Virus record (IMG/VR): IMGVR_UViG_3300032295_003392
Location: 1 to 64,000 of that record
From: a virus
Taxonomy: Duplodnaviria > Caudoviricetes
Length of the DNA: 64,000 nucleotides
Strand: one strand, 5' to 3'
Both the position numbers and the translations under genes were made by a program. The notes beneath the pieces are model-generated. The model did no database searches, had not been told where the DNA came from, and saw only the letters and a program-made list of their open reading frames with translations. This document shows, one piece after another, positions 1-64,000 of the stretch (the stretch's first letter is position 1; every line of letters starts with the position of its first letter).

Positions 1-2
1 AT

Positions 3-455
3 GAATATAAGGCAGCCACTAAGAAACTTTATGGTGTTGTAAATTCTGGGAGCTCCGAACTTAAAGAAAAAATATTTCAAGTATATAAAATGATAAGGGA
101 AGAAAGGAGTGTTTTTCCCGAAATTGCTGAAATAGAAGATATGTTTTTAGATATCATTGATGATGGATATTCGTTTATAGTTTACAGTAGTCAGTATGAG
201 TATAAAATAAAAATGTATAAAGACGATGATACCCTTGATAATTTTGTACAATATACAAAATTTTTAGGCGAAAGAGTAAAAAGATTAAATGTTAACCCGC
301 TAAAATCTACACTATCCAAGGCAGAAAGACTAAATGGATTTTATAACCAATTGGAAAGAGGGAAAGACAGATATGAGGTGAATGAATTTCAAGTGGTAAT
401 AAGAAGAACCGGTTGGCAAAAAAGTGGTAGAGATGGTTCTTGGAGTCCTGAATAA
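3..455 (+). CDS. Hypothetical protein, 5'-truncated by the window edge
   Basis: The frame of the ORF-track ATG at 90 is open back to position 3 (EYKAATKKLYGVVNSGSSELKEKIFQVYK-MIREE...), so the true start probably lies outside the window. Confidence 0.6.
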   Translation, partial: EYKAATKKLYGVVNSGSSELKEKIFQVYKMIREERSVFPEIAEIEDMFLDIIDDGYSFIVYSSQYEYKIKMYKDDDTLDNFVQYTKFLGERVKRLNVNPLKSTLSKAERLNGFYNQLERGKDRYEVNEFQVVIRRTGWQKSGRDGSWSPE

Positions 456-467
456 AAAAAATCTTAT

Positions 468-1790
468 ATGTCAAAGTATCTCAAAAATTGGAAAACTTTT
501 TTGTTACAAGAGAAACAATTAGATCTTTTCCAAGGAACATTTTGGGAGAAACCAGAATTGAAATATAAAAATTACTGGCCAATCACACCCGAGGAAATAG
601 AAGATTTACTTTTTGAGTTAATTGAAGGTAATTATATAATCAATTATTTTTTTTCATTTATTGATGAAACAGAAGACACACCTTATAATATAGTAGAATC
701 TTTAAATAAAAGGGAATTGACTCCTTGTGTTAGAGTTGAGATAAGTCCACAAAAAGGTATTACAGATGAAGACTTATCTCACGTTCTAAAATCATTTTCA
801 ACAAGAGTAAAGCCAAGGTTTGGTAAAATTGAAATTTTCGATGACGATGGAATGTTAGAATTGAATAAACTCAAAATAAAGGGTGGTATTGAGTATGAAA
901 TAGAACCAGATGATATAGGTGATGTTTCAACTATTAATATAAATCTTATTTGGTTCAAACCACTTTATCTAACTGATAAGATGATATTTGAATATCACAA
1001 TTTTGATGATAGATTGGAAGTTTATTATGATGATAAAGAGCAGGCTTATGTAACATACACAGCTGATACATATGCTCGTTATTTGATTTCCTCAAGAGAT
1101 GATTACTATAATATATTGGTTGATGATAATGGATTTGATTCACTTTGGGATAGATATTGGGATTATGCGGATAGACCAGATATTGAAACACTTTTCAAAT
1201 ACTATTTACACATAAAAACTGTCCAATTGTTAGTAGATTATCTTGTAAAAGATTTTGAACAATTAAAAGAAATCAACGAGGATGAGTATAAAACTCTTGT
1301 TGGTGTTGGTATAAATTCAAAAGAAGAATTGATTTCAAGGGTTCAAAAGGTTGGACTTGTGGATATCGGCAATTTACTTTTTGAGATAGATGAGGATACT
1401 ATTGGAGAGATAAGAGATTTATACAGTAATATGCAAGTTGATGCTTATGTAGATAGTACACAAAATGGAATAGTCAATGCTTTGGAACAAGTTATTGAAG
1501 ATAACTTAGATACTAAAGTTGTAAAAACCTATTGGAAAGATGGACACCCATTCCTCACTATGAAATTCAATTTAGATTGGTTAGAATACTTTGAGGGGGG
1601 TGATGAATGGTTGAGTACTGTTTGGGGGGATTGGTTGGACAGATGTTATAGGAGCAGTAATGGATTAAGAGTTAGAATAGATGAATATGTAACACCAGAT
1701 TTCAAAGACTTTAATAATCAAGTCCAATCAATGGTATTAGGAATGATGAAAAGAGAGGGGAGAACGACGACTGTTGAGATTACAGATTGA
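468..1790 (+). CDS. Acidic hypothetical protein (440 aa), possible capsid-internal protein
   Basis: Long ORF, very D/E-rich; N-terminus MSKYLKNWKTFLLQE resembles the MKx[IL]KxF motif at 12738 and 18531. Confidence 0.6.
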   Translation: MSKYLKNWKTFLLQEKQLDLFQGTFWEKPELKYKNYWPITPEEIEDLLFELIEGNYIINYFFSFIDETEDTPYNIVESLNKRELTPCVRVEISPQKGITDEDLSHVLKSFSTRVKPRFGKIEIFDDDGMLELNKLKIKGGIEYEIEPDDIGDVSTININLIWFKPLYLTDKMIFEYHNFDDRLEVYYDDKEQAYVTYTADTYARYLISSRDDYYNILVDDNGFDSLWDRYWDYADRPDIETLFKYYLHIKTVQLLVDYLVKDFEQLKEINEDEYKTLVGVGINSKEELISRVQKVGLVDIGNLLFEIDEDTIGEIRDLYSNMQVDAYVDSTQNGIVNALEQVIEDNLDTKVVKTYWKDGHPFLTMKFNLDWLEYFEGGDEWLSTVWGDWLDRCYRSSNGLRVRIDEYVTPDFKDFNNQVQSMVLGMMKREGRTTTVEITD

Positions 1791-2346
1791 GATAGGACCT
1801 CAATTTCATTAACATAAACTCAGTAACAACATCAGAAGGAATCATTGAATTGATGTACTTAACATCAACTTTAGCAGTCTGACTCATTTTTTCAAGTAAA
1901 CTACCATCACCCTTGATACTTATTTCATGATAGTCAGATTCAGTTAAAGGCAATATAACCGGATAGAACTTATTAGCACATCCTTTCATATAGAAAAGAG
2001 GTTTATCAAATTCAAATTTATATTCGTCTCTTAATACAATACCAGCTTCTTCTTGTAACTCCCTATAAAGAGCTTCCTCTGGTGTTTCACCTTGTTCGAT
2101 ACCACCACCAACACAAACTAAATGTTGTTGTTGACCCTCTTTGAACTTGAAAGATGGTACATATTCTTGTCTGATTATGAATTTATTAAGTTCAACTAAG
2201 TATGGAATACATATAACACAATCTTTATCATCAATAACAGACCACTCTTCAAACTTAACGACTTCCATCCCACCATCTTTAAAGAGGACCTCTTGTTTTT
2301 TGAATCTTTTGGATTCTTCGGATTTCATACTTGAAAATTTTTCCAT
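1780..2346 (-). CDS. Nudix hydrolase (ADP-ribose pyrophosphatase-like)
   Basis: Nudix box GGIEQGETPEEALYRELQEEAG. Confidence 0.9.
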   Translation of the reverse strand: MEKFSSMKSEESKRFKKQEVLFKDGGMEVVKFEEWSVIDDKDCVICIPYLVELNKFIIRQEYVPSFKFKEGQQQHLVCVGGGIEQGETPEEALYRELQEEAGIVLRDEYKFEFDKPLFYMKGCANKFYPVILPLTESDYHEISIKGDGSLLEKMSQTAKVDVKYINSMIPSDVVTEFMLMKLRSYLNL

Positions 2347-2368
2347 TACAAATGATAAATTATTTCCT

Positions 2369-2378
2369 TATATATTAA
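2369..2378 (-). promoter_or_regulatory. Putative phage-specific promoter TTAATATATA (Nudix gene)
   Basis: Exact copy of the recurring motif, 22 nt upstream of the ATG at 2346. Confidence 0.55.
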
Positions 2379-2382
2379 AGAT

Positions 2383-3018
2383 TCAATATTTGTAATTTTT
2401 TGTCTGAACTCTACACTTAATCTGACTTTTTGTATTATTGTTCTCAGTCAGTCCGTTTTCCAACTTAGCCGACTTTCTCTTCAAAACCAAACCCTCAACC
2501 GCATCACCCACAGTGATTTGGTTGAATATTTCAAGAAAAGATTTATCAAATGATTTTACTCTATACACATTTTCGGATATTGAATAAAGATATGACTTTT
2601 CCGAATCATTTGTTTTGTAAAGTTCATCCAAAATCTTTATTCTGTCGACAAAGGTTAAACCAACAAGATGGTTTGAATCCTTAACTAAAATATCAAATAT
2701 GACAAACTTACTATTGAAAACATTTCCTGTTTCATCAATCTTTGATTTGTTCATCCACTCACCATTTAAAACCATCCAACCTTTGCCCCTATATAGGTTT
2801 CTTAACTCAGACATATCCAAAGAGAAACCAGATAGCAACTGACCGTGCCGATTATAAACATAGGATTTGTTTTCATTCATGTAAACAGTACAGTTACTAC
2901 CATTCATTTTTGGCTGAGCTACCATACAGTTATTATCCCAAGATTTTAAATCCTTTGGTGGGATGGGGTTTTTTGGTCGAGGTGGGAAGATGTAAGAAAA
3001 ATGGGTATATCCTATCAT
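2383..3018 (-). CDS. ATP-dependent ligase, nucleotidyltransferase domain only (DNA or RNA ligase-like)
   Basis: Motif I QPKMNGSN, Ia NRHG, III LNGEW, IIIa FVIFDIL, IV EGLVLK, V-like QIKCR; no OB domain (211 aa). Confidence 0.75.
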   Translation of the reverse strand: MIGYTHFSYIFPPRPKNPIPPKDLKSWDNNCMVAQPKMNGSNCTVYMNENKSYVYNRHGQLLSGFSLDMSELRNLYRGKGWMVLNGEWMNKSKIDETGNVFNSKFVIFDILVKDSNHLVGLTFVDRIKILDELYKTNDSEKSYLYSISENVYRVKSFDKSFLEIFNQITVGDAVEGLVLKRKSAKLENGLTENNNTKSQIKCRVQTKNYKY

Positions 3019-3023
3019 ATTTA

Positions 3024-3054
3024 CAAAGATATAAATAATTTTTTAATAATCAAA
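3024..3054 (-). promoter_or_regulatory. Bacteroidota housekeeping-sigma promoter
   Basis: Minus strand TTTG-N19-TATCTTTG, then 5 nt to the ATG at 3018. Confidence 0.8.
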
Positions 3055-3084
3055 CCATTTATAAACAAAATGATAAAAGATATT

Positions 3085-4203
3085 ATGAAAAAGATTGCCC
3101 TATGTCAAATTGTAAAAAATGAATCTCATGTCATAAAGAGATGTCTCGATTCAGTAAAAAGATTAATCGACTATGTTCTAATAGTTGATACAGGATCTAC
3201 CGACAATACAATAGAGACAATTCAAGAATGGTTAGCAGAAAACCAAATCGAGGGGGAGGTAATATCAGAACCTTGGAAAAACTTTGCCTATAACAGAACT
3301 TTCGCACTCAATAAGTTGATGGAAAAGGATTTTATTGATTATGCTCTGATGATAGATGCAGATGAAACACTTGTATTTGAGGATGGGTTCAACGCAGAGG
3401 ATTTCAAATCAAACTTGACAGACGAGATTTATAACGTCATAACAAATATGGGTGGGTCAACTTATGTAAGACCACAAATAACATCCAATAAAAAATCTTT
3501 CGAATATTGTGGTGTAGTTCATGAATTCTTAAGTTTATCAAATGCTGGGAGTATGGGGAGAGCATTTGGTTTTTTCAACTCACCTGTCCAAGATAGTAAC
3601 AGAAATATCAGTGGCAATAAGTTTTTACAAGATGCAAGTTTGCTCGAATCCGCAATAGCAGATGAACCAGATGGTTCTTGGATAAAATCAAGATACACAT
3701 TCTATCTAGCACAATCCTACAGAGATTCTGGACTTAAAGAAAAATCTTTAGAAAACTATCTAAAAAGAGCTGATATGGGTTATTGGAATGAAGAACAATA
3801 TATCAGTCTATATAATGCGGCAAATATTATGAAAGACCTTGGATATTCCAAAGGTGATGTGATTCAAACTTATATGAGAGCTATTGAACTTATCCCAACA
3901 AGAGCAGAAGCTTTCTATGGGTTTGTCAATTATTGTAGATTGAATGCACTCCATCAACAAGGTTATATGATTGGTAAATATGGAATAGATTTACAAATGC
4001 CTGGCGATGGTCTATTCTTGGAATCTTGGGTTTATGACTATGCTCTTCTAGATGAATTTTCAATAGTTGCCTTTTGGTCCAAAAACTATACAGAGTCAAG
4101 AGATGCTTGTATAAGATTACTCAATGGAAATAAATTGCCCGAACATTATGTAAACCGAATCAAAGAAAATTTACAATATTCTTTGGATAGACTCGGACAA
4201 TAA
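3085..4203 (+). CDS. Glycosyltransferase family 2 with C-terminal TPR repeats
   Basis: LCQIVKNE...IVDTGSTD, DADE (DxD), then TPR-like helices (RYTFYLAQSYRD, RAEAFY); start re-assigned to MKKIALC at 3085. Confidence 0.85.
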   Translation: MKKIALCQIVKNESHVIKRCLDSVKRLIDYVLIVDTGSTDNTIETIQEWLAENQIEGEVISEPWKNFAYNRTFALNKLMEKDFIDYALMIDADETLVFEDGFNAEDFKSNLTDEIYNVITNMGGSTYVRPQITSNKKSFEYCGVVHEFLSLSNAGSMGRAFGFFNSPVQDSNRNISGNKFLQDASLLESAIADEPDGSWIKSRYTFYLAQSYRDSGLKEKSLENYLKRADMGYWNEEQYISLYNAANIMKDLGYSKGDVIQTYMRAIELIPTRAEAFYGFVNYCRLNALHQQGYMIGKYGIDLQMPGDGLFLESWVYDYALLDEFSIVAFWSKNYTESRDACIRLLNGNKLPEHYVNRIKENLQYSLDRLGQ

Positions 4204-4213
4204 CTTATATTTG
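4182..4213 (+). promoter_or_regulatory. Bacteroidota housekeeping-sigma promoter
   Basis: TTTG-N20-TATATTTG, then 5 nt to the ATG at 4219. Confidence 0.8.
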
Positions 4214-4218
4214 CACTT

Positions 4219-5097
4219 ATGAAAATAAGTTCAGAATGCATTCTCCACAATATAAATACTTTGGACTCCGTTAAAAGGGATTTCCCCATTTTGATTAGTT
4301 ATGAAAATGAATCTGAGCCGTATAGAAAAAGACAACTATGGTCTGAGTGTAGTTTATATGGATTACAAAATTATACATCCTTCATAGATTTAATAAACAT
4401 CACTAAGGAGAATAACCAAGAGATTTTCTATAAGAAGAAAATTAAAATAAAAGATTTCCAAGAAATAGTCACAAACTGTGCCATAGACGAAAAGGTTAAA
4501 AAGTCTTTGAAATCCAAGGGTAAAATAAGTTTTGCTAAACTTATCAACAGTACTAAATGGGAAATCTACTCTGGTGATAATAATTATCGATTGAGAAAAA
4601 AATATGCGAACAACTTTTCTAAAGCCCAAGCAATCATTGCAAATTTTTGTATTCAAAATGGTGTAGAGATTGATTCCCCCACAAAAATAAATGAGTTTTA
4701 CACAACCAAACTCACACAAATAGACCCATCCATAAAACAAGAACTAGACTTAACAAATGAGGTTGTTGATTATATTGTCAATAAACTGTCAGAAAAAAAC
4801 TACGATTTTAAAAAACTCAATGTTGATGGTTTGAATAGATTGATAAGCGATAAACTATCCAAAAAAATAATCGATATAGACCAAGGTGAATCTGTAAAAC
4901 TTATTGATGAAAGTGAATTTCATAAACACTTAACTTTCGGAAAGGTTTATAACATTATCTCAAAAGACTTTCAAAGTGGTAGATTAACAATTCAAATAGA
5001 GAATGATTTGGGATTGACAAGACGTTACCCATATAGAATTTTTGAAACAGTTTCAAACTTGAGGAATAACGCAATCGATGATTTGCTTCAGTTATAA
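4219..5097 (+). CDS. Hypothetical protein with C-terminal SH3-like module and RxxxIxxLL tail
   Basis: 292-aa ORF; ends HLTFGKVYNII...YRIF...LRNNAIDDLLQL. Confidence 0.7.
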   Translation: MKISSECILHNINTLDSVKRDFPILISYENESEPYRKRQLWSECSLYGLQNYTSFIDLINITKENNQEIFYKKKIKIKDFQEIVTNCAIDEKVKKSLKSKGKISFAKLINSTKWEIYSGDNNYRLRKKYANNFSKAQAIIANFCIQNGVEIDSPTKINEFYTTKLTQIDPSIKQELDLTNEVVDYIVNKLSEKNYDFKKLNVDGLNRLISDKLSKKIIDIDQGESVKLIDESEFHKHLTFGKVYNIISKDFQSGRLTIQIENDLGLTRRYPYRIFETVSNLRNNAIDDLLQL

Positions 5098-5124
5098 AAT
5101 TATATATACTGAAAATAAAATTAT

Positions 5125-7074
5125 TTGATGCTTATTGAAACAATAGAAACGCAATCCACTAGTTTAAATCAGGTTTTAATAAAACAGTTCAGAAATCCCC
5201 ACTTTTACGAAGGAGATTTTATCAAAGGTTCGAAAGAACTAACAAAGAAGGTATCCACCACATTATTAACTGACCGTTGTTCGATTTGGTTATATAATCC
5301 TGATAAAACATCTATAATATGTCAACAACTTTATATACTTAAAGATGATTCTTGGGAACAAGGTTTGGAATTATTTGAAAAAGATTTTCCATCCTACTTT
5401 GAAATCCTCAAAACCAATCCTATAATAGTAGCAAATGATGCGCATACACATCCTGCGACATCTTGTTTCTCGGAAACCTACTTAAAACCACTCGGTATAA
5501 ATTCATTATTGGATGTACCTATCTATTATAAAGGTGATATAGTTGGTGTTATTTGTTTGGAGAACTTTGAGAAAAGGGAATGGAAAACAGATGAAATAGA
5601 ATTTGCAGAAATACTTTCTAATCTTTTATGTTTTGCACTTTATTCAAAAGAAAATTTGAATCAGAAAAACAAACTACAAGAAATCGAAAGGTTTATTGAC
5701 GAAGCCTCACTGGTTTCAAAAGCTGACAATAAGGGGAAAATAACCTATGTGAATAAAAAGTTCATGGATGTATCTGGATACACACTCGAAGAGGTTTTGG
5801 GTAAAGACCACAATCTTGTGAACTCCGGTACACATCCCAAGGAGTTTTGGAAAGAAATGTATAAAACTGTTTTACTTGATAGAGACATTTGGCACAGTGT
5901 AGTTACAAATAGAAAAAAGGATGGAACTTTATACTATGTAGACAGTTATATAAAAGCGGATTTCGATCCAGAGACAAAAAAACTCGAAGGTTATTTATCT
6001 ATTAGACAAGATGTCACTGAACTGAAAATAAAAGAAAATGAAATTAGAAATAGAATGGTCGCCATCAACAGATCCAATGCTGTAATTGAATTTGATTTGG
6101 ATGGTAAAATTATGTATGCTAATGAACTTTTTTGCAAATTAATGATGTATGAAGAAAAAGATATAGTAGGTAAACATCACTCCATCTTTTTAGATGATAC
6201 ATATAAAAATTCTCAAGAGTATAAAGATTTCTGGAAAAACCTGAGAGAGGGCAATTTCGCAACTGGAGAATTTTCTAGGTATAAATCCGATGGCGGTATT
6301 GTCTGGATACAATCTTCGTATAACCCTATTATTGGATATGATGGTAAAGCATATAAAATAATGAAGATTTGCCAAGACATAACAGATAAAGTATTACAAT
6401 CTCAAGAAATAGAAAAGAAAAATACTTATCTTGAACACGCTGCCAAAATTCTAAGACATGATATGCACTCAGGTATCAATACTTATATTCCAAGAGGTAT
6501 AACATCTTTGGGAAGAAGAATAACAGATGACGATATCAGAAACCTAAAAATAGAAGCCCCACTTAAAATGATTAAAGAAGGTTTGAGACATGCCCAAAAA
6601 GTTTATACAGGTGTATATGAATTCACAAATCTCGTTAAGAAAGATGCTTGTTTGACAAAGAAAGAATGTAATATTGGTGAAATATTAGACGATTACCTTT
6701 CTACCACCTCTTATAAATCTCAGGTTGAAATATCTGATAATCTACCGACACTAGAGGTGAACGAATCTTTGTTTTGCACATCATTAGATAACTTAATCAG
6801 AAATGGTTTAAAGTATAATGACAGCACAGTTAAGTTTGTAAAAGTGTATTTTGAGGAACCAAACTTGATTATCTTGGAAGATAACGGAAGAGGTATGTCG
6901 AATGAGGATTTTTTACATCTATCAAAACCTTATGTCAGAAAGGAAAATCAAGCTGAAACTGGTTCTGGCCTTGGACTAAATATATGTATAGCGATATTGA
7001 AAGAACATCAATTTGAAATATCTGCTGAAAAGTTACCAGAATGTGGTACTAAAATAAAAATTAAAGTTCATTAA
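5125..7074 (+). CDS. GAF-PAS-PAS sensor histidine kinase (soluble)
   Basis: GAF (RCSIWL...SLLDVPI...GVICLE), two PAS/PAC (ITYVNKKF...GYT...WHSVVTNRKKDG; IMYANELF...GEFSRYKSDGGIVW), H-box LRHDMHSG, N-box LDNLIRNGLKY, G1 EDNGRGM, G2 GSGLGL; TTG start. Confidence 0.92.
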   Translation: MMLIETIETQSTSLNQVLIKQFRNPHFYEGDFIKGSKELTKKVSTTLLTDRCSIWLYNPDKTSIICQQLYILKDDSWEQGLELFEKDFPSYFEILKTNPIIVANDAHTHPATSCFSETYLKPLGINSLLDVPIYYKGDIVGVICLENFEKREWKTDEIEFAEILSNLLCFALYSKENLNQKNKLQEIERFIDEASLVSKADNKGKITYVNKKFMDVSGYTLEEVLGKDHNLVNSGTHPKEFWKEMYKTVLLDRDIWHSVVTNRKKDGTLYYVDSYIKADFDPETKKLEGYLSIRQDVTELKIKENEIRNRMVAINRSNAVIEFDLDGKIMYANELFCKLMMYEEKDIVGKHHSIFLDDTYKNSQEYKDFWKNLREGNFATGEFSRYKSDGGIVWIQSSYNPIIGYDGKAYKIMKICQDITDKVLQSQEIEKKNTYLEHAAKILRHDMHSGINTYIPRGITSLGRRITDDDIRNLKIEAPLKMIKEGLRHAQKVYTGVYEFTNLVKKDACLTKKECNIGEILDDYLSTTSYKSQVEISDNLPTLEVNESLFCTSLDNLIRNGLKYNDSTVKFVKVYFEEPNLIILEDNGRGMSNEDFLHLSKPYVRKENQAETGSGLGLNICIAILKEHQFEISAEKLPECGTKIKIKVH

Positions 7075-8546
7075 TGATTGGAAGAATATTTTTACCGATT
7101 TTACTATTTTTATCTTTAAGTATAGTTGCACAAGATAGTTCAAAGATTTCCAAAGGAGTTGAATTTTTTGATAAGGGTGTAGTTGAGTCTGACGAAAGAA
7201 AGTTCTTAGCAGCTATATCAGATTACACGGAAGCCATCAAGATTAATCCAAAATATTCCGATGCTTATTTTTATCGTGGATGTGCACATTTTGAACTTGA
7301 AAACTATGAAAAATCAATAAAGGATTTCGATAAAGCAATAGCGGTAAATCCCTATTATGTAGATGCTTATTATTATAGAGGTCTAGCAAATGATAGACTC
7401 GCTGAGAAAGAAAAAAACAAAAATAAGATAAAGAAAATTGAACTACCAAGTGATTCTCTCTTAGACAAATCATTAAGCCCAAAAACTGCTAGATTCCTAC
7501 AAAATTTAAGTAAAGTTGACTATACAAAAATATCCAAAGCGGAGGCAAAAGAATATCTATCACAAATCGATAGTGAGTTACACAAATTGATGGAGGAAAG
7601 TGATTCCATATCAAAACTTGATAAACCAAATATAGTTCAGTTGGAAGCCAATAAAAGAGCTATAGAAACTCTTCAACACCAAAAAAGATTACAATCAACA
7701 ATAATCGAAAGAGAGGGATTCAAAGTCGAGGTTAACTTTTTACAAAAAGTTTTAATATGGGTTTCTATATTTATGGTTATAATGATAATCATCATTTCAC
7801 TAACTTGGAAAACTTTAAAACAGAAAAAACGTATCGAAAAATTAACAAAAGATGTAGAACAACAAATGAATGACATCGAAACCAAAAATGGATTTTTGGA
7901 ATATTCAGCTAGACTTATCCGACATGATATGCACTCTGGTATAAACACCTACATACCAAGGGGTCTTAGTTCACTAGAAAAGAAAATACCAGAGGATGTT
8001 ATACAAAATTTGAAGATTGAAACATCTCTCAAAATGATAAAGGATGGATTGAGTCACACGCAAAGAGTCTACAAAGAGGTATTTAACTTTTCCAATTTAG
8101 TTAAGAAAGATATTGTCTTAGAAAAGAAACTTTGTAATATAAAATTAATTTTAGAGAATCATATTGAAAACACCGCATACAAGTCAAAAGTCAATATTTC
8201 TGAAGATTTACCCGATTTACAAGTTAATGAAAATTTATTTTTACTAGCTATCGAACATTTTATCAAAAATGGACTGAAATATAACGATTCCGAGGAAAAA
8301 GTAGTAAAAATTTATATGGATAATGAATATATATGTGTAGAGGACAATGGTCGGGGAATGTCTCAAGAGGAATTTATCGAACTTGCTAAACCTTTCGCTA
8401 GAAAAGAAAATCAAACTGAAACTGGTGATGGGATAGGACTTACGATAAGTTTAGCAATACTCAAGGAACATGCGTTCACCGTGTCATCTGAAAAAACAAA
8501 ACCTAATGGTACAATAATAAAAATAAAAATATTTGAAAATGATTGA
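7074..8546 (+). CDS. Membrane histidine kinase with signal peptide and periplasmic TPR sensor
   Basis: Hydrophobic N-terminus, TPR repeats (AISDYTEAIKINP, AYFYRG, AYYYRG), TM helix VLIWVSIFMVIMIIIISLTW, H-box IRHDMHSG, EDNGRGM, GDGIGL; TAATG overlap with the upstream kinase. Confidence 0.9.
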   Translation: MIGRIFLPILLFLSLSIVAQDSSKISKGVEFFDKGVVESDERKFLAAISDYTEAIKINPKYSDAYFYRGCAHFELENYEKSIKDFDKAIAVNPYYVDAYYYRGLANDRLAEKEKNKNKIKKIELPSDSLLDKSLSPKTARFLQNLSKVDYTKISKAEAKEYLSQIDSELHKLMEESDSISKLDKPNIVQLEANKRAIETLQHQKRLQSTIIEREGFKVEVNFLQKVLIWVSIFMVIMIIIISLTWKTLKQKKRIEKLTKDVEQQMNDIETKNGFLEYSARLIRHDMHSGINTYIPRGLSSLEKKIPEDVIQNLKIETSLKMIKDGLSHTQRVYKEVFNFSNLVKKDIVLEKKLCNIKLILENHIENTAYKSKVNISEDLPDLQVNENLFLLAIEHFIKNGLKYNDSEEKVVKIYMDNEYICVEDNGRGMSQEEFIELAKPFARKENQTETGDGIGLTISLAILKEHAFTVSSEKTKPNGTIIKIKIFEND

Positions 8547-8970
8547 GTCAATTTTGTTGGTAGATGATGAGGATTTATTCCACTTAGTTTTTGAGGATGC
8601 TTGCTCACTCCTTGACATAACCCTCTCTTTACAGAGTTTAACTAATACAGACGAAACTGAAAAACTTTTTAAAGGATGGCAAAAAGATTCCGCCGGTAGA
8701 CCAGAATGTGTATTTGTGGATTTAAATATTATTGGTTCTTCCTTTGATGGTATCGAACTAATAAGGAAAATCAATTTTGATTATGGAAATAACGTTGTCA
8801 TTGGTATTATCTCTTCTTCAAATGAACCAGAAGAACAGTCAAGAGCAATGAAAGCTGGAGCTCAGTTCTGGATTATCAAATCCGATGAAATCGAACCAAG
8901 ACTTGAGGATTTTAGAAAAGACTACGAAGGATATAAGTCAAGAAAAGCCCCATTCAAAATTTATAAATAA
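8539..8970 (+). CDS. Stand-alone response-regulator receiver (CheY-like)
   Basis: ILLVDDE, phosphoacceptor VFVDLN...DGIELI, IISSS, conserved Lys in WIIKS; no output domain. Confidence 0.9.
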   Translation: MIESILLVDDEDLFHLVFEDACSLLDITLSLQSLTNTDETEKLFKGWQKDSAGRPECVFVDLNIIGSSFDGIELIRKINFDYGNNVVIGIISSSNEPEEQSRAMKAGAQFWIIKSDEIEPRLEDFRKDYEGYKSRKAPFKIYK

Positions 8971-8973
8971 TTT

Positions 8974-9624
8974 ATGATAGTTTTTGATTCCAAATCCAAA
9001 AAGCAACTAATTCAACTCCTAGACGAGAAAAAGATTTCAATCGAAGGAAATATCCTAAAACTCATCGACACAACAAACGATGAGTCATTCGAGAACTATG
9101 TTAAAACATCAATAGAAAAGGATAAGGAATCAAGAAGGAAAAGACTTGAGGTAACAAAACAAGTACAAGTTCAGAATAAAGAGTTACTCGAGAAAAAAAC
9201 GGAAATGGAGGATATTCAAAAGAATCTAGAAGAGTCTCTTGAAAAGTTACAAAAATCTATGGAAGAGGTGGAAGCTTCTAAAGAAGAATCCGAAAAGTCA
9301 AGACTTGAAGCAGAGTTAGCAAAAGAAGAAGCTGAACTAGCAAGACAAGAAGCTGAAAATGCTAAACTGAAAGTTGAAAGTGATTTGGACATTCTCCAAA
9401 GGAGAACTCAAAACGAACTTATCGGAACTATTGTAAAAGTAGCTTTGATGGTTATAGTTGGAGTTGGTATTGTAACAACTGGTGTTTACCTCCTAGCGAT
9501 ATTCACAGATAAGAACACCGAGGTTATTGCTTCCACTTGGGCAAACATCGTTGGTATCTTATTGACTAATGCTTTTAGTATTGTGGGAACTATTATGGGT
9601 GTTAAATACGCATCAGAGAAATAA
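8974..9624 (+). CDS. Coiled-coil protein with two C-terminal TM helices
   Basis: E/K-rich heptads (AELAKEEAELARQEAE), then VALMVIVGVGIVTTGVYLLAIF and WANIVGILLTNAFSIVGTIMGV. Confidence 0.75.
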   Translation: MIVFDSKSKKQLIQLLDEKKISIEGNILKLIDTTNDESFENYVKTSIEKDKESRRKRLEVTKQVQVQNKELLEKKTEMEDIQKNLEESLEKLQKSMEEVEASKEESEKSRLEAELAKEEAELARQEAENAKLKVESDLDILQRRTQNELIGTIVKVALMVIVGVGIVTTGVYLLAIFTDKNTEVIASTWANIVGILLTNAFSIVGTIMGVKYASEK

Positions 9625-10050
9625 TCAGATAAGTTTTTCTAACTTATGATTTCTATGTTGTGATTTAGATTTCTCTGAAATTTGTTCACAGATGGATTCA
9701 CATTCCTCAGTTACATACTCCATGTTTTTGTAAGTTCTATTGCTTGCATAAATCGATTGGTCAGTATAAAATGGTTGAAGGTCCTCATAATGAGCACAGT
9801 CAAATCCAATGACCCATTTGTCACCTTGTTCAGAAGCATAAGTTAATCCACCGTGACATCTTACAGGTATATTATCATAATCCTTTCCGAAGAAATCATT
9901 ATCGGTAGTTAAACTAACATAACCACAAAGATGACCAGCTCTTGTGTTTCTTATTATATTACATTCAAATTGTAAACCATTTTCACAGGTATAGACCCAT
10001 TCTTTTTTATTACCTTCTTTTTTAATTAGAGTTTCTAGCCAATTTTCCAT
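9625..10050 (-). CDS. Conserved-looking phage hypothetical protein
   Basis: GHLCGYV...HGGLTYA...WVIGFDCAH pattern familiar from phage proteins; C-terminal RNHKLEKLI. Confidence 0.7.
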   Translation of the reverse strand: MENWLETLIKKEGNKKEWVYTCENGLQFECNIIRNTRAGHLCGYVSLTTDNDFFGKDYDNIPVRCHGGLTYASEQGDKWVIGFDCAHYEDLQPFYTDQSIYASNRTYKNMEYVTEECESICEQISEKSKSQHRNHKLEKLI

Positions 10051-10062
10051 TTTAGTATTATT

Positions 10063-10269
10063 TTAATAATATTCAACAAATCTTTCTTTTCCATCCTCGG
10101 TTAACTTATTCCATTCTTCAAGAGGTCTCGAATAGTAAGAACCAAAATGTATGGATTGATAGGTGACCAATGTCTCACCAGTTTCAGTGTGTTTTGAAAG
10201 AAATAGGACAAGGTAAAGTCCACCTTTGTAATGTTTATAAACATGGTCGGGTGTGGGATATTTCATCAT
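10063..10269 (-). CDS. DUF1653-like protein
   Basis: YKHYKGGLYLV...HTETGETLVTYQ...RPLEEW signature. Confidence 0.8.
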   Translation of the reverse strand: MMKYPTPDHVYKHYKGGLYLVLFLSKHTETGETLVTYQSIHFGSYYSRPLEEWNKLTEDGKERFVEYY

Positions 10270-10484
10270 AGGGGTAGATTTTCTTTTTGTCTTTTAAACC
10301 TTTTTTTGGAATAAGTTTCAATTTCACCCCACTCATTTCTAATGAAATAAACCTTTTCAGTTTCGTTTATGATTTCATACCATTTGTTTGGTATAATCTC
10401 AAATTCCACACCATAATCATCTACGCAAAATACTTGGTCTTTGCGAGTAATCAAACTTTTTTTATCCACAAGATACTTTTCCAT
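10266..10484 (-). CDS. Small hypothetical protein (SH3-like beta module)
   Basis: 72 aa; NKWYEII...YFIRNEWG...YSKKRF pattern; ATGA overlap with the downstream gene. Confidence 0.6.
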   Translation of the reverse strand: MEKYLVDKKSLITRKDQVFCVDDYGVEFEIIPNKWYEIINETEKVYFIRNEWGEIETYSKKRFKRQKENLPL

Positions 10485-10493
10485 AATATTATG

Positions 10494-10564
10494 AGGTCCG
10501 TCCTGGAGTTGAACCAGGCTTGAAGGATTTGCAGTCCATCACATAACCGCTCTGACAACGGACC
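10494..10564 (-). tRNA. tRNA-Cys(GCA)
   Basis: Acceptor GGTCCGT/ACGGACC, anticodon loop CTGCAAA, T-arm CCTGG-TTCAACT-CCAGG, discriminator U; CCA not encoded. Confidence 0.93.
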
Positions 10565-10729
10565 TTACTTTAAGATTTCTTCTATTCTTTCATCCCTTTG
10601 TTGTTTTAAGAAATCTTCAGATTGAAGATCGAAAATATAGTTTTCATATAAAGTATCTAGGTACTCATAAGATTTATAAGCCTCATAAGATTGTTCTTTC
10701 AGGTATTCCAAATATTCTCTCTCATTCAT
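10565..10729 (-). CDS. Small acidic hypothetical protein
   Basis: MNEREYLEY...QQRDERIEEILK; ATG at 10729 is 4 nt after a host-type promoter; stop codon abuts tRNA-Cys. Confidence 0.65.
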   Translation of the reverse strand: MNEREYLEYLKEQSYEAYKSYEYLDTLYENYIFDLQSEDFLKQQRDERIEEILK

Positions 10730-10733
10730 AATA

Positions 10734-10764
10734 CAAAGGTAATGCAAATAATTATTCTACCAAA
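10734..10764 (-). promoter_or_regulatory. Bacteroidota housekeeping-sigma promoter
   Basis: TTTG-N19-TACCTTTG-TATT-ATG. Confidence 0.8.
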
Positions 10765-10772
10765 ATATATTT

Positions 10773-10802
10773 AAAAAAAAGGAACTCATTTAGAGTTCCT
10801 TT
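10773..10802 (-). terminator. Intrinsic terminator downstream of tRNA-Arg
   Basis: GGAACTC/GAGTTCC stem, 5-nt loop, followed by U8 on the minus strand. Confidence 0.75.
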
Positions 10803-10803
10803 G

Positions 10804-10874
10804 TAGCCCCAGGTTGACTCGAACAACCATTAAAACTTTAGAAGAGTCTTGTCCTTCCCTTGAACGATGGGGCC
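10804..10874 (-). tRNA. tRNA-Arg(UCU)
   Basis: Acceptor GGCCCCA/TGGGGCT, D-arm GTTC/GGAC, anticodon loop CTTCTAA, T-arm GGTTG-TTCGAGT-CAACC; CCA not encoded. Confidence 0.92.
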
Positions 10875-10890
10875 ATTATAAACGTTTATA

Positions 10891-11268
10891 TCAAAGACTC
10901 TCAAAAAAGTTCTTCAATTTTATTCTTTCATCCCTATAATCGTCCCAAGAACTTAACTTACCCAAGTCGACTATATGTTTTTCTTTCTTATGACAAACAT
11001 AATACTTTTCATTTTCAAATCCAAGTTCGAAATCAGCATTTTCCCAATATTCATCAATCAACTTATTAATCATTTTCTGAATAGATTCTTCGGTTGTAAC
11101 CTTAATATTAAAGGGATTAATATAAAAGGGGAAGTCGGTAAGCTCATCTTCATCAAACATTTTTTCTCCCTCTTTATCACGGGATTTTTTCATTTTGGTT
11201 TGAAGAACTTTAATCCTCTCAAGGAGTTCAATTTTTTCGTCAATACAGTCTACTTGAATTTGTATCAT
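10891..11268 (-). CDS. Hypothetical protein
   Basis: 125-aa ORF, ATGA overlap with the upstream gene; RDERI near the C-terminus. Confidence 0.65.
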   Translation of the reverse strand: MIQIQVDCIDEKIELLERIKVLQTKMKKSRDKEGEKMFDEDELTDFPFYINPFNIKVTTEESIQKMINKLIDEYWENADFELGFENEKYYVCHKKEKHIVDLGKLSSWDDYRDERIKLKNFFESL

Positions 11269-11537
11269 GATAATAAGTTGTCTAATTTATCTTCTCTATT
11301 CATTTGTATAAAAAATGGGTCAGTTTTCATATAACTTTCTATCTGACCCCTCAAATCTCTTGAAAGTGGTTTATATTTGTGTCTAAATATTTGTAGTTGC
11401 TCGTTGGGATATTTGAAATGATAGGTCTTTAGGAATTCTTCATGAGAATCTTCCCACATACCAAGATATTCAACTCTGTTATTATGCCAGAATTTCTTTG
11501 AACCTTTGAATACATGTTTACCATAAAGACCAATCAT
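11265..11537 (-). CDS. Hypothetical protein with REDKLDNLL tail
   Basis: 90-aa ORF directly behind a host-type promoter. Confidence 0.7.
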   Translation of the reverse strand: MIGLYGKHVFKGSKKFWHNNRVEYLGMWEDSHEEFLKTYHFKYPNEQLQIFRHKYKPLSRDLRGQIESYMKTDPFFIQMNREDKLDNLLS

Positions 11538-11541
11538 TAAA

Positions 11542-11572
11542 CAAATATAATCATTTAACTCGGATATTCAAA
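11542..11572 (-). promoter_or_regulatory. Bacteroidota housekeeping-sigma promoter
   Basis: TTTG-N19-TATATTTG-TTTA-ATG. Confidence 0.8.
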
Positions 11573-12021
11573 ATTTCAAACTCCATTTTTCCAATAGGCA
11601 CCTCAGCGATTACTTTCTCACCAACTCTTTTTCCCATAAGTGCACTACCGATAGGACTCAAATGTGAAATTTTACCAGATTTAATATCGATTTCATTCTC
11701 TGGTACAATCCTGTATTCAATCTCTACACCACTCTTAGTATTTTTAAACTTTACCCAAGTGAGTAGTTGAACTGTACCATCATCAATAATTCCTTCGAGG
11801 ATTTCAGCATCAGCCAATCTCTGTGAAAGATTATTAATCTTCCTATTTAAATCATCAAGTGCGGTTTTTGCCACATCATATTCTGCATTTTCAGATAAAT
11901 CTCCCTTATCTTTTGCTTCTGCTAAGTTTTGGATATGTTCCCTCAGTTGGGGACCTCTCATATCTCTTAGTTCTTGTTCTAGTTTTTGAAACCCCTCTCG
12001 GGTCATAGGTATTCTTGCCAT
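11551..12021 (-). CDS. greA: Transcription elongation factor GreA
   Basis: MTREGFQKLEQEL, catalytic GDLSENAEY, C-terminal ISHLSPIGSALMGKRVGE; start re-assigned to MARIP at 12021. Confidence 0.95.
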   Translation of the reverse strand: MARIPMTREGFQKLEQELRDMRGPQLREHIQNLAEAKDKGDLSENAEYDVAKTALDDLNRKINNLSQRLADAEILEGIIDDGTVQLLTWVKFKNTKSGVEIEYRIVPENEIDIKSGKISHLSPIGSALMGKRVGEKVIAEVPIGKMEFEILNIRVK

Positions 12022-12081
12022 AATATTTTTTATTTTCAATTTCAGTTATATTTATCTAAATCTAAAAGTTGGTTTATTTTT

Positions 12082-12684
12082 TCATCGGTTTGTATCTTTT
12101 TCATGATGGTCTATAAAGTTAATACTAATACCATCCATAATTTTGAAAATCTCATTTATGTGATAAGGTCTGAACTCAGGGTGAGTATCAACACCAACAT
12201 CCATAGACCTACCAATACCTTTCAAAGAATTGTGTGAGTGCCCGAAAAGATGTATGCAACCTTTGTGAGAAGCTGGCCAAACTTGATGTGAGTAATGTGA
12301 TAGGTGGAACTCCCTTGAACCGATTTTACCAGTAAAGACGTTTTGTACAGAACTAAAAAGTTCGATTGGGTTAAAAGAAGAATCCAAGAACTTTATTTCC
12401 TTATCTTTTATATGTTGGTCGTGATTGCCAAGAATAAGGTGAATATTTTTACAGATAAGTGATTTCCTAAAGTAGTAAATGTTGTGAACTCCACCAAAAC
12501 TCCAATCACCAAGGTGATAAAGAATATCATCTTCACCAACTACCTTGTTGATATTGTGGACAAGAGCGTCATTCATTTCTTGAACGGAGTTAAAGTTCCT
12601 ATATCCATTTTTCCAAACAGATACACTTGGACCAGCAATGTTGGTGTGACCGAAATGTGTGTCTGAGGTGAACCATATATTCAT
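12082..12684 (-). CDS. Calcineurin-like metallophosphoesterase
   Basis: SDTHFGH, HLGDW, GNHD, HYSH, FGHSH motifs. Confidence 0.9.
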   Translation of the reverse strand: MNIWFTSDTHFGHTNIAGPSVSVWKNGYRNFNSVQEMNDALVHNINKVVGEDDILYHLGDWSFGGVHNIYYFRKSLICKNIHLILGNHDQHIKDKEIKFLDSSFNPIELFSSVQNVFTGKIGSREFHLSHYSHQVWPASHKGCIHLFGHSHNSLKGIGRSMDVGVDTHPEFRPYHINEIFKIMDGISINFIDHHEKDTNR

Positions 12685-12688
12685 AATA

Positions 12689-12720
12689 CAAATGTATAGT
12701 ATTTTTTAATACTTGTCAAA
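12689..12720 (-). promoter_or_regulatory. Bacteroidota housekeeping-sigma promoter
   Basis: TTTG-N20-TACATTTG-TATT-ATG. Confidence 0.8.
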
Positions 12721-12721
12721 T

Positions 12722-12731
12722 TTAATATATA
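12722..12731 (+). promoter_or_regulatory. Putative phage-specific promoter TTAATATATA
   Basis: Exact motif 6 nt before the ATG at 12738, back-to-back with the divergent host-type promoter. Confidence 0.55.
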
Positions 12732-12737
12732 ATACTT

Positions 12738-13097
12738 ATGAAATATATTAAACATTTCGAATCTTTCCACCAAAGTGGTGTTGATGATGGGTCTGGTGAG
12801 GTTATGCCAGATTATAACCCAATACTAAATCAAAAGGTTAAAGATTTTGTTGAAGACCTTTTTACCAAAGGTAGATATGAAGATTGCGCAAATATGATAG
12901 GTGAGAAACTTCCAAAAGGTTTAGAATCAGATGAAATGGATGATTATGGTGACAAGTTAAAATCAAGAGCGATTAAATATTTCATAGAGAATCCCGAATT
13001 AGTCAGTAAAGAAATCGATTATCAAATGTTTAAAGTTCCAGGTGGGGATGGAATATCTAGAACAAATAACATAGGAGGAGTCATGCCAAGAAGATAA
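12738..13097 (+). CDS. Hypothetical protein with MKYIKHFESF N-terminus
   Basis: 119-aa ORF; possible capsid-targeting N-terminal motif. Confidence 0.7.
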   Translation: MKYIKHFESFHQSGVDDGSGEVMPDYNPILNQKVKDFVEDLFTKGRYEDCANMIGEKLPKGLESDEMDDYGDKLKSRAIKYFIENPELVSKEIDYQMFKVPGGDGISRTNNIGGVMPRR

Positions 13098-13144
13098 CTT
13101 TTTTCACTTTATTTCATATAATTATTAAATTATATTTTAATAAA

Positions 13145-14371
13145 ATGGCAAAAGAAAAGAAAGAAAGTGGCTCAAAAAAGTTCGAATTCAGTAAGGTTGG
13201 TTCACTAATGAACAACATTGCAAAAACTGTACCGATTATTATTGATAACCAAATCAAAGAAAAAAAGTTTATCTCAACTGGTGTTTACCTATTGGATGCA
13301 GCACTATCATCAAGACTTTTAAACGGTGGTGTTCAAACAAACAGAATCACTTGTTTTGCTGGTGAATCTGGTACTGGTAAATCCTTTCTCGCCTACTCCG
13401 TGGCTAAGAACGCGCAGAAAGCTGGCTATGGAATCGTATATGTAGATACTGAGTACTCAGTTGAACTTGATGAAATTAATAAGTTTGGTATCGATCCAGA
13501 CCCCGAAAAGTTCATTCTTATCAGGTCAAATAAAGTTGAGGATATCAATATTACACTATCCCAACTCCTTGATAATCTTAAAGAAGAAAAGATTAAGGGT
13601 AGTGAAATTCAACCACTTATGATTGTTCTAGATTCAATCGGACAGATGGCATCTAACAAAGAAAAGGCTGACTTGTTGAAAGGTGATATCAAACAAGATA
13701 TGACCAAAGCAAAAGCTATTGGTTCTTTATTTAGGTCTATCAACTCTGACTTAGGGTTCTTAGAAATCCCAATGATTGTATGTAACCACACCTATCTTAC
13801 TCAGGATTTATTTCCACAAGAGGTATTGAAAGGTGGAAGGTCACTTGTTTACTCAGCATCAGTTATCGGTATGATGTCAAAATCAAAACTCAAAACTGGT
13901 GAGGAAGATGATATGGATTTGGGACAATCTGGTATTTCCGTATTATTCAAGACTGCTAAGAATCGTTTGGCCAAACCAAAAAAAATCCGTTTTGACATTT
14001 CATTCAACCATGGTATGAACCCATATACTGGACTCGATGCTTTTTGTAGACCAGAATATTTCGACCAAATAGGTATCGCTCAAGGTAAGGCTGAGGTTGA
14101 TAAAAAGACTGGTGAGATGACATTTACACCAGGTGGTATCAGATGGTATATTTCACATTTGGATAAGTCAGTTACAACTAAGAACTTATTCACAAGTGAG
14201 GTTTTCACACCTGAGGTTTTGAAGAAAATGGAACCCATTGTGAATGATTATTTCAAATACAAATCATTAGATGAAATTGAAGATTTACAAAAGGACTTTG
14301 ATAACATGGCTGATGGTGACGATACCAACGGATTTTCTGACAATATTTCTGCTGAAGATTTGTTTGACTAA
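13145..14371 (+). CDS. uvsX: UvsX/RecA-like recombinase
   Basis: Walker A GESGTGKS, YVDTE, Walker B MIVLDSIG, CNHTY, GGRSLVYSAS; acidic C-tail as in T4-type UvsX. Confidence 0.9.
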   Translation: MAKEKKESGSKKFEFSKVGSLMNNIAKTVPIIIDNQIKEKKFISTGVYLLDAALSSRLLNGGVQTNRITCFAGESGTGKSFLAYSVAKNAQKAGYGIVYVDTEYSVELDEINKFGIDPDPEKFILIRSNKVEDINITLSQLLDNLKEEKIKGSEIQPLMIVLDSIGQMASNKEKADLLKGDIKQDMTKAKAIGSLFRSINSDLGFLEIPMIVCNHTYLTQDLFPQEVLKGGRSLVYSASVIGMMSKSKLKTGEEDDMDLGQSGISVLFKTAKNRLAKPKKIRFDISFNHGMNPYTGLDAFCRPEYFDQIGIAQGKAEVDKKTGEMTFTPGGIRWYISHLDKSVTTKNLFTSEVFTPEVLKKMEPIVNDYFKYKSLDEIEDLQKDFDNMADGDDTNGFSDNISAEDLFD

Positions 14372-14390
14372 AAAATCCTTTGTATATTTG
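14359..14390 (+). promoter_or_regulatory. Bacteroidota housekeeping-sigma promoter
   Basis: TTTG-N20-TATATTTG-TCAG-ATG. Confidence 0.8.
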
Positions 14391-14394
14391 TCAG

Positions 14395-14781
14395 ATGAAA
14401 AAGTTATTTCTTGACGACATCCGAATCCCAAAAGATTGTGCAAATGGTATTGTACCATCACATCTCAATAAACTATATTGGGATAATGATTGGGACGTAG
14501 TGCGGTCTTATGATAAGTTCGTATCTTGGATTGTTAAGAATGGATTACCAGACTTTATATCATTTGACCATGATTTAGCTGATGTTCACTACACCATGGA
14601 TTTTTCCGATAAGAACGATGGTGGAAAGGAAAAGACTGGTTATGAATGTGCTAAATGGCTCGTTGATTATTGTATGGACCAAAAGTTAGATATACCAAGT
14701 TTTATAGTACACTCTCAAAATCCAGTCGGGAAAGCTAACATCCAATCTTATCTACTGAACGCAAAACGGTTTGTAAAATAA
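14395..14781 (+). CDS. Cyclic-phosphate-processing receiver-like domain protein (cREC type)
   Basis: LFLDDIR, ISFDHDL, KTGYECAKWL, VHSQNPVG signature typical of this jumbo-phage family; start at 14395. Confidence 0.8.
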   Translation: MKKLFLDDIRIPKDCANGIVPSHLNKLYWDNDWDVVRSYDKFVSWIVKNGLPDFISFDHDLADVHYTMDFSDKNDGGKEKTGYECAKWLVDYCMDQKLDIPSFIVHSQNPVGKANIQSYLLNAKRFVK

Positions 14782-14805
14782 AAAAAATAAATAATATATA
14801 CTCTT

Positions 14806-15054
14806 ATGAGGATTATATTATTTATTTTTTTATTTTTGGTTTTTTCCTGCTCAACAGAGGATTGTTATAAGTGCAAACAAGAGGTCACTAAATATTCTTC
14901 ACCAATAATTAAAGGTTATCCCAAAAAATACACCACAAGTTTTATTGCTTGTGGTGAAAATATTGATATTGTAAGAAATGGTTGGGTAGAGGTTGATACT
15001 ATCAACGATACTGTCTTTACACTTTATATCAATAAAGATTGTGTAAGAAAATAA
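14806..15054 (+). CDS. Small Cys-rich lipoprotein
   Basis: Hydrophobic signal plus lipobox VFSC, then CYKC and further Cys; TAATATATA motif at 14792-14800. Confidence 0.65.
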   Translation: MRIILFIFLFLVFSCSTEDCYKCKQEVTKYSSPIIKGYPKKYTTSFIACGENIDIVRNGWVEVDTINDTVFTLYINKDCVRK

Positions 15055-15462
15055 TCAAATCTTTTTGATACATTCAGGTCCGAAACCTGATTGAACCGAA
15101 TCAGGGGTAGTTAGTTGACGACCACATCTACCACATCTACCATCATGGAAAATCTCAACTCTCGTATCAAGTGTTCCCATAATCAAATGGTGATAAACAT
15201 AATCAAAAACTATAACAGATTTGGCATCCCTATCAATCTTTGATTTCTTTGAATGTCTGAAACTATAATTCATAATAGTTCCAATGTAGATATAAACATC
15301 TGGGCTTGTTAAAACATGGACAAAGTGAATATCATCTGTCTTATGTTTAACAATTTTATATGTGTAACGGTTTTCAGTTTGAGGATTTAAAAAAGTAACG
15401 AAGGCTTTACCCCCGAGAATAAAACTCAGTGCTTTCTCATTTGATATTTGTCCTACTTTCAT
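15055..15462 (-). CDS. DUF6011-like zinc-finger protein
   Basis: C-terminal CGRCGRQLTTPDSVQSGFGPEC. Confidence 0.75.
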   Translation of the reverse strand: MKVGQISNEKALSFILGGKAFVTFLNPQTENRYTYKIVKHKTDDIHFVHVLTSPDVYIYIGTIMNYSFRHSKKSKIDRDAKSVIVFDYVYHHLIMGTLDTRVEIFHDGRCGRCGRQLTTPDSVQSGFGPECIKKI

Positions 15463-15466
15463 AATA

Positions 15467-15498
15467 CAAAGATATGAAAGTTTAGTGGATTTTACAAA
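15467..15498 (-). promoter_or_regulatory. Bacteroidota housekeeping-sigma promoter
   Basis: TTTG-N20-TATCTTTG-TATT-ATG. Confidence 0.8.
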
Positions 15499-16181
15499 TT
15501 ATTTTTCAAGATTTGGTATAAAAGCCAGCTGTCCACCAAGTCTTCAAATGGTTTAGGTACTTTACTAGCCCCCATTATATCATCTTTTAGTGTCCTACAA
15601 AGAGTTGACCATTCATCTTTTATTTCATTATTATCTACTATACACATAAACATCCCGTGTTTTGTCAAACTACCACCACTAATACCATAGGCATTTTTAT
15701 AAACCCATTTTTCTTTCTTTTTACCCTCATTTATTGGTGGGTATGTCAACTTACAAGATTCTAACTTTAGGGTTGATGGTGAAAATACTGTAATATCGGT
15801 AGAAATATAATCAAATAGTTTTTTTCTCAATAAAGTTGAAAAGGTAACCAAGTCAATAATAGCACCAGCATCTGATGAATATGAATAACCTTCAATACCA
15901 ATTTTTGTTGGTTGGGTTTTGTCGATGTTATCTTCAATGTCTTTTATTATCTGGTCTGTTATTTTATCATAGTCTTTAAGTTTGGTTATTTCCCCCTCAG
16001 AATAATTTTCAAATTCTCTATAATTGATAAATTTTAAATTAATTTTATCTTCGCAATACTTAAACCATTTACTAAAACCCGACTTATTCATTGCATCCTT
16101 TTCTCTACAATAGTTAAATAACTTTCCATTAACTACCATTGCTGTCGATATCAAAGATGGGTCCAAACCTACAAAATTCAT
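15492..16181 (-). CDS. RuvC-like Holliday junction resolvase
   Basis: FVGLDPSLISTA, IGIEGY, DLVDSW acidic RNase-H-fold residues. Confidence 0.8.
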   Translation of the reverse strand: MNFVGLDPSLISTAMVVNGKLFNYCREKDAMNKSGFSKWFKYCEDKINLKFINYREFENYSEGEITKLKDYDKITDQIIKDIEDNIDKTQPTKIGIEGYSYSSDAGAIIDLVTFSTLLRKKLFDYISTDITVFSPSTLKLESCKLTYPPINEGKKKEKWVYKNAYGISGGSLTKHGMFMCIVDNNEIKDEWSTLCRTLKDDIMGASKVPKPFEDLVDSWLLYQILKNNL

Positions 16182-16258
16182 TAAAATTTTTAATTTTTCT
16201 TATATATCAAATAGCACCAATCCCTAAAAACATTTTCTAAAATAAAACTATATTTATT

Positions 16259-17995
16259 ATGATTATTGAAGAAATAGGCATTAGAGGTTTTAAGAGTTTC
16301 GGTAATAACGAACAAACACTAAAACTAAACAGTGATAGTGGTGAGTTAATTTTATTAACTGGTTCGAATGGAAACGGTAAGAGTAGTTTTATCGAAAGTT
16401 TCGAATATGTCCTTTATGGGAAAGTAAAGTCTATGAAAAAGAAAAAATGGGCGACATTATCTACTCTTCCAAATAGAATTAACGGTGAGTTACAAAACCG
16501 AATAAAGTTTATTTCAAACGGCACTCAAGTGGAAGTCGTTAGAGGTATTTCACCCAATACTTTAAAGCTCACCGAAAATGGTATAGAGAACGACAGGGCT
16601 GGGAAAGCAAACCTTGATGAGAAAATAGAAAACTATATCGGAATGGATATTGAAACTTTCAAGTCATTTATATCCATGTCTATTAACGATTTCAAGAACT
16701 TTATTAGCTTATCAAATGATGAGAAACAAATGTTACTTGACAAACTCTTCAACCTTGAGGTTATTAATATTCTCAATCAAATACTAAAAGATTTAGTTAA
16801 GACAAACAAGATTCAACTAGCAAAACATGACTCTGAAATCAATACACTAAATGATTCCATCCAAAGGATAAAGTTGTCTATTGATAAGGCTATTGAAAAG
16901 GAAAAACTCAATATCCAATCCGAAATTGATGAAATCAAACTACAAATCGATTCTAGGAAAGATGAATATCAGAAACTAAAGAAAAAGGTTGAAAAAATAA
17001 AAGAAAAAGAAAATCAACTCAAATCTGAACTCGATAATGAAAGAGAACAATATTCAAAGATTGGACATGAGATAAAATCCGCTCAGAAAGATATTGACCT
17101 TTATAATTCTGGAAAATGTCCGACTTGCGCAACTGATTTTCTAAATGAACATTTCGAAGGTCTCAAACAAACTCTCATTGAAAAGAAATCAACCCTTGAT
17201 ACAATTAAAAAGGAGATTGAGGACAATATGAGGTCTATCAGAGAAAAACAAACTAAACTCCAAGACATCTCAGAAAAAACAACAAAGTCATTCAACGACA
17301 TCACCTATCTTTTAAGAAACTATAAAACACAGATAGATAAACTCCAATCTCAAAAGGACAATGAATCTGGTAAATCAAATGTAAATATTCAAGAGTTCGA
17401 AAAGGCTATTGATGATTTACAAACTAAAAAGACAACAAGTTTCGACAATCAAACTGTATGCAAAGAAAAGGAAACCTATTATAAAGAACTGACTAAGGTA
17501 TTTGGTGAAGATGGTGTTAAGAGGACAATTATCTCTGGCATCATCAAACCAATCAACCATTTCATCCAAGAAAACATAAGGAAAATGAATTTACCTTTTC
17601 AGGTAAAACTTGATGAAACTTTCACAGCAGAAATCAAACAGTTTAGCAATACTATTGAACATGATAGTCTGAGCACTGGTGAAACTAAAAAGTTAAATCT
17701 TTGCATTCTAATAGCCTACTTGAAACTAATAAGAACTAAGAAACATATTAACATTTTGTTCTTGGACGAGGTATTTTCAAGTATGGATATTGAATCATGT
17801 GAGTCTATTCTGAATCTCCTAAAGTCATTTGCTAATGAATATAAGATTAATATTTTTGTGGTACATCATGCTATATTAAACCAAGAGTTATTTGATAGGA
17901 TTCTACAAATTGAAAAGGATATTTTCACTACGATTAATGAGGTATCAGTTGATGAGGAGGAAAAAGTCAGAGTTGGACACTATACAGTAGTATAG
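16259..17995 (+). CDS. gp46/Rad50/SbcC-like recombination ATPase
   Basis: Walker A GSNGNGKSS, coiled coil with CPTC zinc hook, signature LSTGE, Walker B LFLDEVF, H-loop VVHH. Confidence 0.92.
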   Translation: MIIEEIGIRGFKSFGNNEQTLKLNSDSGELILLTGSNGNGKSSFIESFEYVLYGKVKSMKKKKWATLSTLPNRINGELQNRIKFISNGTQVEVVRGISPNTLKLTENGIENDRAGKANLDEKIENYIGMDIETFKSFISMSINDFKNFISLSNDEKQMLLDKLFNLEVINILNQILKDLVKTNKIQLAKHDSEINTLNDSIQRIKLSIDKAIEKEKLNIQSEIDEIKLQIDSRKDEYQKLKKKVEKIKEKENQLKSELDNEREQYSKIGHEIKSAQKDIDLYNSGKCPTCATDFLNEHFEGLKQTLIEKKSTLDTIKKEIEDNMRSIREKQTKLQDISEKTTKSFNDITYLLRNYKTQIDKLQSQKDNESGKSNVNIQEFEKAIDDLQTKKTTSFDNQTVCKEKETYYKELTKVFGEDGVKRTIISGIIKPINHFIQENIRKMNLPFQVKLDETFTAEIKQFSNTIEHDSLSTGETKKLNLCILIAYLKLIRTKKHINILFLDEVFSSMDIESCESILNLLKSFANEYKINIFVVHHAILNQELFDRILQIEKDIFTTINEVSVDEEEKVRVGHYTVV

Positions 17996-18531
17996 AGGTT
18001 GTTTATTGGTAAGGTTTGAAGATCGAAAAGTTCAGAAGCTTCTTCAGAGAATTCATCTTCCACATATTCTAAAATCGCTTTTCTAAACTCCAAAGCATCT
18101 TTTCTATTTTGAAATAGGAAATTCTTTTCTTCTACTGGTCTACCTTGATTTTGAATTTGATATTCCAGGTCCATTTTAACAAACTTATCTGGACCAACAA
18201 TAATATCAATTTTAACTGTATTACCATAATCAGATTTCATCACAACCGTTATACCATTGTACTCAGATCTATAATTACCAGACGACCAATCTTCAAAGTC
18301 AGTTATAAAAAACTTACCAAGAAAATGTTCTCTATTGGGAAATTGGTTTTGAAAAACAAAAGGGTGTGGATAGATTCTATCAAAACCTTCTTTACCAGCA
18401 AAAGCACTTATACCTTTTTCAGCAGCGTGTTTTTTTAATTCCCCTGACCTCTTTTTATGTCCTTGTTCTAACTTATCTGCAGCAGACATATAAGTAGATT
18501 TATAGAGTTCAAAAGTCATTATTTGTTTCAT
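17980..18531 (-). CDS. Hypothetical protein with MKQIMTFELY N-terminus
   Basis: 183-aa ORF behind a TTAATATATA motif. Confidence 0.7.
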   Translation of the reverse strand: MKQIMTFELYKSTYMSAADKLEQGHKKRSGELKKHAAEKGISAFAGKEGFDRIYPHPFVFQNQFPNREHFLGKFFITDFEDWSSGNYRSEYNGITVVMKSDYGNTVKIDIIVGPDKFVKMDLEYQIQNQGRPVEEKNFLFQNRKDALEFRKAILEYVEDEFSEEASELFDLQTLPINNLYTTV

Positions 18532-18536
18532 AAAAA

Positions 18537-18546
18537 TATATATTAA
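18537..18546 (-). promoter_or_regulatory. Putative phage-specific promoter TTAATATATA
   Basis: Exact motif 5 nt before the ATG at 18531. Confidence 0.55.
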
Positions 18547-18577
18547 AAACTAAAAATCTTTATTTAATATAAGTTTT

Positions 18578-18835
18578 ATGAAAAATAAAAAAGTCATTCT
18601 GAAATTTATTTTGATATTTCTTATAAGTTTTATTGTGACCGAACTTGTAGAACATATACTTAATCAATATTTTTGGTTTGATTTTAAGATGATGACTGTG
18701 GGGTGGTTTGGTCTTATGGTTTTCTATGGTTTCAAGTACCACATTATTTGTTGTTTATTTCCTGCTATTTGGGCTGGATATAAATGCAGACATAAATCTT
18801 GCGAACATGAATATTGTCATGATGAAAAAAAATAA
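18578..18835 (+). CDS. Small membrane protein with Cys/His-rich C-tail
   Basis: Two to three hydrophobic segments; tail CRHKSCEHEYCHDEKK. Confidence 0.65.
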   Translation: MKNKKVILKFILIFLISFIVTELVEHILNQYFWFDFKMMTVGWFGLMVFYGFKYHIICCLFPAIWAGYKCRHKSCEHEYCHDEKK

Positions 18836-18843
18836 ATTTATCT

Positions 18844-19188
18844 ATGGCTATTAAAAAACTAACAAATACAAGTGCTACTTGTGGAAATATTTTTCCTGGA
18901 ACTAGCACCACTACCGCAAATCCTTACTATTGGGGAACTACGACTACAGGTACCTCAACAGGTGTTTCTAATCTAACTATTACCCCCAGTACTCTTGTAT
19001 CAAATAGTAATTCTATAAGTTGGAGTGATGGTGTTTTTATGAACTCAGATATTATTGAATATATAGATATATTCTATCAGTTTATGGGAATTGATATGGA
19101 TTATGTAAGGTTTTCTAAAATGACTAAAGAAGAAAAGAAAGGATTTATTAGAGACCTTAAACTACAAAAAATAATTGACGACAAATGA
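18844..19188 (+). CDS. Hypothetical protein, Thr/Ser-rich N-half and RDLKLQKII tail
   Basis: 114-aa ORF; ATGA overlap with rpsU. Confidence 0.65.
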   Translation: MAIKKLTNTSATCGNIFPGTSTTTANPYYWGTTTTGTSTGVSNLTITPSTLVSNSNSISWSDGVFMNSDIIEYIDIFYQFMGIDMDYVRFSKMTKEEKKGFIRDLKLQKIIDDK

Positions 19189-19379
19189 TTATAATTGAGG
19201 TACAAGGTGGAAAAGATGGATTAGAAAAAGCCTTGAAAAAGTTTAAAAGAAAGTTCGATAAAATCGGCATTACAAAAGAACTCAGAAGAAGAAAAGAGTT
19301 TACAAAACCCTCCGTTGAAAGAAGAAATGAAATCAAGAAAGCTAAGTGGAGGCAAATGAAACTAGATGAGTTAAATTAA
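19185..19379 (+). CDS. rpsU: Ribosomal protein bS21
   Basis: LEKALKKFKRKFDK...ELRRRKEFTKPSVERR, typical Bacteroidota-like S21. Confidence 0.95.
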   Translation: MIIIEVQGGKDGLEKALKKFKRKFDKIGITKELRRRKEFTKPSVERRNEIKKAKWRQMKLDELN

Positions 19380-19382
19380 TTT

Positions 19383-20120
19383 ATGGATATTAAGGAACAT
19401 TTAGATAAAAATCTTTATGGTATCCTTGGTGTATCAAAGGATGCTACACTCAAAGAAATAAAAAAGGCTTATTACTCTTTGAGCAAGGTCTACCATCCTG
19501 ACGCTAATAAAGAATCAGACCCATTAATATTTAATGAAATAACTATTGCTTACGACATTCTCAGTAATGAGGATAGAGAAGAGTGGGATAGGAAGAGTAA
19601 ATGGGGTAAGGACTATGATGAATCCCAAGAGCTATTAGATTTTGAATTTGACACCTTGAAGAAAGGGTGGGATCCGGATATCTATGAGAACTGGAAAAGT
19701 GAAAACCAGTTAAATATACTTTTATATGTCGATAAAGATTTCAAAGGAAAAGTTGAATACGAAAGATATGTGAGTTGTAAGACCTGTTCTGGTAGTGGAA
19801 AAGATTTAGATTCCAAAATAACTATCAGAGATGATGCAGGCAATGTTCTAAAAATATTTGAGGGTACTGATGGGTGTGACTTTTGCGAAGGTACTGGTAA
19901 AAGTTGGATAGGTCAAGATTGTAGTTTTTGTGGTGGGAAAGGAAAAGTTGGTAATGAAGATTGTAAAACCTGCAATGGTGAAAAAAGGATTCTTGGGAAA
20001 CAAAAACTAAAAGGAATCAAAATAAAAAAGGGCGAAGAAGCTCACCAAGTCAAATTCATGGGAAATGTATCCAAGGAAGATAAGGATATATTCGGAGACC
20101 TATGGGTTATTCTTCGCTGA
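19383..20120 (+). CDS. dnaJ: DnaJ-like co-chaperone (J domain plus zinc finger, truncated C-terminus)
   Basis: HPD motif; CKTCSGSG, CDFCEGTG, CSFCGGKG, CKTCNGEK; ends FGDLWVIL. Confidence 0.88.
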   Translation: MDIKEHLDKNLYGILGVSKDATLKEIKKAYYSLSKVYHPDANKESDPLIFNEITIAYDILSNEDREEWDRKSKWGKDYDESQELLDFEFDTLKKGWDPDIYENWKSENQLNILLYVDKDFKGKVEYERYVSCKTCSGSGKDLDSKITIRDDAGNVLKIFEGTDGCDFCEGTGKSWIGQDCSFCGGKGKVGNEDCKTCNGEKRILGKQKLKGIKIKKGEEAHQVKFMGNVSKEDKDIFGDLWVILR

Positions 20121-23100
20121 CCACATCGTCCCCTAAATCTATCTCCTCAAACGGTTCTGAGTAATTATTGGCGATTGAGGATTTACCCGGGGTTATTGAA
20201 ATTCTATTTTGATTATTAATCACTCTGAAATCTATTCCCAAGTCAACGTTTCCTACAAAGTCAAAAGATGTGTCAGTGTAATCTATTATAGGAGCCACTG
20301 CAACTATAGGATTTTTAACTGTCAAATCAATCGATGCCGTTGCCGATGGGTAATATTTGAAGAACGGAATCATATCCACCTCATATAATCCTATTCTTTT
20401 CAATTGTATATTCATATTTGTTCTATAAATAACTGGGTCTGGGTTCTGATTAGTAAGTATATCTTGCACACCTATAGTAATATCAAGATTATTCAGGTTA
20501 TAAAAATACTCTGATATGGATGTCGTAGATTGAAAGTTCTTAGGTACTAATGTCTGTTGTGGTTGTGTTGCTGTATCAACAAAGTCAAAAGAATATACAC
20601 CATTGAAATTTGGAATTGTCTTAGGGGTCTCCACATCAGCTCGGTAATACCTATTTTCGGGTAGATTTCTAACAAAAGTATTTTTTAGATAAATATTAAA
20701 TCTACCTCTCGATATTTTACCCGGAAAGGTTATATCAAGTACACCCAAAGAAGCTGTACTACTAAGGTTCGAAATCACAGTCATTTCTGTTACCCCACCA
20801 TTATTTAATTGATGGGGGGAATTCCATCCGGTTATACTATCAACGGAATAAGTCCAACCATTATTTGTTAGATTTAATAATCCCAAACTTGGTATGTTCG
20901 AGGCAAATGGTCTTTTGAACTGACCATAATCAACACCGGTTTCTTCATTAAATAGTTTATTAGAATATGCAACACCTTTTGTCCCTAACTTGTATTCAGT
21001 AACAACATTCGTCCTACTATTTCTCAAGTATGATGTACTACTCAACACATCATCTGTAGCATACCCATTTAAGTTTGGAATTATAGCTTCTGTTTTTTTA
21101 GGTATTTGTTGAGATTTAGTGCTTGTTCCATACAATATCACATCGAAATTTAAGTTTACTGATGAGTTTGTTCTATATACAACATCTATCCAGGATTGAT
21201 AAGAGTTTGAAGGCGCCTGTGCCAAATTCTTATCTTTGAAAATAAAGTTCTGTATCAGTCCAGTATTATAACTAGGTAACCCATTGGATGTTGGGATATT
21301 TATCGATTTGAAATGACCACCTTCGAAATATCCATCGACAAAATGTGAATCAAACATCTCTGTGGTAGATGGACTTCCTCTAAAAACACCATTAACCCAA
21401 ACACCTTGGAAAAAACCGTTCAAGAAAACACCGTTAAGCCATATATTCTGAGTCAAATATATCAGGTGATTAGTTGAATCTTTAACTATTTGCCTTATTT
21501 CAAAATTGGGCACGAACTCCAATGTAACTTGATTTAGGGCAACATTTATACTCCTAACTTTGAAACTTTGTCTCAATAATCTTCTCTTACCATTTATGTC
21601 AATAGAGACTATATTACCAATAGAAATTCTTCTTGTAGTTGTTATTCTCGATACACCATCAAACAATTGAATAGTTATTATCCAAGTCGTGTTGTTTAAT
21701 TTATAAGTCTTTGATTGAACCACATCTGTTGCCCTAACCAAATCTTGAATGGTCAATGGAAACCAATCAGCGGACCTGTATCCATTATTCCACACACCAT
21801 TTTCCCAAGTACCTGATTTGAAAATTCCATTTCCAAATTTCAATCCAACATCAGAACCATCAGATGATAGGGTTTGATACACCACATCTGGAGTAGATGG
21901 TAGATTAACAGTTCGGTCTATTAAGTTTACCGATTCTTGTAGTATATTATTTAAGCTAGGGTGATATGTTATTATTTTTGTAGTAACTCTAGCATTTAAA
22001 ATTCTCAGTATACCATTCGATTTTTTGGAAATGTAAAATTGTTTTCCAGATAAATCGACCGTATTATCCGTAGTAACATAATATGAAAATTTCAAACTAT
22101 ATATCTTAGCATAATAATCATATATTTCTTGCCCATTTTTTGTATAATGATATTCATCACTATCAAGAGCGAATCTAGAGAATGACAATGATCCTACATA
22201 TACCTCCACCTCAACAGTTTTAGCTAACTCAACAGCAACGGATAATGTTACTGTATATTGTTGACCCACTTGGGTGAAGAACGAGGTTGTACCACCGGTA
22301 ACCGCATAAAGATTAACAGACTCCGGCACATCGACCAGTGAAACAAATGTTGTTGGGTCATACCTACTGAAAATATTATAACCGTTTAATAAAGACCCTA
22401 GATTGTAAGAATTCTGACCACCATAAGTTACAATATTATAATCCCTTGAAGTTTCTACCCTTGCAGGTACCTTTACTAAGTAAGAAATTCCACCTATTTC
22501 CAAACTACCATTTTTTGTAGATTTGACCCGGTTAAATGTCCTCTCAATCTTCCAAGTTGACTTTAAAAGTGGACTTCCAGTAATACTAGCCTTTCTTGGT
22601 GAAGAAAATCCTCCTCCACCACTAATAGTATAGACCAAACCATCATAGGTTTCGGACTGAGAAAATGTCCACCCGGATGAGCCAGTAAGACCATCATTCC
22701 TGACAAGAGTTTCAGCAGAGGCACTAAAAACATTTATCATGTGAAATGGCTCGTTAGTAAAAGATAATGTGGCACCAGTTGATTGTATAAATTCCGCACG
22801 ATAGTCACCAACTTTCAAAAATATTTCCTTTTCCCTACCATCTATCATTGCATAAGTACCGGTTGCATCCAATGCAACTTTAGAAAAGTCATAAGGAGAT
22901 CCATCCCAATTGCCATTTCTCCAAGTACCATCCATCCAGAATATATTTTCAGCAGTTCCATATTCCCAAGTACCATTTTCCCATTTGGCACCGGACATAT
23001 AACCAGATTTAAATAAACCTCTTTTCCAATTTGAATACCAAAATGAACCCGTTTTAAAAATCCCATCGAACCACACAGCGTTTTCACCAAAAGTTGAATT

Positions 23101-26100
23101 TGAAAAACTACCAGTGAAATCTCTGTCTATGTACGGATTGAACACCCCACCATCAAATGTGCCTCTTCTGAAAGACCCATTCAACCATAAGGAATTCACT
23201 ATAGAAGCACTGTCATGAGTAAATGTTCCACCCATCCACAAAACGTTCTCGAAAGCCGTCTGAACAGGTTGATTACCAATCTGAACCTCAATATCTTGAC
23301 CAGCGTTAGTTCCTTCTTGGTCTGGCAACTCAGTTAGATTTTTCAAAACATAACCATCTTTCCAAATACCATAATATTCTGTTGTAAAACTATTGGCATA
23401 ATCGAATTCATAAATAGAGGAACTGCTTGATATTATTCCAGATGTTGTACCACTTCCAAAAAATTTACCATTTGCAAAATAACCATTATTCCAAAATCTA
23501 CCTGAGAAAATACCTGATATAAATCTACCACCATACCAAACTGAGTTTGCCGTCAAACCGCCATATCCGAAATCACCAGAGTTGAAATTACCAGCTTCCC
23601 ATGAATAGTCGGTTGGGTTTGATGATGAATTTGTTGGACCAACATTTTCCCACCCATAGTAAGACCAGAATTTACCATTATTAAATGTACCATCCTTCCA
23701 TCTCGCTAAATGTGTTATTCGGCTACCATTAAACTCACCATTGTACCATATTGTTTCATTTGAATCTGTTGCGCCATAACTGGTTAGTTCACCAGAATTA
23801 AATATACCATTATACCAATATACTTTTCCATAACCACCCATTAAAGCATTTTCAACGGTTCCTAATCTCCACAAAGATTGTGTCTCACCTATACTCAAAT
23901 AGTTATAGTGCCCGAATGTAGTATCTTTGTAAGATAAATTGTTTCTTCCGAGTGTACCGTTTACCCAAGTACCCCCATAGAAATCGGAATAATAGAATTT
24001 ACCATTTAAAAAATCACCACCTAACCAAATAGAATTGAAAAACTCACCAGTCTGAAACTTTCCAGACAACCAACCCCTCCATATAACATTACTATCGAAA
24101 CTAAGAGACTCACCAGTGTAATCCTCACCTTGATTCATCCCTCTTGAATTTATAACTCTACCACTTAGGAAATTACCATTTTGCCAGAAACCCGATGAGA
24201 AAATTCCACTACTAAACGTACCACCATTCCAAATAGCACTATGTACTATTCCAGAATTAAAATTACCGTCGACAAAATGAGATTTGTAGATGACACCATC
24301 ATTTATTGTCAAATTATTTGATTTGAAAATAATATTTATCAATCGTAAATTATTCAAATTGTTGGGTAATAAATCACTATCGAAATTATTAAATGATGGG
24401 TTATCAAAGACAATATTTTTGAAAGATGACCTTTTGAAAAATCCAGAAATGATTGTGGAATTTTCGATTGAGAGTTTACTCAAAGTTGTATATGTATTAG
24501 TCTCTGCCCCAAATATTGAATAAGTGGCACCAAATTGTTTGAACGATTCAGTTGAAAATTGAGGTGTTATCGTTACAATCGTATTTGTGTTATTTCTTGA
24601 TGGGGTATTAGTAACCAACCATCTTCCAGAAAGTGATACAGAATATGTACCATATAAATACTCAACAGAGTTTAACCAAACAGAGTCACCTCTTTTTATA
24701 TCAAAACCTTGAGTGTCATGAGTCGAATCATATTTCCTGTTTCTTAAATAAACACTAAGTTGTGTATCGGAAAAATACTGAATATTCAATGACCCATTAT
24801 TGTTATCAATAATATTACCAAAATAATTTTGATTATAACCACCTCTCCAAGTTGAGTTTATAAATAATCCACTCCTTATATCCGAAACTTTGATGTAATT
24901 CCCTTCAAATGCGCTTTTAGTATCATTTATAGGCAATTTGGTGAAATCCGAACCAAGAGATATTGAACTTGGTTTGTAAACTTTATTCGAGTTCAAATCA
25001 AGATACCACCCAAATGAATCACTGTCTATATCTATGGAACTGTAATTTACTACATTTGGTACAGTAGTATGTTTTTTAAATATTTGTGGGGCTGTTATAT
25101 AATCTGTCAAAAATGTATTAGCATCAACAAAACCTGGATTCGTAAAATCCTCCGTACTGTTTAGACAAGCATATAAATAATTCAAGTCATCATTCGGTTC
25201 ATAACCCAAGACATAATCATCAACAGTATTTATTAATGTGGAATCATAAATGCCACTATATGTCCCCATTCTTTTCCAGGCATAATCTACAATAACTCCC
25301 AAATCTTCACTACCTGGTATTGGATTACTATCTGTAAAACCTGTATATTTATAAATTGTATCTATGGAATTAGCAAGACCAAGAACATAACTACCCGAAG
25401 CGTAAACCCCAAATTCATCCCAGTTTCCGTTATAATTTTCAATTCTTTCCCAATACTGTATCGAATTTATAGTATCGACATTTGGATGAAAATACTCTGT
25501 TGTTACTTGTTCGGTTGTCTCTTCTACAAAAAATTTGGTTTTATTCACATTTATTGGTTTCAAGGAAACACTTATAACTGCCTTTCTATCTGGAGTATCA
25601 GGTGTGGTGTAAATTTCGTAATCATCATATAAATCCATCAAATACTTATTTTCAATCGACAAATGCACACGGTCATCCGAATTTAGATTTGTTAGAAAAT
25701 AGTCTTTGTTTATTTTTTCGATGTAAAGAGAATCACCCTTTTCCAATCTAAGGAAATCTTTATCACTTATGTATAATTTTAAAACACCACGTATGGGTTC
25801 GAAATCAGTACGGGTGTAATTAGCTAAGCTTGGTTCAAATGTTGGGTCATATGACCAAATATCAGCATCCAAAATTTCAATCCCTCCTTCGGAAATATAC
25901 TGCGTATCATTCATCACCGAATCTATAAATTGGTTATTAACCAATTTCGATTTAAACACAACCGAATCTTTTATTATACTATCAGAAATGTTCGAATTTG
26001 CAATGTTAGTTGTGTAGACATCACAAAAGTTTAATCTACTACCATCAGTCGTCACCGAATAGGTTAATCCATTCTCATAAAATTGTTCGATTATATTTGT

Positions 26101-27360
26101 ACTATATGATAGTCCTATATTACAATTCTCAAAGTTTCCCTTTTTTACATTTGACACCTTAACATCCGAGTCTTGAATGTAATTGAAACCAAATCCTCTG
26201 TTATTTGTTATATCCCTATTTTGTAAAACGCTTTTTGTACCACCGGTGATATCAATCTTAGCAGTAAAACTCGTCCTACTCCTAGATTTATTATTCATGT
26301 CACCAAGGTTCCATTGTCCGTTTACAAAAAATCCTGAATCCCAAGTCGCATTGTCCCACTTAGCAACTCTATCATAAGAGCCAAATACGCCATCTTTATG
26401 GATTCCTTTAAACACACCATACCTAAAGTTTAATCTTGAAATAACTGGTTGTTTGTATTCTTTATCAAAAACCCAACCACCGGAATTTCCATCAGTTGGG
26501 TCCCATTTATAAACTTGCCTTTCTCTATATGTTTTTCCCTCCAAAGTAAAGTCTTCACCAATCACAACAAATCTAGTTGCTTGTCTAAAACCTGTCTCAG
26601 AAGAACTATCATCCAAATAAACCTCACCAGATGTGAACCCATTGGAAGCAGCAGCCCATAATGAATCTGATTGTTTAACAAAAAGGCTTGGTTCACTGAG
26701 TAGTATTTCAGAAGAGGGACTTACTGAACTTGTTGAACCAGTGAAAGATGTTTCGGAAAAAATCATATTTTGTCCGTATAAATATGTAGCTTGATTTCCC
26801 CTTGAGGCACGATATCCAAAAAACATAGAATACACACCCTCGGAAACAGTGGATTGTGACAAACCGATTCTTAAAGAGTTTATGTAATCAAATTGAGCTT
26901 GTGTCTTTATGTTGTGGATAAAAAATAAATCCTCTAAATTGTAATCTTTATACGGTAGGTCTCCGGTATAATCTATATCTAAAATTATTTTACACCCATC
27001 AACACCCAATACTCTATAACCATCAGAAAATTTCTCATATTTATATTTCTGTATAAAATCATCAGAATCATAAAAACCATTTAGAACGAAGACTCTATCC
27101 CCCACATTGAATTCTGTAGCTAACTCCGAATAGAAAGCGGTTTTATTCTGACCAAAAATATTTACTGGCTCAACATAATTCAACAGTTTTGAAGCGTAGA
27201 ATTCATTGCTTACCGTAGTATTTGTTATTGTCGTGGTATTTTGAGTGGCTGCAAGATTAGCAATAAGTTGAAACCCACTGTCCACCAACGGTTTTGAACT
27301 TACAACTGGAACCTTTGTTATTTTACCTTTAGATATGTTACTGAGATTATTAAGAGCCAT
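20107..27360 (-). CDS. Giant putative virion protein (2417 aa) with G-x-[FW] pentapeptide repeats
   Basis: Very long S/T/N/G-rich ORF, repeats such as GTWENGTWEYG, downstream of a TTAATATATA motif; function inferred from size and composition only. Confidence 0.6.
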   Translation of the reverse strand: MALNNLSNISKGKITKVPVVSSKPLVDSGFQLIANLAATQNTTTITNTTVSNEFYASKLLNYVEPVNIFGQNKTAFYSELATEFNVGDRVFVLNGFYDSDDFIQKYKYEKFSDGYRVLGVDGCKIILDIDYTGDLPYKDYNLEDLFFIHNIKTQAQFDYINSLRIGLSQSTVSEGVYSMFFGYRASRGNQATYLYGQNMIFSETSFTGSTSSVSPSSEILLSEPSLFVKQSDSLWAAASNGFTSGEVYLDDSSSETGFRQATRFVVIGEDFTLEGKTYRERQVYKWDPTDGNSGGWVFDKEYKQPVISRLNFRYGVFKGIHKDGVFGSYDRVAKWDNATWDSGFFVNGQWNLGDMNNKSRSRTSFTAKIDITGGTKSVLQNRDITNNRGFGFNYIQDSDVKVSNVKKGNFENCNIGLSYSTNIIEQFYENGLTYSVTTDGSRLNFCDVYTTNIANSNISDSIIKDSVVFKSKLVNNQFIDSVMNDTQYISEGGIEILDADIWSYDPTFEPSLANYTRTDFEPIRGVLKLYISDKDFLRLEKGDSLYIEKINKDYFLTNLNSDDRVHLSIENKYLMDLYDDYEIYTTPDTPDRKAVISVSLKPINVNKTKFFVEETTEQVTTEYFHPNVDTINSIQYWERIENYNGNWDEFGVYASGSYVLGLANSIDTIYKYTGFTDSNPIPGSEDLGVIVDYAWKRMGTYSGIYDSTLINTVDDYVLGYEPNDDLNYLYACLNSTEDFTNPGFVDANTFLTDYITAPQIFKKHTTVPNVVNYSSIDIDSDSFGWYLDLNSNKVYKPSSISLGSDFTKLPINDTKSAFEGNYIKVSDIRSGLFINSTWRGGYNQNYFGNIIDNNNGSLNIQYFSDTQLSVYLRNRKYDSTHDTQGFDIKRGDSVWLNSVEYLYGTYSVSLSGRWLVTNTPSRNNTNTIVTITPQFSTESFKQFGATYSIFGAETNTYTTLSKLSIENSTIISGFFKRSSFKNIVFDNPSFNNFDSDLLPNNLNNLRLINIIFKSNNLTINDGVIYKSHFVDGNFNSGIVHSAIWNGGTFSSGIFSSGFWQNGNFLSGRVINSRGMNQGEDYTGESLSFDSNVIWRGWLSGKFQTGEFFNSIWLGGDFLNGKFYYSDFYGGTWVNGTLGRNNLSYKDTTFGHYNYLSIGETQSLWRLGTVENALMGGYGKVYWYNGIFNSGELTSYGATDSNETIWYNGEFNGSRITHLARWKDGTFNNGKFWSYYGWENVGPTNSSSNPTDYSWEAGNFNSGDFGYGGLTANSVWYGGRFISGIFSGRFWNNGYFANGKFFGSGTTSGIISSSSSIYEFDYANSFTTEYYGIWKDGYVLKNLTELPDQEGTNAGQDIEVQIGNQPVQTAFENVLWMGGTFTHDSASIVNSLWLNGSFRRGTFDGGVFNPYIDRDFTGSFSNSTFGENAVWFDGIFKTGSFWYSNWKRGLFKSGYMSGAKWENGTWEYGTAENIFWMDGTWRNGNWDGSPYDFSKVALDATGTYAMIDGREKEIFLKVGDYRAEFIQSTGATLSFTNEPFHMINVFSASAETLVRNDGLTGSSGWTFSQSETYDGLVYTISGGGGFSSPRKASITGSPLLKSTWKIERTFNRVKSTKNGSLEIGGISYLVKVPARVETSRDYNIVTYGGQNSYNLGSLLNGYNIFSRYDPTTFVSLVDVPESVNLYAVTGGTTSFFTQVGQQYTVTLSVAVELAKTVEVEVYVGSLSFSRFALDSDEYHYTKNGQEIYDYYAKIYSLKFSYYVTTDNTVDLSGKQFYISKKSNGILRILNARVTTKIITYHPSLNNILQESVNLIDRTVNLPSTPDVVYQTLSSDGSDVGLKFGNGIFKSGTWENGVWNNGYRSADWFPLTIQDLVRATDVVQSKTYKLNNTTWIITIQLFDGVSRITTTRRISIGNIVSIDINGKRRLLRQSFKVRSINVALNQVTLEFVPNFEIRQIVKDSTNHLIYLTQNIWLNGVFLNGFFQGVWVNGVFRGSPSTTEMFDSHFVDGYFEGGHFKSINIPTSNGLPSYNTGLIQNFIFKDKNLAQAPSNSYQSWIDVVYRTNSSVNLNFDVILYGTSTKSQQIPKKTEAIIPNLNGYATDDVLSSTSYLRNSRTNVVTEYKLGTKGVAYSNKLFNEETGVDYGQFKRPFASNIPSLGLLNLTNNGWTYSVDSITGWNSPHQLNNGGVTEMTVISNLSSTASLGVLDITFPGKISRGRFNIYLKNTFVRNLPENRYYRADVETPKTIPNFNGVYSFDFVDTATQPQQTLVPKNFQSTTSISEYFYNLNNLDITIGVQDILTNQNPDPVIYRTNMNIQLKRIGLYEVDMIPFFKYYPSATASIDLTVKNPIVAVAPIIDYTDTSFDFVGNVDLGIDFRVINNQNRISITPGKSSIANNYSEPFEEIDLGDDVVSEE

Positions 27361-27383
27361 CCGATAATAAATACTTATTTACG

Positions 27384-27393
27384 TATATATTAA
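27384..27393 (-). promoter_or_regulatory. Putative phage-specific (late?) promoter TTAATATATA
   Basis: Exact motif 23 nt upstream of the ATG at 27360. Confidence 0.6.
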
Positions 27394-27413
27394 AGTAAAA
27401 GTTCGACCAGTCT

Positions 27414-28532
27414 TTATTTCGGAACCTTATTAAATTCTTCTTTGTCATTCGATATATAAAAGTTATCGAATAAGAAATATTTATCATATATCTCTCTTAT
27501 TTTATCGAGAGTGACTGTATCAATTATCTCTTTTACATTCCAACCTTTTGGCTGTATCCACCTATTTACATTTGTATATCTGTTTATCTTATCTTTCTCT
27601 AATTTAATGAGATAAGAATTTTTAATAGTATCAAATCTTTCTTTTGTTAAGAATTTGTCAGGGTTTTTAATAACATATTTAGTAGCATCAACAAGTTTAT
27701 CAACATTTTGTGTAGTTGTTTGTGTTGTAATACTAGTAAATCCTTGATTATTAAATCTTGACTGACCACACCTCACATAATAAACCAAACCACGTTTCTC
27801 TCTGAGCTCAACGTATAGTGGAGAAGACAAACCAAGAGACAACATAGAGTTAATAAAAGTTATGTAATGGTTATCCTCTTGAATGAGAGGGGCTGTCATT
27901 ATTAAAGATACTTTATCACCATAGTCAGGTCTTTTTTCCAATATGACATCATTGTGAGGACCCATATTTAAAATTCTATCAAAAGTTAGTTCATTGAACT
28001 CCCCATCATATCTGAATGCGTTTTTTGGAGAGACATTTATTATTTTTGATGGTTTTGAAAATTGTTTCTCAAAAAAATCCAAACCATCCATAAATCTCAT
28101 TGATTCCAAATCCTGTCTTAACCCAATCGCATCATAGTTTTGATAAAGTTTTCTTAATAAATTCAATAAGTGTGATTCAGTTTGGTCACTAAAATAGTCA
28201 CCATATTCCTGCATAACAATCTTTTTTTCATTTTCGAATTGTTCCTTTGTGATGTTAAACTCACTCATCAAATCCATTATCTCATACTTTCTTTTGCTTA
28301 GATAATCATCCAGACCAGTGAAATAAAACACTATCTCATTTTGAGATGTATAAGCATTCCATTCAATGCCTTCTTTTTCGAAAGTCTCTCTGAGATGTTC
28401 AAAGTTTTTACACATCAAATGTTCCATAAGATGAGATATACCATATATACCCCTATCTTCAAGTAAAGTAGAACCACTATAAACTATGTAAAAACCAGAA
28501 AGATTTGTTTGACTCTTTAAGTTTACAACCAT
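27414..28532 (-). CDS. M16 (insulinase-family) zinc peptidase
   Basis: GISHLMEH inverted HxxEH, WNAYTS, EKKIVMQE, LYVELREKRGLVY. Confidence 0.9.
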   Translation of the reverse strand: MVVNLKSQTNLSGFYIVYSGSTLLEDRGIYGISHLMEHLMCKNFEHLRETFEKEGIEWNAYTSQNEIVFYFTGLDDYLSKRKYEIMDLMSEFNITKEQFENEKKIVMQEYGDYFSDQTESHLLNLLRKLYQNYDAIGLRQDLESMRFMDGLDFFEKQFSKPSKIINVSPKNAFRYDGEFNELTFDRILNMGPHNDVILEKRPDYGDKVSLIMTAPLIQEDNHYITFINSMLSLGLSSPLYVELREKRGLVYYVRCGQSRFNNQGFTSITTQTTTQNVDKLVDATKYVIKNPDKFLTKERFDTIKNSYLIKLEKDKINRYTNVNRWIQPKGWNVKEIIDTVTLDKIREIYDKYFLFDNFYISNDKEEFNKVPK

Positions 28533-28533
28533 A

Positions 28534-29049
28534 TCAATAAAATGAAATCACGATTTGTTCTGACTCTTCGAATACATCCGCTGTAAATGTTTTTGAAAAA
28601 TCTATTATGGACTTTTTTACTTGTTGTGTATTGAAAGTTTTTTCATTGCTTCCAGATGTTTTTCGTGCAGATATTCCAGAATCAACTATCTCACTTATTT
28701 TTTGAATTTTAAAAACCTCTTTTTCTTCCTCACTCTTTTCAACTTGAGCATTTTCAACATATATTGAAAAGTTAATTAAATCGGTTATTTCTTCAATTGG
28801 GATAATCACAGAATTTCCCTCTATCTTAGAAATTTTCTTCATTTTCTCAACCATTTTCAATTTATTTGTAAATGTTGAAGAAAACCTTTCGCTCAAAAAA
28901 TTAAAAAGAATATTATTGTAAAAAGATTCACAAGTCTTATCAAGGAATTTTTCCTCTGTGATACCCAATCTTTTTAGTTCAAAATCATTCCTACTCAATC
29001 CCTCCTTATAGGCATTTATAAAGGAATATCTATTTTTATCTATAAACAT
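28534..29049 (-). CDS. Hypothetical protein
   Basis: 171-aa ORF following TTAATATATA at 29067-29076. Confidence 0.65.
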   Translation of the reverse strand: MFIDKNRYSFINAYKEGLSRNDFELKRLGITEEKFLDKTCESFYNNILFNFLSERFSSTFTNKLKMVEKMKKISKIEGNSVIIPIEEITDLINFSIYVENAQVEKSEEEKEVFKIQKISEIVDSGISARKTSGSNEKTFNTQQVKKSIIDFSKTFTADVFEESEQIVISFY

Positions 29050-29066
29050 TTTTTTATTGTTTTTTT

Positions 29067-29076
29067 TATATATTAA
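29067..29076 (-). promoter_or_regulatory. Putative phage-specific promoter TTAATATATA
   Basis: Exact motif 17 nt upstream of the ATG at 29049. Confidence 0.55.
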
Positions 29077-29115
29077 TAAATATTTTGCTTATTTTTGTAC
29101 CCACAAATCAAAAAT

Positions 29116-29745
29116 ATGAAAATAGCACTAACAGGTAATTATTATTCGGGCCAAGACGAAGTCACATTTCTTCTAAGAGATAAGAACGTTCCAGTGTTCG
29201 ATGCTGATGTAGTTTTGAAATACTTTCTGAACTTTTCACCTAAACACATGAATAAGATATCAAGAGTTTTTGGTGAGGATTATTATAGTTACGGTCTACT
29301 TAGATTGAATCTTTTCAAAACAACAAAAGATTGGGATAGACTCCTGAATGTTGTAGAATATGACCTCCTACAGTGTTATGAAAAGTTTAGAATCAAACAC
29401 ATAAACTCACCCTACACCGTATTCAAATGTTCTTATCTTTTTGAAAGAAATCTTCAAGATAATTTCGATAAAGTTATCTGCGCCTATAGACCAAAAAGTT
29501 ATAGAAAACATGATATAAAAACCTACACACACCTAGACGATACATCTACTGAACTTATTTTATCAACTGAAATGAGTGAACTTTATAAGAATAAAAAATC
29601 ACATTATATAGTCTACAATTATAATCTAACTGGTGATAAATTTTCAGATGTTGTCACTGGTCTAGAAAAAAGAATAGACCAAATACATCGGTCTATTCTT
29701 AAAAGTACATATAGTCCCAAAGACTATGAGGATTTCTATTATTAA
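29116..29745 (+). CDS. Dephospho-CoA kinase-like protein with degenerate P-loop
   Basis: MKIALTGNYYSGQDEV...VPVFDADVV...FG...LLFER-like (YLFER)...FDKVI; Walker A Lys replaced by Gln. Confidence 0.7.
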   Translation: MKIALTGNYYSGQDEVTFLLRDKNVPVFDADVVLKYFLNFSPKHMNKISRVFGEDYYSYGLLRLNLFKTTKDWDRLLNVVEYDLLQCYEKFRIKHINSPYTVFKCSYLFERNLQDNFDKVICAYRPKSYRKHDIKTYTHLDDTSTELILSTEMSELYKNKKSHYIVYNYNLTGDKFSDVVTGLEKRIDQIHRSILKSTYSPKDYEDFYY

Positions 29746-30089
29746 ACTGTCTTGATAACAATATCCTCACCAGTCTCAGCAATCATCTTGAATGTAGTCA
29801 GTGATTTTACGATAAGATACCTATCAAGGTCGTTGAAATGTTTTTTGTCATAAGAAACCTGTACAGCATTTACAAGAATGTTCATCGCTGTGGTTGGATC
29901 TAATGTTTCGGCCTTAATCAATTCCTTGATTTCCTCCATTCTTTCCTTTTCTTCCTCAGTGAGTTTTGATTCGTCAAAGGCTGGATAAGAACCATCTTCG
30001 ATGTAATCTGCATTTTCATTTAGGTTTTCAGTAACTTGTTGATTGGTTTGTGTTTCATCCCCAATGTTTTCTACATTTTCAGCATTCAT
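29742..30089 (-). CDS. Acidic hypothetical protein
   Basis: Start re-assigned to MNAENVENI at 30089. Confidence 0.6.
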   Translation of the reverse strand: MNAENVENIGDETQTNQQVTENLNENADYIEDGSYPAFDESKLTEEEKERMEEIKELIKAETLDPTTAMNILVNAVQVSYDKKHFNDLDRYLIVKSLTTFKMIAETGEDIVIKTV

Positions 30090-30120
30090 AAAATTCTTTT
30101 TTTTATTTTTATTTATTTTT

Positions 30121-30151
30121 TTTGGAATGTTTCCCTTTTTTCGTAAATTTG
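30121..30151 (+). promoter_or_regulatory. Bacteroidota housekeeping-sigma promoter
   Basis: TTTG-N19-TAAATTTG-TCAT-ATG. Confidence 0.8.
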
Positions 30152-30155
30152 TCAT

Positions 30156-30899
30156 ATGAATGTAATTTGCATAAAATCAACCAAGAGGTTAGTAAAAAAT
30201 GCCACCTATAAAGTAGCGAAATTTAGCAATATCAATGCTCAATCAAGTAGATATTTTAGACCTTCAATTACCATTTATCTTTCCGATACTGTTTTCGCAA
30301 CTTTCCCATTAGAAAGTTTCAAGCCAACTGTTGGTGATACATTTCAAACTATTAACTGGGTATCTCAAGAATATTCACAATTCTTATCTGAACGTGAGCA
30401 AACACAAATAACTAAAGATTTGAAAGCGGGTGAATATGTCGTACCAAAGTATGATTCTCTAAAAACACTAATTAGAGGAAGAAAATATAAAGTGACTGAT
30501 ATAAAGATTGACAGCCATAAAAACCACGCGGGAGTCGTCACATACAGTACTATAGAAATTAAGTTAGATGGATCTAACAGATATTATAGTTCACACAATT
30601 TCAGAAAATGCACACAACAAGAAATGCGTGAGATTGGACTCAATGAACTTTTTGATGAAAAGAGTGAAACAGAGAAAGTGAATCGATTCAAAAGAAAGTT
30701 TGATTACTTAACACCAGAAGAAAAAAAGTTAGTTCTTTTAAAACATGTTATCGTTTCAGCCAATGATAGGTTCAGAAATAGTATGGACATTATTGATTGG
30801 ACTATTGAAAAAACTGGTAAAACATATAATCTAAAAACATCAGACTTTGAAGATTTAAAGACACTAACTCTAACAGATATACTTGATATTCTTAAATAA
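30156..30899 (+). CDS. Hypothetical protein with two SH3-like modules
   Basis: LVKNATYKV and LIRGRKYKV segments; internal REIGLNELF. Confidence 0.7.
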   Translation: MNVICIKSTKRLVKNATYKVAKFSNINAQSSRYFRPSITIYLSDTVFATFPLESFKPTVGDTFQTINWVSQEYSQFLSEREQTQITKDLKAGEYVVPKYDSLKTLIRGRKYKVTDIKIDSHKNHAGVVTYSTIEIKLDGSNRYYSSHNFRKCTQQEMREIGLNELFDEKSETEKVNRFKRKFDYLTPEEKKLVLLKHVIVSANDRFRNSMDIIDWTIEKTGKTYNLKTSDFEDLKTLTLTDILDILK

Positions 30900-30927
30900 A
30901 AAAGGGGGTTTAAAACCCCCTTTTTTT
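30898..30927. terminator. Bidirectional intrinsic terminator
   Basis: A-run, GGGGGTTTAAAACCCCC, T-run between convergent genes. Confidence 0.85.
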
Positions 30928-32020
30928 ATGCTACACTCAAGAATATTTTTCTTGCTGACCTATCGACAGCGATGACTTTAACCTTGACCTCTTGACCAGA
31001 TACTATTTTCTGGTTGGTTTTATCAATTTCAGATGTGTGAATCAAAGCATTTGTTTCTTCATCCAAAGATACAAGAGCCCCAAAGGGTTTGATATCCTTA
31101 ACTTTACCACTTAGGATCTGACCAACTTTGATAGTATCCCAAAGAGTCTCTCTCAGAATTTGTGTGAGAATAATCTTATCCCTGATGATTTCCTTGATGA
31201 AGAACTCAATAGTCATACCAGGTGTAATCTCACTAATTTGAATACCACTGTTTGGGTTCATATTGGTTTTGTGAATCATACCAGTCAAACATTCATTGAA
31301 CTCAACAAATACACCGAACTCAGTGGTCCCAGTTACTTGTCCAACATAAATCTTTCCATGTTCAAGTGCTCTGATTGATTGTGGGATAAGACTTTGTAGA
31401 TACTTTCTACGACTTACAATATAAGTTCCCTCTTCCCTAGAATAAGACTCAATCATCACATCGAATGTCTGACCAATGATAGATTCTGGTTTTGCTAGTT
31501 TATTAATACCAGCGAGTGTATTTGGCATAAACCCTGGTAAACTCACACCCTCAAACTGAATGTCTACAGAATATCCTGCTGGTGTTGATTCTCTAACATA
31601 ACAAACAACCGCTGAACCTTCTTCGAGTTCTGTAAGATTTTTCCTAGCGATTCCCTCATAGAGTTCAACAAAACTAGCTTTGATAAAAAAGTCATCTTCG
31701 TTGATTTCCGTGATGAAAACATCTAATTGTTCACCAATCTCAGTGTTCTTTAAATAAGCAGCCTCACTCGGTTTATTTTCGATTCTAACAAAATCTTTGA
31801 ACCCTCCATCAAAAATAAAATAGTTTTGAGAGATACCCAAATATAAAACCTTTGTCATTTGACCGGCCTGTGGTGGTGTTACCTCATACTGGTCATAAAG
31901 TGATTGTAGTTCTTCCCTTTCCCTTTCTGTCTTTTTTAACTTTTCGAGTGTTTCAACATCGTTTGCGAATAATTCAGGATATAAATACCTGACATCACCA
32001 TATACTTTCTTTTTTCCCAT
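30926..32020 (-). CDS. rpsA: Ribosomal protein bS1-like (about four S1 domains)
   Basis: S1 repeats including GSAVVCYVRESTPAGYSVD...GFMP, GKIYVGQVTGTTEFGVFVEF...GMIH, GQILSGKVKDIKPFGALVSL...ALIH. Confidence 0.85.
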   Translation of the reverse strand: MGKKKVYGDVRYLYPELFANDVETLEKLKKTEREREELQSLYDQYEVTPPQAGQMTKVLYLGISQNYFIFDGGFKDFVRIENKPSEAAYLKNTEIGEQLDVFITEINEDDFFIKASFVELYEGIARKNLTELEEGSAVVCYVRESTPAGYSVDIQFEGVSLPGFMPNTLAGINKLAKPESIIGQTFDVMIESYSREEGTYIVSRRKYLQSLIPQSIRALEHGKIYVGQVTGTTEFGVFVEFNECLTGMIHKTNMNPNSGIQISEITPGMTIEFFIKEIIRDKIILTQILRETLWDTIKVGQILSGKVKDIKPFGALVSLDEETNALIHTSEIDKTNQKIVSGQEVKVKVIAVDRSARKIFLSVA

Positions 32021-32064
32021 AATTTTAATGAATATTAATCTTTTATGAGAACTCGGTAAAAAGT

Positions 32065-32439
32065 TTATGATTTAAGATTTTTTTTGGATTTTATGTTTTT
32101 TAAATAGTCTCGTATTCTTATTGCATCTTCATACCTTTCTTCTACTATACAATTCTGTAGTTCATTTTCCAGTTCCTTTATCACATCTTCGTTAAATGAT
32201 TTACCAGTATCAGATTTGGTTATAAGTTTTTTGAAAAAGTCTGTCATTTGGTCTATATTTAAAAAATATACAGATGCCAATTTTGACTCATCTACATCTT
32301 TCTTTTCAAAGTTTTTCAATTTATCAAAAAAATCTTTATTCAAAGCATCGTTATCAATTAAATATTTCGCAAGGTGGTTTGGTCGGTTTATGAAAAACTT
32401 CAAAAATTTAGATAGAGTTTTATATTGTTCTTCCCCCAT
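32065..32439 (-). CDS. UvrB/UvrC-motif (UVR) protein
   Basis: C-terminal ELQNCIVEERYEDAIRIRDYLK. Confidence 0.75.
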   Translation of the reverse strand: MGEEQYKTLSKFLKFFINRPNHLAKYLIDNDALNKDFFDKLKNFEKKDVDESKLASVYFLNIDQMTDFFKKLITKSDTGKSFNEDVIKELENELQNCIVEERYEDAIRIRDYLKNIKSKKNLKS

Positions 32440-32444
32440 CCTTA

Positions 32445-33131
32445 TTATAGTTTTTTAAAGTAAATATTGTAATAATATTTGAATGAGAAATCCTCAGCGT
32501 TTTTCGTTTGTTTAAAAGAAATTTGTACCAATGAATTATCCTCAGTGTATACTGGTGTGAATGTCGTGAATTTATTAGCATCACCTTCTATAAACGGGTC
32601 GAATATGTTTTTATATTGTAAAGTATTATCACCACACAAATCAACAGGCAGTAAGAAAATCTCTAATTTATCCACAGTATATCTTGAATAGATATTTTTG
32701 TCTATATAATCAAATATTGCGGTATCTACACTATTTTCCAAAACGTGTTCATTTTTGACACCCTCAAATGTTCTGTATCTTTTCAGAGTAGCAAAAAGAT
32801 AATTCCTCATTATGGTTTTCAAATTTATAGTTAAAACCCACTTTGTTAAATCCCTCTTTTCGTCATCCGTTTGAACACCAAAGGCAAGTCTGTGATTCAC
32901 ATTCTTATCGATAGTCGCATCATATACAATTTCTGGCAACTCTAACTCGTTGTCCAAATCTCTTTGTTCCCCATTACCAGCTTGATAATAAACTAAGTTA
33001 TCTTTTAATATTGACAAAGAATCTTCGATTTCCATCATTTTTGAACCAAAAAACGCACAGTCTTCCCTCATATTTAGTGTTCCATAAACTCTGTTGTAAA
33101 TAAACTCAGGACTGATATAGGTTCTTCTCAT
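32445..33131 (-). CDS. Hypothetical protein, probably structural
   Basis: 228-aa ORF in an operon with large virion-like genes. Confidence 0.55.
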   Translation of the reverse strand: MRRTYISPEFIYNRVYGTLNMREDCAFFGSKMMEIEDSLSILKDNLVYYQAGNGEQRDLDNELELPEIVYDATIDKNVNHRLAFGVQTDDEKRDLTKWVLTINLKTIMRNYLFATLKRYRTFEGVKNEHVLENSVDTAIFDYIDKNIYSRYTVDKLEIFLLPVDLCGDNTLQYKNIFDPFIEGDANKFTTFTPVYTEDNSLVQISFKQTKNAEDFSFKYYYNIYFKKL

Positions 33132-33143
33132 TTGTATAAAAAA

Positions 33144-36100
33144 TTAATTTGTATCGGGTTGTCCAACATTTATATTTGTTAATGTCTGAAGGGGGTCAAT
33201 AAGATCCGTGTCTACACACTCATATAAATATTCGAAATCCCAAGTAGATTTGAAAATGAACTTTCTGACAACATGATAAGCAAATTCATCTAACATTGGA
33301 AAAACTGAAAAAAGATTTGTGTTATTTGCCAATTTTAACACACTTTTGAATCTATTTACCTTGGAAACTACGATTTCACCACTAATACCGAAATTTGTAA
33401 GCTCTGTATCAAATAAAAAGTTGTCGTGACTCTGTGTATAGGTGCTGACCTTGAACAATTCAATATTTCTGAATATGGGACTATATGGACCCGAGTGTCT
33501 ATAGAAAGTAAATATATTAGAGTATATTTGACTACTGTAAAACGGAATAGATGATAATGTCAAATTAGAATAATAATTTATTTTTGATGTATCTTCCAGA
33601 TTAGAAGCAACCAATTGTCGTTTCGGTTTTATTAAATTTGCATTTAGTGGCACTGGTTCATTGAAATAGTTTCTAAGTACTTTTATTGATGTGTTAGCAT
33701 CACTAATCCTAAATGATATTGGTTTCTTATCAATGCTCGATGGAATAGCATGGTCATATACAAATAATTTTCCCGACTCATCAATTACAACATATTTCAA
33801 ATATTGACTGAACCCATTTAAAATATTTGGATTATTGAATAACTGCCTCATGTTGACCGCAACAAATTTATTAAATTTTCCATCATAAATTTTATCTCTG
33901 TCTGTATTATTCAACATGCTATTATCAAATAACCAAGTTGTCCCATCTTTGATAGCCTTTGAAAAAAGCCTGTCATTCACGTAAATATTCAAAAGAATAT
34001 TTTTGTATTTCTTATTTATATAGACGGTGACCCCATTATTAGCTCGGTCAATGTATTTTATGTTTGGGTCTGGAGAGGATGGCAATTCACTTTTTCTACA
34101 AATAAAATAAGTTCCCCCCTGAGATATAATATTGTTATCTCTCATATTTGGACCGTAAGATGTATTCGTATCCAAAACGAAAGAATGTACCTTTATCCAT
34201 CGACTATCTTCTCCAGGATTTTTAATAACGGTTCTCTGTGATCCAGCATATCCAATTGCAACTGATGATAAATATACCGACTCATTGTAAAAAACATATT
34301 GACCCTTTTGGAACCAAAAACCAACTTGTGTTGTGACCGTTGGGTAATTTGATGGAGTGCCCTCACCTACAAAAGCCGGGCCAGCGTAAACCAATACACC
34401 ACTAGGTGTAAATCCAAGATTTACCGCAAAAGTGTATATAATACTATCCCATTTTATTACCTCTCTCCACTTTAATCTAGCTTCCGCTTCCACTCTTTGA
34501 GCAGCTCCAACAACCCTTCTCCAAAATACTGTTGTAGTCGTTGGTTCAAAACGGTTTCTGTCAATTGTAGACCTATAGAAATCTCCTTTGTGATAAACAA
34601 TTTCATCAGTAGAATATCCTATGTAAAAGGGGTTTCTTGGTAATGTACCACCCTTTTCTCTTGGTTGGTAATAATTTGGTATCCAAAAATCCCACAAGCC
34701 TGTTATAGCACCAGCACCTGCAGGCCATTTATAAAAAAAATATTTTCCATATTTATATACCAGAGACGGGAAATTGCCAAACTCCGTCATATTATTATCG
34801 TTTATGATAACATTTGAACCCTGTTTAAGACTATTATCAGGGAATCTCTTATTGGACAAATCTGGCCTCCAAAATATAGTAGATTGTGTGAAAAAACTCC
34901 ACTCACTCCTAAACCAAGGTGTTTGTGAAAAACTCGTACCCGCCGTCACACCGGTGTTTGCTATGAATAAAGTTTCGTCAAGGATAACTAAATCTCCAGC
35001 ATTATATGAACCAATAAGATTCAAATTTGCACCAGGTGAAGCATTTTTATAATAATCAATCTGGTCCCAAACCATTACATTTTGTATTTTCTGAACATAT
35101 CCAGCATTTGGTACAGTACTTACACTATATGATGTGCCAGCAGTATTGATGACTGTCGCGGGATATACATCATAATTATTTTCCGTCATGATGGCAGCAA
35201 ACTTATAACCATCATACTCATCTTCATTTATAGGGTTAAAGGAACCAATCTCAAATTGTAAACCGCGAAAAACTGTTTTATTAATTTTTACCGTATTTAT
35301 GTTCGTAAAAAGACCTGGTCTAAAGAAATTGGAAACATTGTTTAACCCGAATTCGTTTTTTGGTAAAAACTCAGACCATTTATGAGTATTTTTTACAATT
35401 TTTCCATTTGAAAAGAAAGATTTTTTACCAAAAAAATAAGTAAAATAATCCAAATCGTAATTTTGACCCAAATATTTGTCTAATTCAAAATTAAAATTTG
35501 GTATTGTATGGTCCTCCACATGTAAACTATGATGTGAATAAGAACTTGTTGCAGAATTGACTGTGTAAAAATAGTCTAGATTTTTCTCAACCCTTCTCGG
35601 TGTATATTCAAGAAAATTAGTTGTTCTATTGAATACCTGTGATTGTATCGCAAGTGTCATGTAGTATGGATAATCATTTGAATCAAGTGACCTACTAAAT
35701 CCCCATTTTACAAATTTTGGGTTCTTGTTCCACAAATTTGTTAAAACTAAATTTGACAAATTACCTTTCACTTGGAAGGTTTCAAAGGTCGATGTGTATT
35801 CAGATGATGCTGGTAAATAAACATTTTGATTACCTACTTTATACACATCAAATGTTCTATTATCTGGCCTAACGACATACAACTTAGGTTCTTCCGTACT
35901 GATAATCTCATCTTCCTTGTCATATTCAAATTTGGCGTATTCAGTCTCAACAATGTCTGTGTCGAAATCTTTTATATCAGTAAACTGACACCTATAAATA
36001 CTAAAAATAACTGGCCTGAGCGTTTGTTCAAGTAAAATTCTGAATGATTTTCTTGTTGAAGGATCTGGGTCATTTATATAATAATCAATCTTACTTTCAT

Positions 36101-37475
36101 TTTGTTCGAATGCGTAGTCAGTGTGAATGCAAATAAATCCTTGTTGATTTTTCCTCAATTTGAAAAACTCACCATTAATTTTCATTATCCACATATCATA
36201 TTGTTCGAAATTGTCTAAAGTAAAAGGTGTATCATCGTTTAGTTTTATTCTATTCTCATTATTCTCAAAAACTATTTTAATCTTCTCATTTAATACTTTT
36301 GGTGTGATTCTTTTACCAAAAAGATCTGTATCACTAATTATTTTATATCGGATAGTTTTATCCCTACTCACTTGATTAGAACTGATGTTACTACTCGTTT
36401 GTTGTGGCTTTGATGAAAAAGTATTACATTCAGGACACTCCCTTATCAAATATATTTTACCATCGACCTCTATAAATTTATTCAAATCATTTAGTGCAAC
36501 ATCATCTACAAAAATACCACCACCAGATATTGATTCAAGAATATTATTAAATCCTATTACCACATCATCCTTTAACTTAGGAAAAACCGACACAGTAACC
36601 TCTTTTTCTAAAACAAAATTATCAAAGTAAAATCCCATATATCGATTCAAAGACCACTTCCTCAAGGTTGTTGGAGTTGCGGGCATATCATCAAATAAAA
36701 ATGAAAAGTTTATAATGTGTGGATAAATTACACCAAGTGACCTATATGAATCTGTAATATAAGACTGCATATCCGAAAATGAGGTGCCCTCTAAGTCTGT
36801 CTGTTTCCGAAGATTCGAAGTCATGGTAACAAAATTAGCATCACCTGGTTGAGTTGGATATTTTATTCCAGTTATTGAAAATTTCTTTTCATAATATGAT
36901 ATGTTCAAAGAGTTCCTTGGAAAAAATCCATTTAATAAAATGGATTTACTAATAAAATTACCCAAAGATGTCTCAGAAAATAAATCAAATACCTTTACCA
37001 CTTTCATGTTTTGTAATATCTCCGACCTAAAATTATTCTTTGTCAAATTGATATTACCAGGACCGTCTATTCTGAATATTCCGAAGAATTTTGGCATGGC
37101 CTTTTTTTCAATGTGTAAAGGAGCAAAATATTCAAATTCCTCATCAAAGTCTTTGTTGTTGGATATATTTCTAGCACCACTAAAATAAATGTCATCGTAT
37201 TGCTTGAAGAAATCTTTGCCCATGTTTTTTCTATCATTCTCTGAATCATTTCTAACAGCAAATGCATTGTCTTTCAGAGTGTTTCTCCAATAATCACATA
37301 GTGCAAATTCCCAAGTTGTTAGTTTGGAAATTTCCCTTTTCTTTAGGTTTATATCGTTTAAAGCTGGTACAGAATTTATTGAATCAAAGTAAATACTACC
37401 GGACGCACCAACAACTATTTTTACGTTGGTGGTAAGAGCTACGTTTGTTCTTAATAGAGCATGACTTTTCATCAA
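33144..37475 (-). CDS. Large putative virion protein (1443 aa) with CBM5/12-like aromatic repeats
   Basis: YNAGDLVIL, YSTDEIVYHKGDFY...FW, FQKGQYVFYNESVY...RW modules. Confidence 0.55.
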   Translation of the reverse strand: MMKSHALLRTNVALTTNVKIVVGASGSIYFDSINSVPALNDINLKKREISKLTTWEFALCDYWRNTLKDNAFAVRNDSENDRKNMGKDFFKQYDDIYFSGARNISNNKDFDEEFEYFAPLHIEKKAMPKFFGIFRIDGPGNINLTKNNFRSEILQNMKVVKVFDLFSETSLGNFISKSILLNGFFPRNSLNISYYEKKFSITGIKYPTQPGDANFVTMTSNLRKQTDLEGTSFSDMQSYITDSYRSLGVIYPHIINFSFLFDDMPATPTTLRKWSLNRYMGFYFDNFVLEKEVTVSVFPKLKDDVVIGFNNILESISGGGIFVDDVALNDLNKFIEVDGKIYLIRECPECNTFSSKPQQTSSNISSNQVSRDKTIRYKIISDTDLFGKRITPKVLNEKIKIVFENNENRIKLNDDTPFTLDNFEQYDMWIMKINGEFFKLRKNQQGFICIHTDYAFEQNESKIDYYINDPDPSTRKSFRILLEQTLRPVIFSIYRCQFTDIKDFDTDIVETEYAKFEYDKEDEIISTEEPKLYVVRPDNRTFDVYKVGNQNVYLPASSEYTSTFETFQVKGNLSNLVLTNLWNKNPKFVKWGFSRSLDSNDYPYYMTLAIQSQVFNRTTNFLEYTPRRVEKNLDYFYTVNSATSSYSHHSLHVEDHTIPNFNFELDKYLGQNYDLDYFTYFFGKKSFFSNGKIVKNTHKWSEFLPKNEFGLNNVSNFFRPGLFTNINTVKINKTVFRGLQFEIGSFNPINEDEYDGYKFAAIMTENNYDVYPATVINTAGTSYSVSTVPNAGYVQKIQNVMVWDQIDYYKNASPGANLNLIGSYNAGDLVILDETLFIANTGVTAGTSFSQTPWFRSEWSFFTQSTIFWRPDLSNKRFPDNSLKQGSNVIINDNNMTEFGNFPSLVYKYGKYFFYKWPAGAGAITGLWDFWIPNYYQPREKGGTLPRNPFYIGYSTDEIVYHKGDFYRSTIDRNRFEPTTTTVFWRRVVGAAQRVEAEARLKWREVIKWDSIIYTFAVNLGFTPSGVLVYAGPAFVGEGTPSNYPTVTTQVGFWFQKGQYVFYNESVYLSSVAIGYAGSQRTVIKNPGEDSRWIKVHSFVLDTNTSYGPNMRDNNIISQGGTYFICRKSELPSSPDPNIKYIDRANNGVTVYINKKYKNILLNIYVNDRLFSKAIKDGTTWLFDNSMLNNTDRDKIYDGKFNKFVAVNMRQLFNNPNILNGFSQYLKYVVIDESGKLFVYDHAIPSSIDKKPISFRISDANTSIKVLRNYFNEPVPLNANLIKPKRQLVASNLEDTSKINYYSNLTLSSIPFYSSQIYSNIFTFYRHSGPYSPIFRNIELFKVSTYTQSHDNFLFDTELTNFGISGEIVVSKVNRFKSVLKLANNTNLFSVFPMLDEFAYHVVRKFIFKSTWDFEYLYECVDTDLIDPLQTLTNINVGQPDTN

Positions 37476-37503
37476 TTTTATTTATTTTATTTCTAAATTA
37501 TAT

Positions 37504-40500
37504 TTAAGCCGTATTAGTGACCACAGCTGGTCTCGCAATAGGACCAGATGTTTGAGATAGAATCGTTTTAGCTCTCTTCAATGTAAACTGTAGGGTAAAC
37601 ACAAAAGGTTTATTCTCAGACTCATTTTCCATCAAAAATTTAACTTTTTTAACATGTGTTGCAAAAACACTATTACCATTCAAGTTAACAAATTCATTTC
37701 CGGTTAAAGATGGGTCCAAACTATTCATCTTAAAATAAACATTAATCGGTAGAGCAACATCGTTCTGCGAACCAGGGTTAATTGTTCTCAATTTAGATGA
37801 GTTTGTCTCTTGAATATTATCCAATCTGTAAAGCTCAGGGTGAATTGTAGTCAATAGTTTAACCGTCGATGCCACCGTAGGTGCACCACTCTCAATCCAT
37901 TTAGAAGCATCAAATAGGGATTTATTATTCCCAACAAAAGTTAATATTTCGTTTTCCTGATAACCCAAATTAAAGGTTTCGGAAGAAAGTGTGCTTATTA
38001 GTGAATTGGTATTATCATCCTCAAAATTATTAGCTATGTTCTGAGCCAACTTAACAACACTTGTCTGGTCTATATTATCGTAGTTAACAGACCAAACAAA
38101 TTGATTATCTAGTTGTGTTCTAGAAACACCAGATGTATCAGAGGTCAATAGTTGATTTTGTTGGTCGACAAAGAAAACCTGTGGTGAGCTACCATTATAA
38201 ACCTCAGCATTAGTCGATGAGTTATAATTCCTGTTGGATAATAATCCAATCGGAGAGTCAGCAGAATTGTTTTTTATTCTCACAATGTAATCCTTGATAA
38301 CATAAATCTGATTCTTATAGACACGTCCCGTTGGAACATTTGTAGCTGTATATTCTTCCAAATAATCTTCTAGCTCAATATTTATATTAGTAGTTGAACC
38401 ACTGTTAATTATCAACTCTGAACTCGGACCAACCAAAATCACTTGGAGTACTCCTTTCGCCATAGCAACTTTTTCTTCTAATACTTTTAATCTACTTTCT
38501 AAAGTCTGTAAATATGAAAATAAGTCGAGACCATTCCCGTTCGCATCTTTGAATAAAGACAATATCCTATCACTAGAGTGATAATAGACCTGTCCGTTCA
38601 ATTCAGTTGTATCAGATAAGTGTTCATCTATTCCCTTCGCGGAAAGTTCAGAGTCTAATGAAATTTTCAAACTTTCTTTATCCGCGGCTTTTAAAATGAA
38701 ATCATTTTCGTTGACTACGTTGTTTAGATTATCTGGGAAATCAATCGTCAGTGTCTGACTAAATTCAGACTCTAACGCAGACTCAGGCCAACCAACCTCG
38801 GAGATAGATGCAATCCTAATTTCTAATCTTTCATTAGCCTGTATAGCCAAATCAAGTTGATTGATATTTGGTGTTTCAGCATTGGAAACATCTTGTATTT
38901 CCCAATAATAATCACCCGTTGATTTATCTTGAACTCTTTTCCTCGCATCGGTTTTGAACTCATTCCAATTAGCAAAAGCTGCTATCTTTGTCTGATTGTC
39001 AACATTTGTTATCTTGAATGATTCAACCGGTGTTTCCGTCCCATCCTTTGCTAAATATCTATATTGTACTCTAAATTGAACAACCTCTTGTGGTTTTGAA
39101 CCTCTAACATTTTGGAGTTCTGGGAAATCCCAAAAACCCCTCAATCTAAATTTTGGTTCAACTTTCGTAACTGGACCATTTGATATTGCTATGATTCTAT
39201 TATTCGTGGAACTTAATAGTTTCGTCTGGCTTTCTTTTGTCCTAACTAACTCATCTAGTTCACTATTAGCTTGTCTTCTCTGTGACTCTGATTCGAAGTT
39301 AGCACTCCTCAGTTGTTGATTTTTTTGTCTGATGTTTTCTTCGAGATTTGTAACCTCAGATTTTATACTGATTGTCTGTGAGTGTAATCTTTTTAAAGTA
39401 TCGGTATCGGGTGTATTAGTCAAATGTTGATTAATCTGTACTACTTTAAAATTATCCGATACAAGTGTCGGAGGTAAAGGAGGAGAAGAGAATTTATTTG
39501 GTAACTTTTTAGCTACCATTTCTTCCAAAACGAGACCATAATCATAGACTTGTTCTGTATAGAACTCGTCCATAGTGACCCCACTCGCAACGTCCGTTAA
39601 ATTTCTTGTGTAGAAACCAACACCCGTACTCCAGTTTTTCGAAAGAATATAGTTATCCATGTTGAGAGCTTTAATGAATACTAAATTCCTCTCATCGTAA
39701 CCTACACTTATCTTCACCCTTTTATTGTAAATAACAGGAGAGTAAACTTTCATAGTATTGATACCAACAGGTATTGGCTCTAAACCCTCAACTCTCTCAA
39801 ACCTCAACTTTGGACTCGCATCCACCGTTGAAATTTCTATGATTCTATATCTTGTGCTAGTTACTGGTGTGTTTATTATCAACTCATCCCCAACAATAAG
39901 TTCTCTACTCTCAGTTAAAATTGTATCAGAAACTTTTGTTTTCTTAGCATATGATAATGTGTTGACATAATAAAAAAGTTTTCTGTTTAATGTGTCTTCC
40001 TCTACTCTTAGAATCGAAAAATACCCGTCTGTCTCCAAATAGTTTGGTTCCAAATCGAACATCTGTTCATCATAATTCGGATCTTCAGGATTCACTAAAC
40101 CTGGTGTGTTTGTATGCCATATTAAATATTCATCAAGAGTAAATCCAGTTTGATTATTGAATTTAGTATTGAAACTATTTATAGCCGCCAGAGCACCCGT
40201 AGTGAACTCCCCATCAATAGTCTTTTCGAATTCAGGAATATACCTTCTGCACAGAATTTTTCTTACGTTGTTTTCTATTTTTCCAGATAAGTCAAGCTCA
40301 ACATACAAACTTGGATTCAATAATCCATCAAAAAACCAGTTTTTTGAAGAGGAAAACTGAGTGATGGGTGTAAGGTTGTTTAAGTCATTTGGTTCACGAT
40401 TTAAATCAACAGTGACTATTTTTCTAAATTTAGTTCCATCTGTTGGCTGAATTAAAGCACCAGAATCATTTATACTATAAATTGAATTAATATTGTTATT

Positions 40501-40704
40501 CAATCTATCAATTTCCTTCTTTAAATAACCAAAAGATGGTAAAGTGAATTCTTGTGCGATACCAGACTGGTCTGTTATCATTAGAGTTATAGTATTTTCT
40601 TGACCAGAGACAAGCGTTGTTATGTTAGACAAAAGTTCAACAACAGTGTTATTATAATTTATTACCTGTTCCGCTATTTTATGATATGAGCTATTTATAG
40701 CCAT
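37504..40704 (-). CDS. Large putative virion/baseplate protein (1066 aa) with central coiled coil
   Basis: Long ORF behind TTAATATATA; heptad region TDTLKRLH...SSTNNRII. Confidence 0.55.
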   Translation of the reverse strand: MAINSSYHKIAEQVINYNNTVVELLSNITTLVSGQENTITLMITDQSGIAQEFTLPSFGYLKKEIDRLNNNINSIYSINDSGALIQPTDGTKFRKIVTVDLNREPNDLNNLTPITQFSSSKNWFFDGLLNPSLYVELDLSGKIENNVRKILCRRYIPEFEKTIDGEFTTGALAAINSFNTKFNNQTGFTLDEYLIWHTNTPGLVNPEDPNYDEQMFDLEPNYLETDGYFSILRVEEDTLNRKLFYYVNTLSYAKKTKVSDTILTESRELIVGDELIINTPVTSTRYRIIEISTVDASPKLRFERVEGLEPIPVGINTMKVYSPVIYNKRVKISVGYDERNLVFIKALNMDNYILSKNWSTGVGFYTRNLTDVASGVTMDEFYTEQVYDYGLVLEEMVAKKLPNKFSSPPLPPTLVSDNFKVVQINQHLTNTPDTDTLKRLHSQTISIKSEVTNLEENIRQKNQQLRSANFESESQRRQANSELDELVRTKESQTKLLSSTNNRIIAISNGPVTKVEPKFRLRGFWDFPELQNVRGSKPQEVVQFRVQYRYLAKDGTETPVESFKITNVDNQTKIAAFANWNEFKTDARKRVQDKSTGDYYWEIQDVSNAETPNINQLDLAIQANERLEIRIASISEVGWPESALESEFSQTLTIDFPDNLNNVVNENDFILKAADKESLKISLDSELSAKGIDEHLSDTTELNGQVYYHSSDRILSLFKDANGNGLDLFSYLQTLESRLKVLEEKVAMAKGVLQVILVGPSSELIINSGSTTNINIELEDYLEEYTATNVPTGRVYKNQIYVIKDYIVRIKNNSADSPIGLLSNRNYNSSTNAEVYNGSSPQVFFVDQQNQLLTSDTSGVSRTQLDNQFVWSVNYDNIDQTSVVKLAQNIANNFEDDNTNSLISTLSSETFNLGYQENEILTFVGNNKSLFDASKWIESGAPTVASTVKLLTTIHPELYRLDNIQETNSSKLRTINPGSQNDVALPINVYFKMNSLDPSLTGNEFVNLNGNSVFATHVKKVKFLMENESENKPFVFTLQFTLKRAKTILSQTSGPIARPAVVTNTA

Positions 40705-40729
40705 TATTTTGACTTATTTTTTTATTGAA

Positions 40730-40739
40730 TATATATTAA
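40730..40739 (-). promoter_or_regulatory. Putative phage-specific (late?) promoter TTAATATATA
   Basis: Exact motif 25 nt upstream of the ATG at 40704. Confidence 0.6.
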
Positions 40740-40751
40740 TATCGGATTTTC

Positions 40752-42626
40752 TCAATTAGAATTGATTGAATTCCAATCATAACTATATTCATTATTTTTC
40801 TTACCCATTATGTAATTCACAGCACACTCATCATCACCAAATAGACTAGGTGCTAATAGAGGAAATTGTGGATTAAAGTTGTAAGCCCAGTCCTCAAAAC
40901 CAAGCTCTTTGAATCTTTGTTTTATTCTTTCATTGTAAAATGCACTTATTGACTTTACCCTTCTTTGAATATCTGACCTTGTAGCATTCTGTGTATTTGA
41001 ATTGTGGTAAAATTGCAGATAAAGTAATTTTGGTATTCTGACCATTTTTGTGTGTAAAAAAGTTCTGACAATCAATTCATAATCATCAGCTATAGATAAT
41101 CTCCTATTGTGACCACCGATAGAATGATAGAAAAACCTTTCCCACGCTCTAAAATGGTTAGGAACACCAACAATGTGTCTAATGGTCTTTGGATTTATAC
41201 CCGAGGTGTTTACTGTTTTATACGTCCTTCCGTTCCATACCTCATCCCTGTAACTACCATAATCAAATGAAAAAGAATCACCATAAGTAAGTGAGTTATG
41301 ATTCTCATCTATCTCAGCAAAATCTGAATAAACAAATTTACAATCGGGATACTTTTGAAAAGCCTCAACCATTAATTGCAAAGCATCCGGTAATAAATAG
41401 TCATCATGGTCAAACTCCATCAGATAAATACCATCACATAAACAAGCTGCTCTATACTTTGATTCTCCCACAATACCACCAGTCTTTTTATGGAAATCAT
41501 AAACCTTAACTCTACAATCCATTCTTGATATTGTTTCAGCAATTTTCAAAGTTACACCCTCATCATTTGAGTCATTAACCATAACCCACTCCCAGTTAGA
41601 ATAAGTTTGATTCCTAATGGACTCGTAAGCCCTCCACAGTTTTTCCCCAGTGTTATAAATGGGTGTAAATAAACTTACAAGTGGGTTTTCTTTATAATGA
41701 GGATTCAAAATATAGTTAGAACCACAGAAATATGATATATCACCCAAGTCTGGTTGTAAGCCACCAAAATGAATCCATCTTTTTCTAATATCGAAATGTT
41801 TGTTATTTAATTTTTCGAAATCATTGAAATCCTTACCTATAGTCAGAATAGCATCAGGGTCAAAATCCTTAATAGTTGAATCCAAATCCGAATCATCTAC
41901 CTTTTTTAAAACATTCAATTCTTTTGATTCGAAACTAGCTGAGGACAATGTCTCCAAAACTAGATCGGACTCATCTCCAATCATCAATATTCTCGGTAGG
42001 AATCTTCTATTCGGCTTTTTAACCTGTTGAAAATAATTGTAATAACACAAAACTTTATCAATAAAAAAGAAATCTTCTTTATTTTTATTGAATAGAGATT
42101 CAATAAACATTCCATCACCCACATAATAACCATTAGGAATTCTCTCATCCGCAATGAGGTCCCTTTTCAATAAAAACTGAGCCATATCGATTCTGCTCAC
42201 TTTCACATTATCTGGACTAGCATATCTTATATCCTCACCGGTAAAATCAATCCCTCCGATTTTTTGACTGAATATCAAACCAGATTTATCTGGATTCTCC
42301 TTTATAATTTTATAGATTTCATTGAAGAAATCTTCATGTATAATATTGTCATCATCAAGTACATATATCCAACCATCTTCAATTGAATCAATACATTTAT
42401 TTATCATCTGGTGTCCATGGTCACCTGACTCTGATTTTTCATAACTTATTTTAACATTCAGATTGGACAATTCGACCAAAGTTTCCATTTTTACCTCCGA
42501 AACTTTTTCAATATCAAATATGATATACCAATTGATATCAAATAGATTGGTGTTGAAAATACCCTTTGAAATCTCCAAAAGGTTATTTTGTCTTGAACAC
42601 CTTGTTATAAAATTAATTTTTTCCAT
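40752..42626 (-). CDS. Two-domain glycosyltransferase (GT-A plus GT2)
   Basis: N-terminal YVLDDDN...SRIDMAQF; C-terminal VSLFTPIYNT...VNDSND...MEFDHDD...ADDYEL; start re-assigned to MEKINFITRC at 42626. Confidence 0.85.
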   Translation of the reverse strand: MEKINFITRCSRQNNLLEISKGIFNTNLFDINWYIIFDIEKVSEVKMETLVELSNLNVKISYEKSESGDHGHQMINKCIDSIEDGWIYVLDDDNIIHEDFFNEIYKIIKENPDKSGLIFSQKIGGIDFTGEDIRYASPDNVKVSRIDMAQFLLKRDLIADERIPNGYYVGDGMFIESLFNKNKEDFFFIDKVLCYYNYFQQVKKPNRRFLPRILMIGDESDLVLETLSSASFESKELNVLKKVDDSDLDSTIKDFDPDAILTIGKDFNDFEKLNNKHFDIRKRWIHFGGLQPDLGDISYFCGSNYILNPHYKENPLVSLFTPIYNTGEKLWRAYESIRNQTYSNWEWVMVNDSNDEGVTLKIAETISRMDCRVKVYDFHKKTGGIVGESKYRAACLCDGIYLMEFDHDDYLLPDALQLMVEAFQKYPDCKFVYSDFAEIDENHNSLTYGDSFSFDYGSYRDEVWNGRTYKTVNTSGINPKTIRHIVGVPNHFRAWERFFYHSIGGHNRRLSIADDYELIVRTFLHTKMVRIPKLLYLQFYHNSNTQNATRSDIQRRVKSISAFYNERIKQRFKELGFEDWAYNFNPQFPLLAPSLFGDDECAVNYIMGKKNNEYSYDWNSINSN

Positions 42627-42792
42627 ATTATTTTTATTTTCCTTAGTCCTTTTGTTGTTTTTTATTATCTTTGTAAAAATATTATTGTACCACGAAACTT
42701 TGGTCGATATATACCATATAATACTGGTATAGTTTTTGTATACATTAAACGGCAATAAAAAGCAAATAAATTAAAAAATAAACGGAAATAAC

Positions 42793-43401
42793 ATGTTCAT
42801 GTCTAACACAATCAAATCATTCTCTGACCACGAAACGTATTTCAAGGAGAGAACCGGAAATGACTTCTCATTCTTCTATAAGAAGTATTACCCAAAACTA
42901 ATCTACTACACTTCAAAAATGTGTGGTGACCAACAAAAAGCCGAAGATATCACAACCGAATCCTTCATGACGGCTTTCGAAAAAATTGACAAGTATGAAA
43001 AAGAAAAAGCACAGTTTTCAACTTGGTTATTTACTATCGCTAGGAACATAGTTCTACAAGACATCAAATCTTCCAAGAAAACCATATCAATCGATACAGA
43101 ATATGATGAAGATGGAACAACCTTGAAAGACTTTATCCAAGAGGACCAGCATGAAAGCAGTATCTTTGAACTCAGTGAGAAAAAAGCTGAAATAATGAAG
43201 GACCAAATTTCCAAACTCAAAGACCCTTATAAAAAGGTCATTGAAATGAGGGAACTTAAAAAAATGTCTTATAAAGACATAGCTGATGAACTAGGTAAGA
43301 ACCTCTCTACTGTCAAAAGTCAAATACGAAATGGTAGGTTAATATTGATTAACAAAACCAAAAAAGATTTTGATATATTAGATGAAACATATCTAAATTA
43401 A
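42793..43401 (+). CDS. ECF-type (sigma-70 family group 4) RNA polymerase sigma factor
   Basis: Region 2 AEDITTESF...FSTWLFTIARN; region 4 MSYKDIADELGKNLSTVKSQIRNGR. Confidence 0.92.
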   Translation: MFMSNTIKSFSDHETYFKERTGNDFSFFYKKYYPKLIYYTSKMCGDQQKAEDITTESFMTAFEKIDKYEKEKAQFSTWLFTIARNIVLQDIKSSKKTISIDTEYDEDGTTLKDFIQEDQHESSIFELSEKKAEIMKDQISKLKDPYKKVIEMRELKKMSYKDIADELGKNLSTVKSQIRNGRLILINKTKKDFDILDETYLN

Positions 43402-43416
43402 AAAAATAGAAATATT

Positions 43417-43740
43417 ATGATACACACTGCTCTTTTAAATGGAGAAAATTTCGAACAAGTAACTAGTGAAAAGGATTTACTATTGGTCTATATAACAGCA
43501 CCATGGTGTGGTCCTTGTAAAATGTTGTCACCAGTGGTCGACACAATTTGTGATGAAATGGATTCCAAAATCACCTTAGCTAAAATTGATGCTGATGAAA
43601 ATATGGAACTAGTTAAAAGTCTAAACGTCAGGAATATCCCAACCTTACTTTTCTATAAGAAAGGTGAGGTAGTTGAGAGAACCACTGGAGTCAAGACAAA
43701 GTCTGAATTGTCTAAGATTATTGATACGATCTTATCATAA
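43417..43740 (+). CDS. trxA: Thioredoxin
   Basis: APWCGPCK, VRNIPTL. Confidence 0.95.
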   Translation: MIHTALLNGENFEQVTSEKDLLLVYITAPWCGPCKMLSPVVDTICDEMDSKITLAKIDADENMELVKSLNVRNIPTLLFYKKGEVVERTTGVKTKSELSKIIDTILS

Positions 43741-43758
43741 ATATAAATCAATAAAACC

Positions 43759-43899
43759 TTGGAAACACTAATAACAGATTTACACAAACTAATAAGAAAT
43801 AATTGGAAAACAATTTTCATAATCGCTCTTATTTTTTATTTCACTCAGAACTATTCGGATATTAAACAAGGTATACAGGATGGGTGGACCAATAAATAG
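43759..43899 (+). CDS. Small membrane protein (46 aa), absent from the ORF track
   Basis: TTG start; METLITDLHKLIRNNWKTIFIIALIFYFTQNYSDIKQGIQDGWTNK; fills the gap after trxA. Confidence 0.6.
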   Translation: METLITDLHKLIRNNWKTIFIIALIFYFTQNYSDIKQGIQDGWTNK

Positions 43900-43903
43900 A
43901 AGG

Positions 43904-44278
43904 TCAATGCCTTCTTTGGTTATTTGAGTAAATATTCATGTCACTCATTACTGTCACATTAATACCAAGGTTAGCTCCGTCCAGATCTAATGAGGAATAT
44001 TTAGATTCAAAGTGATTCACATTATCGAATGTGTAAGCTCTTGGTCTATTATTCCTCATTTCTTTTTGATTTCGTCTCTCTATTTCTTTCAACTCTTCTT
44101 GTCTGACCATATCTTCGAATGATTGAGTATTCAAAGGTTCAGAAATGTTTTCTCTTTGAAAAGTCGGTTCAGCATAACCATACTTACTTAACAAATAGTT
44201 ACGTTCAGATTGAGATACATCTGGATTAGTAATGGACTCTACTTGGTCCTCGACTATTCTTACTTGTGGTTTCTCCAT
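43904..44278 (-). CDS. Hypothetical protein
   Basis: Start re-assigned to MEKPQVRI at 44278, after the TTTATATATA variant at 44284-44293. Confidence 0.6.
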   Translation of the reverse strand: MEKPQVRIVEDQVESITNPDVSQSERNYLLSKYGYAEPTFQRENISEPLNTQSFEDMVRQEELKEIERRNQKEMRNNRPRAYTFDNVNHFESKYSSLDLDGANLGINVTVMSDMNIYSNNQRRH

Positions 44279-44322
44279 GAAAGTATATATAAACATTCTT
44301 TTAATATAAAAATATAAAGAAA

Positions 44323-45294
44323 ATGAAAAATACAATAACTTCTTTCATTGATAAACATTATAGACACTTCAACGCAGCCGCTTTGAGAGATGCTTCAATT
44401 GGATACAAAAAACACCTTGAAGAAGGTGGTAAAATGATGATTACACTTGCTGGTGCTATGAGCACTGCTGAATTGGGTATATCCCTTGCTGAAATGATTA
44501 GACAAGGTAAAGTTCACATCATTTCTTGCACAGGTGCTAATCTTGAAGAAGATTTAATGAATCTTGTTGCCCATTCACACTATAGAAGAGTCCCAAACTA
44601 TAGAGATTTAACACCCCAAGATGAATGGGAACTTTTGGAACAAGGATTAAACAGAGTTACTGATACCTGCATTCCAGAGGAGGAAGCATTTAGGAAGATT
44701 CAAAAGGTTGTAGAAAAATATTGGAAAGCTGCTAATAGATCGAATGAATCTTTTTTTCCACATGAGTTTCTATACACCATTATAAGAAATAAAGACTTGC
44801 AACCCGAATATGAGATTGACCCAAAAGATAGTTGGTTGGTAGCTGCCGCCGAAAAGAATATCCCTCTGATTGTACCAGGTTGGGAAGATTCTACCCTTGG
44901 GAATATATTCGCATCAAATGTTATTAAGGGAAATCTTAAATCAACTGACATTAAAGGTGGTATTGATTATATGGTATTCCTATCTGATTGGTACAGACAA
45001 AACTCTGGTGGTAAAGGAGTTGGATTCTTTCAGATTGGTGGTGGTATTGCTGGTGACTTCCCAATCTGCGTAGTTCCAATGATGTATCAAGATTTAGAAT
45101 GGACTGATGTACCTTTTTGGTCTTATTTCTGTCAGATTTCTGATTCTACTACAAGTTATGGATCATATTCAGGGGCCGTACCCAATGAAAAGATAACTTG
45201 GGGTAAGTTAGACATAAACACACCAAAGTTTATAGTAGAAAGTGATGCAACCATTGTCGCACCACTTATGTTTTCATATATTTTGGGTGAATAA
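44323..45294 (+). CDS. Deoxyhypusine synthase-like (homospermidine synthase-type) enzyme
   Basis: TLAGAMSTAELG, ISCTGANLEED, GGGIAGDF, YSGAVPNEKITWGK with the active-site Lys retained. Confidence 0.92.
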   Translation: MKNTITSFIDKHYRHFNAAALRDASIGYKKHLEEGGKMMITLAGAMSTAELGISLAEMIRQGKVHIISCTGANLEEDLMNLVAHSHYRRVPNYRDLTPQDEWELLEQGLNRVTDTCIPEEEAFRKIQKVVEKYWKAANRSNESFFPHEFLYTIIRNKDLQPEYEIDPKDSWLVAAAEKNIPLIVPGWEDSTLGNIFASNVIKGNLKSTDIKGGIDYMVFLSDWYRQNSGGKGVGFFQIGGGIAGDFPICVVPMMYQDLEWTDVPFWSYFCQISDSTTSYGSYSGAVPNEKITWGKLDINTPKFIVESDATIVAPLMFSYILGE

Positions 45295-45337
45295 AAGAAA
45301 CTTTCCAAAAAACAAATGTCCAAACTTTTTATCATTT

Positions 45338-45368
45338 TTTGAAATGATATATAACTTTCATATCTTTG
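45338..45368 (+). promoter_or_regulatory. Bacteroidota housekeeping-sigma promoter
   Basis: TTTG-N19-TATCTTTG, 7 nt to the ATG at 45376. Confidence 0.8.
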
Positions 45369-45375
45369 TAATATT

Positions 45376-46110
45376 ATGATTCTAATATTAGGAGACATAC
45401 ACGGTAACTTCAATTACCTTAAAAATCAAATCCACACCAAAAGAATCGAAGATTGTACAATAATACAAGTTGGAGATTTTGGTATAGGATTTAGTTATAA
45501 GGAAAATGATGAATTCGTTCTTAAAAGTCTAAATGACTATTTGAAAGATTCGAATGTGACCCTGTATGCGATAAGGGGAAACCACGACAATCCGATTTTT
45601 TTCAATGGTGATTATGATTTTAGTAATCTAAAACTTTTACCTGATTATACTCAGCTTGAAATTGATGGGACTAATTTTCTTTTTATAGGAGGCGCGGTAA
45701 GTATTGATAGAACAACAAGAATCAAAGAAAATAATAGCAATATTAGATATGGTAGTAGAAAACGTTGTTTTTGGAATGATGAAACACTAATCTACAAACC
45801 AGAGATTACAAAGAATATAAAAGGTGTCGATGTAGTAATAACACATACAGCTCCGGATTGGTGCCACCCCAACAACAAATTGGGATTTGGTAGTTTTGTT
45901 GAGGATTGGGCAAAGTACGACACAAATTTATTAACGGATTTGAGATTCGAAAGGAATCAAATGTCTAATATATTTCTTGATTTAGTAGAAAATAATAAAA
46001 TCAAGAAACATTTTTACGGTCATTTCCATAAAAGTCATTTAGAGACTTTTGACAATATTGACCATCATTTACTGGATATAAATGAGTTCTACCATCTATA
46101 TCCTTATTAA
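45376..46110 (+). CDS. Calcineurin-like metallophosphoesterase
   Basis: LGDIHGN, VGDFG, RGNHD, THTAP, YGHFH. Confidence 0.9.
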   Translation: MILILGDIHGNFNYLKNQIHTKRIEDCTIIQVGDFGIGFSYKENDEFVLKSLNDYLKDSNVTLYAIRGNHDNPIFFNGDYDFSNLKLLPDYTQLEIDGTNFLFIGGAVSIDRTTRIKENNSNIRYGSRKRCFWNDETLIYKPEITKNIKGVDVVITHTAPDWCHPNNKLGFGSFVEDWAKYDTNLLTDLRFERNQMSNIFLDLVENNKIKKHFYGHFHKSHLETFDNIDHHLLDINEFYHLYPY

Positions 46111-46125
46111 AAAAAAATCATTTTA

Positions 46126-46905
46126 ATGAAAAAGTATGATTTGATAAAAATACATCATTGGCTACTTGTATCAACATTTAAAAGTACCTGGTTTGAAGAG
46201 AATATAAAACTTCAAATCATTTCACTTCTAAGTTGGTTCATTTACCCTGAGTTCAGACAAAGTAATACTCTTTTTTCTGTTCTTGGAAAAAATAAAATAA
46301 TACTCACAACTCTGAGTGTCTTTATAGGGTGGACATTGTTCTCCTTTACATTCGGAAGAATAACAGTAAGTACAGATAAGGAAAATAGTACGGTAGTGGT
46401 CGAGAAAAAAACTTTTGTAAATAATTATTTCAGCTCACTAAACCTAAAAGATTTTCATCCAAGAAGGAGAATTACAGAATATAAGGTCTTTACAGATTTC
46501 CACATAGAAAACTTCGACAATCTACACAAACTACCAGACGAGGTTTTTTATGCTATGATTTTAGAAATAGAAAAAAACAATATACCTTACAGTATATTTT
46601 TCAGAATGATGGATATTGAGTCAGGTTATCAATTTATCAGAAATCAAAATTCGGGAGCGAATGGATATTGTCAAGTTTTACCAGCGACAAAATCACACAT
46701 TTTAAGAAAAATCGGGTCGACAAAGAATGAAAAAATAGACAATATCAGAATTGCCTCATACCATCTAAAAGTACAATATGATAAATATAGACTTGAAGGG
46801 AATAACAAGAAAGAATCTTGGTTCAAATCTTTGCTAGATTATAACGGAGGTAGTCACTCCTTAGCAAAAAAAGTGATGGAACACTACACAGAAGATATAT
46901 TATAA
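46126..46905 (+). CDS. Membrane-anchored lytic transglycosylase (SLT-like)
   Basis: Hydrophobic segment IILTTLSVFIGWTLFSFTF; catalytic DIESG, GANGYCQV, DYNGG motifs. Confidence 0.75.
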   Translation: MKKYDLIKIHHWLLVSTFKSTWFEENIKLQIISLLSWFIYPEFRQSNTLFSVLGKNKIILTTLSVFIGWTLFSFTFGRITVSTDKENSTVVVEKKTFVNNYFSSLNLKDFHPRRRITEYKVFTDFHIENFDNLHKLPDEVFYAMILEIEKNNIPYSIFFRMMDIESGYQFIRNQNSGANGYCQVLPATKSHILRKIGSTKNEKIDNIRIASYHLKVQYDKYRLEGNNKKESWFKSLLDYNGGSHSLAKKVMEHYTEDIL

Positions 46906-46932
46906 AAAAAGGGGGTTTGAAACCCCCTTTTT
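46904..46932. terminator. Bidirectional intrinsic terminator
   Basis: A7, GGGGGTTTGAAACCCCC, T5 between convergent genes; one base different from the 30904 hairpin. Confidence 0.85.
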
Positions 46933-46936
46933 ATTT

Positions 46937-47782
46937 TTAAGCTAAAACCTCTTGAACTAACTTGTCTTTCTGTAAGAGTTCGTAAGCTCTAGCAAGTCTA
47001 GTCATTCCGATTCCACCACCGAATCTTGGAAAGAAATCATGTGTAAAGAAATCTTCTAATTCCTTTTCAACTCTATCTTTACCAAATAGTTCGAATAACT
47101 TGGCAGAATATTTTCCATCCTCGATTGTGTAGAACATTTCTCTCATTTTTTCAATATCACAACTCCTTTCAGCTGAACCAATTGTTTCTTGACCGTAAAG
47201 GATGACATCTACTTTATTGAAAATCTGACCATCTTTGTTCTTCATATTCCAAAACGGATTAGTCCTTCTAGGGAAATATTGTAGAGATACTACCGAACCC
47301 TTTTCATCCCACATCCTTTGTTCGTGTTCATTCTCAAGGATTGGAACTCCACCGTATTCTTCACATACATCATCATACTTAACCTCAACAGGTTCAGAAA
47401 AACCAAGGTGTTCTAGTAATTCTGATTCCAATTGTAACATTTCTTTAATTCCACCCTTTGATTCGAATTCGAACATTGGGAAGATTAATTCATGTCTACC
47501 TGGGATTGGTTCTTTCTCTTGACGATATGAGGTTGAGATACAAAAACATCCAGGCCATTCTGGATTTTTTAATAACTCATACTCTAACCACATCTGACCT
47601 GTCTGAGGTAGTGGCCAAACTAAACCTTGGTAGTTATAAGTTGTGATTGAATGAGGATTTTCACAAGCAGCTAAGATTGATAATCTTGATTGTGTAGGTA
47701 CTTCATAGAAACCTTTTTGCAAAAAAAATTCTCGCATCTTTTGTACGAGAGTGTGATAAGTTTGTGTGTTAAACATAGGCAT
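46937..47782 (-). CDS. Class IIb aaRS catalytic-domain paralogue (AsnRS-like; asparagine synthetase A-type?)
   Basis: GQMWLE, motif 2 YRQE...RHELIFPMFEFE, ETIGSAER, motif 3 GGGIGMTRL; no anticodon-binding domain (281 aa). Confidence 0.8.
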   Translation of the reverse strand: MPMFNTQTYHTLVQKMREFFLQKGFYEVPTQSRLSILAACENPHSITTYNYQGLVWPLPQTGQMWLEYELLKNPEWPGCFCISTSYRQEKEPIPGRHELIFPMFEFESKGGIKEMLQLESELLEHLGFSEPVEVKYDDVCEEYGGVPILENEHEQRMWDEKGSVVSLQYFPRRTNPFWNMKNKDGQIFNKVDVILYGQETIGSAERSCDIEKMREMFYTIEDGKYSAKLFELFGKDRVEKELEDFFTHDFFPRFGGGIGMTRLARAYELLQKDKLVQEVLA

Positions 47783-47882
47783 TTTTTTTTTGGCCGATTA
47801 AAAATCCGCCAATCTATAAATACTAAACTATACTATATATTGACTCCAACTAAGTATGTTTACTTTTTTTAAAAAAAAAATA

Positions 47883-50117
47883 TTAAATACCATCAGGTCC
47901 AACCTGGTTAATCTCATAACTCGGAAGAATTAACCTAGTGTTTGCATTGTCAGCAAATTGTAAGTACTTAGAATCATCTCTTATTATAGATTGATTCAGT
48001 ATTTTACTATGTTGATTTTCGGGTATCACATCCGTGAAATATCTAATGTTGGTAATCTTCATATCAGAACCCGTTATTCTTGGGAAAATATTATCCACAT
48101 TGATTTCTACAGGTGTGTGGTCGAAAACTTGACTGAAAGACTTTTTCAAAACAGTCGTACTTAGTCTACTACCCATTTCTTCATCATCAGTATTTCTCTT
48201 ATAAATGTATTGACTGACCTTCCTCTGTCTCTGGTCTATATTTAAAAGGTAACCGTACCAAGTTTCCTCCGATATATCCTCCACTGACATACTATAAGTC
48301 ATACTGTTAATTTTAACTGACAAAATATCATTTGCAATAGTCATTTTAAATCCTTGTGAATTTGGATTATCATAATAATCAAATAGATAATACTTATCAT
48401 TTGTTGTGTAGTTATTTATATTAAACCAACAAATAAAACTGATATTATCAGATACATTATAGTAACCTCTGACATTACGATACACAACCGCATCATTTGA
48501 ATAAGTTAATCCAAATCCAACAGATGAAAGATCGTAGTGGGTTTTAGATATTACGATTTCAGCATTGTTTACAAGTTCTTTTACTATCTTAGCATTTATG
48601 TTTACCCTTAAGGTGTCCTTAGTAAGTGGTTTGAATTGTTCCTTATTTGCAACACTCTTCTTATCTTGTGTATTTTCAAATCCAAAGAGTTCATCAATGG
48701 TAGAATTCTTAGTAAGTTCTCTAACCTTATCAGTAATCTCTTGATTAGCTCCAATGACATTTGCTTTCTGATTGTATTTCTTCAACATCAACTTATAATA
48801 AATTGCATTGTTATTGAAACTTCTGAAAGCCTGTGAATGTTCAACAGTAAACATTCTATTTATTTCACAGAACCATAAAAAATCCTCTTTGGATGGTCTT
48901 TTATCTACACCGAAGATTTGTTTGAATGTTTTCTTAGGTATGTGAATTTCAAAAGAATCGAATAAAGTTAAATCAAATTGATTAATAGCACCTGTATTAT
49001 CTGGAAACTGATTGTTTTCAACAGATACCTTAACTAAACCATCACAAACATAGTTATAGAGTTGATATTCATGGAATGAATAATCTGTTCCCCTTTTGTC
49101 TGGGTCGGTTAAGAAATAAACAACCTCATGTCCAAATATATTGTTTGAATCATTACTCATTTTATCCAAAAGTTGAGTAGCTAATGTCAAACTATAAGGT
49201 TTGTATAAAGAATTTACTTGGTCTTGATTCAAAATTGGCAAAGGACTATCAACTGGTGATGGTGTAATGTTTTGTTGCAGACCACCACTGGGTAAAGAAA
49301 TATCACTTGTAGTATCATTTACTATACCAAGTTTCAAACAGTTACAATCCTCCCTTATACCAAAAAGATTAGTTTTTTTAGAATCTTGTGTAACATTCTG
49401 AAAATCACCTATCAGGTTAATGTCATAAATTTTTACCAAACTTCCTGACTTATATTGTAAAAGATATTCGATTTGGAAAAACCTTATTGGATTTATTATT
49501 GCGGATGTAATATTTTCTTTAGTAAAGTACTCCCACTCCGATACAGTCCTTCCATAATCTTGTGAAAACCTATACTTTATTGTAATATCCTCCAAATTTC
49601 CCTTATGTAATATCTCAATATCATCAATACTAAAAACTTTATAGATGTAAGGTGGTTTTATTATTTCCTCAGTTTGCGTTTCATCAATTTGTACAACCCC
49701 TGTACCTTCATTCAAATTTCTGTATAAGACACCATCTAGTTTATAATCCAAAAGTTTTATAGTGCCTATCTCAGAAGACCCTTTTCTTGTCAACTTTAAA
49801 TCAAAGTACATTTCATCGGTAGAATTGAATGGTGGAAACTCCTTAATGCTTAGTGGTAAATCATACCACTGAGTCCATTTGATAGAATCCCTACTGATCC
49901 TATATTTTGATTCTAAAAACCTTGTACTTGTTTTACCAGTATAATCAAAACTAAACTTAGTAAACTTTTCAACATCAGTTAGGTTATAGAAACTAAATAC
50001 CCTTTCTTGGTCTACCGTGTCAAATTGTGGGGCAATATTACCACTGCTGGTAGATAAAGAAAATGTTTCCGATATTGATATGGATCCCTTCGTTGTATCC
50101 TTTGAAATTTCATACAT
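47883..50117 (-). CDS. Putative neck/head-completion protein (T4 gp14-like core) with LamG-like C-terminal domain
   Basis: FEIHIPK...EDFLWF...MFTVEH...YYKLMLKKY resembles gp14-type neck proteins; C-terminal ISFICWFN...WYGYLLN. Confidence 0.5.
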   Translation of the reverse strand: MYEISKDTTKGSISISETFSLSTSSGNIAPQFDTVDQERVFSFYNLTDVEKFTKFSFDYTGKTSTRFLESKYRISRDSIKWTQWYDLPLSIKEFPPFNSTDEMYFDLKLTRKGSSEIGTIKLLDYKLDGVLYRNLNEGTGVVQIDETQTEEIIKPPYIYKVFSIDDIEILHKGNLEDITIKYRFSQDYGRTVSEWEYFTKENITSAIINPIRFFQIEYLLQYKSGSLVKIYDINLIGDFQNVTQDSKKTNLFGIREDCNCLKLGIVNDTTSDISLPSGGLQQNITPSPVDSPLPILNQDQVNSLYKPYSLTLATQLLDKMSNDSNNIFGHEVVYFLTDPDKRGTDYSFHEYQLYNYVCDGLVKVSVENNQFPDNTGAINQFDLTLFDSFEIHIPKKTFKQIFGVDKRPSKEDFLWFCEINRMFTVEHSQAFRSFNNNAIYYKLMLKKYNQKANVIGANQEITDKVRELTKNSTIDELFGFENTQDKKSVANKEQFKPLTKDTLRVNINAKIVKELVNNAEIVISKTHYDLSSVGFGLTYSNDAVVYRNVRGYYNVSDNISFICWFNINNYTTNDKYYLFDYYDNPNSQGFKMTIANDILSVKINSMTYSMSVEDISEETWYGYLLNIDQRQRKVSQYIYKRNTDDEEMGSRLSTTVLKKSFSQVFDHTPVEINVDNIFPRITGSDMKITNIRYFTDVIPENQHSKILNQSIIRDDSKYLQFADNANTRLILPSYEINQVGPDGI

Positions 50118-50123
50118 ATAAAA

Positions 50124-50133
50124 TATATATTAA
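50124..50133 (-). promoter_or_regulatory. Putative phage-specific (late?) promoter TTAATATATA
   Basis: Exact motif 6 nt upstream of the ATG at 50117. Confidence 0.6.
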
Positions 50134-50140
50134 AAAAAGT

Positions 50141-50171
50141 TTTGTAATAGGATTATTATTTACTACCTTTG
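50141..50171 (+). promoter_or_regulatory. Bacteroidota housekeeping-sigma promoter
   Basis: TTTG-N19-TACCTTTG, 12 nt to the ATG at 50184. Confidence 0.8.
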
Positions 50172-50183
50172 TATAATTAAAAT

Positions 50184-51284
50184 ATGAAAATGAATATAAA
50201 AGAAACATTCTTAAACTTAACTAAATCCACCTATCCACACGGACACGAACAAGAGATGTACCATCTCTTACCAGAAGATATATCATTTGATGAATTTGGA
50301 AATCCCTACAAACTAATAGGTGAAGACCCCAACATCATGTTCACCTGTCACTTGGATACTGCATCTGGTTACAAAGAAAATGTTACCCACATTATTTCAG
50401 GTGACTTTATAATGACTAATGGTAAAACTATCTTAGGAGCGGATGATAAAGCTGGTACGACTATTTTACTTTACATGATTGAGAATAATATACCTGGTCT
50501 ATATTATTTCTTCTTGGGTGAAGAGAGAGGGTGTGTAGGTTCAAGACAAGTTGCTAGCAAACACTTAAATCAAAAACCATTTCCAAACATCACGAAAGTA
50601 GTTTCGTTCGACCGAAGAGGACACGATTCAGTAATAACACACCAACTAGGAGGAAGATGTTGTTCAGATATATTTGCTAAAAGTTTAGCAAAACAACTAA
50701 ACCAAATCAATCCTAATTTCAAATACGGACCAGACCCAACCGGTATTTATACAGACTCAGCTCAGTTTATAAATGTATACCAAGAATGTACCAATATATC
50801 TGTAGGATATGACTACGAACATACTACATCGGAACAACAAGATATAAAACACCTAATGGAACTTTGTAATGCTGTACTACAAGTTGAATGGAATAATCTT
50901 CCAACAGAAAGGAAAACCGACTCCAAATATTGGGAGGACGATGAAGATGACTGGGAGTACCCAATAAGAACGAGAACTTACAATATTAAAACAATAAGTG
51001 TAAAAGACGAGGACTTCCCATACGAAAACATAGAGTTCGAAATCGAAGAAAAAACCAAAGAGATATTACACATCCAAGTGAGTAAAGACAGACAACACCA
51101 CGAACAAGGACTAATCGAGGAACTGTTAACAAGTTTAGAAATAGAACACCATAATGGTAAATGGGATGGGAACACCTATGTATACAAGAGTGAATATGGG
51201 ACAGATGAAATAAACAGAGAAATACTAATAGACTATATCAAAGACTTAGATTTAGCAACGAAATATAGAGAATATATATCATGA
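50184..51284 (+). CDS. M28/M20-family zinc peptidase
   Basis: FTCHLDT, LGADDKAG, GEERG, FDRRG, YEHT. Confidence 0.85.
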   Translation: MKMNIKETFLNLTKSTYPHGHEQEMYHLLPEDISFDEFGNPYKLIGEDPNIMFTCHLDTASGYKENVTHIISGDFIMTNGKTILGADDKAGTTILLYMIENNIPGLYYFFLGEERGCVGSRQVASKHLNQKPFPNITKVVSFDRRGHDSVITHQLGGRCCSDIFAKSLAKQLNQINPNFKYGPDPTGIYTDSAQFINVYQECTNISVGYDYEHTTSEQQDIKHLMELCNAVLQVEWNNLPTERKTDSKYWEDDEDDWEYPIRTRTYNIKTISVKDEDFPYENIEFEIEEKTKEILHIQVSKDRQHHEQGLIEELLTSLEIEHHNGKWDGNTYVYKSEYGTDEINREILIDYIKDLDLATKYREYIS

Positions 51285-51802
51285 TGTTACATGTTTTTAA
51301 GAAGGGATTGATAACGATATTTTCTGCTATGTCCCAAAATAGAGCGATAGGAATAGACAATTCCCTTCCGTGGAACCTCCCACAGGACTTAAAAAGGTTC
51401 AAAAAACTCACACAAAACCAAGTAGTAGTTATGGGTAGGAAGACCTATGAGTCTCTAGGAAGGTCGCTCCCTAATAGATTAAATATCATTCTAACGAAGG
51501 ATACAAAGTGGAACGGTATAAAGGGAGACAATACCTATGTTTACTATAGTGTAGAAGAGGTACTCGAGAGATTCAAAACTAGAGACCTGTACATAATAGG
51601 AGGTGCGGAAATTTACAAAGCCTTTATGAACTATGCCGACAAGATGGAAATAACTTTCATAGACAAAGAAATCGAAGGAGATACGTATTTTCCAGAAATA
51701 TCAGAAGATTGGGGAATCGAAAACAAAGAAACACATGAAAATGAAGATTTCACTTATCATTTTATCACATACACAAGAAAGGGCAAAGAAATAGACATTT
51801 AA
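51281..51802 (+). CDS. folA: Dihydrofolate reductase
   Basis: AMSQNRAIGIDNSLPW, VVMGRKTYES, LPNR, IIGGAEIY, GDTYFP. Confidence 0.95.
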   Translation: MMLHVFKKGLITIFSAMSQNRAIGIDNSLPWNLPQDLKRFKKLTQNQVVVMGRKTYESLGRSLPNRLNIILTKDTKWNGIKGDNTYVYYSVEEVLERFKTRDLYIIGGAEIYKAFMNYADKMEITFIDKEIEGDTYFPEISEDWGIENKETHENEDFTYHFITYTRKGKEIDI

Positions 51803-51853
51803 GAAAACCTTTTAACACCCATCCACTATAAACCATAATAAAATAAAATTATT

Positions 51854-53971
51854 ATGACTAACGAATTTAATAATATTTCTGATGAAAAACCAGAGTTATT
51901 GAATGTAAAGATGGCGATTTCTGACGACGATGATGATGAAGCAAGAAACTCCTCAAAAGCAAATAAAGGTCAAGAGGTAAAATCCAAAACACCAGTTTTA
52001 GATAGTTTCTCAAAAGACTTAACTAAAATGGCAGTGGAGGGCAAACTCGATCCAATAATCGGTAGAGAAAAGGAAATCGAAAGAGTTTCACAGATATTAG
52101 CAAGGAGGAAAAAGAACAACCCACTATTGATTGGTGAACCAGGTACCGGTAAAAGCTCAATAGCCGAAGGATTGGCACAAAGGATTGTTGAGAGGAAATG
52201 TTCTAGGATACTATTTAATAAAAGAATTGTTATTCTAGACTTAGCGTCAATGGTCGCTGGAACAAAATATAGAGGACAGTTCGAGGAAAGAATTAAAGCT
52301 TTGATGCAAGAGGTTGAAAAGGAACCAGATGTTATCCTATTTATTGACGAAATCCACACCATCATTGGTGCAGGAGGTTCCAGTGGAACACTCGATGCAT
52401 CAAATATGTTTAAACCTGCACTTGCAAGAGGGGAAATCCAATTGATTGGAGCAACTACACTTGATGAATATAGAAAACACATAGAAAAGGATGGTGCATT
52501 AGAAAGAAGATTCCAAAAAGTAATTATCGAACCTGCTACAGAGGAAGAAACAATGCAGATTCTTAATCAGGTAAAAGATAAATATGAATCACATCATAAT
52601 GTAGTATTTACCGAAGAGGCTATACAAGCTTGTGTCGATTTAACATCTAGATTTATGACAGATAGATTTCTTCCTGATAAAGCACTTGATGCTTTGGATG
52701 AATCTGGTTCTAGAGTACATATTGCTAACATCGTAGTTCCAAAGGAAATTATCGATATTGAAACTAAGATTTCCGAAGTTAAAGAACAAAAAACATTAGT
52801 TGTTAGAGGACAAAGATATGAAGAGGCAGCTCGTCTCAGAGATGTAGAAAAACAACTACATAATAATCTAGAGGACGCCAGAAAGAAATGGGATGAAGAC
52901 CAAAAGAACAATAAACAGACCGTTACGGAGGATAATGTAGCAGAAGTCGTATCTATGATGACTGGTATCCCACTCCAAAAAGTAGGACAAAAAGAGTCCC
53001 AAAAACTCTCCAATATGTCGAAAGAAATTATGGGGAAAGTCATTGGACAAGATAAAGCTGTTGAGTCTGTAATCAAATCAATCCAAAGAGGTAGAGTAGG
53101 ACTGAAAGACCCCAATAGACCAATCGGTACATTCCTTTTCCTTGGACCAACAGGAGTCGGCAAAACTCAACTCTGTAAGATATTAGCAAAATATTTGTTC
53201 GATTCAGAGGACTCTTTAATCAGAGTTGATATGAGTGAATTTATGGAAAAGTTTGCGGTATCTAGACTTATTGGAGCACCGCCGGGATATGTAGGTCATG
53301 ATGAAGGTGGTCAGTTGACTGAAAAGGTTAGAAGAAAACCATATTCTGTAATTCTATTAGATGAAGTTGAAAAAGCACACTCGGAGGTGTTTAACATTCT
53401 GTTACAGGTACTTGATGATGGACAACTTACTGATTCTGTAGGTAGAAAAGTAAGTTTCAAAAATACAGTTATTATAATGACATCTAATACCGGTTCAAGA
53501 CAACTCAAAGATTTTGGAACAGGTATCGGATTCTCTACAAAAAACAAAGAAGAACAGAAGAGAGACCAAGAGAAAGATGTTATTGAAAAAGAGTTGAAGA
53601 AAACATTTGCACCAGAGTTTCTCAATAGAATTGATGAAATCATTACTTTTAACTCTTTGAACAAGGAAGATATAATGAAAATTGTCGATATTGAATTTGA
53701 GAAAGTCCTCGAGAGAATTAGAACAATGGAATTTGAACTTGAGATAACTGAAACTGCCAAAGAATACATTTCAGAAAAAGGATACGATCCTGAATATGGA
53801 GCAAGACCACTAAAAAGGGCAATCCAAAGATATATCGAGGACCCAATCACAGAAGAAATAATCCAATCCAATCCAAAGAAGGGAACTAAAATGTGTTTGG
53901 ACTATGATAAGGAACAAGATTCAATGGTTGTAACCCAAACAAAGGAAAAAAAGACTAAAAAGAAAATTTAA
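51854..53971 (+). CDS. clpC: ClpC-type AAA+ unfoldase lacking the N-terminal Clp-repeat domain
   Basis: GEPGTGKS, LFIDE, KYRG pore loop, UVR middle domain, GPTGVGKT, GYVG, ILLDE, IGF loop (GTGIGF). Confidence 0.92.
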   Translation: MTNEFNNISDEKPELLNVKMAISDDDDDEARNSSKANKGQEVKSKTPVLDSFSKDLTKMAVEGKLDPIIGREKEIERVSQILARRKKNNPLLIGEPGTGKSSIAEGLAQRIVERKCSRILFNKRIVILDLASMVAGTKYRGQFEERIKALMQEVEKEPDVILFIDEIHTIIGAGGSSGTLDASNMFKPALARGEIQLIGATTLDEYRKHIEKDGALERRFQKVIIEPATEEETMQILNQVKDKYESHHNVVFTEEAIQACVDLTSRFMTDRFLPDKALDALDESGSRVHIANIVVPKEIIDIETKISEVKEQKTLVVRGQRYEEAARLRDVEKQLHNNLEDARKKWDEDQKNNKQTVTEDNVAEVVSMMTGIPLQKVGQKESQKLSNMSKEIMGKVIGQDKAVESVIKSIQRGRVGLKDPNRPIGTFLFLGPTGVGKTQLCKILAKYLFDSEDSLIRVDMSEFMEKFAVSRLIGAPPGYVGHDEGGQLTEKVRRKPYSVILLDEVEKAHSEVFNILLQVLDDGQLTDSVGRKVSFKNTVIIMTSNTGSRQLKDFGTGIGFSTKNKEEQKRDQEKDVIEKELKKTFAPEFLNRIDEIITFNSLNKEDIMKIVDIEFEKVLERIRTMEFELEITETAKEYISEKGYDPEYGARPLKRAIQRYIEDPITEEIIQSNPKKGTKMCLDYDKEQDSMVVTQTKEKKTKKKI

Positions 53972-53973
53972 AA

Positions 53974-54687
53974 ATGAATCATTTTATAACTTATGGTAAT
54001 GATAACTATTATAACTCTAAAATACGAATTGCTAACGAAGCTAGAAATTTTGGGTTTGATACGGTGACTACATATGGACCAGAAAGTCTTACCAAAGAAT
54101 TTTTTGATTTGACTTTACCATATATCAATCACCCAAGAGGAGGGGGATACTGGTTATGGAAATCACTAATTATAAAAAACAAGTTAGAAAGTATTAATGA
54201 TGGTGACTTTTTAGTCTACGCGGATGCTGGGTGTCATATAAATATCCATGGAAAAGAAAGATTTCAACAATACCTAAATATGTTTGAAAATACAGAACTC
54301 GGTATATTATCTTTTGAATTGACAGGTCTCACTGAAACTATGTACACTAACGAGTCTGTTTTCGATTATTTTGGAGTTGATGAGGGTGATGAAATGAGGG
54401 AATCTTACCAACTAGCTGCAACTATATTGATAATGAAAAAAAATGACCATTGTCTGAAATTGATAGATGAATTTTACAAAATATCAACTACAAAACCAGA
54501 AATATTTTCAGACATCCACAATAATTACAAAAGGCACAAAGATTTCAGAGACCATAGACATGACCAGAGTGTTTTTGGAATTTTAAGAAAAAAAATGGGG
54601 ACTATAATAATACCAGATGAAACTTGGGCAGTGGATTTTAATACACTTCTTCATATACCAATATTATCAACAAGAATAAGAGGATGA
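53974..54687 (+). CDS. Putative glycosyltransferase
   Basis: YWLWKS, YADAGC (DxG), HRHDQSV motifs typical of GT-A-like proteins in glycan clusters. Confidence 0.65.
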   Translation: MNHFITYGNDNYYNSKIRIANEARNFGFDTVTTYGPESLTKEFFDLTLPYINHPRGGGYWLWKSLIIKNKLESINDGDFLVYADAGCHINIHGKERFQQYLNMFENTELGILSFELTGLTETMYTNESVFDYFGVDEGDEMRESYQLAATILIMKKNDHCLKLIDEFYKISTTKPEIFSDIHNNYKRHKDFRDHRHDQSVFGILRKKMGTIIIPDETWAVDFNTLLHIPILSTRIRG

Positions 54688-55442
54688 TGGAAAATAAATT
54701 TACATACATAATAGGATATCGTCATAGTGACGAAAGATATAAAAATCTTTCAAGAACTTTGGAATGGTTAAATAATTTTCCCGATTCCGAAATAATAATA
54801 GTTGAGCAAGATATTACGCAAAAACTTTCTTTATCAAATGATAAAATAAAACACATTTTTGTTTACAATAATTCAGCTTATAATAGATCTTGGGCTTTCA
54901 ATATTGCTTCGAAACTTGCTTCAACAGAAAAAATATGCTTCGGAGATTCTGACTTGGTAATGAATGTTAGTCACTTTTTGGAATCACTCTCAGAACTTGA
55001 AAATTTTGACGTTGTAAGTCCTTATAAAGTAGTTCTGGATTTGTATGAGGTTGAGTCTGAGTTCCCACTCAGTCAAATGGAAAATATACAAAGACCTGGT
55101 AGAGGGGAGACAGATAACCAAAAAATAAATTTATGTGGTGGTATCGTTCTTTTCAGAAAAGACGCTATAACCAAAATAGGTGGATGGAATGAGGACTTTA
55201 TTGGTTGGGGAGGAGAAGATGATTTCCAAACTTTGAAAGTCAATTTATTTGGATTAAAGTCTAAAGAAATGCCATATAAATGTTACCACCTCTATCATGA
55301 AAGACCCGCACCTGATATGAATCTTTATAGGAGAAATTTGGACCTACTCAACCGAGCTTTCAATGTAAAAATTGAAGACCTAAGAACCTACATTACAAAT
55401 TCAATGATTTATATTGGAAATGAAAATAAATTCAAAAGATAG
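54684..55442 (+). CDS. Glycosyltransferase (GT2/GT7 galactosyltransferase-like)
   Basis: FGDSD, GGWNEDFIGWGGEDDD. Confidence 0.85.
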   Translation: MMENKFTYIIGYRHSDERYKNLSRTLEWLNNFPDSEIIIVEQDITQKLSLSNDKIKHIFVYNNSAYNRSWAFNIASKLASTEKICFGDSDLVMNVSHFLESLSELENFDVVSPYKVVLDLYEVESEFPLSQMENIQRPGRGETDNQKINLCGGIVLFRKDAITKIGGWNEDFIGWGGEDDFQTLKVNLFGLKSKEMPYKCYHLYHERPAPDMNLYRRNLDLLNRAFNVKIEDLRTYITNSMIYIGNENKFKR

Positions 55443-55443
55443 G

Positions 55444-56031
55444 ATGATGATTCTTTATGTTTTCATAACACATCAAAAAAACATAGATAAGTGTTATCCA
55501 AGGATAAAATCAATGATGAAAACCAATAATTTTATTATTGTTCAAGGAGGATTTACCAGAGACTCCTATGATGAAAATAAAAATATTTTGAATTTGAATT
55601 GTAATGACGGATACGTTGGATTGCCCGAAAAAGTTATGAAAACTTTTCATTATTTATTATCAGATGCCAGATTCAACAAATATACTAATTTTGTAAAACT
55701 TGATGATGATATGATTGTTTTGAAAGAAATACAAGAAATCAACGATGATTATTTAGGAAATGTTCATTATAGTGACGGCAATAGACAATGGCATGTTGGG
55801 AGGACAGGAACATTTTGGGACAAAATACCATATTTGGGTGATTTCAAACCCTGGTGTATGGGGGGTTTCGGTTATGTCATTTCTAGGAAATCTTTAGAAA
55901 AAGTTATACCTAATTTCGATTATTTAGACCACATTTACGAAGATGTATACATTGGAAATTTGATGAATAAAATCGGTGTAATCCCAAAACAATTCAATAT
56001 AAAAGAATATCTGGTTAGTCCAGAACATTAA
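55444..56031 (+). CDS. Galactosyltransferase-like (GT31)
   Basis: LPEKV, VKLDDD, CMGGFGYVIS, EDVYIG; start at 55444. Confidence 0.75.
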   Translation: MMILYVFITHQKNIDKCYPRIKSMMKTNNFIIVQGGFTRDSYDENKNILNLNCNDGYVGLPEKVMKTFHYLLSDARFNKYTNFVKLDDDMIVLKEIQEINDDYLGNVHYSDGNRQWHVGRTGTFWDKIPYLGDFKPWCMGGFGYVISRKSLEKVIPNFDYLDHIYEDVYIGNLMNKIGVIPKQFNIKEYLVSPEH

Positions 56032-56046
56032 AATAAATAATAATTT

Positions 56047-57042
56047 ATGCATAAAATACTAATTACAGGCGTTGCTGGACTACTGGGTTCGAGAATGGCT
56101 GACTGGTTAATTCAAAACAAACCCAATTTCACAATTATAGGGATCGATGATTTGAGTGGTGGTTACAAAGAGAACATAAATGAGAAAGTCATTTTCTACA
56201 ATTTGAATCTAGTCAGTGAATCATTAGACCATATCTTTAATGAATGGAAGCCTGATTATGTTTACCATTTTGCTGCTTACGCAGCTGAAGGTTTATCTCC
56301 TTTCATCAGAATGTATAATTACCAAAATAATTTAGTTTCTACAGCGAATATAATAAACCAATGCATCAAACACGATGTTAAAAGATTAATATTCACTTCT
56401 TCTTTAGCAGTTTATGGACATGGTTATGGAGGTATCTTTGATGAAAATCAAATACCAAATCCAATAGACCCATACGGAGTTGCAAAATTTGGTTGTGAAA
56501 TGGATATTAAAATCGCCGGAGAACAACATGGATTAGATTGGTGTATTATCAGACCACATAACGTTTATGGTATAAAACAAAATATATGGGACAAATATAG
56601 GAATGTTCTTGGTATCTGGATGTATCAGCACATAAATAATCAACCAATGACTATCTTTGGTGATGGGAAACAAACTAGAGCTTTTAGTTACATCGATGAT
56701 ATCCTAGAACCTCTTTGGAATGCAGCTTCCAAAGTAGAGGCATCAAAAGAGATTATTAATCTTGGAGGTATCGAAGAGTATTCAATTTTAGATTGTGCTA
56801 ATACACTGAAACAGATTATTGGTTCAGGAGAATTAATTTTTCTCGATGGAAGACATGAGGTTAAACACTCAATACCCACTTGGGAGAAATCAGAAAAAAT
56901 ATTGGAATTCAAACACCAAACAAATTTGGAAAAGGGTTTGACTAAGATGTGGGAATGGGCACAAAGTCAGCCCAACAGAGACAGATTCATTTGGGATAGT
57001 TACGAAATTGATAATAAAATATATTCTTTTTGGAAAAAATAA
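56047..57042 (+). CDS. NAD-dependent nucleotide-sugar epimerase/dehydratase
   Basis: ITGVAGLLGS, FTSSLAVYG, YGVAK (YxxxK). Confidence 0.92.
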   Translation: MHKILITGVAGLLGSRMADWLIQNKPNFTIIGIDDLSGGYKENINEKVIFYNLNLVSESLDHIFNEWKPDYVYHFAAYAAEGLSPFIRMYNYQNNLVSTANIINQCIKHDVKRLIFTSSLAVYGHGYGGIFDENQIPNPIDPYGVAKFGCEMDIKIAGEQHGLDWCIIRPHNVYGIKQNIWDKYRNVLGIWMYQHINNQPMTIFGDGKQTRAFSYIDDILEPLWNAASKVEASKEIINLGGIEEYSILDCANTLKQIIGSGELIFLDGRHEVKHSIPTWEKSEKILEFKHQTNLEKGLTKMWEWAQSQPNRDRFIWDSYEIDNKIYSFWKK

Positions 57043-57085
57043 AGAACAAAATATTTTTAGTTCATAAAACAATAAAGCTAGATAA

Positions 57086-57787
57086 ATGAATTTTTTTTCA
57101 ATAGCCATACCAACTTATGAAATGAAAGGCAAAGGTGTGGATTTTCTTGATTTCTCTTTCAATAAATTAATAAATCAAAATTTCAATGATTTTGAGGTAG
57201 TTATCTCTGACCACAGTAAGGACTCTTTGATAGAAGAACTGTGTAATGTCTGGAGGACCAAACTAAATATAAAATATTACCGAAATTATTCTGAAGTCGG
57301 TAGTTCATCGGCGAATATTAATAATGCTATACTTAATTCTACTGGACAATGGATAAAAATCTTATTTCAAGATGACTTTTTGTTTGATGAAAATTCATTG
57401 ATGATTACACACGACTCAATAAAATCAAATTTGGATTCGAATTGGTTTGTATCGAGTTGCCAACACAGTAGTGATGGTTATTCATTTTATAGAGAATTTA
57501 TTCCACACTGGAATGACAAAATGATATACGGTAACAATACTATAAGTTCCCCAAGTGTATTAACCATTAAGAATGATGAAAATAAATTGTTATTCGATAA
57601 AGACTATATCTGGCTAATGGATTGTGATTATTATCAAAGATGTTATAATCTTTTCGGAGCCCCAACGATAATAAATCAAGTAACGGTTGTGAACAGAACC
57701 TGGGCAAATCAAGTTACAAATGAACTCAGTTTTGAAATAAAAAATAAGGAACATTACCAAATTCTAAAAAAACATAATGTAATATGA
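57086..57787 (+). CDS. Glycosyltransferase family 2
   Basis: SIAIPTYE, ISDHS, LFQDD, WLMDCD. Confidence 0.85.
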   Translation: MNFFSIAIPTYEMKGKGVDFLDFSFNKLINQNFNDFEVVISDHSKDSLIEELCNVWRTKLNIKYYRNYSEVGSSSANINNAILNSTGQWIKILFQDDFLFDENSLMITHDSIKSNLDSNWFVSSCQHSSDGYSFYREFIPHWNDKMIYGNNTISSPSVLTIKNDENKLLFDKDYIWLMDCDYYQRCYNLFGAPTIINQVTVVNRTWANQVTNELSFEIKNKEHYQILKKHNVI

Positions 57788-58431
57788 TATTATTAAATAA
57801 TGTAACGATAGTTTCTGTAGCTTGCGTTAGGGCCGAACAAACATTAAAGGCAATAAAACACTCAATGAAAGGTATCGAATTTAACAAATCCATTTTGTTT
57901 ACAAACCAAAATATTGTTGACGATACAGTCGAGATTGTTAAAATAGATAATTTAGACTATGAAGGTTATAATAAATTTATTGTTTATGACCTACATAAGT
58001 ATATTACTACAGATTTTGTTTTGATTGTTCAAGACGATGGTTTTGTAATTAATCCTCAAATGTGGAGGGATGATTTTTTTAAATATGATTACATAGGTGC
58101 ACCATGGCCATTACCCAGTGATAATTTTAGTTTTAGGGATCCTTTCAATAATATAATCAGGGTAGGTAATGGTGGTTTCTCCTTAAGAACAAAAAAAATA
58201 CTTTCTTTACCAACTAGTCTGAATGTAGAGTGGAAAAGTTATTTCGGATTTTATAATGAGGATGGATTTTTTACTTGCCACAACAGACACCTTTTCGAGA
58301 AAGAGGGATGTGTTTACGCACCATTGGACATCGCTAAATACTTTTCACATGAATCAGAAATACCGGAAATACAAGGTATCCTACCATTTGGATTTCATGG
58401 TAAATGGTCAAAATATTTTACAGTACTATAA
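57784..58431 (+). CDS. DUF5672-like putative glycosyltransferase
   Basis: VQDDG, DYIGAPW, VGNGGFSLR, NEDGFF. Confidence 0.8.
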   Translation: MILLNNVTIVSVACVRAEQTLKAIKHSMKGIEFNKSILFTNQNIVDDTVEIVKIDNLDYEGYNKFIVYDLHKYITTDFVLIVQDDGFVINPQMWRDDFFKYDYIGAPWPLPSDNFSFRDPFNNIIRVGNGGFSLRTKKILSLPTSLNVEWKSYFGFYNEDGFFTCHNRHLFEKEGCVYAPLDIAKYFSHESEIPEIQGILPFGFHGKWSKYFTVL

Positions 58432-59150
58432 TGAATTTTTTTTGTATATCTAACTACAACAATGATTTGGATTGGTTGAGAGATTTCCCCAACCCACACA
58501 TAATTTATGATAAAACTTGGAATGGTGGAGCAATTGATAACTACAACAGTAGTTATTTAGCACCCATCGATCTTAAGAAAAAATATCCTGATTTCAATAT
58601 CGTAAACGGTAATCAGAATGGTTATAATATCAATGATTATCTTACATTCATTATTGATAACTATGATAATTTACCAGAGGTTACCGCTTTCATAAAGGGT
58701 AATACTATTGGTAGACATGTTAGTAAAGAATATTTTTACAAAGTTATAAATAACAAAACCTTCACACCATTAGTTGACCCAACACAACATGAACCGATGA
58801 AAAACGATTATGCAATGTGGTCATGTGATGGTCTATGGATGGAAACAAATGATAGTTGGTACTTATATTTACCAAATCACCCAACAAGATATTTTAAAAA
58901 CTATAATGTTTTTTTAAAATTCTGTTTCACAAACCCAATTTTACCAAAATATGTTACCTTTCCACCTGGTGGCAACTTTGTAGTACCCAAAGATTACATA
59001 CTAAAATATGATAAAATTTTTTATCAAAACCTTAGGAAGTTTGTAGAGTATGAGAGAGTTCCTGGCGAGGGTCAAATGATAGAAAGAGCTTTATATACAA
59101 TTTGGTGTTGCAATTATGAGGTTTCAGAAAATATGAAAAAATTAATTTAA
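58431..59150 (+). CDS. DUF3431-like putative glycosyltransferase
   Basis: SNYNNDLDW, YLTFIIDNYDNLP, GGNFVV, IER; TAATG overlap. Confidence 0.7.
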   Translation: MNFFCISNYNNDLDWLRDFPNPHIIYDKTWNGGAIDNYNSSYLAPIDLKKKYPDFNIVNGNQNGYNINDYLTFIIDNYDNLPEVTAFIKGNTIGRHVSKEYFYKVINNKTFTPLVDPTQHEPMKNDYAMWSCDGLWMETNDSWYLYLPNHPTRYFKNYNVFLKFCFTNPILPKYVTFPPGGNFVVPKDYILKYDKIFYQNLRKFVEYERVPGEGQMIERALYTIWCCNYEVSENMKKLI

Positions 59151-59153
59151 AAT

Positions 59154-60083
59154 ATGTTAGTATCTACCATGACAGGAAATCTTGGCAATCATATGTGGAA
59201 CTATGTTCTATGCAGAGTTGTTGCTGAAAAATTAGGATATGATTGGGGTGTAAATCCCATTCCAACACATGATTACTATAATGGATCGAATCAAATGTAT
59301 TTCATGGATGTCAACTTTGGGAAACCCGTCGAAGTCGTTGGTAAAAACTCAAGAGGATTAAATATTTATAAAGATATACCAAATGAATATTACGATACTC
59401 CCAAGGGTTATACTTATGATAATAATGAGTGTCTTATAAATCATTTTGATTCAGGAGTATTCAGTATACAAGATAACACAATGATTCATTTAATCTCACA
59501 GTCTGAAGATTATCTTATAGATAGAAAAAAAGATATTGAATCATGGTTCACTATAAAAGAATCTTATTCAAATGAATATCAAAATAGACTAACTAATGCT
59601 GGTTTGGAATTGAACCAAGACCTTTGTGTTATAAATTTTAGAGGTGGGGAGTTTCTTTCGGTGCATAATTTGGTACCAAGGCCCGAATATTGGAGGGATT
59701 CCATAAACTATATGAAATCAATAAACCCAAATATGAATTTCATAATCATCACTGATGATACCCAATCAGCAACCAGATATATTGGCAATTATCCTTGTTA
59801 CCACTTTGACATAGGTATGGATTTCTACATAATAAATCAATCTAAATATTCCATATTGAGTAATTCGAGTTTTGGATGGTGGGCTTCGTGGCTTAATACG
59901 CAATCAAAATTGACAATTGGGCCAAAATATTGGGGTAGACATAATATAAGTGACGGATATTGGTCATTGGGTGACCAATATGTAAGAGGGTGGTATTATA
60001 TGGGTCGAGATGGATCACTTTATGACTACGATACTTGTAAACAAGAGGCTCAAGAATACTATAAAAATAAAAACTTAATATAA
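59154..60083 (+). CDS. Alpha-1,2-fucosyltransferase-like (GT11)
   Basis: GNLGNHMW, INFRGGE (variant of HxRRGD), SNSSFGWWASWL. Confidence 0.8.
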   Translation: MLVSTMTGNLGNHMWNYVLCRVVAEKLGYDWGVNPIPTHDYYNGSNQMYFMDVNFGKPVEVVGKNSRGLNIYKDIPNEYYDTPKGYTYDNNECLINHFDSGVFSIQDNTMIHLISQSEDYLIDRKKDIESWFTIKESYSNEYQNRLTNAGLELNQDLCVINFRGGEFLSVHNLVPRPEYWRDSINYMKSINPNMNFIIITDDTQSATRYIGNYPCYHFDIGMDFYIINQSKYSILSNSSFGWWASWLNTQSKLTIGPKYWGRHNISDGYWSLGDQYVRGWYYMGRDGSLYDYDTCKQEAQEYYKNKNLI

Positions 60084-60955
60084 TGGCAAAGATATACGAT
60101 TGTTTTCCTTTTTTTAATGAATTGGATATCTTAGAAATAAGACTGGAAATATTATATGATTATGTTGATTATTTTATCATAAGTGAGTGTGACTCAACAT
60201 TCAGTGGACTAGATAAACCTTTCTATTTTGAAGAAAATAAAGAGAAATATTCCAAATATCTGGATAAAATAATTCACATCAAACATACAAACACAAAAGA
60301 CTATATAAATAGGGAATCAGTATATGAAAATAGACAACTTGAAATTTATAATGATATAAATCGAAGATTAGATTTTATGATGAAATCTCCTAAGACCGAC
60401 TATGGTGCACCTCATTGGTGTAGAGATTTTTTCCACAAGGAATTAATTATGTTAGCTACTGATATTTGTGAACCAGATGACATAATATTGTTTGGAGATT
60501 GTGATGAAATACCCAATTTAGAAAAAATTCCAATTGACGGAAATACCTATGTAACATATCAAAAGAATATGTTATATTACATTGATTTGGAGAATAAATC
60601 TGAGAAATGGTTTGGAACCGTAATAACAAAACATAAAAATTTAAAAGATGGATCTTTTATGTTTACAAGAGACCACAGACAAACTCTTCTTCCGATTGAG
60701 AATGGTGGTTGGCATTTGAGTTGGATGGGTGGAAGAGACAGAATAATGAAAAAATTACTTAGTTGGAGTCACCAAGAATACAACAATCAATATTTTCAAT
60801 CTAAAATTAAATACCAAGCAGACGAGAAAAAGGATTTTTTCGATAGAAATATTAATATAGAAGATATTATTTTGGAAGACTATTACCCTTCTAATATATT
60901 GGATTTTATCAGAAAAAAATTTCCATATTTAATAAAAAATAATAATAAACAATGA
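60083..60955 (+). CDS. GT17 beta-1,4-N-acetylglucosaminyltransferase-like
   Basis: IYDCFPFFNELDILEIRL, GDCDEIP, GWHLSW. Confidence 0.85.
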   Translation: MAKIYDCFPFFNELDILEIRLEILYDYVDYFIISECDSTFSGLDKPFYFEENKEKYSKYLDKIIHIKHTNTKDYINRESVYENRQLEIYNDINRRLDFMMKSPKTDYGAPHWCRDFFHKELIMLATDICEPDDIILFGDCDEIPNLEKIPIDGNTYVTYQKNMLYYIDLENKSEKWFGTVITKHKNLKDGSFMFTRDHRQTLLPIENGGWHLSWMGGRDRIMKKLLSWSHQEYNNQYFQSKIKYQADEKKDFFDRNINIEDIILEDYYPSNILDFIRKKFPYLIKNNNKQ

Positions 60956-61551
60956 ATGAAAACTATTACGAATTAGTAAATGCGAATCAAATTTTAAATG
61001 TTTCGAGGATGGGACCTCATAGGTCCCCTTTTGATAAAGAAAACAACCTTTTTGGATTATATGATTTTATAAAACACCATGATACAAAAGACAAAGTTAT
61101 TGTAGAAATTGGCTGTTATCTGGGAATATCAACAGAATTATTTGCGATGTTTTGTAAAGAGATAACATCAATTGATTTGTGGGGTATGGATGAAAGCTAT
61201 GATGGTGGTGAAAACCCCAAAGAATTCTGGCCAATAGTAGAAAGATTAGCAAATGAAAGACTTTCCAAATACTCGAATGCTAAATTGGTCAAAAACAGTG
61301 GTTTTCTTGCAAGTCAAACATTCGAATCAGAGTCTATAGATTTGCTTTACCTTGATGGTAATCATTCATTTGAATCAGTTGTGAATGATGCTAAACTCTG
61401 GCACGAAAAAATTAAAGTGGGCGGGGTCTTATCAGGACACGATTATAATATATCTACTGTACAAAAAGCTGTGAACTATATTTTAGACACTATGGAATAT
61501 TCAGATTTGAACATCTTCGGTGACACATCTTGGTCCCTCATAAAAAAATAA
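60952..61551 (+). CDS. Class I SAM-dependent methyltransferase (Methyltransf_24-like)
   Basis: VEIGCYLG, LYLDGNHS, GGVLSGHDY. Confidence 0.85.
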   Translation: MNENYYELVNANQILNVSRMGPHRSPFDKENNLFGLYDFIKHHDTKDKVIVEIGCYLGISTELFAMFCKEITSIDLWGMDESYDGGENPKEFWPIVERLANERLSKYSNAKLVKNSGFLASQTFESESIDLLYLDGNHSFESVVNDAKLWHEKIKVGGVLSGHDYNISTVQKAVNYILDTMEYSDLNIFGDTSWSLIKK

Positions 61552-61558
61552 TATACAA

Positions 61559-62362
61559 TTGAAAACTATTAATTTTGTAAGTGGTGGTCAACTAGGTGAT
61601 GTAATACATGCACTATTCGCTGTAAGAAATATTTGTCATAGAAATAATGCAAAAGCGAACTTATATATCTCTGACCTTTCTTACAATATGGTAGGTTGTG
61701 GCAATTTTACTTATGACTTAGAAAAAACACAAAAGGATATGCATAAGTTGATGAGTACACAAGATTATATAAATTATTTCGGTATTTTCCCCAGAGATTT
61801 TAAAGAAGATTTTATCAATCTAAGCATTTGGAGAGACCATATAGAACAAACAAAAATAAATGGATATTATAGCAAGTGTTGGACAGATATATTAAAAGAT
61901 ACATTCACTCTGGACTTAGAAAATGATGACTTTACCCCATGGATAAATGTTTTAGAAGATGACAATCAAACTAAAAATAAAGTTTTAATCCACAGGTCGA
62001 TTCATAGACATAATACATCCTTTAGATGGGATTTTTATTTGGATAAGATAGATGGTGATATATTATTTATTACCACAAATGAGCAAGAATGGGATATATT
62101 TCCATACAAAAAACAAAATATGAGTTTATATTTGAAAGATAATATATTTGATGTTGCAAAAGCTATAAATTCATGTAAATACTTTATAGGCAATCAATCA
62201 TCTAATTTCGCACTTGCTTGTTCTCTGAACATACCAAGATTAGTAGAATTGTCTTATCTTTCTGACAAATTTTATAGTGGTGAGATAAAATATTTCGATA
62301 ACATGTCATTTTTTTTCAACGAAAATGATAAACACTATTCGGAAAATTGCCCTTTCTACTAA
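61559..62362 (+). CDS. GT9-like (GT-B) glycosyltransferase
   Basis: GQLGDVIHAL, YFIGNQSSNFALA; TTG start. Confidence 0.6.
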   Translation: MKTINFVSGGQLGDVIHALFAVRNICHRNNAKANLYISDLSYNMVGCGNFTYDLEKTQKDMHKLMSTQDYINYFGIFPRDFKEDFINLSIWRDHIEQTKINGYYSKCWTDILKDTFTLDLENDDFTPWINVLEDDNQTKNKVLIHRSIHRHNTSFRWDFYLDKIDGDILFITTNEQEWDIFPYKKQNMSLYLKDNIFDVAKAINSCKYFIGNQSSNFALACSLNIPRLVELSYLSDKFYSGEIKYFDNMSFFFNENDKHYSENCPFY

Positions 62363-62391
62363 TTATGAAAAAATAAAAATTATAAAAAAAT

Positions 62392-63609
62392 ATGAAGGAA
62401 CTATTCACTTTGGGAAATTTATATGTCTCTGATTTTCTAAAAGATGACGAAAAACCAAGAGGTCCAAAAACAGAATTAAAATTTATGTTAGAAGAAAGTG
62501 GCGCTGTCAGATTAGAAAAAACAGCACCATTGGATACTATGTATGGAAAATATTGGTATAGATCTGGTATCAATAATACAATGAGGAATGAATTGAAAAA
62601 CATAGTTGATTCGATAAAGGGGATAATTCTTTTGAAAGAAAACGATTTATGGATTGATATTGCCTGTAATGATGGTACCTTGCTCAGTTACGTACCCGAC
62701 AATTTAATAAAAGTTGGCATCGATCCAGTCGATGATTCTTATAAAATAGAATCAGAAAAATACGCAAATCTTATAATTCAAGATTACTTTAGTTCGGACG
62801 TATTCAAAAAATCAAAATTCGGAAATTTGAAAGCTAAAGTTATAACATCAATAGCAATGTTTTATGATTTAGAAAATCCAAAACAATTTATAAATGACAT
62901 CAAAGAAGTTTTGGATGATGACGGTGTTTGGGTTTTACAATTATCCTACACGCCTTTGATGATTGAACAAATGGCATTTGATAATATTTGCCATGAACAC
63001 GTTTACTATTATTCACTTTTTAATTTGAAAAATATGTTTGACGAATGTGGTGTTGACATTGTTGATGTGCAGCTAAATGATATAAATGGAGGATCTTTTA
63101 GAATTTATTGCATGAAAAATACTGCGGATAAAACAAAGTTTAGTACCCAACCACACAGAGATGTTTGTGGTTTTAGAATTAACTCATTATTAGAATATGA
63201 AAAAACTTTGAATCTAGATAATCCAAAAACGTGGTCTGACTTCTATGACGAAATAAACAAATTAAAAGATAAAACGATTTCATTCATCAAAGAAGAAAAA
63301 TCTAAAGGAAAAAAAATATGGGCTTATGGTGCCTCCACAAAGGGTAATACTCTTTTACAATATTTTGGTCTTGACCACAATTTAATTGAGGGTATAGCGG
63401 AAAGAAGCATTCACAAATTTGGTTTGAAAACTGTTGGTACAGAAATTCCCATCTTTTCTGAAGATGAAATGCGTAAGGCAAAACCCGATTACTTATTAGT
63501 TTTGCCTTGGCATTTTATTAATGAATTCATCAATAGAGAAAAGGAATTTCTTTTTCGAGGGGGTAAATTTATCGTACCTTGTCCCAAATTTAACATAATT
63601 GGTATATAA
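62392..63609 (+). CDS. NDP-hexose C-methyltransferase-like
   Basis: YWYRSG, DIACNDG, HEHVYYYS, WAYGASTKGNTLL. Confidence 0.88.
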   Translation: MKELFTLGNLYVSDFLKDDEKPRGPKTELKFMLEESGAVRLEKTAPLDTMYGKYWYRSGINNTMRNELKNIVDSIKGIILLKENDLWIDIACNDGTLLSYVPDNLIKVGIDPVDDSYKIESEKYANLIIQDYFSSDVFKKSKFGNLKAKVITSIAMFYDLENPKQFINDIKEVLDDDGVWVLQLSYTPLMIEQMAFDNICHEHVYYYSLFNLKNMFDECGVDIVDVQLNDINGGSFRIYCMKNTADKTKFSTQPHRDVCGFRINSLLEYEKTLNLDNPKTWSDFYDEINKLKDKTISFIKEEKSKGKKIWAYGASTKGNTLLQYFGLDHNLIEGIAERSIHKFGLKTVGTEIPIFSEDEMRKAKPDYLLVLPWHFINEFINREKEFLFRGGKFIVPCPKFNIIGI

Positions 63610-63625
63610 AAAATAAATAAATAAT

Positions 63626-64000
63626 ATGGAAAATGTAAGAATAATTGAAAGCGAGTTTGAAAGTTCGACACAAGCGTTAAACGCTTTATTAGAATATAAT
63701 AATAACAATAATATCATACAAGACATGTCAAATGTTGTGTTTGTAGATGTTGGTGCTGGTATGCCAGAATATTACTCAAATTCATTAAAATTTAGAGAGT
63801 TGGGGGCTAAAATAATAGCAATAGAACCCATACCATCATTTTGTGAGATGTTTAGACATAAGAATTGGGATGTTTTGGAATATGCTGTTACCAAAGATGA
63901 TTCACAAGATATGGTATTATTCACTGAAATGAGACACAGTGGTGATTTTCTTGGTTTAGCTGGTTCTGCGATTAAAGGTTATAATGATGATGCTATTATT
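63626..64000 (+). CDS. FkbM-family methyltransferase, 3'-truncated by the window edge
   Basis: Open frame MENVRII...VFVDVGAG...IIAIEP...EYAV running to the window end; not in the ORF track. Confidence 0.75.
   Translation, partial: MENVRIIESEFESSTQALNALLEYNNNNNIIQDMSNVVFVDVGAGMPEYYSNSLKFRELGAKIIAIEPIPSFCEMFRHKNWDVLEYAVTKDDSQDMVLFTEMRHSGDFLGLAGSAIKGYNDDAII

Follow-up and report, generated by a model that had tools for sequence, protein, structure and literature searches.

A predicted histidine kinase-receiver relay coupled to a phage-only membrane protein in T4-like jumbo phages, with a possible role in lysis

Gene content of the locus

The analysed stretch of 64,000 nucleotides, called the window in the following, stems from an IMG/VR virus record with a completeness rating of 18%. 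The whole 72.7-kb record is a fragment of an uncultured, T4-like jumbo phage with a genome of roughly 300-400 kb, whose host probably belongs to the Bacteroidota. The window encodes UvsX and SbcC, contains many host-type promoters, and includes an operon which a preliminary description, made from the sequence alone, had read as four tightly coupled genes. This layout is borne out, with all four open reading frames on the plus strand between 5128 and 9624. The operon and the features in front of it are as follows.

4182..4213, + strand: Bacteroidota-type host promoter motif TTTG-N20-TAnnTTTG, found by pattern search, ending 5 nt before the ATG at 4219
4219..5097, + strand: orf292, a protein of 292 aa without Pfam match, 30 nt upstream of HK1
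5128..7074, + strand: HK1, soluble sensor histidine kinase of lineage A, 648 aa (Pfam GAF, PAS, HATPase_c)
7074..8546, + strand: HK2, membrane sensor histidine kinase of lineage B, 490 aa (Pfam TPR_1/TPR_11, HATPase_c)
8539..8970, + strand: stand-alone receiver, 143 aa (Pfam Response_reg)
8974..9624, + strand: coiled-coil 2-TM protein, 216 aa, of a phage-only family without Pfam match

The HK1 reading frame, which ends at 7074, could start at 5125 or 5128, the ATG at 5128 (648 aa) being the likelier start. For the receiver, with possible starts at 8533 and 8539 and its end at 8970, the ATG at 8539 was chosen because nearly all relatives have 143 residues. HK1 and HK2 are joined by a TAATG, HK2 and the receiver gene overlap by 8 nt, and the gap between the receiver gene and that of the coiled-coil 2-TM protein is 3 nt.

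A TATATATAC motif at 5101 had been suggested to precede the operon in place of a host-type promoter. The motif is present but not enriched above chance (two copies versus 0.95 expected, with 28 of 100 shuffles reaching two). It could not be upheld as a T4-type late promoter either: TATAAATA is two-fold enriched in the window, yet has no copy upstream of HK1, and TATATATA is unenriched (2 copies versus 3.6 expected). The claim that a host-type promoter is missing had to be given up, given the Bacteroidota-type motif one gene upstream of HK1, at 4182-4213. The pattern TTTG-N20-TAnnTTTG is found 13 times in the window compared to 2.4 expected copies, a number that none of 100 shuffles reached. 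From its position, the copy at 4182-4213 is likely the promoter of a unit comprising orf292, HK1, HK2, the receiver and the 2-TM protein, and no terminator-like site was found between 4000 and 10200. Orf292 is probably co-transcribed with HK1. It lies outside the conserved module, and in none of 80 related loci does it adjoin the triad of kinase, receiver and membrane protein genes.

Two sensor kinases from two old lineages

HK1 consists of a GAF domain (about residues 36-171), two PAS domains (about residues 190-420), a DHp domain and a HATPase_c domain with N, G1 and G2 boxes, and does not contain any hydrophobic segment. HK2 has hydrophobic segments at residues 1-20, representing a signal peptide or anchor, and at about residues 218-240 (a transmembrane segment, nt 7725-7793), a periplasmic TPR domain (residues 29-116), and a HATPase_c domain. 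The domain content agrees with the earlier suggestion that HK1 would be built for cytoplasmic input through GAF-PAS-PAS, and HK2 for periplasmic input through its signal peptide, TPR and transmembrane parts. HK1 is soluble and therefore a tractable kinase for biochemistry.

The H-boxes are located at nt 6454-6498 in HK1 (His444, nt 6457-6459) and at nt 7920-7964 in HK2 (His284). As described before, both kinases share the identical string RHDMHSGINTYIPRG, after which HK1 has ITSL and HK2 LSSL, and both contain EDNGRGM and RKENQxETG. The N, G1 and G2 boxes (NGLKYN, DNGRGM, and G[SD]G[LI]GL) could be located in both, and the catalytic domains match Pfam HATPase_c at 44.7 and 44.4 bits (cut-off 26.4). 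Across the family the H-box reads LEHAAKI[IL]RHDMHSGIN, with an invariant His followed by Asp as in DHp phospho-acceptor sites, and it hardly varies among at least 77 family representatives. It had been called atypical, which is correct in so far as it is a divergent HisKA, but it does not define a new class and grades into the ordinary SHDLKxPxR kinases. Pfam HisKA matches neither kinase at an E-value of 0.01 or better, and the DHp-CA region can be aligned over its full length with the solved kinase 8f71_A (query residues 4-217, E 8.6e-7).

The DHp-CA cores of the two kinases share 56% identity over 238 aa (E 2e-88), a similarity that had been attributed to a duplication within the lineage of this phage. 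The duplication is old, however, and the tree places the kinases in two old, clade-wide lineages, the HK1 core in lineage A (support 98/93) and the HK2 core on a long branch in lineage B. The periplasmic kinase lineage is optional across the clade.

A canonical receiver without output domain

The receiver contains all expected residues, namely the acidic pair D9/D10, the acceptor D61 (nt 8719-8721), S92-S94, and K114. Response_reg is its sole Pfam match (35.2 bits, cut-off 30.2), and the nearest solved structures are ordinary receivers of the CheY, NarL and Rcp types. The D/D/D/S/K residues are invariant in close relatives, and D10, D61, S94 and K114 are still invariant in relatives of 27-46% identity. 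The invariant Asp61 is part of the VFVDLN string that had been proposed to hold the phospho-acceptor. The C-terminal tail, ending with PFKIYK, is conserved as well. With H-box, N, G1 and G2 boxes and receiver residues intact, the operon appears to encode a complete and functional kinase-receiver set, as judged from its sequence. Because the receiver does not have an output domain, it must act by protein binding.

Complete genomes encode a single receiver and one or two kinases, and natural kinase-receiver fusions exist, one of them on a 190-kb contig. Along with the adjacency of the genes, the single receiver and the fusions lend indirect support to a putative phosphotransfer from the kinase His to the receiver Asp. 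One locus, on a 116-kb contig that is 49% complete, encodes the receiver and the membrane protein but no kinase on the contig, so that a phage kinase may not be the source of the input in every case.

A membrane protein found only in phages

The fourth gene encodes a protein with a small N-terminal domain (residues 1-36) and one long helix (residues 37-178) running into the first transmembrane segment (TM1, nt 9412-9501; TM2, nt 9532-9597). The transmembrane hairpin is strongly conserved, TM2 having an invariant small/polar face with a GxxxG motif, and the coiled coil differs in length between relatives as if it were a spacer. The family comprises 5,883 clusters and is phage-only. The AlphaFold models have pLDDT values of up to 86 for the whole protein and 94 for the N-terminal domain, and Foldseek did not find a match in the PDB for either the whole protein or the N-terminal domain alone. 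In a wide fold search with VIA-align, the best match among those listed had a Z-score of 5.6, no better than noise where helical models are concerned. A two-segment hairpin may be expected of a holin or antiholin, but with 216 residues and a cytoplasmic part of 145 residues the protein is unlike a typical small holin, and it does not match any holin family in Pfam. A role as HPt- or Spo0B-like phosphorelay intermediate was considered and rejected because the alignments of the membrane protein do not contain any invariant or near-invariant His.

Distribution and conservation of the triad

The triad is restricted to phages and was found on more than 500 IMG/VR contigs, its proteins forming thousands of clusters. 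Among 50,697 deposited phage records, searched at the DNA and protein levels, neither the operon nor the receiver nor the membrane protein has a relative, and the kinase core obtained generic weak matches only. The triad is kept in nearly all of 80 close loci, is present in every complete clade genome examined, and also surrounds five kinase relatives of only 30-37% identity, one of which adjoins Gp23. At least three of these five distant triads have retained the hallmarks of the third gene of the triad, that for the membrane protein. In 39 of 45 distinct loci, the stop of the receiver gene shares 1 or 4 nt with the start of the membrane protein gene. The receiver has the highest mean pairwise identity (87.5%), followed by the kinase core (77.7%), the transmembrane hairpin (69.6%) and the sensor region (49.8%). 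Sensor domains are freely swapped between relatives, and the receiver is almost frozen. A fusion of receiver and membrane protein was not found among the longer proteins searched.

Lysis genes in the neighbourhood of the triad

An endolysin combining PG_binding_1 and GH19 domains is encoded within four genes of the triad in 25 of 65 distinct loci, a proportion that overstates the number of independent associations because related loci are not phylogenetically independent. Such an endolysin directly adjoins the triad in one complete genome, a second complete genome has a GH19-like gene at a distance of 4-5 kb, and a third complete relative does not have any GH19 match. Other wall hydrolases were found in similar positions: an Amidase_2 endolysin is encoded 19 nt upstream of the receiver at one locus, and a GH46 gene is located two genes downstream of a distant triad. 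A holin-like protein of 174 residues is encoded immediately after the triad in 17 loci. A T4-type holin T was not detected in the complete relatives of the clade. No endolysin was found in the whole 72.7-kb record, from which GH19, the PG_binding_1 domain and the holin-like protein are all absent. In the window, where the module itself is intact, there is no endolysin or holin-like gene near the triad, and the module is adjoined by a GT2 glycosyltransferase. In the relatives, the gene neighbourhoods, together with the conserved coupling, lend comparative support to the idea of lysis timing that had been raised before.

A proposed relay and its alternatives

We favour, with moderate confidence, a reading in which the operon encodes a self-contained two-component relay that is owned by the phage and whose receiver would act on the coupled membrane protein, most likely to tune lysis. 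HK1 and HK2 would autophosphorylate, the site being the His in the conserved H-box RHDMHSGIN, with HK1 reading a cytoplasmic signal via its GAF and two PAS domains and HK2 a periplasmic one via its TPR domain. Both kinases would phosphorylate the single receiver at Asp61, and the receiver would then act by binding a protein. The most likely target would be the translationally coupled coiled-coil protein with its hairpin in the inner membrane. In this way, the relay could set the time at which the membrane is opened for lysis, or decide if such a lesion arises at all, similar to a holin/antiholin-type control fed by signals on the state of the host. Lysis tuning is considered the most likely use because the triad is located inside or beside lysis genes in many relatives. 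Given that thousands of related phages keep the set, often beside lysis genes, the relay probably senses the host state and may time lysis. That phosphate is transferred, that the receiver binds the membrane protein and that lysis is affected is what we infer from these comparisons. A more detailed version is put forward tentatively, in which cytoplasmic and periplasmic kinases converge on the one receiver to time lysis, and the phosphorylated receiver binds the N-terminal domain of the membrane protein and toggles it between a lesion-forming and a lesion-blocking state.

The relay might also be aimed at the host, with the phosphorylated receiver binding a conserved host protein or the kinases cross-talking with host regulators, and the membrane protein serving as anchor or scaffold only. 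This would fit the receiver being the most conserved part, as expected under constraint from an invariant host partner, and the lack of lysis genes near the triad in the window. Single-domain receivers like CheY and DivK are also known to act on targets that are not encoded next to them. However, the translational coupling of receiver and membrane protein genes persists across very distant triads, and the near-invariant, divergent H-box and helix 1 of the receiver seem to resemble an insulated cognate pair more than one adapted to partners in the host. We regard a host target as unlikely.

It is rather improbable, in our view, that the membrane protein has an output other than lysis timing, such as superinfection exclusion, envelope remodelling, or membrane anchoring of a phage structure, in response to envelope or energy signals. 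The conserved hairpin with its invariant polar/small face, the spacer-like coiled coil, the TPR-based periplasmic sensing of one kinase, and the GT2 glycosyltransferase adjoining the module in the window could all be reconciled with such a role, but wall hydrolases of three unrelated classes and a holin-like gene are repeatedly found beside the triad in relatives, a pattern that is difficult to account for if the triad had nothing to do with lysis. It is very doubtful that the membrane protein is a ToxR- or CadC-like membrane-tethered regulator, whose N-terminal domain would bind DNA under control of the receiver. In that domain, a strand and two helices precede a basic RRKRL patch, and an RHH_1 cluster is among the weak structure matches in the Atlas (TM 0.25 by query and 0.40 by hit), but neither RHH nor any other DNA-binding fold is among the 50 fold matches listed (best Z 5.6), and the protein has no DNA-binding Pfam domain.

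That a host two-component operon was recently captured, or that the contig is cellular, is hardly credible: the kinase and receiver domains are bacterial in type according to Pfam and the triad turned up in five MAG bins, its only occurrences among 185,579 species genomes, but these five mis-binned contigs are assigned to five different phyla, the neighbours checked on the two longest match phage-only PHROGs (E down to 4e-130), the receiver family is in no isolate genome among these species, every examined kinase relative has a phage context down to 30% identity, the closest ESM Atlas clusters of the membrane protein are 94-100% viral, and the window of this viral record has UvsX, SbcC and many host-type promoters. 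Gp23 was not found in the five bins, which is uninformative since they hold only phage fragments. The kinase relatives examined lie in phages and not in ordinary Bacteroidota chromosomal operons, and the viral origin assumed in the preliminary description is further supported by the T4-type Gp23 capsid gene in the complete relatives (294-322 kb). Based on these sequence comparisons, the operon is not a recent acquisition from cells, and the relay would belong to the phage.

Phage decisions are known to be based on small-molecule or peptide cues, as in arbitrium and host quorum signals, and on antiholins. If the output of the favoured relay were lysis timing, large lytic phages would process the energy, redox or envelope state of the host before burst. 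The swappable sensors, periplasmic ones with TPR or other domains included, would let each phage choose its cue, and synthetic biology would obtain a compact relay that is likely insulated from host systems.

Comparison with known systems

In staphylococci and bacilli, LytSR together with the holin-like and antiholin-like CidAB/LrgAB controls murein-hydrolase access and cell lysis. The phage operon is similar in tying a sensor kinase and a response regulator to membrane proteins, a likeness for which no homology was detected or is claimed. LytSR is cellular and has a transcriptional output via the LytTR DNA-binding domain, whereas the phage receiver has Response_reg only, and its sensors are of GAF-PAS or TPR type instead of the multi-TM LytS type. 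The phage membrane protein, with its large cytoplasmic coiled coil, is unrelated to the CidAB/LrgAB family.

In T4 lysis inhibition, the antiholins RI and RIII act on the holin T by direct binding. The proposed likeness consists in the T4-type phage, the partly periplasmic sensing, and the protein-protein control of lysis timing at the inner membrane, and phosphorelay lysis timing, if true, would be a functional analogue built from two-component parts. The sequences are unrelated, no holin T was detected in the complete relatives, and in contrast to antiholin-holin binding the phage relay would interpose a His-Asp phosphotransfer and could combine cytoplasmic and periplasmic inputs.

As in the CheA-CheY-FliM and DivJ/PleC-DivK pathways, one or more kinases would feed a receiver that stands alone, has the canonical Asp, Ser/Thr and Lys and acts by protein binding. 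The phage kinases are of HisKA type and not of CheA type, and unlike in the CheY and DivK pathways the receiver is presumed to act on the product of the neighbouring gene, a membrane protein found only in phages. The pathway would be wholly viral.

The published literature searched contains no description of this system and no example of a virus that owns a complete His-Asp relay together with a dedicated, non-transcriptional output at the membrane. A survey of jumbo phages mentions only a different, kinase-independent type of receiver (PMC7824862). A sensor histidine kinase in a phage genome is known from phiCDHM1, whose agr cassette consists of agrB, agrD and the kinase gene agrC but does not include a response regulator. 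The cassette genes share 60-70% similarity with their counterparts in the host, and a host regulator is presumed to receive the signal (PMC4124054). Compared to phiCDHM1, the relay described here is complete, does not have close cellular relatives, and is conserved over a deep phage lineage.

Composition of the operon and chemistry of the relay

Four co-oriented ORFs are found at 5125-9624 of the window (ORF listing), and their Pfam domains and tight junctions bear out the four-gene operon of two kinases, a receiver, and a 2-TM protein that had been proposed in the preliminary description. The junctions are, in order, TAATG, an 8-nt overlap, and a 3-nt gap. The gene products are:

HK1, soluble sensor kinase, start most likely the ATG at 5128; Pfam GAF, two PAS domains, and HATPase_c
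HK2, sensor kinase with signal peptide; Pfam TPR repeats and HATPase_c; hydrophobic stretches over residues 1-20 and roughly 218-240
Receiver, start ATG at 8539, 143 aa; Pfam Response_reg alone
Fourth protein, coiled-coil membrane protein; no Pfam family

The receiver start was set to the ATG at 8539 because relatives show the length of 143 aa. The two kinases are 56% identical across the 238 aa of the DHp and catalytic domains, share the identical string RHDMHSGINTYIPRG, and both contain NGLKYN, DNGRGM, and G2 boxes, in agreement with the common H-box and similar catalytic domain noticed before. The H-box had also been regarded as atypical. It is near-invariant across the family and is a divergent HisKA, because in the most distant matches it passes gradually into the ordinary SHDLKxP[LIV]R motif, accompanied by an NG[IL]KYN N-box, and because the kinase core (DHp-CA) could be aligned over its full length with a solved kinase. 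The Pfam HisKA model scores below threshold on these kinases.

The receiver has kept D9/D10, D61, S92-94, and K114, of which D10, D61, S94, and K114 are invariant even at 27-46% identity, and among solved structures it is closest to ordinary receivers of the CheY, NarL, and Rcp types. Each complete genome encodes a single receiver together with one or two kinases. The pairing is supported by natural in-frame kinase-receiver fusions, one of which is located on a 190-kb contig. Kinases and receiver look functional and cognate. Comparing the parts of the module with each other points to a relay core that is frozen while sensor inputs are exchanged.

Mean pairwise identity of module parts across 45 distinct loci
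Receiver: 87.5%
Kinase core: 77.7%
Fourth protein, TM hairpin: 69.6%
Fourth protein, full length: 61.7%
Sensor regions: 49.8%

Two kinase lineages

The similarity of the kinases had been attributed to a duplication within the lineage of this phage. This is contradicted by a maximum-likelihood tree of 44 kinase cores, in which two old lineages are resolved with support of 98/93 for each. Lineage A (31 cores, including HK1) comprises the sole or upstream kinases of the loci, which have soluble or short 2-TM sensors. The 13 cores of lineage B, among them HK2 on a long branch, belong with few exceptions to downstream kinases that have a periplasmic domain and a single TM segment. Because the cores fall into two supported lineages across loci, the duplication is, on this tree, older than the split between these phages. 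Many loci do not have lineage B, which is therefore optional. In several two-kinase loci a secreted or anchored protein of roughly 200 aa is inserted between the kinases (e.g. L004:6033-6665, L002:5961-6566, and L011:1572-2189 on related contigs), which is without counterpart in the window. A hydrophobic segment is present at the N-terminus of most of these proteins, and no Pfam family matches the one that was scanned. They may be periplasmic accessories of the lineage-B kinase.

The membrane protein

In AlphaFold models (pLDDT up to 86 at full length and up to 94 for the N-domain), the fourth protein consists of a small N-terminal domain (a strand and helices 6-19 and 26-30), a single helix 37-178 that turns into TM1, and a TM2 helix at 183-207. 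The coiled-coil middle differs in length among relatives, and TM2 carries an invariant small/polar face (T198, N199, S202, G205, T206, and G209). Fold searches with this protein gave no convincing match, and its nearest ESM Atlas clusters are 94-100% viral. A role as HPt-like intermediate was rejected because the alignments of the fourth protein contain no invariant His. Receiver and membrane protein are the constant core of the module, because the pair is kept at L073:8004-9177 on a 116-kb contig (49% complete) that does not encode a family kinase anywhere. A metallophosphatase gene is located upstream of this pair on the opposite strand.

Distribution of the triad

IMG/VR contains 527 relatives of the receiver; the best 80 are 77-84% identical and located on contigs of up to 322 kb. 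In a collection of 5.8 billion proteins, the receiver family comprises 3,860 clusters and the family of the fourth protein 5,883. A tblastn and ORF survey of 80 loci revealed the order kinase(s), receiver, membrane protein (the triad) wherever the contig is long enough; the genes flanking the module in the window are not kept beside it in these loci. When the HK2 core was used in an exhaustive HMMER search, a distinct family emerged (77 representatives at E<1e-30), diverse in length and sensor architecture, with a nearly invariant H-box. Five kinase relatives at only 30-37% identity are all followed by a receiver-size gene (140-162 aa) and a gene of 180-206 aa, and one of these distant triads is located directly after the Gp23 gene on a 132-kb contig. 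The third gene of the three distant loci covered in full has kept the EGxxLKxI motif, the coiled coil, and hydrophobic C-terminal segments.

Deposited phage genomes contain no relatives of the receiver or the membrane protein and only generic weak matches to the kinase core. Scanning 185,579 species genomes resulted in six loci only, each on a MAG contig, with assignments to five phyla, and five of the six contain the whole triad (L096-L100: WBXG01000047.1, JBBAUR010000009.1, CANIVF010000058.1, JBDHKD010000078.1, and RFQS01000281.1, binned as Verrucomicrobia, Bdellovibrionota, Bacteroidetes, Gemmatimonadota, and Proteobacteria, respectively). On the two longest MAG contigs the neighbours checked match phage-only PHROGs (lowest E 4e-130), one of them a virion structural protein. 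The triad-bearing contigs are almost certainly binning errors, that is, mis-binned phage fragments. Ordinary cellular operons and a cellular contig, two outcomes that would have counted against the preliminary description, were therefore not observed. Judged by these searches, the triad is widespread and phage-only.

Viral contig, host, and transcription

The IMG/VR virus record whose first 64 kb make up the window measures 72.7 kb and has a CheckV completeness of 18%. Three related records of 294-322 kb (91-100% complete) contain the T4-type Gp23 capsid gene. The contig is viral. Its proteins include UvsX-like and SbcC-like proteins and an unusually rich set of host-like proteins for gene expression and proteostasis:

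11551-12039, minus strand, GreA
19383-20120, plus strand, DnaJ
27414-28532, minus strand, M16 peptidase
30926-32020, minus strand, S1-domain protein
42793-43401, plus strand, ECF-type sigma factor
51854-53971, plus strand, large AAA+ ATP-dependent protease

The Bacteroidota promoter pattern TTTG-N18-20-TAnnTTTG is present in 13 copies in the window compared to 2.4 expected, and this excess suggests a Bacteroidota host. The sites span 3024-50171 (e.g. 4182-4213, 11542-11572, and 14359-14390), and their 3' ends are usually a few bases ahead of a start codon, which suggests that leaders are short or absent. At 4182-4213, one copy stops 5 nt short of the ATG of orf292 (292 aa), whose end is 30 nt from the HK1 ATG, and there are no terminator-like sites within 4000-10200. 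Therefore, orf292, HK1, HK2, receiver, and membrane protein are probably one transcription unit read by the host RNA polymerase. From a promoter of host type, expression would be expected early or in the middle of infection. The TATATATAC motif reported at 5101 ahead of the operon is present, but its frequency is not above chance. A T4 late-promoter-like TATAAATA is located at 8962-8969 within the last codons of the receiver (IYK-stop), 4 nt before the ATG of the membrane protein. This motif is about two-fold enriched (25 copies in the window, 12 expected), with most copies inside ORFs. The module is bordered by a GT2 glycosyltransferase and an unknown ORF on one side, and by small genes and two tRNAs on the other. 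The latter, tRNA-Cys(GCA) at 10493-10564 and tRNA-Arg(TCT) at 10803-10874, both on the minus strand, are located among small ORFs just downstream.

Lysis genes near the triad

When the four genes on either side of the triad were clustered, the commonest neighbour was a PG_binding_1 and Glyco_hydro_19 protein, found at varying positions and on both strands in 25 of 65 distinct loci, which are related so that the counts are not independent. In the complete genome G003 this gene adjoins the triad, in G001 a GH19-like gene is 4-5 kb off, and G002 has no GH19 match. A different endolysin (PG_binding_1 and Amidase_2) ends 19 nt before the receiver in L047. In the distant locus L082 the triad is followed by a caspase-like Peptidase_C14 gene (3952-4917) and then a GH46 gene. 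In 17 loci the gene directly after the triad encodes a holin-like 174-aa protein without Pfam family, in which a TM segment is combined with another hydrophobic stretch and a proline-rich, acidic tail. T4-type holins were not detected in the clade. GH19, PG_binding_1 domains, and the 174-aa protein are all missing from the 72.7-kb record of the window itself. That three unrelated wall-hydrolase classes adjoin the triad argues for a functional tie to lysis over inherited synteny alone.

Proposed function and comparison with known systems

In the mechanism that we propose, a cytoplasmic and a periplasmic kinase would feed one receiver, which would bind the adjacent membrane protein, and the likely purpose of such a phage-owned relay would be the tuning of lysis. 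Sequence and comparison make it very probable that the kinase and receiver chemistry is intact and owned by the phage. In 39 of the 45 distinct loci, the stop codon of the receiver and the start of the fourth gene share 1 or 4 nt, and this coupling makes it somewhat favoured that the receiver acts on the membrane protein, the alternative being a host protein as target. A role in lysis timing is a tentative reading that draws on the gene context in relatives, and a different function at the membrane, for example exclusion or remodelling of the envelope, could be served instead. A membrane-tethered DNA-binding role is a further alternative.

The sole published phage-borne kinase that we located, in phiCDHM1, is without regulator and resembles host genes (PMC4124054), and the sole receiver type mentioned in a survey of jumbo phages is a kinase-independent variant (PMC7824862). 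The nearest functional analogues of the triad are LytSR with CidAB/LrgAB, T4 lysis inhibition, and the single-domain receiver pathways of CheY and DivK, whose homology to the triad is confined to generic kinase and receiver domains.
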